A stretch of 61,016 nt of DNA, the filler included, from Basidioascus undulatus (Eukaryota): NCBI GenBank assembly GCA_000826855.1. It is 7 parts of 7 records of this genome, joined end to end, with 100 filler letters (N's around TTAATTAATTAA, not from the genome) between each part and the next. Parts side by side here need not be neighbours in the genome. Positions count along the whole stretch, not along the records: positions 1 to 26,403 come from JTLS01000189.1; 6 more parts are not named here. One strand, 5' to 3'. The position numbers were made by a program, and so were the translations under genes. Shown here one piece after another: positions 1 through 61,016 of this stretch. Position 1 is the stretch's first letter, and every line of letters starts with the position of its first letter. The notes under the pieces were generated by a model. That model was not told the origin of the DNA and did not search any database. It saw nothing but the letters and a program-made list of their open reading frames with translations.

Positions 1-1825
1 GGGTGGCGTCAGAAGGGGAGGTACAGGGGGAGGACGGGAGAGGGATGAGGGGAGCGAAGGAGGGAGGGAAGACGGAGGGAGAGGAGGAAGGGGAAAAGAA
101 GGCGGAGGGGAAGAAGAGGGCGAGGGGCGATGGGGAGGTGAAGGCGGCTGATGCGGAGGAGGAAGGGGGGCTGAGGAGGTCGAGGAGGAAGAGGAAGACT
201 GGGTGAGGCTGAGTCTACGGGACAATGATGCGCTGCTTCTTGGGGCCGGGGGGAGGAATTTTGGGTGACTGTGCTGTGGCTGGGTGGGTGGACGCTGGAC
301 GTTTTTTTTGCTGCTGGTGTATTTTTTGGGCTACAGTACGCTTTTCCGTGCGGCTCCTTCGGCTGGGCGGCATGGGCTTGTACACTCCGTCTGAATCGAA
401 CAAAGTGTCGGGGAGGCATTCCGTTGTTCGCTGCGAGGCACTGGATGAGCAAGTAACCACCAGTGCGGCAGCCTAGAGGAGGTGGGCGTCTCCGTCTTGA
501 ACTGATATGGAGATTGCAACGCTCGCAGTGTTTCTGGATAGCTTGCAGCTGGGCCAGTTAGCTGGATAACGTCTTGGTGCTGGGGCGCTGGGGCTTCGCG
601 GCCTCCATGCAAAAGCTGGTGTTGCACGACACACGACATGCGTCTTGTTCCGGCTGTTGCGAAGATGGGCTTATTCCTTCCTTTGCGTTCGGAGGGATCT
701 TTCAATCAGCAACACGGCAGCCTGAGCCCTGAAGCAAATTTGCAGGACAAGTCTTGCCGACTGCGGGCCGGAAGGTAGCACATGGACCTGCCAGACTCTT
801 TTCTGGCATTTCAGAACCTTTGAGGGAGATTTAATTACCTTTTCCCGTGGTACATATGTTACGGAATGGGACGGGGGATTCGTAGAGGCTGGCAGCCGCA
901 GGCTGCGTGCTGCTGGCTGCACACTGCCGCGAATGGGTCAGAAGTGTCCAGCTAACACAAGAATACCAGGCACCCGAGTTCCGTTTTTGATGGTTTTCTG
1001 AAAGTTCTATAGAGCGCTGGGGGGACTCGCAATTTCTTATGCCACTTCAGTTCTCGTAGTGAGACGAGCTCTTGAACTGAAGTAGTCCGTTGCATCCGAC
1101 ATGTTTGGTCCCCTTACGCGTCCGATCAGAGATCCCTTGGGCCCTAGCCTTCCCCTCGACCTTCGGCTCAGGCAGTTAGTAGTACCGCCTTTGCCTGCAC
1201 GTCTGCGAAACTGCGAAAGTCGAGTTTCAAAGCCTGCTTGGCGTGCGAGCGGACTATTCGTAGCATCATCGTCTACTCGGCGGCCATACATGAACAAGGC
1301 CCATGCGCTGTGTTCAGAGTTTTCTTGACTCCCGACAAAACTCAATAGCGGTAACAGAACGTCCGACTACCACTGGACTCGAAGTGCGAGAGGGACGGGC
1401 AAGTTTCTTGGGAGCCACACCGGTATAGCGTATGAATGGAATGCAAACATCAGTGTCAACTATTGGCATTTGGATCCGAAGAAATTGAAAAGAAGTGCTA
1501 AGCGAGGCAGCCGAACTGCCATGGAAGGCAGGGAGGGATGAGGGAGGTGCGCGAGCGGCGCACTGGTCATGGGGTCAAGGTGCGGACACCTCGTCCACGA
1601 CGGGCCATATGCCATCCACATGCTCTTCGACGCAGGAAGCTTGGGTTCTTTGGTTATTTTGAAGGCACTGGAGGAGGAAGGTTGTTCCCTTCAGGTCTGT
1701 GTCTGTCAGGCGCAACTTTCGCAGCATGCCGCGTGAGCTGCACAGACTGGCTGTGAGTGCTCCGCCTGCAATGTTTCGAGCTCAGGGACGAGAAGCCAAT
1801 GAAGTATACCAATGTATGTTTTCGG

Positions 1826-3360
1826 ATTTTCACGTTCTTCGAGGCGTACTGCGGTGCGGGTGGAACAGCTCGAGGCAAGTACGCAGATACTGTGCCCAAG
1901 TGCTACCAGAAGTTGATCTTTCCTAACAGTCTACAAGATGGCGGGCTTCGACATCATCGGCGACGTGGATTCCGATCACGCCGCTGTCGATGCCTTCGAG
2001 GCGAGTGAAGTCTCTGTTGAACACGCGCGAGCCTCGTGCTGACAAGGCCATCGGAGTCTGCAGAAAAATTTCTCGGACGTGCAGACGCACGCCTGCAAGG
2101 TCAAGGACTTCGTCACCGCGCTGAAGACCGGCGAGCAAGTCGCGGACGGTTCCGTTGACGTTCTCTCGGTCTCGACGCCATATCAGGGATTTTCAAAGGT
2201 CAACACCACGGTTCGTGAATCCGCCGATTGAATCCGCCGATCCTTAGGGGATGTAGTACCGATTTGCTAGGCATTTACAGGGAAAGGAGGAGAACAAGAC
2301 GGCGAAGAGTGAGCAGATTGAATCATCCGCCTTCGTGCTTTGACTTACGCTTCTGCTGGCTGTGGTGAAGGAACGAGATCCTCCGAGTCGGCGAGCTGCT
2401 TGAGACCCTCCATCCGACGGTTCTCTTCTTCGAAACCGTGTGTGCTGTGATGGCTTTCCGGCTGACCGTTTTCGCCGCCATCAGGACCCCAAAGCTCAGC
2501 GCCTACATATGAGTTGAAGAAATGTCCTTCGGCACGCAGCTCGAGTTGAGCCTTGTGAATCTCTTCAGGGAGAGGTTGCTGCGTCTGATCCTCGAGATGG
2601 GCTACTCCGTCGCCTTCACCTCGTGCGTATCTACCTGTACTCGCTTCTCAGAATTCTCCGATAGCTGAAATGTCTGCGCACGGCGTGAGGACCTGTCAGC
2701 AAGCTTCACGAAGCGCAGCAGTGGGTCGAAGAGGCCGCGCGACAATCACTCACTTGACCTGCTTGTACTGCTTCACCGGCGTCCCAGCGAACTTATGCTC
2801 GTCCGGGAAGCCTTGCATGCGGGTCAGTTTCCCGGACGGTAAGTTTGTCGCCTCAACCTTTCGCTTGAATGTCAGCGGCCGTCACTGGTGGAACGAGCGG
2901 CCGTCGGAAAGAGTCACGACGCAGAGGGACTGCCCCTTCCACCAGTTCTTCCACCTCGTCACGGTGTAGTCGCCGATGTTGCGGTTGACGCGACGCGGGT
3001 TCTTCGGGTCTGCGAGGCGCTCGGCGTACTCGGACCGCGCTGGAGCATCCTCTGGGATGAGGGCGTTGCCCGAACGGTTCTCTCGTCCCGCGGACGCGGC
3101 CCATGCAAGTCCCTGATCGCGTGGCCGACGGTGGTACGCTTCTCCTTGGACGGCTTGGCGAAGGCCGGCAGTGGAGATCCGGGGCGCGAGGCGATGAGAA
3201 AGAGCGGCTTCCGGTTTTGCGGGATCTGGTAATCAGCCGCATCGAGGCTGAGAGATTCTTGCCTGAATTTCCCATCTTTCACATTCTGATCCACTTCCCG
3301 CTTGCAGGTACCACCTCTTCTGGCCCAACAACTGGCGGGCCCGATCAAGGCCAGGCCATC
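1826..3360 (+). pseudogene. DNA (cytosine-5)-methyltransferase (DNMT1/Masc-like catalytic domain), internally inverted and degenerate
   Basis: Plus-strand exons give motif I FFEAYCGAGG (~1835-1865), MAGFDIIGDVDSD, motif IV VDVLSVSTPYQGFSKVN (PC replaced by PY, TAT at 2181-2183), motif VI VLFFETV (ETV at 2432-2440), motif VII LILEMGYSV (~2586-2611) and the end of motif X VPPLLAQQLAGPI (from 3308). Motifs VIII to X are on the minus strand between them. The 5' end was not resolved. Confidence 0.85.
2652..3269 (-). other. Inverted internal segment of the C5-methyltransferase gene (motif VIII, TRD, motif IX, start of motif X)
   Basis: The minus strand reads LDAADYQIPQNRKPLFLIASRPGSPLP...TTVGHAIRDL from 3247 downward, and LTVRE/(+1)/LTRMQGFPDEHKFAGTPVKQYKQV at 2843-2755. 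It is bounded by AATTC (2652-2656) and GAATT (3265-3269). Breakpoint positions are inferred. Confidence 0.8.
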
Positions 3361-4312
3361 CTCCTCTCTCTGCAAGCACGCTCGAATCCGCCGCTCGCGG
3401 CAAACACTGCCTCCCCTTCTTCGTCTTCCTCCACCGCACCCGGCCCCTGCCCGCCCTCTTCCGACTCTTCGGCGCCCCCCTCTCCGAGCCTTCCTCCCAA
3501 GATGCAGCTCCCGAGACCGGATACCCTCTCCCGCCCGACCAAACGCTCGGTGCCCTCTCGCCTCGAGTCCCTTTCGAAACGAACTGCTTTGGCACCGTCT
3601 ACTGGCGCGCCCTCCGAGCCGCGGCACGCGCCACATCGAACGCCTGCGCGGAAGGCGCCCGCGGCGAACGAAACGTTTCCTTCGAAACCGTCGAACAACC
3701 GCCTCCAGCCGCCCCGCGTGCACGAACGGGTCACGCCGACGACGACGGTGTACCACCGCGCCCAGTGAATGCGACACCGGAGAAGACCTTGACGGAGCTG
3801 TGGAGACGAAGGTGAAGACGCCTGGATGGAGAGAGCAGCAGGCGAAGCGGGAAGAGCAGAAGTCCGCAAAAGGCGCGGTGAAGTGAGGAGGGAAGGACTC
3901 GCCGTTCTTTCTTTTCGTGTTTCTTATTATTCGCTGTTGTGTTTCTTGTTTCTTAGGGCGCATCATACCCGAATCTCGCATTGACTCTGATCGGTTGCGC
4001 CTGTCCCGTGAAAGCTCTGACGCAGCCAGCACACAGCGTAAAGCACAATCTGTCCTTTCCTTTGAAATAACTTTAATCTGGGTTTCAGGCAGTCTCGTAG
4101 TCTCGTCACGGAGCTGAGGTAGAAGGACGATGCCAACCGATGCTGTTAGTCCTCTTTTGCGGCAAGATTCCGCTGGATTGTTAAGGTGCGACACTGCCGG
4201 AGTGTCCGGGCCGGGCAATGACCCAATCTGGCAGCTCCGCATGGTCGAGCATCTTCTCCCACCCCTCTTCTCCTCGCAGCACCGAAACATATCCATCACC
4301 TAGCAGCACAAG

Positions 4313-5745
4313 ATGTCTTCCCCGCTCGCCGAGTCGCTCAAGGTCGAGAAGCTGTACGATGTCAAGGACTGGGTCACCGTCGGTGCGTCTCTGCCAGATC
4401 CTTATCCTTATCGCCCCAGCCCCGCCGCCGCTCACAAACTGCTCCCCCTCCTCGCCGCGTACAGTGACCGGTGGTGGAACGGGTCTGGGCATCGTCACTG
4501 CCTCGGCGCTGGCTGCCAACGGCGCGGTTGTCTGTGAGTCTGCGGACGTGAGCGCGGCTCTGCGGCGCGTGGCTGATGCTCGGGTGCGCGACGGCAGACA
4601 TCACTGGACGACGCCTGGAGGTACTGGAGAAGGCTGCGAAGGAGCACAGTCCCGAGGGGCGGATCATACCTGTCCAGGGAAACGTGACGTCCAAGGAGGA
4701 CATCAAGAGTGCGTTTCTCCTTTCCCGACTTCCCCTTCCCTCTTCCGCACCCACGCCAGGAGCCCACCACCGACAGAGCTTGTCGCGGAAATTTCGTCCA
4801 AGCACAAGCATGTAAACCTTCTCATTAACAACTCGGGCGTCTCCCTGCCGCACCCGGACCATAACAAGGTCGACCAGACGCCCGAGGTCATCGCGAAGCA
4901 CCTGTTTGAGGATGAGTCGTTCGAGAACTGGCGGACGGCGTACGAGATCAACACTGCGAGGTGCCTTTCGTTCTCTCTTATTGCCAGGAAATATTGCGGA
5001 CTGAACTTATGGTTGGGACGGGGAGCTACTACTTCGTCACCGCGGCGTTCATCCCCCTTCTTGTGGCTGCAAAGTCCTCCCGCACCGGCACGCCCGGAAA
5101 TGTCATCAACATCAGCTCCATGAGCGGTATCACCAAGAGCTCGCAGAAGGGCCAGTTCTCGTACAATGCCTCCAAGTGCGTCGTCTTCTTTCCCTGCCGC
5201 TGCCAGCCTCCTCCTTTTTCCTTCACCCCGACTCCCTCCTTTGGGCCCACGCTGATAATATGTCTCTTCTCCTCTCGCCGAATGGACAGAGCAGCAACCA
5301 TTTCGCTAACTGAACAGCTCGCGTACGAGTTCAAGCGCCCGGAGCTCAACATCCGCGTCAACACCCTTGCGCCGGGCTACTTCCCCTCTCGTGCGTCCGC
5401 GTCCGCGTCCGCGTCCACGTTCACCTCCCTCTATTTCCGACCTCTTCCACCATCCTCTTCCTTTGGCTGAGCTTCGGATTTGGTTCGAAACAGAGATGAC
5501 CCCCATCAGCCCGAACGATGGCGAGGCCGCGCACTTCCGCGAGAAGTGGGGAATCCCCTGCGGTTCGTCTGCCCACCCTGCCATCCCTAATTCCTCCGCT
5601 TCCAGTGCTCATATTGGCCCGTCCTGTCACCCAGGCCGCCCTGGCTCCCCTGAGGACTACGCCCAGCTTCTGCTCTCCGTCGCAGTGAACGGGTACGTGA
5701 ACGGCGCGACGTTCTTGATTGACGGGGGGTGGCTGTTGGCTACTC
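4313..5745 (+). CDS. Classical short-chain dehydrogenase/reductase (multi-exon; terminal exon unresolved)
   Basis: Spliced translation has VTGGGTGLG (Rossmann motif), LLINNSG, NISSMSG, YNASK (YxxxK), NTLAPGYFPS and IDGGWLL, with GT..AG introns between the pieces. Confidence 0.92.
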
Positions 5746-6095
5746 GTGAGTCTTTCTTTGTGCGCTGTATGTTAATGGAAAGGGCAGGCACTGAACGTGG
5801 GGGCGGGTGGAGGTAGCTTGAGGGTCAGATGTGCAGAGCGGGAGATGGCGTGGGTGACAGGGGCGGGGAGGAGAAAATAAAGATGGAACGGATGGCAAGG
5901 AAGGGAGGAATGAAACGGAAAGAAAGGCGGAGGATAGATTTGTGTGCGTGCATCGACTACCGGGGTAGAAGTCTTCAGCCTCGCGCAGTGTGCCTTCGGG
6001 CCGCCATCTACCGGCTGTCGCTCATCCAGGCCGGTAGGGCACTGGTTTCCACTCGCTCTCAATGCAGCGGGCATGCAAAGCGTTGCGTTGCGACC

Positions 6096-9000
6096 TCAAA
6101 TTGCATATTTGAGGTTTGGCAGCAGCGCCGATCGAGCGCTCTCAAGACCAGACGCAATCCCTGCCAGCCGCCTGAACATCCCCATGTCCACCTACGCGCA
6201 CAGGCGGTTATCAGCGAACGTCCGCGAACGCGAGGATGGCACACGGAGCGAGACGCACCACAGACTTGAGAACGAGGTAGATATGGTTGGAACTGTTCGG
6301 ATCGTCGGGCTCGCACGACGCGCAGAGGTCGTAGCTGAGCGAAGCGAAAGTGAATGTAAGCGTGAGGCCGCGGTGCAAAGATAAGGATAAGTGAGATGCA
6401 CCTGCCAGCCAGGTTGACGCAGCGATGCCATGCGCCGATGACGGGCCGCATGCAGCGGTCGCAGACGACGCTCGGATGCGCGATATGCACGAGGTAGTCT
6501 ACCATCGAACGAGCTGTCAGCTCTCGCACGCGCATTTAGAGGCAGGCAAACGAAAAGCACGCACCGTTTGGACCTGTGTGCCCGCGGTCTTCTGCGGCGC
6601 CATCTCTTTGCCCATTCGTCCACGAGTTCGGAGGCGGGATCTCCCCTGCTGGCAGCCGATAAAGCTCCGGCAGCGCGGGCTTGCGGAGTGCCAAAGGCGA
6701 GGCGAGCAGGTAGTCGAACTTGAGGAAGGCGTGCAGGGGGTCGTGCAGGATGTAAGACAGGGGTTCACAGTCGGCGCACTGCCGTGATACATGAATCGTC
6801 GGCGCACTGTACGAACGTGGACAGTAAAGCGATATGTGAAACGAACCAAATCATACGCCTCCGGAAACGTCGGACAGTTCGCGCAGCAGTACCGTGTTCC
6901 AACGATGCGCGTCCCGCACCCTCGGCACTGGACCCCATGATCTCGGCGTCTGCGCCGCGGCCGACCTGATCCAGCGGCCCCGTCGGCGCCGTTTCTGGGC
7001 GCGATCGGGCGCGTAAGGATCTCAGGCGGCCCGGGAGGGGGCGCGAGGGTGGGGATGGGCGGCGCGCTTGAGCCGGCGGAGGACATCGGGTAGGGTGAGG
7101 AGAAGTGCCCGTTGTGCTCGTGGTGACACGGGAGGATGGCCGGCGCGTCGTGGTGCGTCCAGAGCTCCAGGGCGCGGGCGGAGGCGCTGTAAGGGGTGTT
7201 TCAATCAGCGTCAGGTTGAAGGCGAGGGCAAGACTGACAAACGGTGGACATACTTCTTAAGCTCGACGGAACTGAGAGGGACAGGGATCTGTTCCAAGCC
7301 CACGAAGTGTAAGCACCAATGCCACCAGGAACAAAGGCCTCGCACATCCCACCTTCATCATGATATGCGTCGGATCGTGGTCGTTCGCACTCGCTGCGCC
7401 AGCAGCCTCGCACGCCTCACAAAGGTCGTACGACGCGCAGACTGCGCAGTGGAAGCGCGGGCCGACAATGTCCTGCATGCAGCTGAGCGCTCCCAAAACT
7501 GTCAGTTTCCGCACGCCCGCCCCAAGATGGCCTGAAGGCGCGCTCGTACTTGTGGCAGAACACGCCTGGATGCTTCGCAGCTACGGACATCATACAAATC
7601 AGTTGAAGACTTCAGCGAAGAAGTAATTCGTCGACGCACGTCGTGGAGGAACCGGCGGCGGGCGTTCGCCCGTCCCTCTTCGCAGCGGGCGAGCGGGCCG
7701 TCGTCGAGGTGCGGGCGGCGGAGGCAGCCGTGGGATGGACGAAGAGGACGAGGAGGACGAAGAAGGAGAGCGGCGCGGGAGGGAGAGGAACGCGTGCACG
7801 GGGTGAATGTCCCGCACGCGGTCGTAGCAGCCGTTACAGAGGCTAAAGCGGGGGCAGGAGACACCTGGTGGGGAAAAGCATGAGCCGAGTGCGGAGTAGG
7901 ACTGTGAGTGCGCAGAAACGCACATTTGAATGCGTTTGAAGCGAGCGAGCAGGAGCAGATTGTGCAGTGCGTTTCGTCGTCGTACTCTGCGCGCCGCCAA
8001 CAGCGAGAAATCAGCCAAACTGGACAACAGAACGCAAAGACGTCGCGAGGGATCGACATACGAACTTCGGCCCACCCCGCTTCGCCCCAGACGCACTCGC
8101 GAAATGAATGCCGGTTGCCCATGCGCGACGTCGCGTCGCCGCTCTCGGCGGCGTGGACGACGCCGACGCTCTCGACGCAGGACGCGCAGAGCTCGTAGCC
8201 CAGTCCGCCGGGTCGGAGCGGCCCGCAGTGCGTGCAGATGTATCTGAGGGAACGCGGCGAGTGAGTAGGTCATGGGATGGAGGAGGATGGGAAGCGAAAG
8301 AGGACGGACCGCATGTTGTCCAGCGGGGTGGAGCAGGAGGAGCAGTGCGTGAGGGTGCAGGCGGGGGGTGGGCCGGAGGGGATGGGGTAGGGGAGTAGGT
8401 CGGACGAGTGGAACGAGCCGCTGCTGGCCGATCTGGAGGAGTAGGGTGTGGACTCGGACCACCGAGACTGGAGGGTCAGACTTCCGCTGCTGGCGGCTGC
8501 GGCCGCCTGCTCTCCGAACACGCTCCCCTCGTCCCACTCGCTCTCCCCGTCCGCCTCGCTCGACCCCGTAACAGTGTACCGGTAGCTCCCGCGACTGTCC
8601 TGCTCGAGCTCGAGCTCGAGCTCGCTGCTGAACTCCGACGACGTGTCCGTCTCGCTCGGCGCGAGCTGCGTCCCGAACGTCATGAGCAGCGCGCGCTCGT
8701 TCTGCTCTGCGAACCAGCGCGCCGCAAGCTCGCCCCGTCCCGGACCCGACTCGTTAGGCACGAGGCGGAGGTGCTGCATTAGGGAGGTGGGCGGTTGGGG
8801 TTCAGGTTGGTGTGGGTCGGCGAAGGGCGATTCGGGGGGGGCTTGGTCGGAGAGGGGTGAGCGCACGGTCGGGGAGCGGTTGGTCGAGGTTGATGAGGGG
8901 GAGAGGGAGGGAGTAGAGTCGGTGGGGCGGAGAGGGGGCGTATAGGATGAGGCGTTGGAGGGGGGGTATGTCCGCGCTGGGCCCTGCCGATGCGTCTCGG

Positions 9001-9998
9001 CGAGGGACAGCGTGTCCCAGTCGTCATCCTCGGGCTGGCGCGTCGTCGTAGCGTCCTCGGACGAGGGGGGTGACTCGGAGAGCGGCGGGCTCGGTATGGC
9101 GCTGGCGAGGGAGGGGACAGAGTCGGACGGTCGAATTTGGGGCTCGCGGAAGTACGCCTGCGCATGCTGCGGCTGGCGCGGGGGCGGGTTGAACGAAGGA
9201 AAGGACCCCGTGCTATCCGTATCTGAGAGATGGATGGAATCCGCGTCCCCGATATAGCGCGGCTTCGGTCGATGGTGACTCGTCGAAGACGAAGATGCGG
9301 CGGAGCAAGAGAGGCTGATGGAGCGCTCGCTGCACGCCCCGCCGCTGTCGCTGGTCGAGCCCCACGCCGAGCTGCCCCGGGTGCTTCCCGCGTCCGAGAG
9401 GGACGGCCCGTCGTACTCGACCAGGACGTTCACGCGCATGGTGATCCGGTCGGAGGCGGACGCGGGGGACGGGTCGTCCGCTTCGTCTAGCGACGAGCCG
9501 GATGAGAAGTACGCGACCGCTTCGTCCAGGTCGGCATCGCAGGCTATGTCCGTGTCATCCCCGTCGTCGTCGGTGTAGTAGACGCGGAAGGAGGAGGCCG
9601 AGAGGGAGAACGCTTGCTCGACCTGCGTGGGGAGGAGTTGGATGAGACGCAGGCTTGAGCAAGTGCGCCCGTTTTTGTATCCTTTCCCTGCCCTTATTTC
9701 ACAATACCCTCAACTCCAGAGCAGGTCCGCATCTCATCCTTCTGACCCAGTCCCTCTCTTAGATGACCATCCCAGCCCTGCCCCTTTCTCCCACGCCTCG
9801 CCTAGCACGCCCATCATCTAACCCAAAACTCACCCTGCTCTGAAATAGATCCCACTCAACCGTCCGCGCATTCGCAAAAGTGATCCTGCGCATGCGCCCC
9901 TGCGCAAAGGTGCACTTTACGACGAGTACGCAGTCGGGTCGGCCGCTGTTGGGGCTCGACGCGCCCGAAGATGAGGAGGAGCCTCCCCAGGCGGACAT
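6096..9998 (-). CDS. PB1 domain plus five ZZ-type zinc fingers (p62/NBR1-like architecture)
   Basis: N-terminal VVKCTF...RRITF...FRVYYTDDDGD (PB1 with OPCA acidic motif), then a long Ser/Pro-rich linker. Repeated ZZ patterns follow, e.g. CMQDIVGPRFHCAVCASYDLCEAC, CRGCGTRIVGTRYCCANC and CDRCMRPVIGAWHRCVN. Stop after LLPNLKYAI. Confidence 0.85.
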
Positions 9999-10367
9999 AA
10001 CGGGAGGCTCGGCGCGATCGAGGGGTGGTCAGTATCGAGAGGTGTGAGAGCGTGGTGAGTAGCTGATCGATGATGAGGATGGTGGTGCAAGGCAAGTCCT
10101 CCAGGAAGGCAGCTTGAGGCAGCGACTTGCGTTGGCTGTGGGTTTCTGTCCGAGGATGTACCGAGGTCAAGCTGGCGATCGCACGTGAGAGCACCGCAGA
10201 ACGATGGCCCTTCGATGCGTTTCCCGCTGCCTCACCTCCTTCGCTCCACTCCGCCATCATCCAACGACCTTTCCCGACCCTCACTTGCTGAAATATCCCA
10301 ATCTCATATAATAATCCTCAAAAGTAGCTGTTCACCCAGCGATCACAGCCGACCTGCCCCAACCAAA

Positions 10368-11627
10368 ATGCCGAGCTCGTTCGACACCCAGACGCCCTTC
10401 GAAATCCTCGGCGTGCCACGCAACGCGTCCGCAGCCGACGGTCAGCCGCCATCCTCCGAAATCTCATTGCAACAACTATTGACTCTTATGCGCCACAACA
10501 GTCCGTCGTGCATACCTGAACCTCGCACGACGACAGTAAGCCTGAATCTCCCCCAAGCCTCTAACTCCACTTCGACACCCTCCTCTGACCCTCATCCCCT
10601 TCGACAGTCACCCCGACAAGTGCCCGCCCGCAGAGCGGCCCGCGGCCGAAGTACGCTTCAGAGCAATTGGGGAGGCGTACGAGGTCCTGTCCGACCCGAC
10701 GCGCCGCGCGCAATGGGAGGCTCAGGAACGGCGTGGCGTGGCGTCCGCGGGCCGGACGGGCGACTGGGGGCAGCGCACCGCGTTCCATGATCCGTTTGAC
10801 TTGTTTGAGGCCCTATTGGCTCAGGTGCGCTTCTCTCGATGTGTAGTTGAGGGGTGGCAATGGTCTGAATAGGGTCATGCGGCACGAGCAGAGGCAAGCC
10901 GACATGCTATCCTTCCACCGCCCCGCACCCTCCCCCTTCGCCTCCTCTTCTTTCTCCCGCACCAGCGCCACTCGCGGAGATACCTTAGGCGATCCCTTCT
11001 TCCACGACCTGTTCGACGACCCCTTCTTCCGAAACGATCCCTTCGACTCCTTCTTCGGGCGTCCTCCGTCCGCCGCTGCGCCTGCCCGCCGCTCGCCGTT
11101 CGGCATGTTCGGCGGGATGCTGGACGGCATGCGCGCAATGCACCAGGGCGCGATGGCGTTGCCGCAGGGCTCGACGGGGAGCAGCTGGTCGTTCAGCTCT
11201 GTGAACGGCGTGAGGGAGAGCAAGCAGACGACTTGGAATCGCGATGTGCGTAGCTGCTTTCACCTCTCGCGGGACCTCGCTGCGCAAGGCTGATATGGTA
11301 ACGGTGGTGGTGCAGGGATCTTCTATCACCCGCCGTACGGACTCGTCCGGACGCGTAACCGAGACGCACAAGGACCCAGCAGGGCGCGTCATCCAGACGC
11401 TCATCGACGGCCAGCCCTCCCACGCAGCCCTCGAGGATGCGCCACGCAGCAATTCCAGCCGCATTCGGCACGCGCCGCTCGTGTACGAGGCAGCGCCCGC
11501 CGAGCCAGCCTACTACGAAGCGCCCTCCTCACGGCGCCGGCAGGAGAGGGGGTATGCGGCACCGCACGAGCCAGAGTGGGACCACCCGGGACTGGAGAGG
11601 ATGTCGCAGCGGCAGTGGGGCGGTTAG
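10368..11627 (+). CDS. J-domain (DnaJ/Hsp40) co-chaperone with G/F-rich region
   Basis: PFEILGV...VRRAYLNLA...HPDK (~10609)...FRAIGEAYEVLSDP, followed by repeated DPF/DLF motifs and a Ser/Thr-rich C-terminal part; several introns. Confidence 0.9.
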
Positions 11628-13539
11628 TCCTTCCCGTCTCCTCCGCTTTCGTCTTGCCCCACCACACCTTCGCCTCCTTCCCCTCCTCCGAAGAAGGCAG
11701 CAGTTGCCGCTCCCGCGGCGGCTGGAAGAAAGGGCTCGCGGCTGAAGAACCTGTTTGTGCAGGCTGGTAGGAAGGTCCTGGCACCGCTGCGTGGCGTGCG
11801 GTTGGGGTGGCGTTGAGTTGCTTGCGCAGCCAAGCGTTTGTTTTTTCCCACCGATCTTCGTGCCACCACCTTTATTTACCCCTCGTCTTCCCCACCCCAT
11901 TTTCCCTCGCCATTCCCCCCCTTCCCCTTTTTCGTTTCTGAACATCGTTCAGCAGTGTCTCTCTTCGCCTTTCATCGTTTTCATCTGCCGCATGCCCTCC
12001 CTCGTCCGCTCGCTTGCCCGTACCGAATTTGCATGTTACCACTGTCGTTTCGTCGCCATGATATTATACCTCTTGCGTCCTTCTGCATATGTCGCTCCCT
12101 GTTTTCCCAGCTGGATTCCCTACAGGCATTGAGCCGACAACGGGCGGCGAATCCCCCAATTTGCATCCGCGACTGAAATTGTGAACGGGAAACGCGTCCT
12201 CGCCGCGTTCGCTACTTGACCTTGCGCCGTCATCATCCCCAACAAGCATTTCGCTTCACGCGTCCTCCGCTAGCATACATCATGTCTACAACCACGTCTA
12301 CGCCCGTCCAAGTCAGCGATCTGCTGTTCTCCCATCAGCCCGTACCTCCCGTTCGAGCTCGCGCTTGCCGTTCGCCGCGTGTCCACTGCGCAGGGTGCAG
12401 CTCTTCCCTTGCTCCCAGCTCACTTCCGATGCGGCCGCGATAGCTCCACCAATACCTCCGATACCACCCTAATCCTCTGCCAGACCAGCTCGTCCTCGAC
12501 GCCGGGGGAGTCGAGTGGGGGCTGCACGATGGGTTGGGCTCGGACGGCGGTGGATCGGGGAGGAAGGCAAGCCTCGCCTATCCGGTTTGACCAAGGATCG
12601 TGCGCTTGCGTGTGGAATTCTGACAAGGGTTCTCAATAGAACTATACGGTGGAGAAGCGGAACGGACAAGCCGAGGAAATACGTGCGTCCACATCTTTGA
12701 TCAGCGACGTCGCCATGTCGAGCTGATCTGGGGGGGATGGAGGCGGGGGCCGTCAACGTCATGATGCTCGACGAGAAGGACAGGTATATTTCCTTGTTTC
12801 TACGTACGTATGGATTTGCGCTGAAGTGTGCTCGGAGCACCAGGCTGGTTACCGCTCCCCGAAAGCCGCGAAAGCGCTTTCACGGGATTGTCGTGCACAC
12901 GCCGTCGGCCGCGCTGGACAAGGCATGCCCTTCCAACGCAGGCAAGATAACTGCAAGTCTTCTAAACAGGTGATTTCCCACCGGAAGCTGCGCACTAACC
13001 AAGCGGAGGAGATCGTGCAGGACAAGCTGCTCAACCGCCTCCTCGGCCAACTACCTGATGCAAGCCCTCGCCGGAGATCACGCACGTCCTCACGCCCGTA
13101 TCGCCTGCTCTCCTTGTGCGCTATGATCCTAGCGTAGCCTCGATGGTTTTGGTGTGCTCGATCTCCCGTATGGGGACTGGCCATGGGTACCGGACTGACA
13201 GCTGAGCATTTCAGCTCGAGCGCCAATGGGAATTTAGAGAGACACAGGTCACGTTCATCCATCCGCAATGGTACTGAACGTCAGGCGTACGTACATACAA
13301 GGCGATTGGCTGAATTGATAGGTTGGGGTGGGGGACAGGATCACGGCAAGCGCTCTCGCCGGCGTGCTGCTGCCCGAGAGCCCTTTCCTTTTCAACCGCA
13401 TGTACACGTCGAAGGCCGGGAAGCTCTCGCTCCCTTTCAGTCCATTCCACTCCAGCAGAGCCAATTCACTAAAGCCCACGCGTCCCTTGGAGTCTCGCTC
13501 GTCCGCTCAGCCGCCTCTGCTTCGTCCGCGCCTCTTCAT

Positions 13540-14350
13540 GGGCTCGGGATTGTGTCTCTGACGAACGTCCTCATCGACCTGCCGCGCTCGGCGTATCCGG
13601 ATACGTTCAGTCACGCGCTCCTTGGCATCGCGGCTATGGCGGACCGCGATGGGCAAGTCCGCCACGTCAACTCGGAGAGAGCGGAGGCGCAGGCGCTCGA
13701 TGCTCTCGTTCGCTCAACCGACGTTTGCGTGACCGAGAATATGGCAAGCCGCTCCTACTTCAGTGTGAGTCTCTCACCAATCCTTCTCTGTCCGCTTGTC
13801 GTATTTCCGCCGCCACATGTTATGCACGGAAGACTGACCGAGATTTTGTTCAAGTCCGCTCGCAAGGACGTGTCAGCCATCGTCATCGACGCCGTCATGC
13901 AGCGCCAGCTTCCCAGCCTTCCCATCAACACTGAGCTGCCCAAGCCGCCCGCGGTCCTCGTGCACACGGACGTTCTTCTCGCCGGCTTCCCAAAGGACTG
14001 AGAACCGCCTCAAGGGCATCGTGAAGCACCTCGGCGGACAGTAAGCCCTTTTCAGACTTCTTTAGTTTGCATCTCCTCGCTGACGGCGAATCCTACTCCA
14101 GCTGCACTCAGGCAGCCCACCGTTAACTCAGGCAGTCCACCGGAAGCCGTGACCGATTGTGATCGCGACGCGTGAGACCTTCTGGCCCCCTTCTCGCCGG
14201 ATCCCACGTGGGGGCTCACAAATCCCCACTCGTTTCTCAGGGACGCGGCTTTCGCAGATGCGAACGGCTCGCGCCGCTACACGCACCTGACGGTCGTCTC
14301 GCCCGGCTGGCTCGCCGACTGCGTCCGCTTCGGGTACCGCCCTACACCCA
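13540..14350 (+). pseudogene. BRCT-domain protein fragment, apparently frameshifted
   Basis: VLLAGFPK / ENRLKGIVKHLGG resembles a BRCT start but needs a frame change at ~13995-14001. LTVVSPGWLADCVRFG (~14287-14334) matches the BRCT W-x3-C signature. Upstream exons are not resolved. Confidence 0.45.
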
Positions 14351-15330
14351 GCCCCGCAGCGTACCCGCCTCGTCCGCTCGGACTTAGGGGACAGGCGCTC
14401 TTTGGACATGAAGCGAAGGGTCTGCAGGCCAGGAGAGGGGTCAGCTGGAGGTGGCGCGCTGCAAAGGAGGTGCGTCCGTCTCTCTGGGCAAAGCTGTCGG
14501 ACGGGTGCAGGACATGTAGAGCTAAACCAGGCTAGGACAGATGTATGTCAAGAAGGCGAAGGGGGGGAAGGGTCCGGAGAAGAAGTGGCCGTGATGACTG
14601 CTGTTTCTTGGGGGCTGCGGTAATCCTACCCATGTCGTTCACTGTCATTGCGCAAGCGCCTGAAATTTGTCACGGTATACCTAAGAACGTACAGTGGTTT
14701 AGTTACAGGCAAGGAATGCGCTCAATCTGCGTTTAGAACTAGCCTGTCCGTAACGGATGCCGGTGCTCTGTGGCAGTTGAGCATGTGGTTTCCTTTGCCA
14801 CACTTGCTATCCTGGCCGAAGCTGGGCCTTTTGGGAGCACAGCTCCTTGAAAATGTATCATTAATTCAGGGTTGCTTCGGGGTTGGTTCGGTCCAAACGC
14901 ACCTGTTGACGATGAGACGGAGGCGACAGCAGTCTTGAAGACCCACCCAACCCTCGAGCTTTGGTTGTGCAAGAGCGGGGAATGGGAACGAAAGCTGGAC
15001 TTTCGGTCGCGGTTGCGCTGTATAGGTCTTTTGTGCTGCTTGATCGAGCTATTGTCCCGATGCATCTGCTGCAGTATCTTCTTGGGCGCCCTGCAGTTAC
15101 TGCTTATTCCCACGCATTGAACGTATTCTCGCAATCGTGCGAAACAAGACAAGAGAGATCTATGCGTAGCGAATCTAGACGTGACATACGAGACCAGGAA
15201 AATACAATGACGGTAATGTGATAGGTAGGGGTATGGATCCAAAGAGATGATGAAAAGAGCGAAAAGAAACAGTCCGCGAAGCGTGAACCATGAACAAGAC
15301 GAATTGGACAAAACCCAAGAAAGAGCGCGC

Positions 15331-18300
15331 TTAGTCCTGGCGATCAAACGCAAGATTAGCTTTTATCGCTGCAATATGGTGCTGGAGGGAACGTACGCTC
15401 TCGGTGTCCGGCTCGCGAGGCGCACCGGTAGAGTCGCTGAGCCACTTGAGCTTGCGAGCCGCGCGACGCGCTTCTTGGGCTGTACAGCGGCGAAAGGACG
15501 TCAGTGCCGGCGATCGGATGTGAATGAACGAGCAAAGGTTGTGCGCACCCTTGATCTCGTTACGGGTCTGAAGAGAGTGGCAACCACAATGCGTCAGTCA
15601 GAACACCCACGCCAACACCCGGATCGCTCTTCAGCTCAATCATACCTTCTTCTTCTTCTTCCTGGCCACGGGAGGCGTAGAAGCGCCGTCCTCGGCGGCG
15701 GAGTTGGCGGCGCTGTTCTGGTTGGAGGCGGCACGGGAAGCGGCGCGAGACGCGGCGCGAGAGCCGGTCTTGGGGGTCTTGGCCTCCTGCTCTCCCACTC
15801 AAGTCAGCGTCTGTAGATTCATAAAAAGCAGAATTGCAGTCGACGTACCGGAGCGTCCTCGATTTGAGTGATCTTGCCCTCCTGCGTGAGAACACCGGCC
15901 TGCAAACCAAGTCGTCAGCTTTCAACATTTGGAGGTTGTAAATGATCGTCTCACATCGACGTTCCAGATCTGAGGTGAACGTCAAGCACCCAATGTCAGC
16001 TCTTAACTGGACAGGCTAGATTACCCGCAACGCGTACCTCAGGGCAGACGGCGTGCACCTATTGATCGTTGCATACATCAGCACCTGTTCGTCTTATGGC
16101 AGGCTTGCGAGAGAACGTACAAACTCGAGGTTGTGAGAGATGACACAAACGGCACCGGTCCACTCGTTGATGGCCGTGGCGAGACCACCGACGGATTCGC
16201 GGTCCAAGAACTGTAGGGAAAAAAATCGATGAGCTGGGATGAAGTGGTCGCGAATAAACGCATGAACGAACGTTGGTTGGCTCTGCGCAAGGAAGTGGCG
16301 CCGTCAGCGACTGGTTCGAACAAGGATTATGACAGCGTGAGGAGGCTCACCGTCGAGAATGAGGATCTGCGGGTTGTTGTACATGGCCGCACCAATGACG
16401 ACCTTGACCTTCTGACCACCCGAAAGACCAGCTGCGAGCACGAGCGTCCGATCGGGTCAGCCTCCGAGCTTTTCCTCTCCGAACCACAACCGCAAAGAGG
16501 ACGTACAGATCTCGTTGTACTGCGCAATGTCGCCGTCCAAACCCAAGTCCTCGAGCATCTTCCGGATGTTGTCGGCCTTGTTCTCCTTCTGGCCCGCACC
16601 CTCGCGCGACGCCTCAAGGTCGTCGAACTGCTGCACGAGCTTCGTGAAGCCGTGCTCAATGAGGTCCTCGCGGGGCATCCAGGTGTTGTACTAGGGGTTG
16701 AAAGAAGCATCAGCGATTGGACGGGCGTGGTGATCCGCAGCGCGGATTGAACGCACCCGGTGGTCCAGACCCCGCCACTTGATCTCGTACTGGTAGCTCT
16801 TCTTCAGCTTCTGACGACCTGCGCACAGTGAACAGTCAGCGCCATGCGCAGCGAGTAATATCAGCGAAGCTTAAGGCTACGCACCGATGATGAACTCGAC
16901 CTTGCGCTTCTCGCCAGTCTTGCCGACAATCTCCTTCTCCATCAACGCCGCCTCCTCGGCGGTCATCTTGCGCGACGCCTTCTCCGTCACCTCGCGGTCG
17001 TGACCATCCTGGTAACGCCACTGGATGTACTGGATGGGGGTCTTCTCGAGATGTTGCTCAATCTGCAAAGTCAAACCTTAAGTCAGCGTAAACTTCTACG
17101 AAGGGTGGCTAAAGAGGGGAGACATACGTGGTGGAACGCATGCTGCGCCACGTAACCGACACGCAAGTTCGGGTGCTTGTAGACGGACCCGCTTTGCGGG
17201 ATCGTCTCGCCCGTGATGAGCTTGATGAGCGTCGACTTGCCAGCGCCGTTCGGGCCGAGGATGCCGACGCGGGACGAGAGCGACAGCGCGCACGAGACGC
17301 TGTTGAGCTGCGGCCTGGGCGTGCCCGGGTACTGGAACACACAGTCCTTGAGCTTCATGATGGCGCGCGTGTTGGAGCGGACGCCCATGAGTGAGCCAGG
17401 GGGAGGGAAGGAGAACCTGAAGGTACGGAGCGTCAGTGGAGCTGTATAGGAAGATCAATTCCAAAAGAGAGAGAACGCACTTGATGGTGGTCGCCTCGAG
17501 AGTGTAGTACGCTTGCGCAGCCGGGACCTTCGCGACGAACTGGGAGAGGTTGCCCTTGTAGTAGACGAGCTAGGAAAGGCAGCCCCGTCAGCGGCTGTCT
17601 GCAAGTAACAATCCATGGCCAGCAGACACGTACCCGCTTGTCCTCGTAGTGCATGATGTCCGTGCAGACCTTGTCGAGGAAGCCGGAGTCGTGAGAGACG
17701 GTGAGAATGGTCGTGTTGTTGCTGACGAGCCAGTTCTCGAGCCAGGCGACGGATTGCACGTCGAGGTGGTTAGTCGGCTCGTCGAGGAGGAGGACGTCGG
17801 CGCCGACGAGCATCGCACGGGCGAGCTCGAGCTGAAGCACGCGGTCGGTGATGTCAGTCCCTGTGCGGCGCCAAGCGAACGCGTCAAAGTAGACGGAGAC
17901 TAAACGAACCTTCATCTTCCAACCACCCGAGAGACTGCCGACCTGGTCCTGCTGCTTCTCGTCCGAGAAGCCGACGGACAGCAGAGCTTCGGCAATCTTG
18001 GAGCGAGGAGTGTTAACGAGGTTGGGGTCTGCAACAACGCAGGTCTCGTCAGTTGGAATGGCTAGAGGGGCATCTTGGGTCTGACTCACCGGCAGCGATG
18101 AAATCGATGATGGATAGCGAGGTGTCCTCGCCCTGGAGCGCGTGCTCGACCATGATCGTCCGGAGCTTGTCCTGCGGCGGGAAGCCCTCGACCTACGATA
18201 TCACACGAGACCAATCCGAATTCAGCTCGCATACCCTTCCACCGATTCCAACAGGGTCAAAACGTACCTTTCCGTCCCGGATAGCCTTGAGCAGGGTACT

Positions 18301-19998
18301 CTTGCCCTTGCCGTTTCCAGCGCAAACACCGTACCGGCGCCCGCGGACGATGCGCAGGCGGGTGTGATTGAGAAGGAGGAGACCGCCGTACGCGAGCGAG
18401 AAGACGAGGTTGCAGAGCTCCTCGCCGTCGTCCTCGTACTCCTCCGCCGATTGCGCGTTGGCACGCTGCCAGCAGAGTAACCGCGTTTAGCTCCGCGCTC
18501 CCACACAACCGACTGATGTACCACCGGACTGACCTGGTCGACCTCCAAGAAGATATCCAACACCTCCTTCCCGACGGCCTTGCCCTCCTCGCGCCCGCCC
18601 TGCAGGAAGTGCGCGACGTACGGAGCAATGACGACGTCGACCCAACGCTTCTCGTCAAAGTCGCGCTCGTACGCCAAGTCGGCCGCCATCTCCGCGACGT
18701 ATGCGGTGCTGGTCGCGATGACCGAGTCCTGCTCGATGGACGCGGCAGGGGAGACAACCTTGTACTTGTCGGACGACAGGACGCGGTGGAGCACGCCGGC
18801 AGCGGTGACGACCTCCGCGCCGCGGGAGCGGGTCGTGGCGACCGAGGTGGAGGAGGCGCCGGCGGAGAGGAGGATGGAGAGGGTCGTCGCGGCGAATGCG
18901 CGGATCTCGGGGAACGCGGCGTTCTCCTTGATGGACTGGACGCTCGGGACGAGCTCGCCGAGGTAGCGAGCCGCGACCTGCGGGTCACGCACGAGCTTGA
19001 CCAGGTTACCGAGGACGATGACGGTCATGCGGATCGTCTCCATGCTCTTCTCCTTGAGCGCGCGGGTGAGGAGGGGGACGAGCACGGCGAGGACGGGACC
19101 GGTGACCTCGGCGACGAAGGTGGTGGAGGAGAGGGCCTTGACGAGGGCGGGAACGTTGGAAGGGGACGCCATGGACGCCACGAGCGCAGGGACATGCTTC
19201 GCGATGTCCGGGTTCTGAAGGAGCGCGCAAATGTCCCGAGCGCACTTCTTCGCAGCCGTGGAGACCTGACCAAGACCATTGATCAGAATCCGCTGCCAGT
19301 CACCTAGCCGAGCTTGAGAAAAAGACATACCTCAGACTTAGTGTCGTGCATGGCCGACTCGAGGCGGGGGACGATCTCGCCGAGCATCTCTCCCATCCGA
19401 TTCCTCCAATCCTCCCCGCGCTTGACAAGTCCACCGAGAACGACGAGCGCCCCGCGCTTGGTCTGCCATTTTGCACCTCCGTCAAGGCACTCCCAGAGCG
19501 TGGCGAGGAGGGCGCGGAGGACCTCGGCGGGGACGAGGGCGACGAGCTCGTCCGCCGCGGCCTGGGCGGCCTCGCGCACGACGTCGCCCTTGTCGGAGAG
19601 GAGGTCGAGGAAGATGGGGAGGAGCGGGAGGAAGAAGGGCTCGACACCGCCGATGGTCCGCGCGCGGCGGAAGAGGGACGAGAAGCCCACGCACGCAGAC
19701 TCGCGCTCGTACCCTGACTTTTTGTTGGTGGCGGCACTGCGGAGGCTGGCGATGATGCCTTGAGACCTGAGAAGCGTGCATGGGAATCCCTTGTCAGCTT
19801 GAGATGGTGATCCTTAACCTAAAGGAGGAATACGTACTCGAGCGAGCGAATGCCGGTCTTTTCAACGTGGGCGGCGAGGCGCTCGGCCTCGCGCCTGCAG
19901 TCCGAGGCGGTGGGCGCCTTGAGGAGGGCGGCGATGATGTCCTGGGGGCCGCCCTCGCCGCCAGAAATGGAAAGGTCCGCGAGACTGATGGGCGACAT
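15331..19998 (-). CDS. NEW1: eEF3-family ABC-F ATPase (New1/Elf1-like): HEAT repeats, two ABC domains, chromodomain insert
   Basis: HEAT region (KWQTKRGAL, ALSSTTFVAEV), Walker A GPNGAGKSTLIK, signature LSGGWKMK, LLLDEPTNHLD, chromo-like GRQKLKKSYQYEIKWRGL, and a basic C-terminal ARRAARKLKWLSD...PREPDTE tail typical of the New1/Elf1 branch. Confidence 0.88.
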
Positions 19999-20541
19999 GA
20001 CTGCGCGGGTGGCGAGGAAAAGGAAGGGAAGGAAGGCGGAGGGAAGGAGGAGGACGAGGGCAGAGAGGAAGACGCTCAGCTGGGTTCAAGAGCGGATCGC
20101 TTTCAAGGCGCATCTGGGCCGTGCGCAGTTCGAAAGATTTCAAGCTGGCGCACGTGAAAGAAATCGCTGCGATATTGGCCTGTTTCCCCCTTCACGTTTG
20201 CTCTCTTTCCCTTACCTCCCTTACCGTAATGTTCTTGTTGTACCCTGATGTACTGTATTTTCTTGCAGGGAGCCGGGAAGTCACCAATTGCTTGTGCGTA
20301 CGCATGTTTTGCTGGCATGCGGAACCGAGCAGCCTGCCGGGACTGGCGACGCCGGGATTGGCGATGTCAGTGGCCCTCCTCCACTCGCTGACTTTGTCGT
20401 CTTCACACGTCGGCACCGTACTCTTATTCCCACAATCTTCAGCGCAGAGCAACACAGAGACACCCCTCTCCTCGAACATTGACTCGACTACTGACGGTTC
20501 AATCTCCCATCGTTACCTCTCAATACGCTCCTCACGGTGCT

Positions 20542-22498
20542 ATGGCGTTTCGACTGCTGCGAGTTGCCTCCCTCGTCCCTCGAAGGACTCCCTCCTCTTT
20601 CATCTCTTTCCGCCACTATGCGTCCCTCCCCCCTCGCGGACCCTATACCAAGCTGTCCTCAGAAGATATTGATCAGCTCTCAACGCTCTTGTCGTCCCCC
20701 TCAGCCTCCCTTCTGACGACTCTCGGTGAATCTCCCTTCGCGATAACCGAGGGCGAACTTGCGCAGTTCAATGTGGACTGGATCGGGCGCTTCCGGGGAT
20801 CCAGCCGCGTGGTCGTCCGGCCACGGTCCGTCGAAGAGGTCAGCCGCGTGCTGCGGTGGTGCAACGAGCGCAGGGTCGCTGTCGTCCCGCAGGGAGGAAA
20901 CACGGGCTTGGTCGGTGCGCCTCTCGCAGAGTCCCCTATTCAATAGATAGGTGCCTGACCCGCTACCCACAGGCGGCTCTGTACCGGTGCACGACGAGCT
21001 TGTCCTGTCGCTCTCCTCACTCTCGAAAATCCGATCTTTCGACCCTGTCTCGTCCGTCGTTTCCGCCGACGCGGGAGTCGTCCTCGAGTCGCTCGACGCC
21101 TTCCTCGCTTCGAAGGGTCATATCGCTCCGCTCGACTTCGGCGCCAAGGGCTCGTGCCAGATCGGCGGCAACATCGCCACGAACGCAGGCGGCATGCGTT
21201 TCTTGCGCTACGGCAGCTTGCACGGCAACGTCCTGGGACTGGAGGTGGTTCTGCCGGATGGGAGAATCTTGAATATGATGAAGGGACTCAAGAAGGACAA
21301 TACGGGTGCGGATTCTGTGCATATGTCGGTTCGCACAGGTTCCCAGACTGATGTGGGCGTTACCGTCCGCAGGCCTGGACCTCAAGCAGCTTTTCGTCGG
21401 TTCCGAAGGATCGATCGGCATCATCACTGGTGTTTCGCTCTTTGCGCCCAAGCGCCCTCCCACGTCGAACGTCGCGCTCCTGGCGCTACCCTCCTTTCAA
21501 GCTGTCCAAGACACCTTCAGCGCGACGCGCCAGCACCTCGGCGAAGTCCTTTCCGCGTTCGAGTTCTTTGACGCGGCCGCATTCCATATCTCAAAGAGAC
21601 ATCTTGGTGGAAAAAGAACATTCGAAAGCGGGGAGGATGCGCCGTTCTTTGTTCTGGTCGAGACGAGTGGGTCCAACAAGGAGCACGACGACGAGGTGCG
21701 CGCTTTCACGACCTTACCGTCTCCCCTACGCGCTTGACACTGACTATTCTTGAAACGAAGAAACTCCAAAACCTCCTCTCGCACCTCCTCGAGTCCGAAA
21801 CCATCGCTGACGGCGTTCTCGCGCAAGACGCGTCGCAGATCGTCCAGCTTTGGTCGCTGCGCGAGGGCATCACCGAGTCGGCCTCCAAGCTCTTCAAGAC
21901 GTACAAGTACGACCTGAGCATCCCCGTCCCATCAATGTACAACATTGTCGAGGTCATGAGGGCGCGCTTTGCGGACGCGGGGTTGCTGCATCCTGAGGGC
22001 GGAGGTCCCGAAGGGGCGGTGAGGGGCGTGTGGGGTTTCGGACACCTAGGTGCGCCGCGCTGTCGTCATGCCCGTCGAGTAGTTGCGTCGGCCATTCTGA
22101 TATTGCAATTCGCAGGGGACGGGAACCTACACCTCAACATTGGCGTGGACACGTACAGCGACACAGTACAGCGGCTCATCGAGCCGTTCGTTTACGAATG
22201 GGTTTGTAAATCGTGTCACCTCCCTCCCTCCCATTTCACACCGCACAGCTCCCAACTGAAACGCGGCACGGCGACTAGCCGAGCACAATGGCTCCATCTC
22301 AGCCGAGCACGGCCTAGGCCTGCAGAAGGCGCCGTGCATCAAGTATTCGCAGTCGCCGTTAGCGATCGAGCTAATGAAGCAGCTCAAGAGCATCTTTGAT
22401 CCGAACAACATCCTCAATCCCGTTCGTCCGAGTAGTGCGTAGCTTGGGCTTTCGAGCCTGACGTTGCTTCCTTGCAGTACAAGTTTGTTACCGTCTGA
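20542..22498 (+). CDS. DLD2: FAD-linked D-2-hydroxyglutarate/D-lactate dehydrogenase, mitochondrial
   Basis: Arg/Ser-rich presequence, then VVPQGGNTGLVG-GSVPVHDE, PLDFGAKGSCQIGGNIATNAGG, LKKDNTG-DLKQLFVGSEG, FGHLG-DGNLHLN, GSISAEHGLG and FDPNNILNP-YK. Confidence 0.95.
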
Positions 22499-22614
22499 GG
22501 CAGTGGGGACTTGCGACGGCGGACTCTCGAGCACGCGATGAGTTTATTGTTACTGGACCTTGAGCTCGGTCGAAGTCATGTTGGCAGTGCTGGTTTGAGA
22601 TAACGGCCTTGTAC

Positions 22615-23335
22615 AGTTCGCGGCCACCTATCTGCGCGGCACCGCCTTCACCTGGATCGAACCACACCTGTCTTGCAAATTGACCCTGTCGTCCAGTCCT
22701 GGCCCGCTTTCAAGGAGTCCTTCCTAAGTCCCTCGGCGACCCGGATCGCGGACGCACCATCACTCGCGAGCTCCAAAGCTCACCCCAGACTGGTTCCGCC
22801 GCTGCCTATGCCACCGACTTCTTTCGCCTCGCCGCCGCACTCGAATGGAACACCACCCAAGCCCTTCAGGCGCAGTTCTACGCTGACCTCAAGCCCGACG
22901 TCAAGTACGCCTGCGCTCTCGTCGATCGAGACCTCAGTACGGTCCAAGACCTCTCCGACCTTGTCATCCACCTCGACAACCGACGCTTCGAACCACTCAA
23001 GGAAGCTCGAAGGGCTTCCCCTGCGGCTGCCACCCCAGCTAGGCCCGCTACCCGCCCCAATGTCATATCCTCCACGCCGTCCCGCCCGGCCGCCTCTGCT
23101 CCCGCCGCAAGCCCTGGCCCCGCTCCCATAGACCTCGACGCCGTCCGACACCGTTACCGGCCCCTTACAAGCGAAGAACGGCAGTACCGAATTGACCACC
23201 GCCTCTGTCTCTACTGCGGACAGCCCGGCCACATCTCCCGCAACTGCACCACCAAGGTTTCCCAGCCTCCCGCCCGTCCTGCTAATGCTGCATCCCTCCA
23301 GGCGGCAGAGCTTGCCCTCAGCTTGGGAAACGAAC
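22615..23335 (+). mobile_element. Degenerate Ty3/gypsy LTR-retrotransposon gag fragment
   Basis: Across frameshifts: FAATYLRGTAFTWIEP, WPAFKESF, QTGSAAAYATDF, QFYADLKPDVK, PAPIDLDA, and zinc knuckle CLYCGQPGHISRNC (~23205-23250). No pol or LTR recognised. Confidence 0.85.
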
Positions 23336-26086
23336 AGATACCTCTCAGAAATCACACTTTCTATCAAGCCCATTGCATACGCGGCATCATATTGAAAAAG
23401 TGTTGAGAACCCCTCAGACATCCCGCTGCATATCAAAGTTGCATTAGATGCATCAGGAAACCTTTTCAAACATCATTCTGTACTGAGAATAGTTTGTATA
23501 GTCCTTAAATGTATCCGTCCTTGCTGTGGAACGCAACTTGGACTGCCGGGAAGTGAGAAGGCGGAATCAGAAGGACCACCTTCATCCACCCATCCCTTCA
23601 TGGGCACTCCACCTTTCGCAAAATTTCTGCGTTTATTCTATCTCCCTTTGATTCTATGGGAAAGTTCACATAGCTTGGATGAGGGGAGGCACATTTGGGC
23701 AGCACGGATTTGAATAAAGTGGACTTGCATTGTCCTCCAAGGGACTGCTTCCAGCAGGCAACAAAGATCTTAAGGGAAATTTCAAATGCAAGATAACTTT
23801 CAGGTACACACTGTGCCTCCAGCCAAACAGATTGACCGCATTGCCTTGCACCAACAACAGGGCTGTGTCAGTTACGAATGGTGCTTGACATGACCTCTGC
23901 AGAGACAGGTTGCCACAGTAATAAGATATTTCACGAAATTCATAAGTTCAAACCATATCCGTTGTAAGCATTATTACAAAAACAGTCTAAGCGAAGTGAA
24001 ATGCACAGAGGGACAGGGAGTAGTATTGCGGAACTGGTAGACGAAGGAGTTGTAGGGGGAACCGCAAAGCCAAAAAATTGCTTTTTTGGGTTAGTATTTG
24101 ATACTTTTCTAGTTCAGGGCATGAAAGGCGTATCTAATGGGTTTCTGATGGGATTGAATTGGCTATAAGAGGAAGATCTTTTCTTTTAATGAATGTAATG
24201 TCACATTTTCATCAGAATCATTGGAAACTATTGCAATTGATTAGAAGGCATTGTAAACCTCAGCTCCACTTTCGGAACATCGACAGGGACGACGTTGCCA
24301 CTCTACAATCGGTTGTACAGCGCTTGGCTAGCTTGTTAAGCAAGGGAAAGGCCTCTGCTAGGGAGGGCAGAGAGGGGAAATATTGCGCCAGTATATGTTA
24401 GACCCCATGGCCCATGGAGGCGCGTCAGACACCGGCAGCTCACCGCGACCGAGAGGGCACTGTTGCGTAATTTCTTCCCCGCCAACAGGGACGTTGTTCA
24501 TGAGAAGCTGACATTGATGGTTGAGGAAAGTATGCGCCACACAGTCGAGGCGAGCGCTGATTGGCATTGAGAGATGAGTCCTGTCCTTCATTTGCCAGAG
24601 TGACCACAATGAAGAAACACGCACAAGCATTGCTGGCAGCAGCCCACAAAGTTGGACGCCGGAGGAAAGTCGACAGGCAGGATGGGAGGAAGGAGTGAGA
24701 CGCACGACAGTAGCTCTGGCTGTAGTTGACGTGCGGGGGTATAGAATCGTCAGCGGTCTGAACCGCAGCGAATGGAGCGAGCGAGCGAGAAACATGTAAG
24801 ACGCACCTCTCGCAGGTGCAGCGCCAGACGGGGTCGGCGGCCTATAAAGCCACCATTCAGCCCATCAATCATCCCCTGCGTCTCGACCAGGATTTCAGGC
24901 GGACGTACGCTGGCTGGGTTCAGTCCACTTCGCGACGGTGGGCGTGCTGGCGGTTCGGCTTTTACTGGCGGCTCTGGACGACGTCGTCCTTGGCAGTGGG
25001 CGTCGGGGAGCGACGGAGCATGGCCTGCTCTGGCACGACCACTTCGGCGAAGGTGATGTCCCGTTCGGAGAGGGCTGGGGCGCTGCCGTCAGGAGCGAGA
25101 ACGAAGGTGACCGGCGGAGAGTCGGGGGAGCGCTGCAGAGCGGAGGAAAAGGCTCCGCTAGCGAAGGTTGGGAGGAGGGCGGTGAAGGGGCGCATGATAC
25201 TGTTTAGAAGGGGAGTCAGTTAGGTTGTGAAGATGGGGAAAGCTAACCGGAGCCTGAGGGGCTTTTATGCGAGCGCCCTTGCGTCTTGACCGACTGACCA
25301 CGGACCCCCTGGTTAGCAGCAGGATCCGAAGCAGGGGCTGTGGTTCCATGTGCGATTGGAAAGTAGCCCCTTAGGGAAGAGAAGGGCCTGGCCAGCTAGC
25401 CTTGCCATCGAGCATGAGTCGGTTGGCCACGACTGCGAAGCCGGCTCGGTCCTCATCGAACAGTCACAATGCTCAGCCCGCTCACGACGCCTAGCCGCCA
25501 GCCGCAGCACCCACAACGTTACATCACGAGTGCCTCACTTACGACTAGGCCTCGGTCTTCGTCCCCTGCTCGGTTGCTAGTTCCGACTGGCCCACGATCA
25601 GACTGGATGCTTTCAGTCTGCCTCCGCGACTCAATGCATATGTCCCGGCGTCGCAGTGCCACCGCTCGGCCAGGCTTGTTAGAAGGGGTCTATCCAAAAA
25701 TAAAATGAAAACGGCAGCACATGTCCTCGTATGTGGAAACGCAAACCAGGGGCATTGGTACGCGAAAGCGTGGACTGCAACGCGACTGCCACATTAATTG
25801 CCTGAGCCCCGTCCATTCGCCGTCCCATCGTAACACCTCTGGCTGGCACCACTCCAGAGCTGCCCACGCAGTAATCTCGCAGGACTATTTGCCCGCAACG
25901 CCAGACCGCCATCACAGCTTCCGCAGCTTCCGCAACACCCACGCCCTCTGCACACAGCATACCACCAGGACCCAGTATTTTACGGAAGAAAACGAATACG
26001 GAAAGAAACGATCAAGCGACCAAGCACGTCCGCCACCCCCATCCACATCCACCTCCCTCCGTCCACCCACCAAACCGAGCCCGCAG

Positions 26087-26403
26087 CTCACGCCCCAAGC
26101 AGCGCGTCCGCCGCGCGCTTGGCGTTGGCCTTCATGCTCTCGACCTGGAGTTCGAGCTCGCGGATGCGCGCGCGCGCCTCGCGCAGCTCTGCCTCGAGCT
26201 TGGCGTTCGCGGTCGGGTCCTGCGTGCGCGTCAAGACAGGTTATAGTCAGTTCGGACGTCTCGGAGGGAAGGACGGCAAAAGACAAGGAAGAGGAGGCGG
26301 GGACAAGGAAAGGAGGATCGATGTGGGAGGGAAGGTGGGAGGGAAGTAAGTGTAAAATGAATGGCAAGGACAGACTCACCACCGCCGCCAACCCATTGCT
26401 AGC
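26087..26403 (-). CDS. 3' exons of an unidentified coiled-coil protein, truncated by contig end
   Basis: Intron-flanked terminal exon reads DPTANAKLEAELREARARIRELELQVESMKANAKRAADALLGA-stop. Confidence 0.5.
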
Positions 26404-26503
26404 NNNNNNNNNNNNNNNNNNNNNNNNNNNNNNNNNNNNNNNNNNNNTTAATTAATTAANNNNNNNNNNNNNNNNNNNNNNNNNNNNNNNNNNNNNNNNN
26501 NNN
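26404..26503. other. Artificial contig-joining linker
   Basis: N44-TTAATTAATTAA-N44, which puts stops in all six frames; identical at six sites. Confidence 0.98.
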
Positions 26504-27120
26504 AGTGCAACAAGGTAGGGTGGGAATGTGACAGGGGAGGTGACAAGGGTGACAGTTGTCAGGAGTTGGACTGGGTGGGGTATTCATGACAGCCAGCCAT
26601 CCAACATTGACAGCTATGGCTGCTGCTGAGGCTCACCCAGCGGGAATCATGATTGATACTTAATTCTCTTTGCTGGAAACAAAGGTGTATCTGACTGCAC
26701 TGCAAGCAGGCTGAGTGACAGTGACTTTGCCTTGCTGTGGCTGGGGGGCACAAGACTGAGTTCAGGGTCATGTGGTCCACTGCTCCTGTTGCTTATCATA
26801 GGATGACTGTGAATGTGATGAAGAGTTTTATATCGACCCTGGGGATGGAAGTGTTGTTTCACTGTGCTGCACACAGGCTGAGCTAAAACCTTTGGTGTAA
26901 GTGACAGGTGGGGTTTCAAGCAGATTGCTGCATCACACTCTGTATAGATGCCATCGAGCTGAGGATCCCATGACTGTCACAAGAGAGCTCACTGTGAGCC
27001 ATTGTAAGATAGAGTACCCCTGTGCATGGGTACAAGGCTGTTCCTGTCCAATTTCGGGTCCCAGGCCAGGCTGTGCATGCCCAGGGCTGTCACACAACAC
27101 TGCCAGGCCTGTAGTATAGA
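26504..27120. repeat. CpG-depleted stretch, probable old methylated repeat or transposon relic
   Basis: Only 4 CG dinucleotides counted by eye in ~617 nt of roughly balanced GC content, with abundant TG/CA; no convincing ORF. Confidence 0.55.
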
Positions 27121-27463
27121 AAATTTGGATGAAACATCATTGATTTTAGTCAACCCTCTCTGTGATTTTCGCGCTGTTCCTTAGATAATTTGCAGCGTAT
27201 TGTTCGTCCACAGCAGCTGCAGAACGCGGAGCATACAAGATGCAGGCCAAGCAGACAGCCTTCCGTCGCACTCTCTGCTTTCCAGTTGGTATAACCAACA
27301 CAACTGTCATTTCTTTTTTGTTCCATAAGCACTCAATTTGGATTCAAGTCTCTCGCAGCATAGCAACAATTGAACGCTATGTAACGGCGGTGCGAACCCC
27401 CGACGTAGCTAACCACTTCAGCGTCTTCCTCTACCGTCTTCCTCCTTGCTTCCTGCGCTCATC

Positions 27464-28800
27464 ATGACCTCGCCGCGCCCAGCTCCTGTTCAAACCCTCG
27501 CTTCGCTCCCTCCGGAGACATTTCGACAGTGTATCGGCTACCTTTCGAATTCCGATCTGATCTCACTCTCGCAGTCCTCCCGGGCGCTTCAAGCGCTCTG
27601 CCTACCGATGCTCTATTCGACCGTGCAGATCGATTTGACCAGACACGCTCCACTCTTCCCACCCCCTGCAGACCTGCACATTCAGACCCTCGTCCTCCAC
27701 GCTGATAGATTCAAGATCGGTATAAAAACCGGGTTCATGATATCCGCGCCGACGCGGAAGCAGAAGGAGGGCGCGCTGGCGAACCTCGCGAGCGCGGTGG
27801 CGCTCCTCGATCGCCTGGGCAGCGCCGGCGGCAGCACACAACGCATCGTCTGGAGCGTCAAGGTTGAGGAGTATATCCTCAACTATCAAGACATCCACCT
27901 CGCCGTGAGGCTCGTCAGCGCTATTTCAAAGCTCCCGGCTCTCGCCCACCTTGACTTGCACGCGCTCCACCATCTTCCGTGGCCGAGGGCCATGTTCCCT
28001 CCCCTTTCGAGTCGATCAATGTGAAGGGGTATATCTGGCTAGTGGCACCGTTTCTGGCATCTTTCGTGCGGGAGTAACATCCTGGCCTCTGGTTTCTCTG
28101 CGCGTCCTCCGCATCTCAGCAGCAGGCACAGCGCCCCCCACATTCTTCGACCAACTCTTCCCCCTCACCTTGTGCTTCAACCGACTCGAGACTCTCTCCC
28201 TCTTCAGCGTCCTCGTGCCCTCCTCCTGAGCGATGCTGCACGCCTTCCTCGCCGCCCACTCGCGCATCACCTCCCTTCGCATCCTCCAGATTGGTGTACA
28301 GGAACGCCGCTCTCGGCGGCACGCAAAGCACACCTCGCCCATATGCTGACCTCCCAGAGACTGCGCTCCCCAATCTGCGCTGCCTGACAGGCAGCATGCA
28401 TGACGCCTGCGACATTCTTGCGGCCGACGTCGGCTGGGCGAACCACCAAGATGTGCCAATGCCGATGTTTCTCAGCCTAGTGCAGGACCGGAGCGTCCGC
28501 CTTCGCGCACTTCGACTGCTTGACTACGAGGATGGCCTGCAGCTCGGGGGCGCGCTGGCACTTGTGCCGTGCTTGCACGCCTCGCTCGAGGCGCTCGAGT
28601 GGCATGACGGGCAACGGGAGGGACTGCAGGTGCGTTTCTGAGCACCGAACTACATTCATTTCTTTCCGGTTTCCTCCTACTGACACAACACCCGCCTCGT
28701 CAATGCCCGCTGCTGCAGCCTCCGCCCCTGCGCCTTTCAAGCAGCTCCGCTATCTCAAGCTCGGACTCAACATCGGCCTGCGTCTTTGGCGTGCAGCTGT
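27464..28800 (+). pseudogene. F-box/LRR-like protein, disrupted
   Basis: N-terminal LASLPPETFRQCIGYLSNSDLISLSQSSRALQALCLPMLY (F-box) and LxxLxL repeats. In-frame TGA at 28227-28229, after which the LRR-like reading continues (AMLHAFLAAHSRITSLRI), then a frame change before LPETALPNLRCL. Confidence 0.65.
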
Positions 28801-30439
28801 CTAGGCGCTCTGCGATACCCTCACCGACGCTTGCCCATCTCTCCGCGTCGTCAGCTTCCATCTTGGGCACATCTTTCATGTCGCGCGGCGGCGGTTGTGG
28901 GAAAAGGGCGAGAAGGGAGGACAGGAGGCGGTGCAGCGCGAAATAGGCCGGTTCGCGATATTTGAGCTTTGAAATGAATGGATTAAGAGTTTGGTATGGC
29001 ATGAGAAGGAGCACGCGGCTATATGAGCGGGTGTGCGTTGTACTTCAATTTGGTTGACACAAAGGGCGCACTAGACCGTCTTTCAAAGAGTTCTACTTGC
29101 TCCTGCTCAATTCTTTCAGCTCTCCCGAGTTGTTCTTCCTCTTGAGAAACCTTCAGGACAGGTTGAGGTTGTGAGCGCTGCACATTCTAGATCGCTTAAG
29201 ACGGGACCATGCTTCCGGTCGGCTGGTTACACCCCTCGTTGCGCCCGCTTATATGGCCCCGTCAGAAGCGGCTTTTATGTCGGTATTTTTAATGTATTCC
29301 AGCAAGTCTACAGTGTTGTCCGAAACTTCTAGGGAAATGATGCAGCTGAAGGTCATAGTGTTGGCGCACACCTTCACATTGTTCCTGGTCAACTAATTTT
29401 GGATGCTGCTACTCGGTGTTCTCTGAGTTCAAAGCAGTGTCTGCTTCTCCCTGGTGTCCACCCACTCCTTCCCAACTCCTCTAGGGGCGACTGCGTCGGA
29501 CTGGCGAGTCGCTGCAGTCGCTTGCGGAATCCCCTGCTTATTGACTTTTTCCAGAAGTGTAGCAGAGTTCTGGCTGAAATGGAGTAAAAGAGCACATAAC
29601 TTTTTGTGAATCGCCTGGGCTATCAGAAACCGCACATGAGCAGGGCCTCGCAGATCGGATGTGGGGCAAAATGAACCGAATGTCTCTGCAGAATTACTGC
29701 CAGAATGTGTGCTGAAACTGAAAGCACCACGAGTCTCTGATAATTTGCCACCGCTGGTTTGCAGAAGCGGTCCAATCTTACGGTTCCAATCCAGTGTCAT
29801 TTCGCGACCACCGCCGCGCCCTGTATCTTTCGTCCTTCACTCGCCCGTTCCCACCCACCCACGCCTACCACGGACTTTTTGACTCTTCATAAGCTCTGGA
29901 GCTCGTTTGGAAACTCTGACCCTTGGATTCGAGATCATCAATCATGCCCATTCAAATTCGCGTCGAGACTGCTCCCCGCATCGTCACGGACGCTGCTGGC
30001 GAGAGATACGTGTCATCGCTGGATACCAATTTCATTCGGAAACACTAGTCTGGGTTTCGGTCTTGCGGGAGCCTCCCTTCCCATCCCGGCTTTCGCTCAC
30101 TACTGAGGACCCGCTCAGTCGTGCCAAGGAGCTGCTTGGCGGACGCACGCAGTATGTTCTCCAGATGGCAAACGCACTTTGGGTCAGACACATCCTGACT
30201 GGCTGCAAATACGACCTCGACCACTACACTGAGCCGCCCTCACTCGATGACGAGACGCGCGTGCTCCTCGCTTCGTGCAGGCGGGAGGAGTCCAGCGATT
30301 TGTGAATTTCGTGCAAGATGTCTACCAACGGCTGCACCCCGGCCAGCCTTTTGCTCTTACACACGATCAAGTCGCCGCGTCCTTCGAGATCATTGAATCA
30401 TTATATTCCGATGTCGGCGGCCTCTGCGAAGTCTGAGGC

Positions 30440-30535
30440 GCTGCTTGTCGATCGATGTGCAAGGCATGTTGCGGTGCCGTACTGCGGCCTCTCGCATCAG
30501 AAGGAGGACTGGCCGAGGCACAAGACAATCCGTCT
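30440..30535 (+). pseudogene. MYND zinc-finger remnant
   Basis: RCARHVAVPYCGLSHQKEDWPRHKTI matches the second half of the MYND pattern (CxxC...YC...Q..DW..HK..C), with Cys ligands lost. Confidence 0.55.
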
Positions 30536-32190
30536 TCACATTTTCCCACCATTGCATTTCGTTCCCCAGCTTTGCGCTTATTCGGGCTCGTTCCGTTGTA
30601 ACCGGGCGTGAGAGGCGAAGGGCAGGGTGCTGGGCAAAGAGGTGACAGCGCATGGCTCATGAAGCATACGAACCCTTTTCTTGCAGTGTTTATTTGAGCA
30701 TGTGATGCTCTCTTCGTCCAGCACAAGATCAGGGGTCCAGAGCGTCTGGGTGAAGTAGCCAGACCGGAATGGCCAGTTTACCCATGGGCTTGCTTTGACT
30801 TGAGAGATCTTGATCTTTTCGACAACTAGAAGCTGGAGCAGGGTTTCCACCATTCTCGTCGTTGCCATGCCTTTGAGCGAGTGGGTTTCCGCCTTGTCAT
30901 GCTGTCTTGTCTCGCCTCACTGCGCGTTCTCGGTTTTCGTATTCCTTTGTCCTTCGCCACCCAAGGATATGAGCTGTAATTCAGTTAGCTTGCTCCTTGT
31001 ACTGTGGTCGGAGGGATGTTGGCCACGCTGCACGCTCCATTTAAATCCGGGATGGCCACTGCGCCAATCTTCTCTCGCTCCCCAACCGCTCGTGAGACAA
31101 CGCCAATAGCCTACCATTTTCAGAGAGAGGAATGCCATGTAAGATTATTTTCAGCCACATCATTATCAAGTGTAAGATGGGAGCCATGCACGCCGTCGTG
31201 CATTGAGGAACGCCCGTGGCACATTCACCTTTGTCGAGACCGCCTCGCCTTTGTCAGTACCGTGCACTAGAGGACGAGAAGGGGATGAACCAGTATTTGT
31301 AGGTCCAGGGACTTTATTCAAGAGTCCAGAGCGTTGTGCGCGACCTCCGGGCGGTCATGTCCAACAGATGCGGGTGTCCGATGTTCGCAGACTGAGCACA
31401 TAAGCTTCGTATGAAAGCATAACATCGAACAAGGTTCAGAAATATGCTTAAAAATTTCTTATCTCGAAACAAGCTGTCCATCTCCATACGCCGTCTTGAT
31501 TTTTGGATCGATGGGCGTTACATGCGAGAAGACGCAGGTGGGCGGTAGATCAGGTTGGCGGTGCGTTTCACTGCACTACTATCGGCTTTTCCAGAGCCTC
31601 AGTGTGTACGTACCTCTGGTAATTTTCGAAAATGGCCGGGTCTAAGCAGGGTTCTGCGCAACGATGTTCACATTGCGGAGGAATTGGCAGGATGCCCGAG
31701 CTCACCCAGCCTGCTTCGCGGTTGAGCTGCAGGTCTGTGCAACTTCAACTCACGCATACATGAATAAAGTTCCTTACTAGTTTGATTCCTTTCTATTTAA
31801 CTCTTTCCTCTCGCCTGTCCTTCGGACGTGTGGCCCAGAGGACGTGTGCAGCACTCCCCAGCTGGCTAGGTGCGCTCGACACTCGGCTTGCTCCAAAGTA
31901 CGGGTGGCATCATTCGAGATGAGACTTGAATGTCCATCGAGCTTGGATTGGAAAACCATGGTGCGAAATCTGCCCACTACTTGCCGTCAGGCGCTGCGTT
32001 CCAAGCTTGGGAGGGCGCGGTGCATTGCTCGCCAGAAGAACAAGAACAAATGATTGGGTGTTGCACACAGTAATGGAAGATGCTAGTACTCCTTCACAAT
32101 TAATTTCAAGTTAGCATTCTAGAATGTGAGTCGCTGTAGTACTCGTCGACGAAAGTGGGAGGGACACCCCGTGTCGTCTACCGTCCGACC

Positions 32191-32290
32191 NNNNNNNNNN
32201 NNNNNNNNNNNNNNNNNNNNNNNNNNNNNNNNNNTTAATTAATTAANNNNNNNNNNNNNNNNNNNNNNNNNNNNNNNNNNNNNNNNNNNN
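32191..32290. other. Artificial contig-joining linker
   Basis: N44-TTAATTAATTAA-N44. Confidence 0.98.
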
Positions 32291-33152
32291 GTAGCAAAGG
32301 GAGAGGGGAGGGAGGGAAGAGGAAGGAGGAAGGACTCTTTCCAGATTCCTTTGCGCTGCGGTAAGGGAAAGGGAGATGCAGACAAGCCCGAGGTGGGGAA
32401 GACAGCGGAGGAATTATTGCGATGCGAAGGAAGGGGAACGACGTACTGCCGAGCCGTACGGCCGCTTGACCTGCCGCAGATAGTCGAGCACTTTCTTCTC
32501 CGCTGCCGCCTGGAAACTCCCAATCCCTTCAGCGTAGTCAATAGAATGACCATAAGTAGTGTATCTTGGGCTTTCGACTGACGCCACTGTACCATCGATA
32601 GCCGCCCATGCCATTCTTATTCTCCGGATTCAAATAAAGTATCTCTCTTCAAGAACCAACTCAGGAAACTTTCGTAGGCGTTCCGTTATGAGGAGTGAGG
32701 AATATCTTCCCAGCCAGCGCAAGATACTCGTTACATCACTCGCTCGAGAAAGGGTTCAAACGCACCAGACTCCAGAGGTCTGGGTGATAAGATTGGTAAC
32801 TTTTGCAAATTTTTTAGTCCATTCTCCGTTGCAGTATAACAGCTCCGGGCAGAGCCCGCAAACGGAACCGTCACGGTAACACTTCCCTCGACAAACGCGA
32901 AGTCAGACTGTCACAACAATGCTGTACACTGCTGCTGCGAAAGACACAGGACACAAGTCACATGTCGCAAGGCGGGATGAAAAGCGAGAGAAAGAGAGGG
33001 GCGAGAGAAATCTATGGGGTACGAGTACGTAACGGGCGCTGTGCGGATACGGAGGAGGCAAGAGAACAAAACGAGAAACGACTCGGCATATCATGTTTGG
33101 CACCAGGACGACAGAAGAGAAAGAAGTCAGAAAAGAAGAAGAAGAACGTCCA

Positions 33153-35180
33153 TCATATCCAGTGCCCCCCACCCGGGGCGATCCGACTCGGCGCCCTGGC
33201 CTTCCTCCTTCGGTCCACTGCCACAGCCCCTCCAGCACCACCCAGCGCATCGCGGACGAACGACCCGTCGTCGCTCACGCGGTAACTAGACGCGGCCTGC
33301 TGCTGATGGTACGGACCAGAAGGAGCGAGGGGGGGGTCTCCCCTCGCGCCCCACCTCTCGCGCATACACTTGATATCCTCCAGCGTGTCCGTGATATGCT
33401 CCTCCGCCTCTTCCTCCCCTTCATCCGCATCCGCGAACCGCCGCGTGGGCGTGGGCGTGGACAGCCGCCGGCCTGGTGCGGCGGCGGCGGTGGAGGCAGA
33501 CGAGTAGATGCTGGATGCGGAGACCATGCTGTACACGCTCACGGAATCCTGGCTTGCCGGGCGGGGCGTGAGCGCGCGGATGCGCGAGGAGGCGTGGGAG
33601 GCGATGGGGCGCGGTGCGGGCGGCGCGAACGGCTGGGTTTGAGGAGGGGAGCGCAAGGCGGCGGGGAGCGTGGGGCGCGGGGGCCGGGAGAGCGGCGTCG
33701 AGGCGGCTGGGTGCGTGAAGAAGAGGTCGGACAGGCGGGGGAGACCGGGGGAGCCGTCGCCTGTGTCCCCCGGAGAACCTGTGGAGATGTAGTAGCTGTC
33801 GAAGGTCGCTTGGCTGTCCATTGAGCGGCTGTGGGGCGCAGAGCTGCAGGCGTACGCGCGGTCAGGGACTACGCAACGGAGGAAAGCTGGCATGGAATCC
33901 ATCGACGTACGCATAGCTATTCGTCCCCGATCGGAAGTGCACGCCCTTGGGCTGCATGAGCTGGGACGGTACGGGCTCCGGCGACGAGAGCACGGAGAAG
34001 ATGACCTTGTCGTTGTCCTCGACCGACTTTTCCGACTCGGTTACAGGCAGGAACGTCGGCATCCGCGAGTCCCAAGTCTTACGGCCCGCAACGAACGACT
34101 CGCCCGAGAGGCGGTGCGCGTCCCCTGAGGACGCCTCCAGTGCGGCGCGGATCGTGCCCGGGCGGAACGTCCCAGACGCGAAGTGCGAGAGCACGGTGCG
34201 GTTGGGGCGCGTGAAGGCGAAGAGGAGGAAGATGAGGAGGGGGAGAGAGGCTGTGTGACAGGGTCTTATCAGTCCAAGATGCCCTACGGAAGTGTGAGGG
34301 AAGGCTAGGACGCACCGAACCACAGCGGGACGAGCCACTCCGTCGCCTCCCAGTCGCCGAGCCGGAAAATGATCTCAACCAGGACAGTGGTGGCCATGCC
34401 AACGGCGAAGACTGCCAGACGTGCGCACGCAACGGCGGAGGTGAACTCGCCTGGGTAGCGGTCGATGCCGACGATGTGGTGCCCGGACCAAAGGAGGAGA
34501 ACGAGCGACGCCGCGAGGGGGACGACGCGTAGGACGAGCGTGACTGTTCCGCCTCAATCCTATCAACATTCGCTCCAAGGTTTCCAGAAACTACGGAGCG
34601 CACCGATGTCGGTTGTGCGACTGTGCACGACCGTCTGGATCCTCACGAACTGGACGAAGCCGTCCTCCGTCGTGAGAGCGGCGAGGACGGCGGGGAGGAG
34701 GAGGCAAGGGAGGGACCAGAGGAAGGGTGCGCTCGTGGACGCGAGGACGAGTCGCCGGCGGGACGGCTTGCGCGGGTCGGTCGTGCCGTTGATGTTGGCG
34801 TGGCGGGACGTAAGGAAGAGCGCGAGCGCCGCGGGGACTTGGAGGGCGGTGAGGGAGGTGGTGGTGTAGTTGTCGCTGCGATTTCCCTCTTCTCAGTTCA
34901 CATCCATGCCCTAAGATAGGAGGTGAGAATGGCGCACAGGATCCCGATCGCCACGCAGAACTGGCCCAGCCTCGCTCGCTGCATCGCTGCAGCCGCAACA
35001 GACTCTCTTCCGAAGTTACCGAGCAGCCGGTCGAGGACGGGGAAGGGGATCAGCCCCACGAGCGCCCGGAGGATGCCCGCGAAGAGGATAGCGGAGATGA
35101 CGGGGTGCGTTTGGGGCTGGTAGATGGTCGTGGAGAAGAAGAGGAGGAGGAGGAAAGCCGCGCCGGCGCTGTACAAGCCT
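33153..35180 (-). CDS. Uncharacterised multi-pass (about 7 TM) membrane protein with long Ser/Pro-rich C-terminal tail; start not resolved
   Basis: Hydrophobic segments in successive exons: GAAFLLLLFF, VISAILFAGILRALVGLI, FCVAIGILCAIL, FLWSLPCLLLPAVLAAL, LVLRVVPLAASLVLLLW, LAVFAVGMATTVLVEIIF and LPLLIFLLFAF. Canonical GT..AG introns. Confidence 0.6.
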
Positions 35181-36096
35181 GCCGGGGGCGCGTGGTCAGT
35201 CTTGTCTTCGCCTGGCGTTTCGGGACTGGGAAATGAGGACTCACATAGACAGCTAAGTTCGAAAGCCCCAAACATATCTCATGTGTTATCGGCTGGATGG
35301 ATAGCTGGCCAGCGAAGGGTTCGAAGGGGACAGAAGGAGGGGCGCCAGGCCCCGCTTTGAAGAGCGCAGCGCGAAAGGAGCGTGAAGGTGACTAGCACGG
35401 ATGCTGGCGGTCGTGTGCCGCCGCATTAGTTAAGAAAGACGAGCGAGCGAGATGAGAAGAACAGAACGAGGAAAGCGATGGAGATGGTGAGCAGGGCGAA
35501 AAAAAGGATCGAACGCCGGAAGGGGCAAGGCTGAGTGGCCCGGATACGGTTGATGAGCACGGAGAGGGGATAGTGGGCCGCAGTGGTTCTGAAGTGCAGA
35601 GTACAGGGCATTGCATACGGAGCTGCATGTGTTGCTATGCGGAAAATGCCGCATGCAGGTCTTCCAAACGCATCCGATGGACCCCAACGAGCGCGATAAA
35701 TACTCGAAAGCGGTCCACTGCGTCGTGGCCGTCGTCTTGGTGAGCGGTGTGCACGTCAAACTGGTACTTGATCCTATGTACACGAATCTGACAGGATGAG
35801 GGTTGGGTTCCACGGCAGGGGGGAAGCTACGATTGGGGAATAGGAAACGAGGGGAGCCTGCACAGCTTGCGTTTGAAGTCTGGCAGCCGGACCATCCGCG
35901 GACGAGGAACGGAACCGACGCCTTGCAGACCTGCCGCGCCTGGTTTGTCTTCTTTTTCCTTTCTTCGCTTGCCGCGAATACCTCTTATCGGTACTGACCT
36001 CTCACTCACTCTTACATACTTACGCTATCTCGATCCTTCATTCAAACCGATTGATTCGTGCCGGTGCAGTTTTCGGTGCACCAGCATCGAGGTAAG

Positions 36097-37373
36097 ATGG
36101 AGCTCCTCCCCGAGAAAAACGCCGGGTACGCGACGCAGGAGTACTGGTGCGCCCTATCCTCCTCTATCTTCTCACCCACCCGTTTTTAAAACTTTTTCCA
36201 CAGGGATGAACGTTACTCCAAGTACCTCCTCCCACCCGCTCTTACATGCCTTCTTGCCTCTGACCAGGGCGGGTGAGGTCGTCGCAGAGAAGACCCCTCC
36301 AACACGTTCGACTGGTTCAAGACGTACGCGGACATCAGGCCGCTCATCCAGGAACTCATCCCCTCCCGCGATGCGCGCATCCTCATGCTCGGGTGCGGGA
36401 ACTCGTCCCTCTCCGCGGACATGTATGATGATGGGTATACGAACATCGTCAATATCGACGTGCGTCTTCCTTTCCCTCCTGTACTTTCTTCTTTGTACTT
36501 CCCCTTGGCTCAGGTGCTCATGAGATTTGCAGACCCATAGTACTCCAAAGTAGTCATTGACATGATGCGCGCCAAGCACGCCGAAGCTCGACCAGGGATG
36601 GAATGTCCGTCGTCCCTCTCCCCCCCTCTCATCCTCCTTCCTCCATCCCTCGTCCCTTCCTTTTCCCTCCAAATCTCCGAACTAATGCGACCCGACCAAA
36701 CCCCAGGGCTAGAGATGGACATCCGGTCCCTCTCCTTCCCATCCTCCTCATTTGACATCGCCCTCGACAAGGGCACGATGGACGCGCTCCTCGCGTCCGT
36801 CAATGACGTGTGGAACCCCGCGCCCGAGATCCTCGTCGACTGCGATCGGGAGGTCGCGGAGGTGCAGCGGTACGCTCTTCTCCTTCCTTCTGCCCCTCTC
36901 CTCTTCCCCTTCTTCCCCGCTACTGCTTCTCCCCCGCTTCGCTTCCTGCCTGCTTCTCTTTCTCCCCTCACTTCTCTTTATTCCCCGCTTCGTTCGCATC
37001 CTTCCCCGTTCTCTTTGGGTTCTAGATTCGGAAGACGGGAAGGACTAGGTATTGATGAAAGTGGTGGACGCCAGGGTGTTGAAAGCCCCACACGGCAAGA
37101 TGATCTACCTGACCTTCGGCCAGCCGCACTTCCGGCGCAAGATCCTCAACCGCGACCCGGCGGCGTGGGAGCTCGAGGTGCGCGAGCTGGGAGAGGGCTT
37201 CAGCTGTGCGTCTTCCCTTGCCTTCTTTCTCCACTCTTCTGTCGTGTCTTCGAGAGGCGAGGATGTTGAGGCGCTGATGCGCGGGGGGATGGGGGGGGGG
37301 GGGAGCAGATTATCTGTATATTTTGCGACGGAAACAGGAAAAGAAGGGGCAGGCGGAGGACGGAGCACAATAG
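36097..37373 (+). CDS. SAM-dependent protein lysine methyltransferase, EEF1AKMT4/METTL13-N-like
   Basis: EYW-DERY, FDWFKTY, ILMLGCGNS, NID-YS, EMDIRSL, FDIALDKGTMDAL and TFGQPHFR. Confidence 0.9.
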
Positions 37374-37973
37374 ACGTGGGCCTTCGGCTCGAGATTCCTC
37401 GACCTGTACAGGAAAGGTCAACTTCAACGCTTCGATGACCTCGATCGAAGACCTGCCAATCCTTCAGTCTTTCCACGCTCGGATTCAACCATTCTCGCTT
37501 TCACTCTCGCATCCTCGATCTGCGAACAAATCGACTCTTCCATTACTCTTGTTCATACTCAGTGATGATGCTCGGTTGGAACTCCCCTGGATGGGTGGGG
37601 AGGCAATTGGATTCGACGATGTAGGGTGCGGTAGGACGGTACGAATCGATACGGCACGGCTTGGTGCGCTATGCTAACAAAACAAAACAAAACCAGATGG
37701 TGATGGTGGAGTGGGGATGGGGGCGGACTGGCTACTGATAGGAGCCGAGAAGGAGGAGGAAGGAAGAGGATAGGACGGGTAGAGGACGAGGAAGGATGGG
37801 GTAGCCGCGCAGACCGAAGAGAAGGGATCGCGGGGTATCTGGGTATCGAGAGAATCGGAACATGGTATCGAACCTCTCCACCTCACGGCGCACACCTGCG
37901 CGGCGACTCAAACTCTCCCAACCTTCGCACCCTCCCCAGCCCCCGTGCCCTCTCCCGCCCTGCGCCCCTTCCC

Positions 37974-38073
37974 NNNNNNNNNNNNNNNNNNNNNNNNNNN
38001 NNNNNNNNNNNNNNNNNTTAATTAATTAANNNNNNNNNNNNNNNNNNNNNNNNNNNNNNNNNNNNNNNNNNNN
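37974..38073. other. Artificial contig-joining linker
   Basis: N44-TTAATTAATTAA-N44. Confidence 0.98.
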
Positions 38074-38108
38074 CCCCCCCCATCTCAATTCCTTTCTTAT
38101 CCAAAGTC

Positions 38109-39389
38109 TTACATCGTGGTCCGCGGCTGTGTAGTTTTGGCGTACTGTGGCAGAAGCTCAGCCAGGATGACCCGACCCATCGAGCGTGCGCTTGCCGGGT
38201 TTTGGCCTGTTCCCGGAACCGTCAATTGTCTGACCGTTCTCTGCGACTCAAACGAGTAAACTATTCACCGGTGATCAGAGTGCCCTTTTCCCCTTTCTTT
38301 GATCGCTCCACACAGTCGAACCAGGGCTTGTCAGCCTTCACGTACTGTCCGCCGAGTTCCTTGATCTTGTCCTCCACAAGAAACGGCACCTCTTCCATGA
38401 CAATTCGGGATTAATTTTGATGTTGATGAAGGTGAAATGGAACGCACTATCCGCCAGCCCGACCTCATGCTCTTCTTGATTAGAGAACGCAGTAGCCCTG
38501 CAAGCCCCGGTCATCGCACACAGAGCTTCGGTGTAACAAAATCCTAGCTCACTTGTTCCCGGCAAAGATCGAAGCCCCATTCTTATCCTTGACCTCGACG
38601 AGTGCGCCCGGCCCGTGGCACACAGCCGCGACGACTTTGCCGTTCTGGTACATCTGGTCGCATCCCGCGATGAACCCTGTACGTAAGTGAAGCCCGTATT
38701 CACATGCCCCAGAAAGCAATAGACTCACATGAGCTGCCAGGTTGATGGAATCTTGGTCCCTTGCCAGGTCGACAACAGGCCCGTGTCCACCAACTAACCC
38801 CTCTTCACTGTCGGTTGCCGGTCGACGTAAAGACAGTGGGCACGCACCGTAGAAAACCGCCTCGTATTTATTCTTGTCCACCTGTCATCTACCGAGCCAT
38901 CAGTATCATAGTGAATGTATCTCAGGGCCCTACGCACCTCGGAAAGCTTCATCGTGTGTTCATAACCAGATTGCTTTTCGTTGCCCTTAGCCTTCTCATC
39001 CTCCATCAGGAGCCCTGTCATAGGGATTTAGAAACCATGTCTTCTAATCATCAAAATGCACTCACGAGACTCTTCATCCAAGTGCTTCCTAGCATGCTTG
39101 ATTCCCGCCGGATCGAGCGGCGGTGCGCCGCCTTTCGGGCTCGCCCAGTCGATGTCGACGTGCGGACTCAGATGGACATATGGGTTCTTCAACAGAAGTT
39201 CAGAACTAATTTTTTGAATTCTAGTAGGTAGCCCACCGCTGCTTCGGGCAAGACTTGTGGGCCAGGTCGTCAGCCAGTCTCAGCTGCGCAGTTATTGGAT
39301 CGCGAGAGACACTCACACCATCCTGTCGGTGTCCCGTCCGGGAGTTTGTCGGCGGAGGTGAGGATGAAGAGGATCCGGGGTCGAGACAT
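38109..39389 (-). CDS. DJ-1/PfpI (Hsp31-like glyoxalase III) family protein; some small exons not resolved
   Basis: MSRPRILFILTSADKLPDGTPTGW, WASPKGGAPPLDP, YEAVFY-VGGHGPVVDL, AAVCHGPGAL (catalytic Cys), TAFSNQEE, VPFLVED and TGQNPASA. Confidence 0.85.
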
Positions 39390-39663
39390 TTTTATCTGGA
39401 GTTGGGTCTCGCGACACAGACAATTTGATCAGTTTGGCGGGCGGCGAGAGGGGGAGGCGCGGGCGTGCAGGGGGCGGCTTTGGATGATGGGCCGGTGAGG
39501 CATGATGCGAAGGTTCGGGCTCAAACATAATTTGCAGAAAGAGACAAGTAGAGTCATATTGGGCCTTTCTGTGCCAGAAATCACACGTCAGATTTTGGGT
39601 AAGTTGCAAGCACGCTGCAGCTGCAATGATTCCAAGTCGCGAACAGCGCAAGATCAATATGCA

Positions 39664-40460
39664 TCAGAGGTACGCCTGATAGTCGGCCTCGGTCAGTTCG
39701 TACGCCCAATGGTAGAGGGTCTGGATCAATTGTAACCAGCATCAGTGTTCCTGAAATAACGGAAGACTTACTGGTGAACCAGAATGCTCTTACCTGTCGA
39801 TTCACCGTTGAGATGGTCGGGTCGTTCCACTTGCCCTGCTGTTGGTCTATCTTCTTTACGAGCATCCGCTTGAAACGACCGGCGGGACCAGCGCACCCCA
39901 CCCCTGCAACTGAGTCTTAAGCACAGGATCCTCGCTTCTAAAGAACTCGGCGGGTGTACAGCGCCTGATCTGCCGATCGTCGTCCTTAGTCCGTCGCCCT
40001 TGGTAGAAACGGCAGTACCATTGAAACCAACCCCTTGGATCCTGAGAGACCAAGAATGGCAAGAACTTCAGTTTCCATGCAATTATGCCATAGTACGAGT
40101 ACGCAGGCAGGGCGCACCTGAGGTCTAATCCACCCGGACGCTTCCCACTCCGCCAAGCTCTGTCCTGCCTTCACACCAAATCTGTTCATCTCCACACGGT
40201 ACTCCGGCGATATAAGGTGGGTCTGAGGGTCCAAACCCGCGACCCAATCAGGCGGCAAGTCCGAGTAGTCGGCGGGCAGCGTCGTCTCTACAGTACGAGA
40301 CGGTGTCTCTCTGTCCTCCTCTCGCTGCGTCAATCCATGAAAATGGACTGAGCGGATAGTCTAAACATCATACCTGAAGAATCCACCCCCAAAGACTCCA
40401 CCGCGCAGCATCTCCTCTGGTGAGAGATTAGGCTGAAAATGCTCGTATCCCTCCTCGAAC
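39664..40460 (-). CDS. Conserved uncharacterised Trp/Arg-rich protein (DPRGWFQWYCRFY family); start not resolved
   Basis: Exons FQPNLSPEEMLRGGVFGGGFF, NRFGVKAGQSLAEWEASGWI, DPRGWFQWYCRFYQGRRTKDDDRQIRR, WVGCAGPAGRFKRML and QTLYHWAYELTEADY. Confidence 0.75.
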
Positions 40461-41559
40461 AACGCAAAACAAACACAAATGAGGGACTTGCCGCCTCGAA
40501 AAGCAGCTTCTCGTAGGCGTGCCGCTGCTCAGGCGCAGTGCACGCGCCTCGCGCAGTTGCGTCTCCTCATGGAGGCGTTCGGCATGGCGGTCGATGTCCT
40601 ATTTCAGGCGCAGGGTCTCGTTGGCCATTCGGTTCTGGCACACTTCTGTACATGACTGAAAGCGCCCACCGCGGGGTTGGACGGCGACGCACCTAGGGCG
40701 CAGCCAGCGTGAAACCGAAGAAGCCAGCACCAGCGAGCACTGCGAGTGTCGTGAGCGTCGACGTGCTGCCGCTCCCAGCCGGCGAGGAGGCCGGCGATGG
40801 TGTCGAGGCGGTGGTACACATGGACCTCTGGGAACGGGTGACAACGCGGATGCTGCGGGGGATGGTGCGGTACATTATGAGCTGCGGGGTGAGGAAATAG
40901 ATAGGTTGAGTATAATTGTACGTTGGGAGGAGCAAGGAGGTGAAGGGGAATGCAAACGACAGCACAGCGGGCGCTGCCGTCCACTATTACTTGTACAAGT
41001 ACCTATGTGCCGTACTCAACGAGACACGAAACATACTTTATTACAATTATTGTAGGAATATCTGTTTTTTGCGCCAGTTTTGGCAAGCGAAATACTTTGG
41101 TATCTGCCGTGGAGGGCACCACCGCCTGGCAGCCCGCAGAGTCAAGCAGAAAACTGCTCGAACAATTCCTATACAATCAAGCATATCAGAGGAGACTTGA
41201 GCCCGGCAAATGTTCTGTACTTGTTCGTGCAAGAATGTGAGCACACCGTGCGTGGTCGGACCAGAGGAACCAGCACGGCTCAGGGCCTCCGAGTCGCAAT
41301 GCGCCCCCAGGCCACGGGCCATCTTGACCTCCTTCCGCCATCATCTCGATCTCATCCAAGTGGCACCCTAAGTTCCAGCTTTACTGAGTCATAGCATCCC
41401 TATCAGTCAAGTCTGTGATGCTCTCCTTCCTGAGGAGCATGCTTGTTTGCTTGTGCGTCCTCTTTGCTCTAACTGGCTCGCCCGGGCTCGCCGGATCGCA
41501 AGGGGAGGTGCTCAGTAGATGGGGAAAGCTGACGCTGCATACCTCTGCAATTCACATTT

Positions 41560-42300
41560 CAGGTGGTACCTTATCTTGGCATTGAAATACACAGGCAGCC
41601 TAGAAAGGGCCTTGGCCGCCTTGTGGGAGCCCAACGCTGTCATCACCGGTATCTTCTGCATCTTTCTGATCGCCTGCTGGATCGAGACTCATCCGCCAGA
41701 CCAACCGCTGGACTCTACCCAACGCATAAGCCTCATTGTCGCGTTCACTGTCTTCTTTCAAGGCGCGCTTGCCGACCTCGACCGCGCCGGGGCGGACATC
41801 AAGTCGTGCTTCGTGGACTTCACTTCTCGCCTGTCGATCATAGCTCCTCTTGTCCTCGCACAGCTTTGTTCGGGTGTGGATCTTGCTGATGCCCTCGATC
41901 CCCTCTACGTCAGCCAAGTGAATCCGCTTTCCGCAATGCGCAAGGATCTCGACCTCCTCGTCCTGGTCAGGGCCGCATTTCGCGTCGTAGCACCCTGGCC
42001 AGCCACATCGACAGCATCATTCCATTGCTCGTCGAAACAATCGCTTGCTTTGAAGAGTATGCATCAGCTCGTACCGCGCTGACCGCGCCCGGGAGCCAGT
42101 CACCAAGCCTGCTGCCCTTCGTCCAGCACATCCTCAACCCGCGCGCCAACCGCCAGACCCTACGCGCTTCCATTGAGAGGCTTGATGCGCTCCCTGTGCG
42201 GATTGACATGCTCAACCGGAGGACGTTCCCCCGCGCCGCGGTGGCACCCAGTGCGAGATTCAAGGATGTGCGTGCGGCGTGGGCGGCTGTTGGGGCATGA
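41560..42300 (+). CDS. Possible hypothetical protein (helical, Leu-rich); family not recognised, may be disrupted
   Basis: Coding-like ORFs 41519-42082 and 42025-42300 in different frames, preceded by an intron-like acceptor. Confidence 0.3.
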
Positions 42301-43726
42301 TTGCCTGAGCTTAGAAGGGGAAGGGTTCGAGGGGGGGTTAGAGCTTTCACTGTTTTTGCGTAATAATTTACAATTGGAACAGGCTAGCGGGTTATCGCTG
42401 CCAGCAAACTACATATCGGAGGCGATGTCAAGCGGATGCATACTACCCTCGATATTCCCTATCGGAATGATCGGAAATCTCAGATAGCTGCGTTTGCACA
42501 TAAGCAATACACTGTCCAACACCACTGAGCGACACAGTCCGGCTGACGTCCATTAAGGGCAGCCTTCGGCACTAGCTGGCTGGGCCACTTTGATTCCCCG
42601 TGTGGGAAACGAAATAAAACCCGGGAAAGTGATATATTTAGGAATTATCCAATGTTTTTATCCGCTCGAACAGGAACAGCGGCCAAAATGAACGCGAGAC
42701 GGCGTGCCCACGACTCGGAGACTCGCGAGAAAGAGGCTGACGGTGCACTGGATATTTTGAAAAAAAATACAGTTAATTGCGTTGCTGATGGATCCCACAT
42801 TGACATTGGCAAGCCCGAGGGAAGGGCACGCTTGGACGGACTAGAACAGCCCCAGAAGACTGTGCTCGTCATCTGACTTGGAAACTGGGTACTCTGGTGC
42901 AACGAACGAGGGAATGGAAAGGGTTTACTTGCCCTCAAAGCGGCATTACGCTGCCGTCACGATATACCCCACCAGGTGAAGGTCGAAGTCGAGAGTCGAA
43001 AAGCGGGAGGTCCGCACCCTGTGCTTCCGAGAGTTAGGGAGGGGGTCAAAAGGTTTCTGCATCACACGCGTACTGTAAAGTAGGCTTAGTGGTATAATAT
43101 GAAGGTGGTGGGGTGTTTTAACGCTCCGAAGACCTGGGGCGAGCGCTCCTTCAGAGTGCATAGGCGAGTCACCCGGGCGAGTGCAGTGCAGAAGAACAGG
43201 AAACGCGGCTAGTGGCGAGAACAACCATATGCTGACATGTGATTTTTTCCTATTTAGTCCTGCGGGGATTTTATCAGAGCTTTATGGCCAAAAATGCAGT
43301 CGATGGAGCCACAGAAGCACCATGGTGCACAATTGTACTTGACGTCTCAACATGCGAGGGGCGTCCTGCTTCTGATTAGGAGGGTGCGATCGGTAGGACC
43401 TAACACATTCACCTAAAATCTCTTTACAGGCACGCGCTCTTGAAATGGAAAGGGGGATTTTGGGCTCAACTGCTTCGTTCAGTCTACCGCTTGCTTTCTT
43501 TCACCGCTGCAGACTATTTTCAAAAACCTCACATCCAGTGATCGTCATGGCAAGAGCGTGCAAAACTCAAAAGTCAAAAGTGCAAAACAAGTCGAAAGAA
43601 GCTCCACGTCCTCACTCGCTCCCCCCCCCGTCCGCCCTCGCCCTAGCCTTCACCCTCCTCCCCGCGCTCCTCCTCTTCTTCATCGGCGCCTCCTCCTTCC
43701 TCCCTCCCCTTCCCCTCTCCTTCCTA

Positions 43727-43826
43727 NNNNNNNNNNNNNNNNNNNNNNNNNNNNNNNNNNNNNNNNNNNNTTAATTAATTAANNNNNNNNNNNNNNNNNN
43801 NNNNNNNNNNNNNNNNNNNNNNNNNN
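43727..43826. other. Artificial contig-joining linker
   Basis: N44-TTAATTAATTAA-N44. Confidence 0.98.
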
Positions 43827-43844
43827 CGTGTGCTCTTCCGATCT
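43827..43844 (+). other. Untrimmed Illumina TruSeq adapter remnant
   Basis: CGTGTGCTCTTCCGATCT is the 3' end of the TruSeq read-2 primer/adapter and sits at the first base of the contig. Confidence 0.95.
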
Positions 43845-44782
43845 TTTCTCCCCCCTCCTCCTCCTCCTCTCACCCACAGCCTCCAGTCCCAGCACACCCC
43901 CTCCACCCGCGCCCGCGCGCAAGTCTCGCGCTTCATGACGCGGTCGACCCGGAGCCCGAGCACGAGCCGGCGGTGCACGGCCTCGGCCCGCCGTACAGCC
44001 TGCTCGTCGTCGATCGCTCTGAGGCAAACGCCTTCAGCTTCGGGTTCGGCAGCGAGCGCGCGGGGGGGATCGTCCTCTTCTTGGGGTTCCTGGACGAGAT
44101 CCTTCGGCTATACCCCAACGACGCTCCTGTGCCCGCGCCCGCGCCCGAAAAGGGAGGGGGGCTGAGTTTCCTGCGCAGCCTCGTCTCCCCCTCCTCCACC
44201 GTGCAGGCCTCCTCCCGCGAAGCTAGCACGCCCTCCCCCGAAGCCTCCGCAGCCCTCGCCGTCCTCCTCTCGCATGAGCTGGCGCACCTCCTCCTCTCGC
44301 ACCACCTCGAGACGCTCTCGTACTCGTCCCTCCTCCTCCCCTCCCTCCTCTCCCTCTCGCTCGACACCCTCCGCGCGCTCCTCTTCCCGCTCACGACCCT
44401 CCTCGGGCCCTTCGTCTCTGACGCGCTCGCCGCGCAGCAGGAGACGCTCATCACCCGCTTCTCCTCGGGCGACCCCGCGCAGTGCCTGGTGGGCGCGACG
44501 AGCGCCGCGTGCTGGTCTAGGAAACTGGAGGTGGAGGCGGACCGCGTGGGGCTCAGGCTGCTCAGTGCTGCCGGCTGGGATCCGAGGCTTGCGATTCGGT
44601 TTTGGGAGGCGAAGGGGAGGGCGGGGCAGGCGGAGGAGGAGAAGGGGAAGGGCGAGTGTGGGTGGTTGAGGACTCACCCGCCTGATGGGGAGAGGCTGGA
44701 GGCCATGAAGAGGGAGCTGAGGGAGTGGGAGTGCGCGGCGAGGCTGAGGGAGGAGAGGGAGAAGAAGGAGGCCGGCAGGTGA
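43845..44782 (+). CDS. Peptidase M48 (OMA1-like) metalloprotease, 5'-truncated
   Basis: EANAFSFG, LAVLLSHELAH (HExxH at ~44273), LEVEADRVGL, AAGWDPR and WLRTHP. Confidence 0.88.
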
Positions 44783-45369
44783 AGGCTTTCGTGGCCTTTC
44801 GCGATGTCGCTCCTCGTACGCTGGACCTTTTCGAACCTCGCTCCCTCACCATATTGCGCCCGTCCCCGTAACGCACATTGTGTCCTCACCCTCCCTTTGC
44901 TGGCTATCTGCATCACGCACATTTCCCATACCCGTCGCACACGTACCACTCTCCTTTGTTGCCTTTCCCTATCCTCGCACTGCACACACCTTCTTCCCGC
45001 AATACGCAGCCGCACACCCCCACTCATTCAGACCACAGCATTCTCCGTAACCCTTTGTATTGTATTATTGCCATATTACCACATCGTCATCATGATCATC
45101 ATGATCATCCCACCTCCTGTAGGAGACGGGCAGGGAGTAGAAGTAGAGCAGATAAAGCAAGTGATGCGCTATAGTGCCAAAACGCGGATAGGAAAGAGAA
45201 AAGGAAGAAAACAGAATAAAAGAGGGGGAAAGGGACATGGGAAAGGGACGTGCGAGAAGTGGAGGATTACGCGTCAGCGTGCGAATAGGGGTCTAGCAGG
45301 CAAGGGTTCGACGAGTGAGGATGGACGGGATGGAATGGGCGACAGGAGGCTGGAGGAGGAGGGCGGCAT

Positions 45370-47049
45370 CTACTGCGAGACGTAGGACTGCTCGGTGAAG
45401 GCCGTGCCCGCGATCGTGAGCTTGCCGGACTCAACGCCGTCGATGCCCTCCGGCACTTCGATAGTGAGCGTTGCGGGGTTGAGGTACTGTTCGGTCCGAA
45501 GGAGCGTCAGGGTTTGGAAGGGAGGAGAGATGGAGGAGGAGGGAAAAGAGGCAGGTCCGCGAAGGGAGGAAGGGAAAGACCGAGGGGAGAAGAGAAGGGA
45601 CGCACCTGGTAGATGTACGGCTTGGCGCCCGCAACAGCGTTTACGACCTTCTTGACAAAGTACGGGATGGCGGCGAGGACGTCGACCTTCTCGACCAGCC
45701 CGCGGGCCTCCTCCTTCCTCCACCCCCCAAGCGGCAAGACCACCTCGCCCGCGACCTTCTTCCCCTCCGCGCCGGCACCAATCGCCGCGCCGTCCCAGAC
45801 GTATCGGACCTCCGTCGGCACGTCATACGTGGTCTCCTCGTCACGGACGAGGGCGCGGTGCTCCGCGGCGTTGGCGCCCGAGTTGCTGGACGCGTCGGCG
45901 CCCGGGTATTGCGTGGACGCGGAGACGGAGACGAGCCGCTCGTTCAGAACGAGTGCACCGATGTTGATCTTTACGCCGTGGGGGCCGTCCGGACGCGAGG
46001 CGAGCCCGTAAGAGGAGGTCGTCTCGAACTCCATTTGGATCCCCGCGGCGCCGCCGTGCTGCGCGGATTGGAAGAGGATGAAGTTCCAGGTGCGGGCGAC
46101 GAGCTGTGGGGCGGATGGGGTGGGGTAAAATCGAGAAAGAGGAGAGGGAGGAGAGGGAGAGGGAGATGGGGGCACGCACGTTCGGCCGCATCCCCTGAAT
46201 AGCGTGGATGAACGCGCCTTCGCCCTTAGCATCGACGAGCTGGCCCTTAACGATGACCTGCCCCTCGGAGTGCAAGCGCGGCCAGAACCGGTGCACGACG
46301 AACCCATCGCGCTCCTTCGCGTCCCTGCTCTTCCCAAACGCCGTCACGCCGCCCTCGGGGCCCTTGCCGAGCTTGAAGCCCTTGCACCCCGCGCGCCGCA
46401 CGAAGGACAGAACGACCTGCACGTCGTCGTCCAGCTTTGCGTTGATTTGGTACGTCTCGTCCCCCGAGCCGGCGTCCATCGAGTGCAGGCACGTGAACTG
46501 GTCCGATGACGAGGAACGCTTGTCGTACGGCGTCTCGCTGGAGGGCGCCCGCGCCGGGGGAGTCGAGAAGTTCGTCACGTTGATGGACTTCCAGAGCTTC
46601 GTTTTGGTACCTGGCGTGTAGAGCATGAAGTTGAGCTGGATTTGGGGGTACCAGAGGCTGGGGGAAGGAATGTCAGTTGCTGGGAGGCGAGACAGTGTGG
46701 GAACGCGAGGGAAGAAGACGAGGAGAATGGCCGTGCGCACTCACCCGACGTGCGAGTGCAGGATCTGCACGCTGAGGCACTGGCCGTCCTCCAGGACCGA
46801 GTACCACGTCTGGGTCTCGACGACAAAGTTCGAGTTGACCGCAGCCCACTCAGTGTCCTGCGGTTCGAGCTCGCCAAAGTACGCCTCAGGCGGGAAGTGC
46901 TCGGGCGCGGGGAAGAGGTTCGGCGTCTTTGCGTGGGAGCCGCTGGACGCGTCGCAGGCCAAGTTCAGCATGGACACAGTGGATCTTTCCTTGTGACAGG
47001 GTTTGTGAAGAAGGGGAAAAACATACCCGCCGAGGAATGAGGAGAACAT
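45370..47049 (-). CDS. SVF1: Survival factor 1 (Svf1) family protein
   Basis: GELEPQDTEW, VETQTWY, QILHSHVG, GFKLGKGPEGG, VVHRFWPR, FIHAIQGMRPN-LVARTWNF, MEFETT and LVEKVDVLAAIPYFVKKVV...GAKPYIYQ. Confidence 0.92.
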
Positions 47050-47795
47050 GACGTGTGTTGGGGGGATTGGGAGGAGAGAGGGGGGAGAGGGAGGAGGGAG
47101 AGGAGTGTGAGAGGGGAAGGCAAGCGGTCAGCTCAGCTCAACTTGGGCGAGTGAGAGCTCGGTTCCCGCGCGAGGCGGCCGAGCCCGCCGAACCTCCAGA
47201 CGGCAGACCTTCGCCCGTAAGACCAGCCAACTTCATGCAGGCTAGCCGTCCTTCCGACTCTCATCATCTGGGAACGGAACACGAAGATGCAAGTGCGGCA
47301 TCTTCAGTTGTGTCGAGACTTCGAGTGACCAGGATCGCAGGGTCGGCGGATCATTGAAGCCAGCATCGACTCCAGGGTTTGACGCGTTTCAACTTTCAAG
47401 CAACTTCGAGGCTCTAAAGTAGTGCGTTCATATGCCTGAAGAGCAGGTACTTTTTTCTCTTGCCGTGTACACAAAATATACGACGCCAACACTGGATGCA
47501 GTTCACAAACCGTGCACCAACGCTGTCTCTGTCGCGAACGTTTGCGAACGTGCGAGGATCAGCAGACGCGAGCGGTGCGTCATCTGGCCAAATTTCCCAC
47601 GAATCTCTATCCATCCTGGCAATCTCCGCAATGAATTCATCCAACCCCGGCTATCACGTGAGCCATCAGTGATTCTTGATTGCCCCACGTCCTAAGGCCT
47701 CCGGGCATTTCTTCGTCGTCCTCGCCATCACCTCGTCCAACCCCATAATTCCATACCTCCAGCCAGCAGAGACCACCGCCGCGCCCTCGAATCGA

Positions 47796-49495
47796 ATGCC
47801 TATCCCCGTCCCGCTCATCCCCCTCATCTGCGAAACAGTCTACTACTGCTCCCGCCCCGTCGCCTCCCTCGACCCCGTCGCCGTCCCCGGCACCTGGTCC
47901 GAGCAGGAGGCCCGCAAGACTCTATGGGCGCTCTCCCTCATCAACAAGACATGGCACGAGGAGGCCGGCAAGTTTCTCTGGCGCCGCGTCAACTTCCGTC
48001 TCGCGGGCGGCTTCCTCCGCGTCGTTGATGTCGTCGGTGGCGGCGAGGGCGACGACGACTCTTCCGCATCCGACAGCGACGCCAGCGTAGGCGGGGCAGG
48101 CCGAAGCGGTGTGCTGGGGGAGAAGAAAAGGAGGAAGAGTTCGAGGTTCAAGATTCGTCCGGAGCCCATCTTGCCCGACCGTCCGCCGCCGCGCAAGTCG
48201 TCCCTCCGCATCTCGCACGTCCCCGCGTCCGACACCGAGGACGACGAGATGGCGCCCCCGAACCCCACCGTCGCCTCACGCGTCACACCCATCACGTCCC
48301 CCGTGCTCTCCACGGGACACTTCACGCCACCCGTCGTGCCCTCCGGCCCGTCCACGCCCGCCATCTCCCCGCAGCCGTCCCCCCCGCCCATCTTCACCTC
48401 TGCCGCTGCGGTCGACGCGTTCTTCGCGCAGCCCACCGTCCCTGAGGACATCATCACCCCGCCGGGCAGCCGCACGCAGTCGCCCGCGCGCCCCGGGCTT
48501 GTGCACACTACCGGCCACGCGCACCAGATCCGCCCGCGCAGTCTGAGCCCCGTCCGCGATCGTTTCAGGGAGTTCAAGCCGTTCAGGGACCCGAGCTGTT
48601 GGGAGGAGGAGGAGCGGAGGCGCGAGGAGCAGCGCAGCAGGAGCAGGGAGGAGGAGGAAAAGGCGAGGGGCCGCAGCCCGATCAACCGCATCACGGGCAG
48701 GAGCTACACCCCCGTCACCATCCGCGACCCCAGCCCAGCGAGGGTGCGCCTTGCGGAACTGTGAGTATTTTCGTAACTTGGTGTTTCAAGTGGTGTCTGA
48801 CTGTGCATCGTTTTTGCAGGCGTGAGGGTGAGGAGGACGACGAGGACATGTGGTTCGGTGAGCGCAGCCTGCTTTTCAAAATTTCACCCCCACCCGCTGA
48901 CGTCCTTCAAGACCCCCTCTCGCCCGCGACCGAGACCCCGTACCCCGCCAAGCACATCAACTATATCTCCTTCTCTTCATTCCGCACCGCCGGTCTTCGC
49001 CGCAGTCTCGCGCAGGGCACGGAGGAGCGCTTCTGCACGCCCGAGCGCCTTCTGCGCTTGGTCAATGCATGCCGTGCACTTCGCGGGTTCGGGGCCAGCG
49101 AGTACATGGACTCTGGTTCGTCGTAAAGGTCTATTCGCTTAAGTCAACTTCACTGATACTGACTTGTATTTTCGTCAGCCCTCACCCTCCCCGTCCTGGA
49201 ATCCCTCCTTCTCCGCGCACCTCCGAACAAGCCTATGCCGCTGAAGCGCTCGCAGTCGCTGCACACGCGCCCCGTGAGCGCCGCGAGCCGTTCGCTCTCC
49301 CCACCGCACCACGTCGTTCCCGGGCGGCCGCTCTGCGCGCTCGACCTGACCGGCTGCGTCTCCAACACGTTCATCAGCGCGCTCGACGAGTTCGTGCGGC
49401 GGCACCTGTCGGGGCGCGCGCGCGACTCAGTGGACGAGGCGGACGAGGAGTACTATGTCGAGGACGAGGACGAGGACGAGCGCGGGCGCATCGGC
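47796..49495 (+). CDS. Uncharacterised fungal protein with F-box-like N-terminus and LRR-like C-terminal part, 3'-truncated
   Basis: LWALSLINKTWHEEAGKFLWRRV, a Ser/Pro-rich insert, then SFRTAGLRRS, FGASEYMD-SALTLPVLESLL and LCALDLTGC; introns at ~48761 and ~49115. Confidence 0.65.
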
Positions 49496-49595
49496 NNNNN
49501 NNNNNNNNNNNNNNNNNNNNNNNNNNNNNNNNNNNNNNNTTAATTAATTAANNNNNNNNNNNNNNNNNNNNNNNNNNNNNNNNNNNNNNNNNNNN
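49496..49595. other. Artificial contig-joining linker
   Basis: N44-TTAATTAATTAA-N44. Confidence 0.98.
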
Positions 49596-49658
49596 AGGGT
49601 GGGGCTGCTTGTGGGACTGGATGAGCTTGTGGGTCTTCCTTCCTTCTTGCCCTCTCCT

Positions 49659-49729
49659 CCCCTTTGCCCGTCTTCCCCTTTGCCCGTCTTCCCCTTTGCC
49701 CGTCTTCCCCTTTGCCCGTCTTCCCCTTT
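49659..49729 (+). repeat. 16-bp minisatellite (CCCCTTTGCCCGTCTT) x4 plus a partial copy
   Basis: Four exact tandem copies read directly, in an intron-like pyrimidine tract. Confidence 0.9.
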
Positions 49730-49787
49730 CCCTCCTTCCCACCCCTTCCTCTCTTCCTGGAGTTCACCCCCCTCCCACCCCTCCCAG

Positions 49788-50010
49788 GCCGGCCTGCACA
49801 CCGACCACGTCGAGATCGACTACAAGCTGCACCCGATCATCGCGGGCCGGAAGCGGTGCGTGATCCAGACGATCCAGGAAGAGACGGCGATGAGCATCTA
49901 CTTCCCGACGCCGCTCTCGGGCGTCCTCGGCGCGAGCAGCGCTCTGAACGGCCACTGCCCACTGCACATGGGCTGGCTCTGTCAGCACGGCAACCACATC
50001 GTGACTATGG
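49788..50010 (+). pseudogene. KH-domain RNA-binding protein exon fragment
   Basis: GLHTDHVEIDYKLHPIIAGRKRCVIQTIQEETAMSIYFP has the KH pattern (IIGxxG-like loop, IQEET..I.FP); no downstream exon recognised. Confidence 0.6.
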
Positions 50011-50519
50011 CAAAACTTGGAGAAATGCACAATGTTATAATTTTACTAGGAAGGGCTGTGGGAGCGTGGTAAGATTGAAGAGTCTGTGAAGTGCCGTTTA
50101 CTGCTGCCAATTCCCGTGACACGCCCTGATCGTACCATGCATTCCGCCAACACTGTGGACAGCCCTCACATTTGAAGATACGGATAGTAGATAGCAGTTT
50201 CGAGCTCTAGTCTTAAGCCTTTCAGGGGTTGGGCAATATTCACCTAAAGGGCATGACAACGCGCTGCACTCTGGAGGCTGAACACGCACTCTAGGCGACG
50301 AAAACAATTAAAGCATAATGTGTGTGCATATAGGGTGTGACTTTCGTATAGCTACAGTTACTGAAGCTAACAATGAAGCCTCAAGCCCCGGCAGCAGTTG
50401 CGGAAGCAGTGGCGAAGAGGGTCGACTCGGCAGCCAGCACCGAGGCATCGCGGACGGAAGCGGACGCTGACGAGTAGGAGGCGCACTGTGCGACCCATTA
50501 ATTCAGCCTTGCAGACTTA

Positions 50520-52365
50520 CAGTAAGCCCCATTCTTCAGGGCAGCTGTGGGCACAGAGTTGCCACCAGGGCCTGCGCCGCCACCGCTGCCTTTGCCGTTT
50601 CCACCAGAAGAGGACGTGTCGACGCCGATGGTGATGTAGCCTGAGCAAAAATGATTTAAAAAAAGATTCTCTTTCCTTGGAGGCGTTTGGAAGAAGGTCG
50701 CTTACAATGATCCCGTCCGCGATGTCATCCGTGAGCTGCTCGACAGACGCGACAGGCCAGTGACCGTTGGCCGATGACTCAGGGAACAGCATGTCGTCGT
50801 CGTTGGTGCTAGGGCAGGAAGAGTGTTTCAGAAGATTGGGGTGGGGCTTGTGCGGCTGCCTAGTAGTAGAACTCACGTGCGAGCGGACTGGTTGTGCTGC
50901 GAGTACGGCTCGAGGTTGTGGATTGTGGTGGTCAGGGCCTCGTCGAAGAAGATCTGTGCCGTCTCAACGCTGGTTCCGCCTGGTAAAACCGAACATTCAG
51001 GCTAGACTCCTAAGGACCCAAAGGGAAGAGATAATCACGCACCAATCAAAGTACCGTTGTCCGCGAGCGACGCATTCTGGTGAACGATAACGTGGATGTG
51101 CACCGCGCGAGGCTGGTAGAACCCAGGGCTTCCATTGGCGAAAGTACGAAACCAGGTCAGGATAAAGCAATGTGGGATGAAAGACTAAAGAATTTCCCAC
51201 AAAATGGAAAGGAACTCGACGATGCCCTGTTTTCCACACGGTCAGACACCTGATGTCGTCTAGAGCACGGCCGTTACCAACTTAGTACGCACCTCTTCGT
51301 TGCTCTTCTGGACTGCGGCAAGGAAGAAAGCCACGTGAGTGTAATCCAACATCACATCCTCTAGACAGGAGCTCCTTACAGCCACGGAGGAAAGTCAGAT
51401 CATCCGTCGAGCCGTCGTCGCGCTTGGTGTAACCGTCCTCCAGCGACATGGTATCGGGGTTAATACCGGTGTAGCCCTGGACAGTAATTAATAAACATGT
51501 TAACTTCTGCTACTATGTGATACTGAGGATGCGCCTCACCGAGTAGTAGCCCTGATTGTGCCAAGTTAACGTGAATGGTCAGCGGTCTTGCCTGGCAGAG
51601 AAAACGAATTAAAGCTAACGGTGGAGTTGCAGTGCCAGACTGGAAAGAGAGGGGGGTGAGTGGCAAGAAGTTTGAATAATGTCTACTTGCAAGTACGCAC
51701 AGTCCACGTAGGCGTCCGGAAGCGGTTCGCAAGTGTCGACCTGTTTCGCTGGTGAGCGGGGGAAATCGAGCACAGGGTTCTGGAAGACTCACGTCAATCA
51801 GGCCAATGTCCAGGTAGAGCTGTGGATGTGAAATGAATGTTAGAAAAAATTCATCGCAGCACTTGCACATAAGGGACATATTGAATGATAAACGGCTTAC
51901 GTCGACGCCAGGCTGCTCCTCGCGGATGTCCCTGCGGTACATCTCCCCTGTAACACCGGCTCCCGTATGAGGCCCTGTACGAAGTGCCCTAAGAATGCGA
52001 GGAAATCACCGGCGATGTAGTACGGTCCCTGAGTAACCTCCGGCGTGGTCACGCAGCTGGTGTTGAGGAGCTCGGGGTAAATCGAACGGGGCGCGATATC
52101 GAGCCCTTCGACGCGCTTAGCCAGGCTCGCCTGCCGCTTCGCCTTGGCAGCCTCCTGACGTGCCCCGACCTTTCTGGAGCAGTGGGACAGGTCGCGCTGT
52201 AGGACGTGAGCGTGGTGAAGGTGCGAGCCTGTCGGGTGCGCTGGACCACCATTGGGGGATGTCAGTTCACGGTCTGTTGCTGTGGAATTGTTTCGCATCG
52301 CACGTACCGCTGACTGCGCCCGCGAAGAAGAGGACCGCGGCTAGAGTGATAGAATTGATGATCAT
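50520..52365 (-). CDS. Secreted intradiol ring-cleavage dioxygenase-like protein (many small exons; 3' end approximate)
   Basis: Signal peptide MIINSITLAAVLFFAGAVS, then CVTTPEVTQGPYYIA-GEMYRRDIREEQPGV, LYLDIGLIDV, DFWHCN, TFLRG, IVEFLSIF and RAVHIH. Confidence 0.8.
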
Positions 52366-54392
52366 ATTTAGCAGTCTGGAAAGTCAAGAGAAAGAACTGG
52401 AGGAGAACTGATGCTGGGCAAACAGTCCCGAAGCGACCCTCTTTATGTGCAGCCGGTGTCGCCAGCGAGCGGCTCACTGCGGTAAAGGACGAGGCCATAC
52501 ACCGTCCGTCACACTAGCTGCGACTGTCCCGTCACACTTGTGCCTCTGTTCCTTGCAGGAGATCTTCATTCCGCGCAATCAACGACTGCTCCAGAACAAT
52601 CGCAGCACCACCTCATTGAGCTCACAGAAGTTACCGGCGGCGAGTTCTCCGCGGTTCAATGGCCTGCACAGGCCAGAATATGCGGGCGCCGTGATGCGAT
52701 TCTTCTCTTTGGCTGCGCAAACCATGGAGCTCCGTATACTGAGTAGGCCAGATGGTCAGGCACCTAAAGGTACCTCATTAAACTCGCTGCCGCTGACCGG
52801 CTGCGGCGGCATCGCTGTGGAATGATATGCGCTCCACTCAATTGGCTCTCTCATCTACTGTAACGGCAGGATGAAAGTTCGTCGATGCTTGGAAGAGAGA
52901 GTGCGGGGCTCAAATTCATTTCGGCCCGCATAATTTCCCCGATGCGGCAGCCACCGCGCAGCTCCCAGTGCAGCCGCCGCAGCAGAGCGGTAGTCGGTCA
53001 CTTTCTTCCTCTTGACTGCAAAGAGCAAGACCGCCTGGTTTCGAAGGGCTGATTGACCCCCACTGAGTTTATCCGGATACGTTAAGGGTGTGCCAGTCAA
53101 GTCGAATCGATTGGCTGCAAGATGGCCAGAGCGCCAGAGCACGGTCACAAAAGATGGGCATACAGTGCGCACATAGGGCACCCACGGAAACCCAGGCAGT
53201 TAGAGCGGGATGTGCTGCAATGTACATATTCTTTCCCAGCCAATGTCCCGTATCAGTCTTTGAACCCCGACCTGTGATTGGGACGCACATTTGCTAGACG
53301 AAATGGCCACAGCGGTTGATGCAGGACCAACTTCCGTTATGTCGGAAGCAAGGCCTGATGAACCACTGCAGCAGCATGTAGAGAGACAATAATCTGAAAG
53401 GGCAAGGAAAGTGTACAGTGCTTGAAAAAGAGTACCACATGCAAATCCTCAGAAGAGGGAGCCTGCAACGCAACGGAGACGACTAGCTGAGCCGGCCGGG
53501 TAGCAGTTCTGCTAACTTTCACCCACGACAACTCAAGCGAGTGTCCCATTAAAACATGGGGAGGCACAGTATTCATCTAATTATCTGACTCAATGAAGCA
53601 TATACAGCATCTCAATTGGAAGGAAGAGCGTGGAGGCGAGGGTACAGCCTTTACGCAGATGATTCCTAAGCGACGACCTGGCGGGGGTGCCTTGTGCGAG
53701 GTGCTGCGGCTGGGCAGAATGCAGCGGCGGCCACCATTAGAGTAGGAAGGCTGAAAGAAGGCGTATGCTGATACGGAGCTGCAGCTGGCGTACTCTAACT
53801 ACTCTGTCTTCGCTACACCAACCCAAAAGGGACAAAAGCACGCATACAAATAAAATCAAAAGCTATTAAATGTACGGTTAACCTGAGTCTTCTTCAGAAT
53901 TGATGCATCGGAACGGCAGAGCCTCAAGCAGCATGAGTGCGAGGCATTGTCTCGCCCCTGCTCCTGAGCGTGCTGCAGCGCCTACGTATAGCAGCAAGCT
54001 TGCAAGCTTCACTGCAGAAGAGCAGTGCACAATACAGTCATCCACAGCCTTGCACACCCTCCTGTTTGCTCGCTGCCGGCGCGTGCCTGCCGAGGGTCAT
54101 GCATCCCAGTGCCATGCATAACCCACGCAAATACCATGCACAGGTTAACCGCGCAGCACCCCATCAAGCTCAAGGCAAGCAAAAGTGTATCAAAATCATA
54201 GTCGTAGCAGCACAAACAGTGAAAGGTGACGTGTCGGGGCGAGGGACATAACCGAACGGCCCGCAGGGGACGGAAGGCATGGATGAGAAAGCCCAGAAGT
54301 ACGAGATGGTCGAGGGCGGGTATCGGAGGGCTATCGCGAGGCACGAAAGAGAGGACAACATTAGGGATAGAGAAGAGGGGGAGGAGGGGTGT

Positions 54393-54454
54393 TCGTGAGT
54401 TCAGTCGTGTGAGTCGTTATCGGCAGGTCGTGAGTTCAGTCGTGTGAGTCGTTA
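54393..54454 (+). repeat. 27-bp direct repeat x2 (TCGTGAGTTCAGTCGTGTGAGTCGTTA) with 8-bp spacer
   Basis: Exact copies at 54393-54419 and 54428-54454. Confidence 0.85.
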
Positions 54455-54553
54455 ATTGGGAGGTCGTAAGTGAGTTCGGGGTGACGGGAGGCGCGGCAGG
54501 GTGGTGTGCGGACAAGGGGAAAGGGTGCGGCGGTGGAGAGAGCTACGCCCCAC

Positions 54554-55258
54554 TCAGTTCCACCCCTCCTCCACCTTCTCAGACCCGCCAGCCGTGCGAG
54601 GCTTCGAAGCCTCTTCACCCTCATCCTCACCCCCCTCGTCCCTCTGCCCCTCCTCGCCATTCTCCTTCTGCACCTCTACGTCCTCCGCCCTCTCCTTCGC
54701 GCCTTCCACCCCACTCCTTCCCTTCCCCGGCGCCTCAACCTCAACCTCGTCTCCTCGCGCATCCGTATCCTCCGCGGTAATGCTCGTCGGTGCGCGCGAA
54801 TGCGACCCCTCCGACGGCGCAGGGTCCGCGAATGGGTCTGGCTCGGCGTCGGATGCGGGCTCGGGCGTCGGCGCTAGATCCGCATGCGGTTCAGGCTCGA
54901 GGAAGTGCAAGTGCGGGAGGAAGGTAGTTGGGGCCGACTCTGGTTCGGGTGCGGATTCGGGTGCAGGTGCGGGTGCGGGCTCGGAGGAGGGCGCGGAGGA
55001 GGAAGAGGAGGGGTCTTGAGGGTGCGAGGAGGAGGAAGGGTCTTGGACGTGCGCGGAAGGGGCGATGGTGTGGGACGATGTGGAAGGGTCTTGCGCGTGC
55101 GCGGAGGGGGCGATTGTGTAGGAGTACGAGGAGGGAGCGATGGTGTGGGAGGAGGATGAGGAGGAGGAGGGGGTTAGGGTAGCGGGAGACGACGGCGGCT
55201 GGGGCCCGTCCGCGTCGGGCGCGGGTGCCGGCGCGGGGACGAGCGGCGTACGACAAGT
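54554..55258 (-). CDS. 3' end of an unidentified gene encoding a low-complexity Ser/Pro/Glu-rich tail, truncated by contig end
   Basis: Open reading with internal repeats (IAPSAH.QDPS.SSH), ending EGGEDEGEEASKPRTAGGSEKVEEGWN-stop. Confidence 0.45.
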   Translation of the reverse strand, partial: TCRTPLVPAPAPAPDADGPQPPSSPATLTPSSSSSSSHTIAPSSYSYTIAPSAHAQDPSTSSHTIAPSAHVQDPSSSSHPQDPSSSSSAPSSEPAPAPAPESAPEPESAPTTFLPHLHFLEPEPHADLAPTPEPASDAEPDPFADPAPSEGSHSRAPTSITAEDTDARGDEVEVEAPGKGRSGVEGAKERAEDVEVQKENGEEGQRDEGGEDEGEEASKPRTAGGSEKVEEGWN

Positions 55259-55358
55259 NNNNNNNNNNNNNNNNNNNNNNNNNNNNNNNNNNNNNNNNNN
55301 NNTTAATTAATTAANNNNNNNNNNNNNNNNNNNNNNNNNNNNNNNNNNNNNNNNNNNN
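55259..55358. other. Artificial contig-joining linker
   Basis: N44-TTAATTAATTAA-N44. Confidence 0.98.
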
Positions 55359-55489
55359 GCTCGATGGGAAGGGGGTATGCTGCGGGACAGGGGGGGACTG
55401 GAGGGTCGTGCTGTCTGATGTGAGTTGGTGTTGAGTGACGGAGGATGGGGGTATGGGATGCTGATGAGATGGTGCGGTGCGGTGGACAG

Positions 55490-57703
55490 CCGATTACGGA
55501 CAAGGCGCAGCGCTCGGCGTTCCACAAGGCTGTGCGAGAGGTGTTTTGCGGGCGGATGGAGACGGAAGCGCGCGACGTCGAGATCAAGGACGAGGAGGTC
55601 GCGGAGGGCGAGGCCGAGGCCGAGGCGGAGAAGCCCAAGACGGTCAGCGTCGTCGCGATCAAGTGGGCGCCTGGCGGGCGGGCGCTGAAGGGTCCGGACG
55701 CGGCGGGCGGGGGGCGGACGAAGGAGGCCGGTGCGTTGTATCGAATGCTTTTCTATCCGGATGGGGAGGGAGATACTGACGAGATCCTGTGGTGGCAGAC
55801 CGCGCCGGCCGCTCGCAGCACCCGTCCTACATCCACTTCACCCTCCAAAAGACGAACCGGGACACGCAAGACGCTCTCTCGCACATCGCGCGCCTGCTCA
55901 AAGTGCCCCCGCGGGACCTCGCGACGGCGGGGACGAAGGACAAGCGCGGGGTGACGACGCAGCGGGTGTCTGTGAAACGCGGCGGGCGGGACATGGAGGG
56001 CGTGTGGCGCGCGGTGAACAATGCTGGCAGCCACGCGGGCGCGCGGAGGAGCTTAGAGCAGGCGGTCAAGGAGCGCGGGGAGCGCGGGTGCAGGGTGGGC
56101 GATATGTGGTATGCGGAGAGGCCGCTCGAGTTGGGGATGCTTAGGGGGAATCGGTTCTGCATTACGCTGAGGTAAGTGCGGAGGGGGCGGAGCTGAAAGG
56201 GAGTGGGCTGATGCGCTTGTGGCGGGGGAAAAGGAACGTCAAGGCCGACTCGGACGAGACTATCGACAAGGCGCTCACGACTTTGCGTGACCGGGGGTTC
56301 ATCAACTACTACGGTGCGCCCTTCCCTCTTCCTCCCATCCCTCAATTCCCCCGTCCCTCCCACTGACCTCGCACCCCCCTCCCTACCCGCAGGCATGCAG
56401 CGCTTCGGGACGTCCTCCATCCCAACGCACGCGATCGGTCTCGCGCTCCTGCAGTCCGACTGGGCGCGCGCCGTGCACCTCATCCTCCGCCCACGGCCGG
56501 GCGAGAACGACGCGGGCGAGGAGGGCCGGCGTGCGTGGCTCGAGCGCGGGAATCTGCGCGAGGCGCTGGAGAAGATTCCGAGGAAGAGCGTCGCGGAGAG
56601 GGCGATTTTGGAGGCGTTTAGGAGGGACGGAGGGGGGAGCAATTTGCTTGGGGCGCTGCAGAACGTGAGTCGGGTCGGCTGTGACGATTTGGAGCGCATG
56701 CTGATGCCTGTGAGAGACGTTAGATCCCCCGCAACCTGCGGATGATGTATGTCCACGCATACCAGTGAGTCACGAACTTTCTACCGGCGAGCTTTTATCC
56801 AAGCGACTGACAAGCGTCTCGATGGAAGGTCCTACATCTGGAACGCGATCGTCTCCGAGCGCATCAAGCGCTTCGGCTGCGACAGGCCTGTCGTCGGCGA
56901 CCTCGTCTACGCCGACCAGAAGAACAGCGAGGACGGTCCCGAAGGCGCTGTGGAGGACGAGTCGGAGGAGGCGGAGCGTGCGTTCCCAGCTTCCTATTCC
57001 CCCTTTCCTCGATTTCGAGCTCACACATCTCGTCCCGCGCTACAGGCTTCAAGAAGGGCGGCGACCGCCCGCACAAGGGCCCGCCCAAGGTGAAGGCGCT
57101 CAAGGCGGAGGACGTCGACAAATACACGATCCACGATGTCGTCATTCCTCTTCCTGGTTACGACGTCGAGTACCCGCAGGGCGAGCTCGGCGACCGCTAC
57201 CGCGAGATCCTCGAGGCCGACGGGCTGGACATCAAGAATCTCTGGCGGCCGCAGAAGTGGGTCTTTCCTTTTCTCGTTCCCCCTCGTCCGTGCAAGGGCT
57301 GGGAACTGACTGAGTGGATGGAAACAGGGAGTACTCCCTCGGCGGCACGTACCGCAAGATTCTGCACCAGCCAGGGCACCTGACGTGGCGGCGCCTGCGG
57401 TACACGGACCCGGACGTGCCACTCGCGCAGTCGGACGAGGACGCGATCCTCGGCTTCGAGCCCCCCCAGATGGACGACGAGGAGGGAAAGTTCCTTGCCC
57501 TCCAGGTTGAGCTTACCCTTGGGACCGCCTCGTACGCGACTATGGCGCTCCGCGAGGTTTTAAAGGGCGACACGAGTGCGTGGGCGCAGAGCAGGCTTAC
57601 GGAGCGCGGGGAGGACCGCGAGTTCAAGGGCACGAGCGGGGCGGCGGCTGAGGCGGCGCAGGATGCTGGGGCGGAGGCGGGTGCGCCGGACGGGGAGGCA
57701 TAG
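55490..57703 (+). CDS. PUS7: TruD-family pseudouridine synthase 7, 5'-truncated
   Basis: YIHFTLQKTNRDT, AGTKDKRGVTTQ (catalytic Asp), LGMLRGNRFCITLR, GFINYY-GMQRFG, YVHAYQ-SYIWN, GGTYRKI and SYATMALREVLK. Confidence 0.95.
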
Positions 57704-58699
57704 ATGGATGTGTTTCGGGACGCTGCTAGTTGGACTTTCGTGTGCGCTGGCATTTGGCATGTGCACAGCTGGGTTCGTCACGAGTGGTCTCCGAGCAACC
57801 GCGGTTCGGCCCTTGAATGATCGATCACATCGATTACTGCCTGTCGACCGTCCTGCAATGCCTTCCCAACCGCCTTTGTGACAGCCCATTTCATGAATAC
57901 TAGGCCACTTCTAGCGTTTCGCACAACCATCTTTTGAGAGGTTTTTACGGGCGCCGGATCTTTTGAGAAGGTAAATCTGCCGCTGGACAGGCAACGAGAC
58001 TCGACGCCGCGTTGAGGTGTGCCTCTTAGAGGTGTTTTTCCGGTCTCTGTCGCATTCTATGGATTCGCCCTTCTGCATTTCTTTCATGGGTTCCAAAAGG
58101 GACGGCTGGGTGATTAGAACGCAGCTCACAGGGGCAAACCTGCAGTCTGTTCATGCCGAAGCGGAAGGAGAGTGCGGGTCCAGGTCGCCACGCCATCTCT
58201 GCACTTTCGGCAGTACGTTACCCATTGTTTCAATACACTAGGAGGTGCTTCGGATAGCCGCCAACGCTTCCACTTCGTGCACACATCTACGGCCGTGCCA
58301 AGCCCAAGCGTGCTCCTTCTCCTTCAGCTACGCAGAAAACGTTCATGTTTGGCCGGGACCATAAAGGAAGACTTCCCAATCATACTTTGCCTTCTAATTC
58401 AGTCCGCTACCCAAATCTGTTTCTGTCGTCTCTCGTCATATCTTCCCTTTTCCACTCCAAGAGTCCACCCCGGTACCTCGATGCGGTTTTCTCCGAACTA
58501 CATGACGCTCACAAGGGAAAACGGGTATCCCTTCATTACCATTGACGGCCCGATGAACACATGAACCGAGCATAAGCATATTACATCAGAGACGAAGATG
58601 TCCCTTATGCTCTCACATAGATACCCCGGCTTGTCACTGCCATTGCAAGAGGTCGTTGCAGACCTCAGGAACGTTTCATTAACACACAAGACCGAAAAT

Positions 58700-60046
58700 T
58701 ACAACGACTACCCGCCTACACGGCCAAGGAAAGCGCAATCCTCTTGGACTTGAGGAAGTCCTCGACACGCTCGTGCCAAAGCGCAAACTGCAAGCCGGTC
58801 CTCTTTCGTTCGTTCACAGCGCGAGCAGCTCCCCCTTGACAGTGCTCCGCGAACCGGGGACCTTGACTGGAGTACCATCCTCGCGCTGCACATCCACTGG
58901 CTTGCAGAGCAATGTGGCTAGCGGAAGACCCAGGACTGAGGAGAAATTCTGATAAGCGAGGTGGTAAAAGAATGCTCGAAGAAAACACGTACGTTGCAAA
59001 ACAACAAACACAGCAGCGTCGCGTAGGAGACCTTGCCTGCTGTCAACCGCTTGGCGTTGATACCCAGGTTGATAGCGCCTGCAGGGCATCTCAGTCAGTC
59101 ACGCTATCACATCACTACCGCTTTCTTGAGACTCGCCTCCGACAACCTCGCCACCGTTGCGCCAGGCCAGCCACAAAGCGAGGTATTTGCCGCGCTTGCT
59201 GTGCTCGGGGTAGCTGAGCACGATAGCACCCTCTGGAAGGAGATATTTTCAGTTCATTTTGATTTGGGGAAACCCGTCAACGAGACGCGACTGCCGATCG
59301 CCCAGAACAACCCTGCGGAAATGCCGCAGAGGACTGCGCCAAAGATGACGAGCCATTCGGTGCTAGCGGTTGTTTTGGTCTTCCCAGCAGTATCGTCATC
59401 AGTTTAAGCTAATAACTGCCACCGCAGTTGCGGAGGAGACTCACACAGCCCACCTGGTGCCTCTCGCATCAGTTCTGGTCATAAGGGTTCAAGTGCTCCG
59501 GGACTCACGCTGTACACCGGCCAGCCAATGCAGGCAAGCAGAAAGGCCTTCTTAATGCCAAACTGTAACACTTGCGCATTCAGCAGAACTTAAACAGTAC
59601 CTGAATAGAAATGCACTCACAACGTTAGCGACCACCCCTCCAGCATACAGAAAAGCCCCATCAAAGCGAAGAAGACGCTGTTCGCCGCACTGTGACCGCG
59701 TATGTGTCAGCTAGAGTCTGTCAGAGGGAGACTTCAAGAGGTCTACGAACTTGACTAAGTATGGCTCGAGCGCACCCGCTGCGCCGAGGCTGTTGATGGC
59801 GTTCCAGCTGCACAAGGGATCAGCTTTCGAACCTTGTCGCCCTGCTCTTCTTCGCTCACGACGTACAAGCCCTGGAGCGACGAAGGACACGGCGCCCATG
59901 ACCGTTGCATGGGCGAGAGTCGAGCGATACCAGATCTGCTTCTGTAAATGACTAGGCGCGCTGCCCTCTTCAGGGGACTGCACAGGCTGCTTCTCGAGGC
60001 TGCTGTCCCTCGACGAGCTTGCGTGCAGGTCAGCCGGCAAGGTCAT
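58700..60046 (-). CDS. UNC-93-like MFS membrane protein; 3' part not resolved
   Basis: WYRSTLAHATVMGAVSFVAPGL-WNAINSLGAAG, EWLVIFGAVLCGISAGLFWA, YPEHSKRGKYLALWLAW and VQREDGTPVKV. Confidence 0.75.
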
Positions 60047-61016
60047 CACGCTAATCGGTACGAAGGGGTGTTGGGAAGTGATAAAGAAAACCAGGAATGC
60101 ATGCAGTCATGGAAGTGACCGCGCCATCGCTTTGGTACCTTGCAAACCGCGAACCTGGTTGTGAGCGAGGGTCGCTGTGGGGTTGGGCGGGGCAACTGAC
60201 AGGTTCGCATGGCCCGTCACCGTCCTGACAAGTTGTGGTGAGTTACTGTCTCTGCTCTTCTTTCTCTCTACTATTTTTACTTTCCACGATGTGCTGTATA
60301 TTAATGGTATCGGTAACCGAGGGAAATTGGAGAAGCACAAACAAAATTTCATCTGGATTCGCTGTTCCACTGTGCCCGCGTCGCGCCGCATGTCAGAGAT
60401 GTCAAAGTGTCAGCGCGCCGCCCACGTGAATCGCAACATCCACCGACATCCACTTTGCGAAAAGAAACGTTCCCGGGCTCGACATTCAACATCATACCAC
60501 AGACAGGTCATCGATAATGCAGTATGTAGTGCTCCACCCACGCAACCTATCTGCCCAATCGACCTCGCCGAACCCCTAACCCGCGCCAACCCAACCGCAC
60601 CTGTACAGAACTCCCAACCCCAACCAAGCGAAACCAAGGCAACTGCAGCCCAGATCAAATGCCGAGAGCCGATGAAACCGTGCGCGCGTGCGTCTAGAAA
60701 CTAGCAGAATGATCGGTCGAGACGAGACAAGAGGAAAGCGACGGGGGTCAAGATATGCGTGCAGGGAGCGGAGCGCCGGATGCCGAGGTACCAATGAGGG
60801 GAGGGGAAGGTGTCTGCGTGGTGTGTGTGCAGAGCGGAGCAGACACAGATAAGTTCGTGACCAAATGAGCCGCGTGAGGAAGTGGATCAAGATAGACCTT
60901 AGGGAGTGACAGTGAATGTAGATAGAATCGTGGATGGAATGGGATAGGTAATAATGCAATGCGAGCGAGCGAGCTTCCGAAGCGGGGGGGGGGAGAAGAG
61001 GGGGGGGGGGGGGGGG

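Follow-up and report, generated by a model that had tools for sequence, protein, structure and literature searches.

A C5-DNA methyltransferase-like gene of Basidioascus undulatus with an inverted exon block, most probably a fixed inversion in a decaying gene

The DNA analyzed here, referred to below as the window, is the whole stretch of 61,016 nucleotides (filler included) from Basidioascus undulatus. Protein families identified in the window by a scan of its open reading frames (ORFs) were adh_short, ABC_tran, EF3 HEAT, FAD_binding_4, FAD-oxidase_C, Peptidase_M48, Svf1 and TruD, and scans with Rfam and for tRNA returned 0 matches. Amid fungal housekeeping genes (EF3, Svf1, TruD), and upstream of an SDR gene (4314 onward), lies an intron-bearing, stand-alone, bacterial-type DNA methyltransferase (DNMT)-like gene, the parts of which are listed in Table 1.

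Table 1. Features of the DNMT-like gene, with positions counted along the window.
Feature	Position	Strand	Remarks
N-terminal half of DNMT-like gene	1799..2622	+	Candidate ATG at 1799; several short introns; profile 12-127/153, 58.9 bits
Motif I, FFEAYCGAGGTARG	1835-1876	+	Read from sequence
Motif IV region	2064-2210	+	TPYQGFS, PYQ replaces PCQ; Tyr codon TAT at 2181-2183
Motif VI, FFETV	2426-2440	+	Read from sequence
Motif VII, ...LEMGYSVAFT + TC (Ser)	ends 2622	+	Followed by donor GTGCGT 2623-2628
5' portion of left-breakpoint intron	2623..2651	+	Donor GTGCGT 2623-2628; breakpoint within ~2646-2658
Inverted block, bounds of the sequence-only reading	2652..3269	-	618 bp; 2648-3289 (642 bp) and 2650-3307 (658 bp) fit equally
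Motif VIII exon, (S)LDAADYQIPQNRKPLFLIASRPGSPLPAFAKPSKEKRTTVGHAIRDLHGP	3097..3247	-	Acceptor TCTCAG 3253-3248; Pfam 24.1 bits vs 22; own HMM E 3e-13
Start of motif VIII exon, C + LDAADYQIPQNRKPLFLIAS...	from 3247 downwards	-	Completes codon TC/C
Target-recognition region (TRD), DAPARSEYAERL...VVTLSDGRSFHQ	2885..3049	-	Frame differs from motif VIII
In-frame TGA (FHQ-stop-RPLT)	2882..2884	-	Between TRD and motif IX; probably nonsense mutation
Motif IX + start of motif X, RPLTFKRKVEATNLPSGKLTRMQGFPDEHKFAGTPVKQYKQV	2756..2881	-	Profile 305-328, E 1.2e-3
Last reading of minus-strand block, RMQGFPDEHKFAGTPVKQYKQV	ends 2756	-	Followed by donor GTGAGT 2753-2748
Intron-like stretch past YKQV	2652..2753	-	Donor GTGAGT 2753-2748, CTGAC, CAG; GAG AAT TCT (ENS) at 2658-2650
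Intron 3' end, pyrimidine-rich (74% C+T)	3270..3307	+	CTGAT 3286-3290, acceptor CAG 3305-3307; right breakpoint in 3248-3307
Last exon	3308..3886	+	VPPLLAQQLAG (end of motif X), then Pro/Ser/Arg-rich frame to TGA 3884-3886; profile 332-346

A single C5-DNA-methyltransferase (PF00145) domain was confirmed to be divided over the two strands of this window. An HMM was built from 40 PF00145 proteins and used for a six-frame search of the whole window (1683 stop-to-stop pieces). By this approach, matches were obtained on the minus strand at 3297..3058 (profile 139-219, E 3e-13) and 2827..2756 (profile 305-328, E 1.2e-3) and on the plus strand at 2058..2207 (profile 45-94, E 1.3e-3) and 1932..2015 (profile 24-51, E 0.75). 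Five further rows were weak (E 1.2-9.1); one of these, at 2393-2458 on the plus strand, is motif VI of the DNMT-like gene, and the other four lie elsewhere in the window, near 20.3, 34.0, 38.9 and 50.4 kb. No second DNMT piece better than E 1 was detected in the window by this search. The gathering score of Pfam PF00145 was passed by the minus-strand block alone (2962-3297, 24.1 bits vs 22, E 2.8e-5, profile 142-206), with all other pieces of the gene scoring under the cut-off. The profile was covered from 12 to 153 on the plus strand (1799-2622), from 156 to 328 on the minus strand (3247 down to 2756) and from 332 to 346 again on the plus strand (from 3308), and the order of motifs I to X in a single reading direction, by which PF00145 members are recognized, is broken. 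A prior reading of this DNA from sequence alone (the sequence-only reading) had placed motifs I, IV, VI and VII on the plus strand up to the donor at 2623, motif VIII, the TRD, motif IX and early motif X on the minus strand, and the end of motif X (VPPLLAQQLA) back on the plus strand past the acceptor at 3307; direct reading and the profile ranges bear out each of these placements.

The same reading had held that reverse-complementing 2652-3269 would restore the motif order and create a 51-nt intron in frame, and the in silico flip and profile test that it had suggested were run. With the inverted block flipped back, one collinear domain was recovered at 142.1-155.5 bits (142.1 as a single domain, profile 12-346), compared to 58.9 bits for the conceptual plus-strand protein only (profile 12-127/153), 57.7 bits for the conceptual minus-strand protein only and 61.1 bits for the plus-strand exons with the tail in their present order. 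The flip yielded the expected 51-nt intron (GTGCGT...TCTCAG) and the in-frame reading YSVAFTSLDAADYQIP. The sequence starting with LDAADY scores 43.9 bits by itself; fusion to the plus-strand exon ending in GYSVAFTS raised this by 11.7 bits, and the contiguous minus-strand sequence ahead of LDAADY by 1.3 bits. The two strands could alternatively hold independent fragments, the minus-strand piece being derived from a second DNMT copy by partial inverted duplication or insertion, and the right junction, which does not rebuild cleanly, and the change of reading frame within the minus-strand block would fit such an origin. The three profile ranges, however, are exactly complementary, without overlap or duplication, the split codon TC/C and the spacing of GYSVAFTS to LDAADY match the profile, and splice signals face each other over both junctions; two independent fragments are thus very unlikely.

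Two DNA runs, each from a different study (2014 and 2025), yielded contigs that had been assembled independently by another pipeline and that crossed both junctions with 0 differences. These contigs, of 14758 nt at depth 45 and 3462 nt at depth 18.5, agreed with the window over 1500-3581 and 1500-3526, showing neither a difference nor a gap. At 2650 and 3270-3307 they were not interrupted, and no loose end or other joint was detected there; the sole joint listed in the 3-kb stretch was an unrelated splice, 4381/4464. A further run of the same sample was judged to be RNA-like because it carries this spliced joint; it gave a 378-nt contig at 3500-3877 and none on 1500-3418, the latter saying nothing on expression. 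The sequence-only reading had offered as one of three explanations an assembly or amplification chimera, by which the true DNA would be collinear and the inversion would have arisen in library preparation or assembly. While the gene is odd in other respects and both DNA runs covering the locus are marked as potential origins of the assembly, the identical crossing of both junctions in runs of different years and studies at these depths, together with the lack of any repeat at the junctions able to mislead an assembler, renders a chimera extremely unlikely. The contigs of the two DNA runs displayed the present orientation only; contigs drop rare variants, so rare flipped molecules could escape. 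Both DNA runs may be the assembled strain itself, so the fixation may apply to that strain only.

The left breakpoint is well supported as lying inside the intron after GYSVAFT(S). The right breakpoint is probably also in an intron, within motif X, a position suggested by the GTGAGT behind YKQV and the CTGAT...CAG ahead of VPPLL. The phases of these right-junction signals disagree (donor phase 2, acceptor phase 0), and the GN[AS] of motif X is missing. Thus, of the earlier proposal that both breakpoints are intronic, the left half stands and the right half is probable only; the accompanying remark that the GNA piece could not be cleanly rebuilt proved correct, with GN absent between YKQV and VPPLL. 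Flips of 2648-3289 and 2650-3307 restored the gene as well as that of 2652-3269, with introns of 67 and 87 nt. The word ENS (2658-2650) was considered as a hidden GNA and raised the score of YKQV plus VPPLL from 25.5-25.6 to 39.0-39.1 bits. It was the best of 153 local 9-nt words, yet 314 of 9413 control words (3.3%) reached at least 39.0, and it is retained as a weak candidate only. As such an alternative, an ENS that was a GNA remnant would place the right breakpoint inside an exon (flip 2650-3307).

The zones around the two junctions share seven inverted 5-mers and one 7-mer (TCAGAAT at 2648-2654 and ATTCTGA at 3283-3289). Among 1514 control zone pairs of identical geometry drawn from the window, a 7-mer was shared by 182 and at least seven 5-mers by 143, and the junction microhomology is thus at chance level. 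AATTC...GAATT, previously taken as the boundary of the block, is not unique but one of the seven 5-mers. No inverted-repeat pair was found to flank the block, the best of 273 pairs (15-25 nt, 70-87%) being located elsewhere. These results bear on the second explanation of the sequence-only reading, a reversible, intron-anchored on/off switch in which flipping of the block would toggle the gene. With both breakpoints probably intronic, turning the block round again would bring the motifs back into order, and short inverted microhomologies are present. The inverted repeats of a switch are nevertheless lacking beyond chance length, and no recombinase or transposase family was detected in a scan at E ≤ 1e-5 that covered 145 of the window's 155 stop-to-stop ORFs with 130 aa or more, and that split genes could escape. 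The contigs of the two DNA runs present one orientation only, and the ON state would still be without the catalytic Cys and with a probable stop. The switch thus found no support and is given next to no credence; the loss of the catalytic Cys and other key residues points to an ordinary broken gene instead. There is likewise only the faintest chance that the block still flips rarely, or varies among isolates, via the short intronic inverted microhomologies. Were this true, it would be the first case in a fungal methyltransferase-like gene of exons that invert as a block anchored in introns, and the product of the collinear form would be a DNMT-like protein without the Cys and without catalytic activity.

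Further lesions were found at conserved positions of the domain. The catalytic Cys of motif IV is absent (PCQ to PYQ), and motif VI reads ETV in place of ENV, a triad (E119, N120, V121) that all 40 reference proteins share. Motif VIII reads PQNRKP (QNRRR to QNRKP), the second Arg of QxRxR being Pro, and in motif X the Gly of GN is replaced by Glu or missing. As described in the available part of PMC6709928, PCQ supplies the nucleophile through its Cys, and N3 receives its proton from the Glu of ENV. Overall, 23 of 35 columns conserved in at least 90% of the 40 relatives are retained, which is no worse than the two weakest reference proteins (21/32 and 22/32). The catalytic-site substitutions could be older than the inversion and belong to a DNMT-like protein that was already non-catalytic, and would then not reflect decay.

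The in-frame TGA at 2884-2882 is probably a premature stop. No GT-AG intron was found to remove it while sparing the sequence to 2900; only 12 introns remove it, all of them weak and all deleting conserved sequence. The frame change between motif VIII and the TRD is bridged solely by a weak 44- or 56-nt GTCCGC intron and is otherwise a frameshift. The plus-strand half can be spliced to a stop-free frame with GT-AG introns, and splice signals are well kept, which suggests that decay is not advanced. An in-frame TGA at 2510-2512 (+) was examined as a lesion and dismissed, as a 102-nt intron (GTGTGT...ACGCAG, 2438-2539) removes it and restores the profile spacing between motifs VI and VII. In the minus-strand block, LTVRE is readable in another frame only (about 2843-2826), and a possible compensating frameshift pair surrounds it (about 2850-2826). 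The TRD of the conceptual protein spans ~100 residues between LFLIAS and RMQGFPD, the gene model being uncertain here, and the tail (3290-3886) has no Pfam match.

A gene in this state could still be used in a non-catalytic form if 2623-3307, with the block, were removed as one 685-nt plus-strand intron to give a protein of the N-terminal half with an out-of-frame tail. The intact donor GTGCGT at 2623 and acceptor CAG at 3307, the plus-strand half spliceable without stops and the RNA-like run contig at 3500-3877 are consistent with such use. The 2622-3308 join would, however, throw VPPLL out of frame, no 2622/3308 joint occurs among the joints listed, and half a methyltransferase fold would probably be unstable; continued use is therefore distinctly unlikely.

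We consider it most probable that an inversion within this orphan DNMT-like gene has become fixed and that the gene is decaying; the inversion would be a one-off event without dedicated machinery. This was the remaining explanation of the earlier reading (a fixed inversion in a dying gene), which had leaned to it or to the chimera, and it is supported by the complementary parts of the domain and by the extra lesions at invariant catalytic positions. The ancestor would have been a collinear, intron-bearing C5-DNA-methyltransferase-like gene consisting of a stand-alone catalytic domain and a low-complexity tail. A segment of ~620-660 bp (motifs VIII and IX, the TRD and the first part of motif X) would then have been inverted and, as far as the data show, fixed. 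Its left break would have hit the intron after GYSVAFT(S), and for its right break an intron within motif X is the likeliest place. The inversion looks like a double-strand-break or replication-error rearrangement in origin. The present gene would be a pseudogene, or at most a remnant without catalytic activity, with neither strand reading as one protein. Even when flipped back, it would be without the catalytic Cys, the Asn of ENV and one of the invariant Arg residues in motif VIII; motif X would still be missing its Gly-Asn, and a premature stop would probably remain. The strand split, the read-supported junctions, the lost invariant residues and the lack of inverted repeats are observed, while we infer the single-event history, the intronic position of the right breakpoint and the loss of function.

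Understood as a fixed inversion, the locus opens no new mechanism. It provides a clean, read-supported sub-genic inversion in a eukaryotic gene, one or probably both of its breakpoints being intronic, and indicates how an inversion of this size can destroy a gene, or complete its destruction, with every exon still recognizable. It also adds a small data point on how patchily cytosine methyltransferases have been gained and lost among fungi. An annotation pipeline would probably report the locus as two or three fragments unrelated to one another, and the practical value thus lies in correct pseudogene annotation.

The DNMT-like gene appears to be an orphan, as no close relative was found in the sequence searches. 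Word-indexed sequence search returned no orthologue of the motif VIII piece or of the TRD-IX-X read-through. With phmmer against 1.84 billion representatives, 7 matches were obtained at E ≤ 1e-3 and 0 at E ≤ 1e-10, and the nearest relatives share 38-53% identity over about 50-90 residues. Of six clusters examined, five are nameless and the sixth carries a generic JGI label ('DNA (cytosine-5)-methyltransferase 1'). A metagenome scan matched 597 pattern stretches, 0 of which were confirmed. In the protein atlas, the motif VIII piece pointed to bacterial PF00145 clusters at 0.95 and the TRD piece to nothing above 0.75; PDB sequence search with the motif VIII piece gave DNMT1 chains only, at non-significant E values (0.74-0.85). 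A named RID protein was returned by none of the sequence searches made, and the literature searched contained no report of a fungal DNMT gene with an inverted block of exons.

Similarly to stand-alone bacterial-type C5 methyltransferases (PF00145), the Basidioascus gene displays recognizable landmarks of all ten motifs, its domain (motif I) starts 13 residues past the candidate ATG, and its best matches are short PF00145 proteins (320-530 aa). It differs from these enzymes in being non-collinear, in its altered PCQ, ENV, QxRxR and GN, and in its several spliceosomal-type introns and ~190-aa low-complexity tail. Bacterial invertible methyltransferase and restriction-modification loci combine inverted repeats with a site-specific recombinase and occur in both orientations side by side. 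The Basidioascus gene resembles these phase-variation loci in that a segment within a methyltransferase locus lies inverted; by contrast, it has no inverted repeats, no recombinase in the ORFs scanned and no second orientation in the contigs.

Among fungal enzymes, the gene is similar to Masc1/RID in that its motif VI is non-canonical and its catalytic domain is accompanied by a C-terminal extension only. In RID, according to the available text of PMC6709928, motif VI is EQT or EET and the TRD is ~80 aa long, whereas motif VI of the Basidioascus gene is ETV and its TRD is ~100 aa in a gene model that is uncertain. DNMT1/Dim-2 and DNMT5 are marked by N-terminal BAH domains or a C-terminal SNF2 helicase; in the Basidioascus gene, just 13 residues separate the candidate ATG from motif I, and Pfam recognized nothing in the tail. 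As with dim2 of Zymoseptoria tritici, a DNMT gene has been inactivated in a fungal lineage. Loss of dim2 occurred through gene amplification followed by RIP, according to the portion of PMC8016269 at hand; the Basidioascus gene instead has a small inversion and point lesions, and an AT-rich RIP signature is absent (GC of 52-66% in all 2-kb bins). In filamentous ascomycetes, intra-chromosomal inversions are frequent and the dominant type of rearrangement (mesosynteny), and, in the available part of that account (PMC3516569), mostly involve multi-gene segments between genes. Their frequency counts in favor of an inversion in the Basidioascus gene, which by contrast is sub-genic, at ~0.65 kb.

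The three frames of each strand were read across a gene-like stretch (1799 to ~3886) of the Basidioascus undulatus window, and signature features of a C5 cytosine DNA methyltransferase (DNMT) were found within it. By frame reading and profile search, the pieces of one domain proved to be distributed over the +, - and again + strands, as the sequence-only reading had described. The - strand block alone passed the gathering score of Pfam PF00145 (24.1 bits vs 22, profile 142-206). As the remaining pieces were too short for Pfam to recognise, our own HMM was built from 40 full-length PF00145 proteins and run on every one of the window's 1683 stop-to-stop pieces. In addition to the four tabulated HMM matches, five rows were recovered, all weak (E 1.2-9.1); among these, that on the + strand at 2393-2458 is motif VI of the DNMT-like gene, and the other four lie at distant sites, near 20.3, 34.0, 38.9 and 50.4 kb. 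The profile ranges of the + and - strand pieces were complementary, with zero overlap.

Features of the DNMT-like gene and its neighbours, with the evidence for each
Feature	Position	Strand	Evidence
Motif I	1841-1876	+	MKYTNVCFRIFTFFEAYCGAGGTARG, frame reading; weaker local match
Segment after motif I		+	YKMAGFDIIGDVDSDHAAVDAFE, frame reading
HMM match	1932..2015	+	profile 24-51, E 0.75
HMM match	2058..2207	+	profile 45-94, E 1.3e-3
Motif IV		+	KNFSDV...VDVLSVSTPYQGFSKVNTT, frame reading
Motif VI	2393-2458	+	NEILRVGELLETLHPTVLFFETV, frame reading; weaker local match
Motif VII	2573-2617		weaker local match
Exon end	stops at 2622	+	...RERLLRLILEMGYSVAFT + TC, then GTGCGT
HMM match	3297..3058	-	profile 139-219, E 3e-13
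Motif VIII	from 3247 down	-	acceptor TCTCAG, then C + LDAADYQIPQNRKPLFLIAS...TTVGHAIRDL
Target-recognition region (TRD)	between motifs VIII and IX	-	
HMM match	2827..2756	-	profile 305-328, E 1.2e-3
Motif IX and start of X	stops at 2756	-	...RMQGFPDEHKFAGTPVKQYKQV, then GTGAGT
End of motif X	from 3308	+	CTGAT...CAG, then VPPLLAQQLAG
Tail	3308-3361		weaker local match, profile 332-349
Short-chain dehydrogenase	4.3-5.8 kb		ORF family scan
Translation elongation factor 3 (EF3 HEAT domains + ABC_tran)	17-20 kb		ORF family scan
EF3 gene	17100-19820	-	HEAT_EF3_N, HEAT_EF3_GNC1, ABC_tran

Conceptual proteins were put together by coordinates and scored with the same HMM. The + exons alone gave 58.9 bits, the - exons alone 57.7 bits and the + exons followed by the tail in present order 61.1 bits, compared to 142.1 bits for the flipped order, which matched as a single domain (profile 12-346). 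The segment LDAADY... scored 43.9 bits alone, 45.2 bits with the contiguous - strand sequence in front and 55.6 bits when joined to ...GYSVAFTS. Thus, its natural neighbour is the + exon and not the - strand's own upstream sequence, and these join scores rule out two complete convergent methyltransferase genes, the alternative that had initially been set against a single inverted gene.

The stretch was present in two DNA runs, from different studies (2014 and 2025), both of which may represent the assembled strain. Contigs built independently from these runs, which can show presence but not the absence of rare variants, covered 1500-3581 and 1500-3526 without any difference or gap (one contig of 14758 nt at depth 45, the other of 3462 nt at depth 18.5). 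Both junction zones were thus bridged, and the contigs of the two DNA runs showed neither a break or loose end nor another joint at either junction. An assembly or amplification chimera, one of the three explanations first put forward, is therefore unlikely. The sole joint listed in the 3-kb stretch was 4381/4464, an 82-nt GT..AG splice in the neighbouring dehydrogenase, from a third, RNA-like run. This run (X3, same sample as run X1) carried the joint at depth 63 within 4267-4500; at depth 9.8, it also covered 3500-3877 with one contig of 378 nt, so there is transcription downstream of the broken gene, on one strand or the other. Part of the low-complexity tail (3504-3686) has further copies in the genome: in both DNA runs, additional contigs align to 3504-3581 (3 differences) and to 3564-3686 (9 differences), and then diverge. 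Scans for Rfam families and tRNAs gave no hit at 3504-3686.

Flipping 2652-3269, as proposed from the sequence alone, did yield a 51-nt GTGCGT...TCTCAG intron and the in-frame reading YSVAFTSLDAADYQIP. The AATTC/GAATT pair said to bound this segment was not special: the junction zones (2623-2668 and 3248-3307) have seven inverted 5-mers and one inverted 7-mer (TCAGAAT/ATTCTGA) in common, and among 1514 control pairs with matching geometry, taken from other parts of the window, a 7-mer was found in 182 and at least seven 5-mers in 143. The microhomology is thus at chance level and does not pin the breakpoints to the base; flips of 2648-3289 (67-nt intron) and 2650-3307 (87-nt intron) restored the gene equally well. 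No longer inverted repeat was found flanking the block. A near-palindrome, CTTCTCAGAATTCTCC, with GAATTC at its centre, lies at the left junction (2643-2658); its TCTCAG and AGAAT reappear inverted at 3248-3259 and 3283-3289, again at chance level by the controls.

The earlier proposal of intronic breakpoints held on the left, where the break certainly lies in the intron after GYSVAFT(S), and in part on the right, where it probably lies in an intron inside motif X. A consensus donor, GTGAGT, is located two bases past YKQV on the - strand, and a pyrimidine-rich tract (74% C+T, 3270-3307), CTGAT and CAG immediately precede VPPLL on the + strand; these signals suggest that motif X was once interrupted by an intron in which the right breakpoint fell, but the phases clash (donor phase 2 vs acceptor phase 0) and three motif X residues, GN[AS], are missing. 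ENS (GAG AAT TCT, 2658-2650), at the far end of the block, is a candidate for these residues: YKQV+ENS+VPPLL scored 39.0-39.1 bits vs 25.5-25.6 bits without ENS, which ranked first among 153 local words. Since 314 of 9413 control words scored as well, ENS is only a lead.

Of 35 columns with at least 90% conservation among the 40 reference proteins, the conceptual protein kept 23; the two weakest reference proteins, with 21/32 and 22/32, do no better. The lost positions are Cys of PCQ, replaced by Tyr; Asn of ENV, by Thr; the Gly and Val ahead of PQ, by Gln and Ile; Arg of QNRRR, by Pro; Asp and Gly of DAIGD, by His and Arg; four residues around motif IX; and Gly of GN, which is Glu or absent. 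According to PMC6709928, the PCQ Cys is the nucleophile and the ENV Glu protonates N3. An in-frame TGA (2884-2882, - strand block) interrupts FHQ*RPLT; it cannot be spliced out by any GT-AG intron that retains the sequence to 2900, and only 12 weak introns (GTGACT, GTCGTG...AAG/GAG) remove it, at the cost of conserved sequence. The TRD is read in another frame than motif VIII, and only a weak GTCCGC intron of 44 or 56 nt could connect the two. LTVRE, the canonical start of motif IX (2850-2826, - strand), has exactly the right spacing before RMQGFPD but lies in another frame, and the open frame reads NLPSGK in its place, which suggests two 1-nt indels that offset each other. The + half splices stop-free with GT-AG introns, and a TGA at 2510-2512 (+), considered as a lesion, is probably intronic. 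Given this half, the probably intronic TGA and the columns kept, decay is moderate, and the catalytic substitutions might be older than the inversion.

The split domain, bridged junctions and lesions support a fixed inversion in a dying gene, one of the two explanations favoured from the outset. The evidence best fits one fixed inversion of ~0.62-0.66 kb within a DNMT-like gene, now a pseudogene, with the left break intronic and the right probably so. Ordinary break repair or template switching most likely gave rise to this inversion; according to PMC3516569, intra-chromosomal inversion is the dominant rearrangement of filamentous ascomycetes. A reversible switch, by which the block would alternate between orientations, was not supported: inverted repeats were absent at the block, no recombinase family was found among the 145 of 155 ORFs that were scanned, only one orientation was seen in the contigs, and the ON state, with the block turned back to collinear order, would itself be non-functional. 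The locus is a neat curiosity that could mislead annotation, and not a new mechanism.

No close relative was found: two word-indexed searches gave no match at all, and a metagenome scan gave 597 pattern matches with 0 confirmed. A phmmer search against 1.84 billion representatives gave 7 matches at E<=1e-3 (best 3.8e-6; 35-53% identity over matched stretches). The nearest proteins were short PF00145 proteins, mostly unnamed, with one named as cyanobacterial, and protein-atlas matches were to bacterial clusters. RID, as described in PMC6709928, has an EQT or EET triad in motif VI and a TRD of ~80 aa; motif VI reads ETV here, and by this published criterion the gene is not RID-like, whereas the TRD spans ~100 aa in a gene model that is uncertain. 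Five DNMT classes in eukaryotes are given in the portion of a review available (PMC7862722), from which a stand-alone bacterial-type class for fungi is absent.

The ORF family scan also identified an FAD-linked oxidase, an M48 peptidase, Svf1 and TruD, and the housekeeping genes of the window are fungal. EF3 is largely a fungal marker, and its presence would then point to the window being fungal. GC content was 58%, with every 2-kb bin at 52-66%. The start of the window (1-230) is purine-rich, of GGA/GAG-type low complexity, and open in all frames of both strands.
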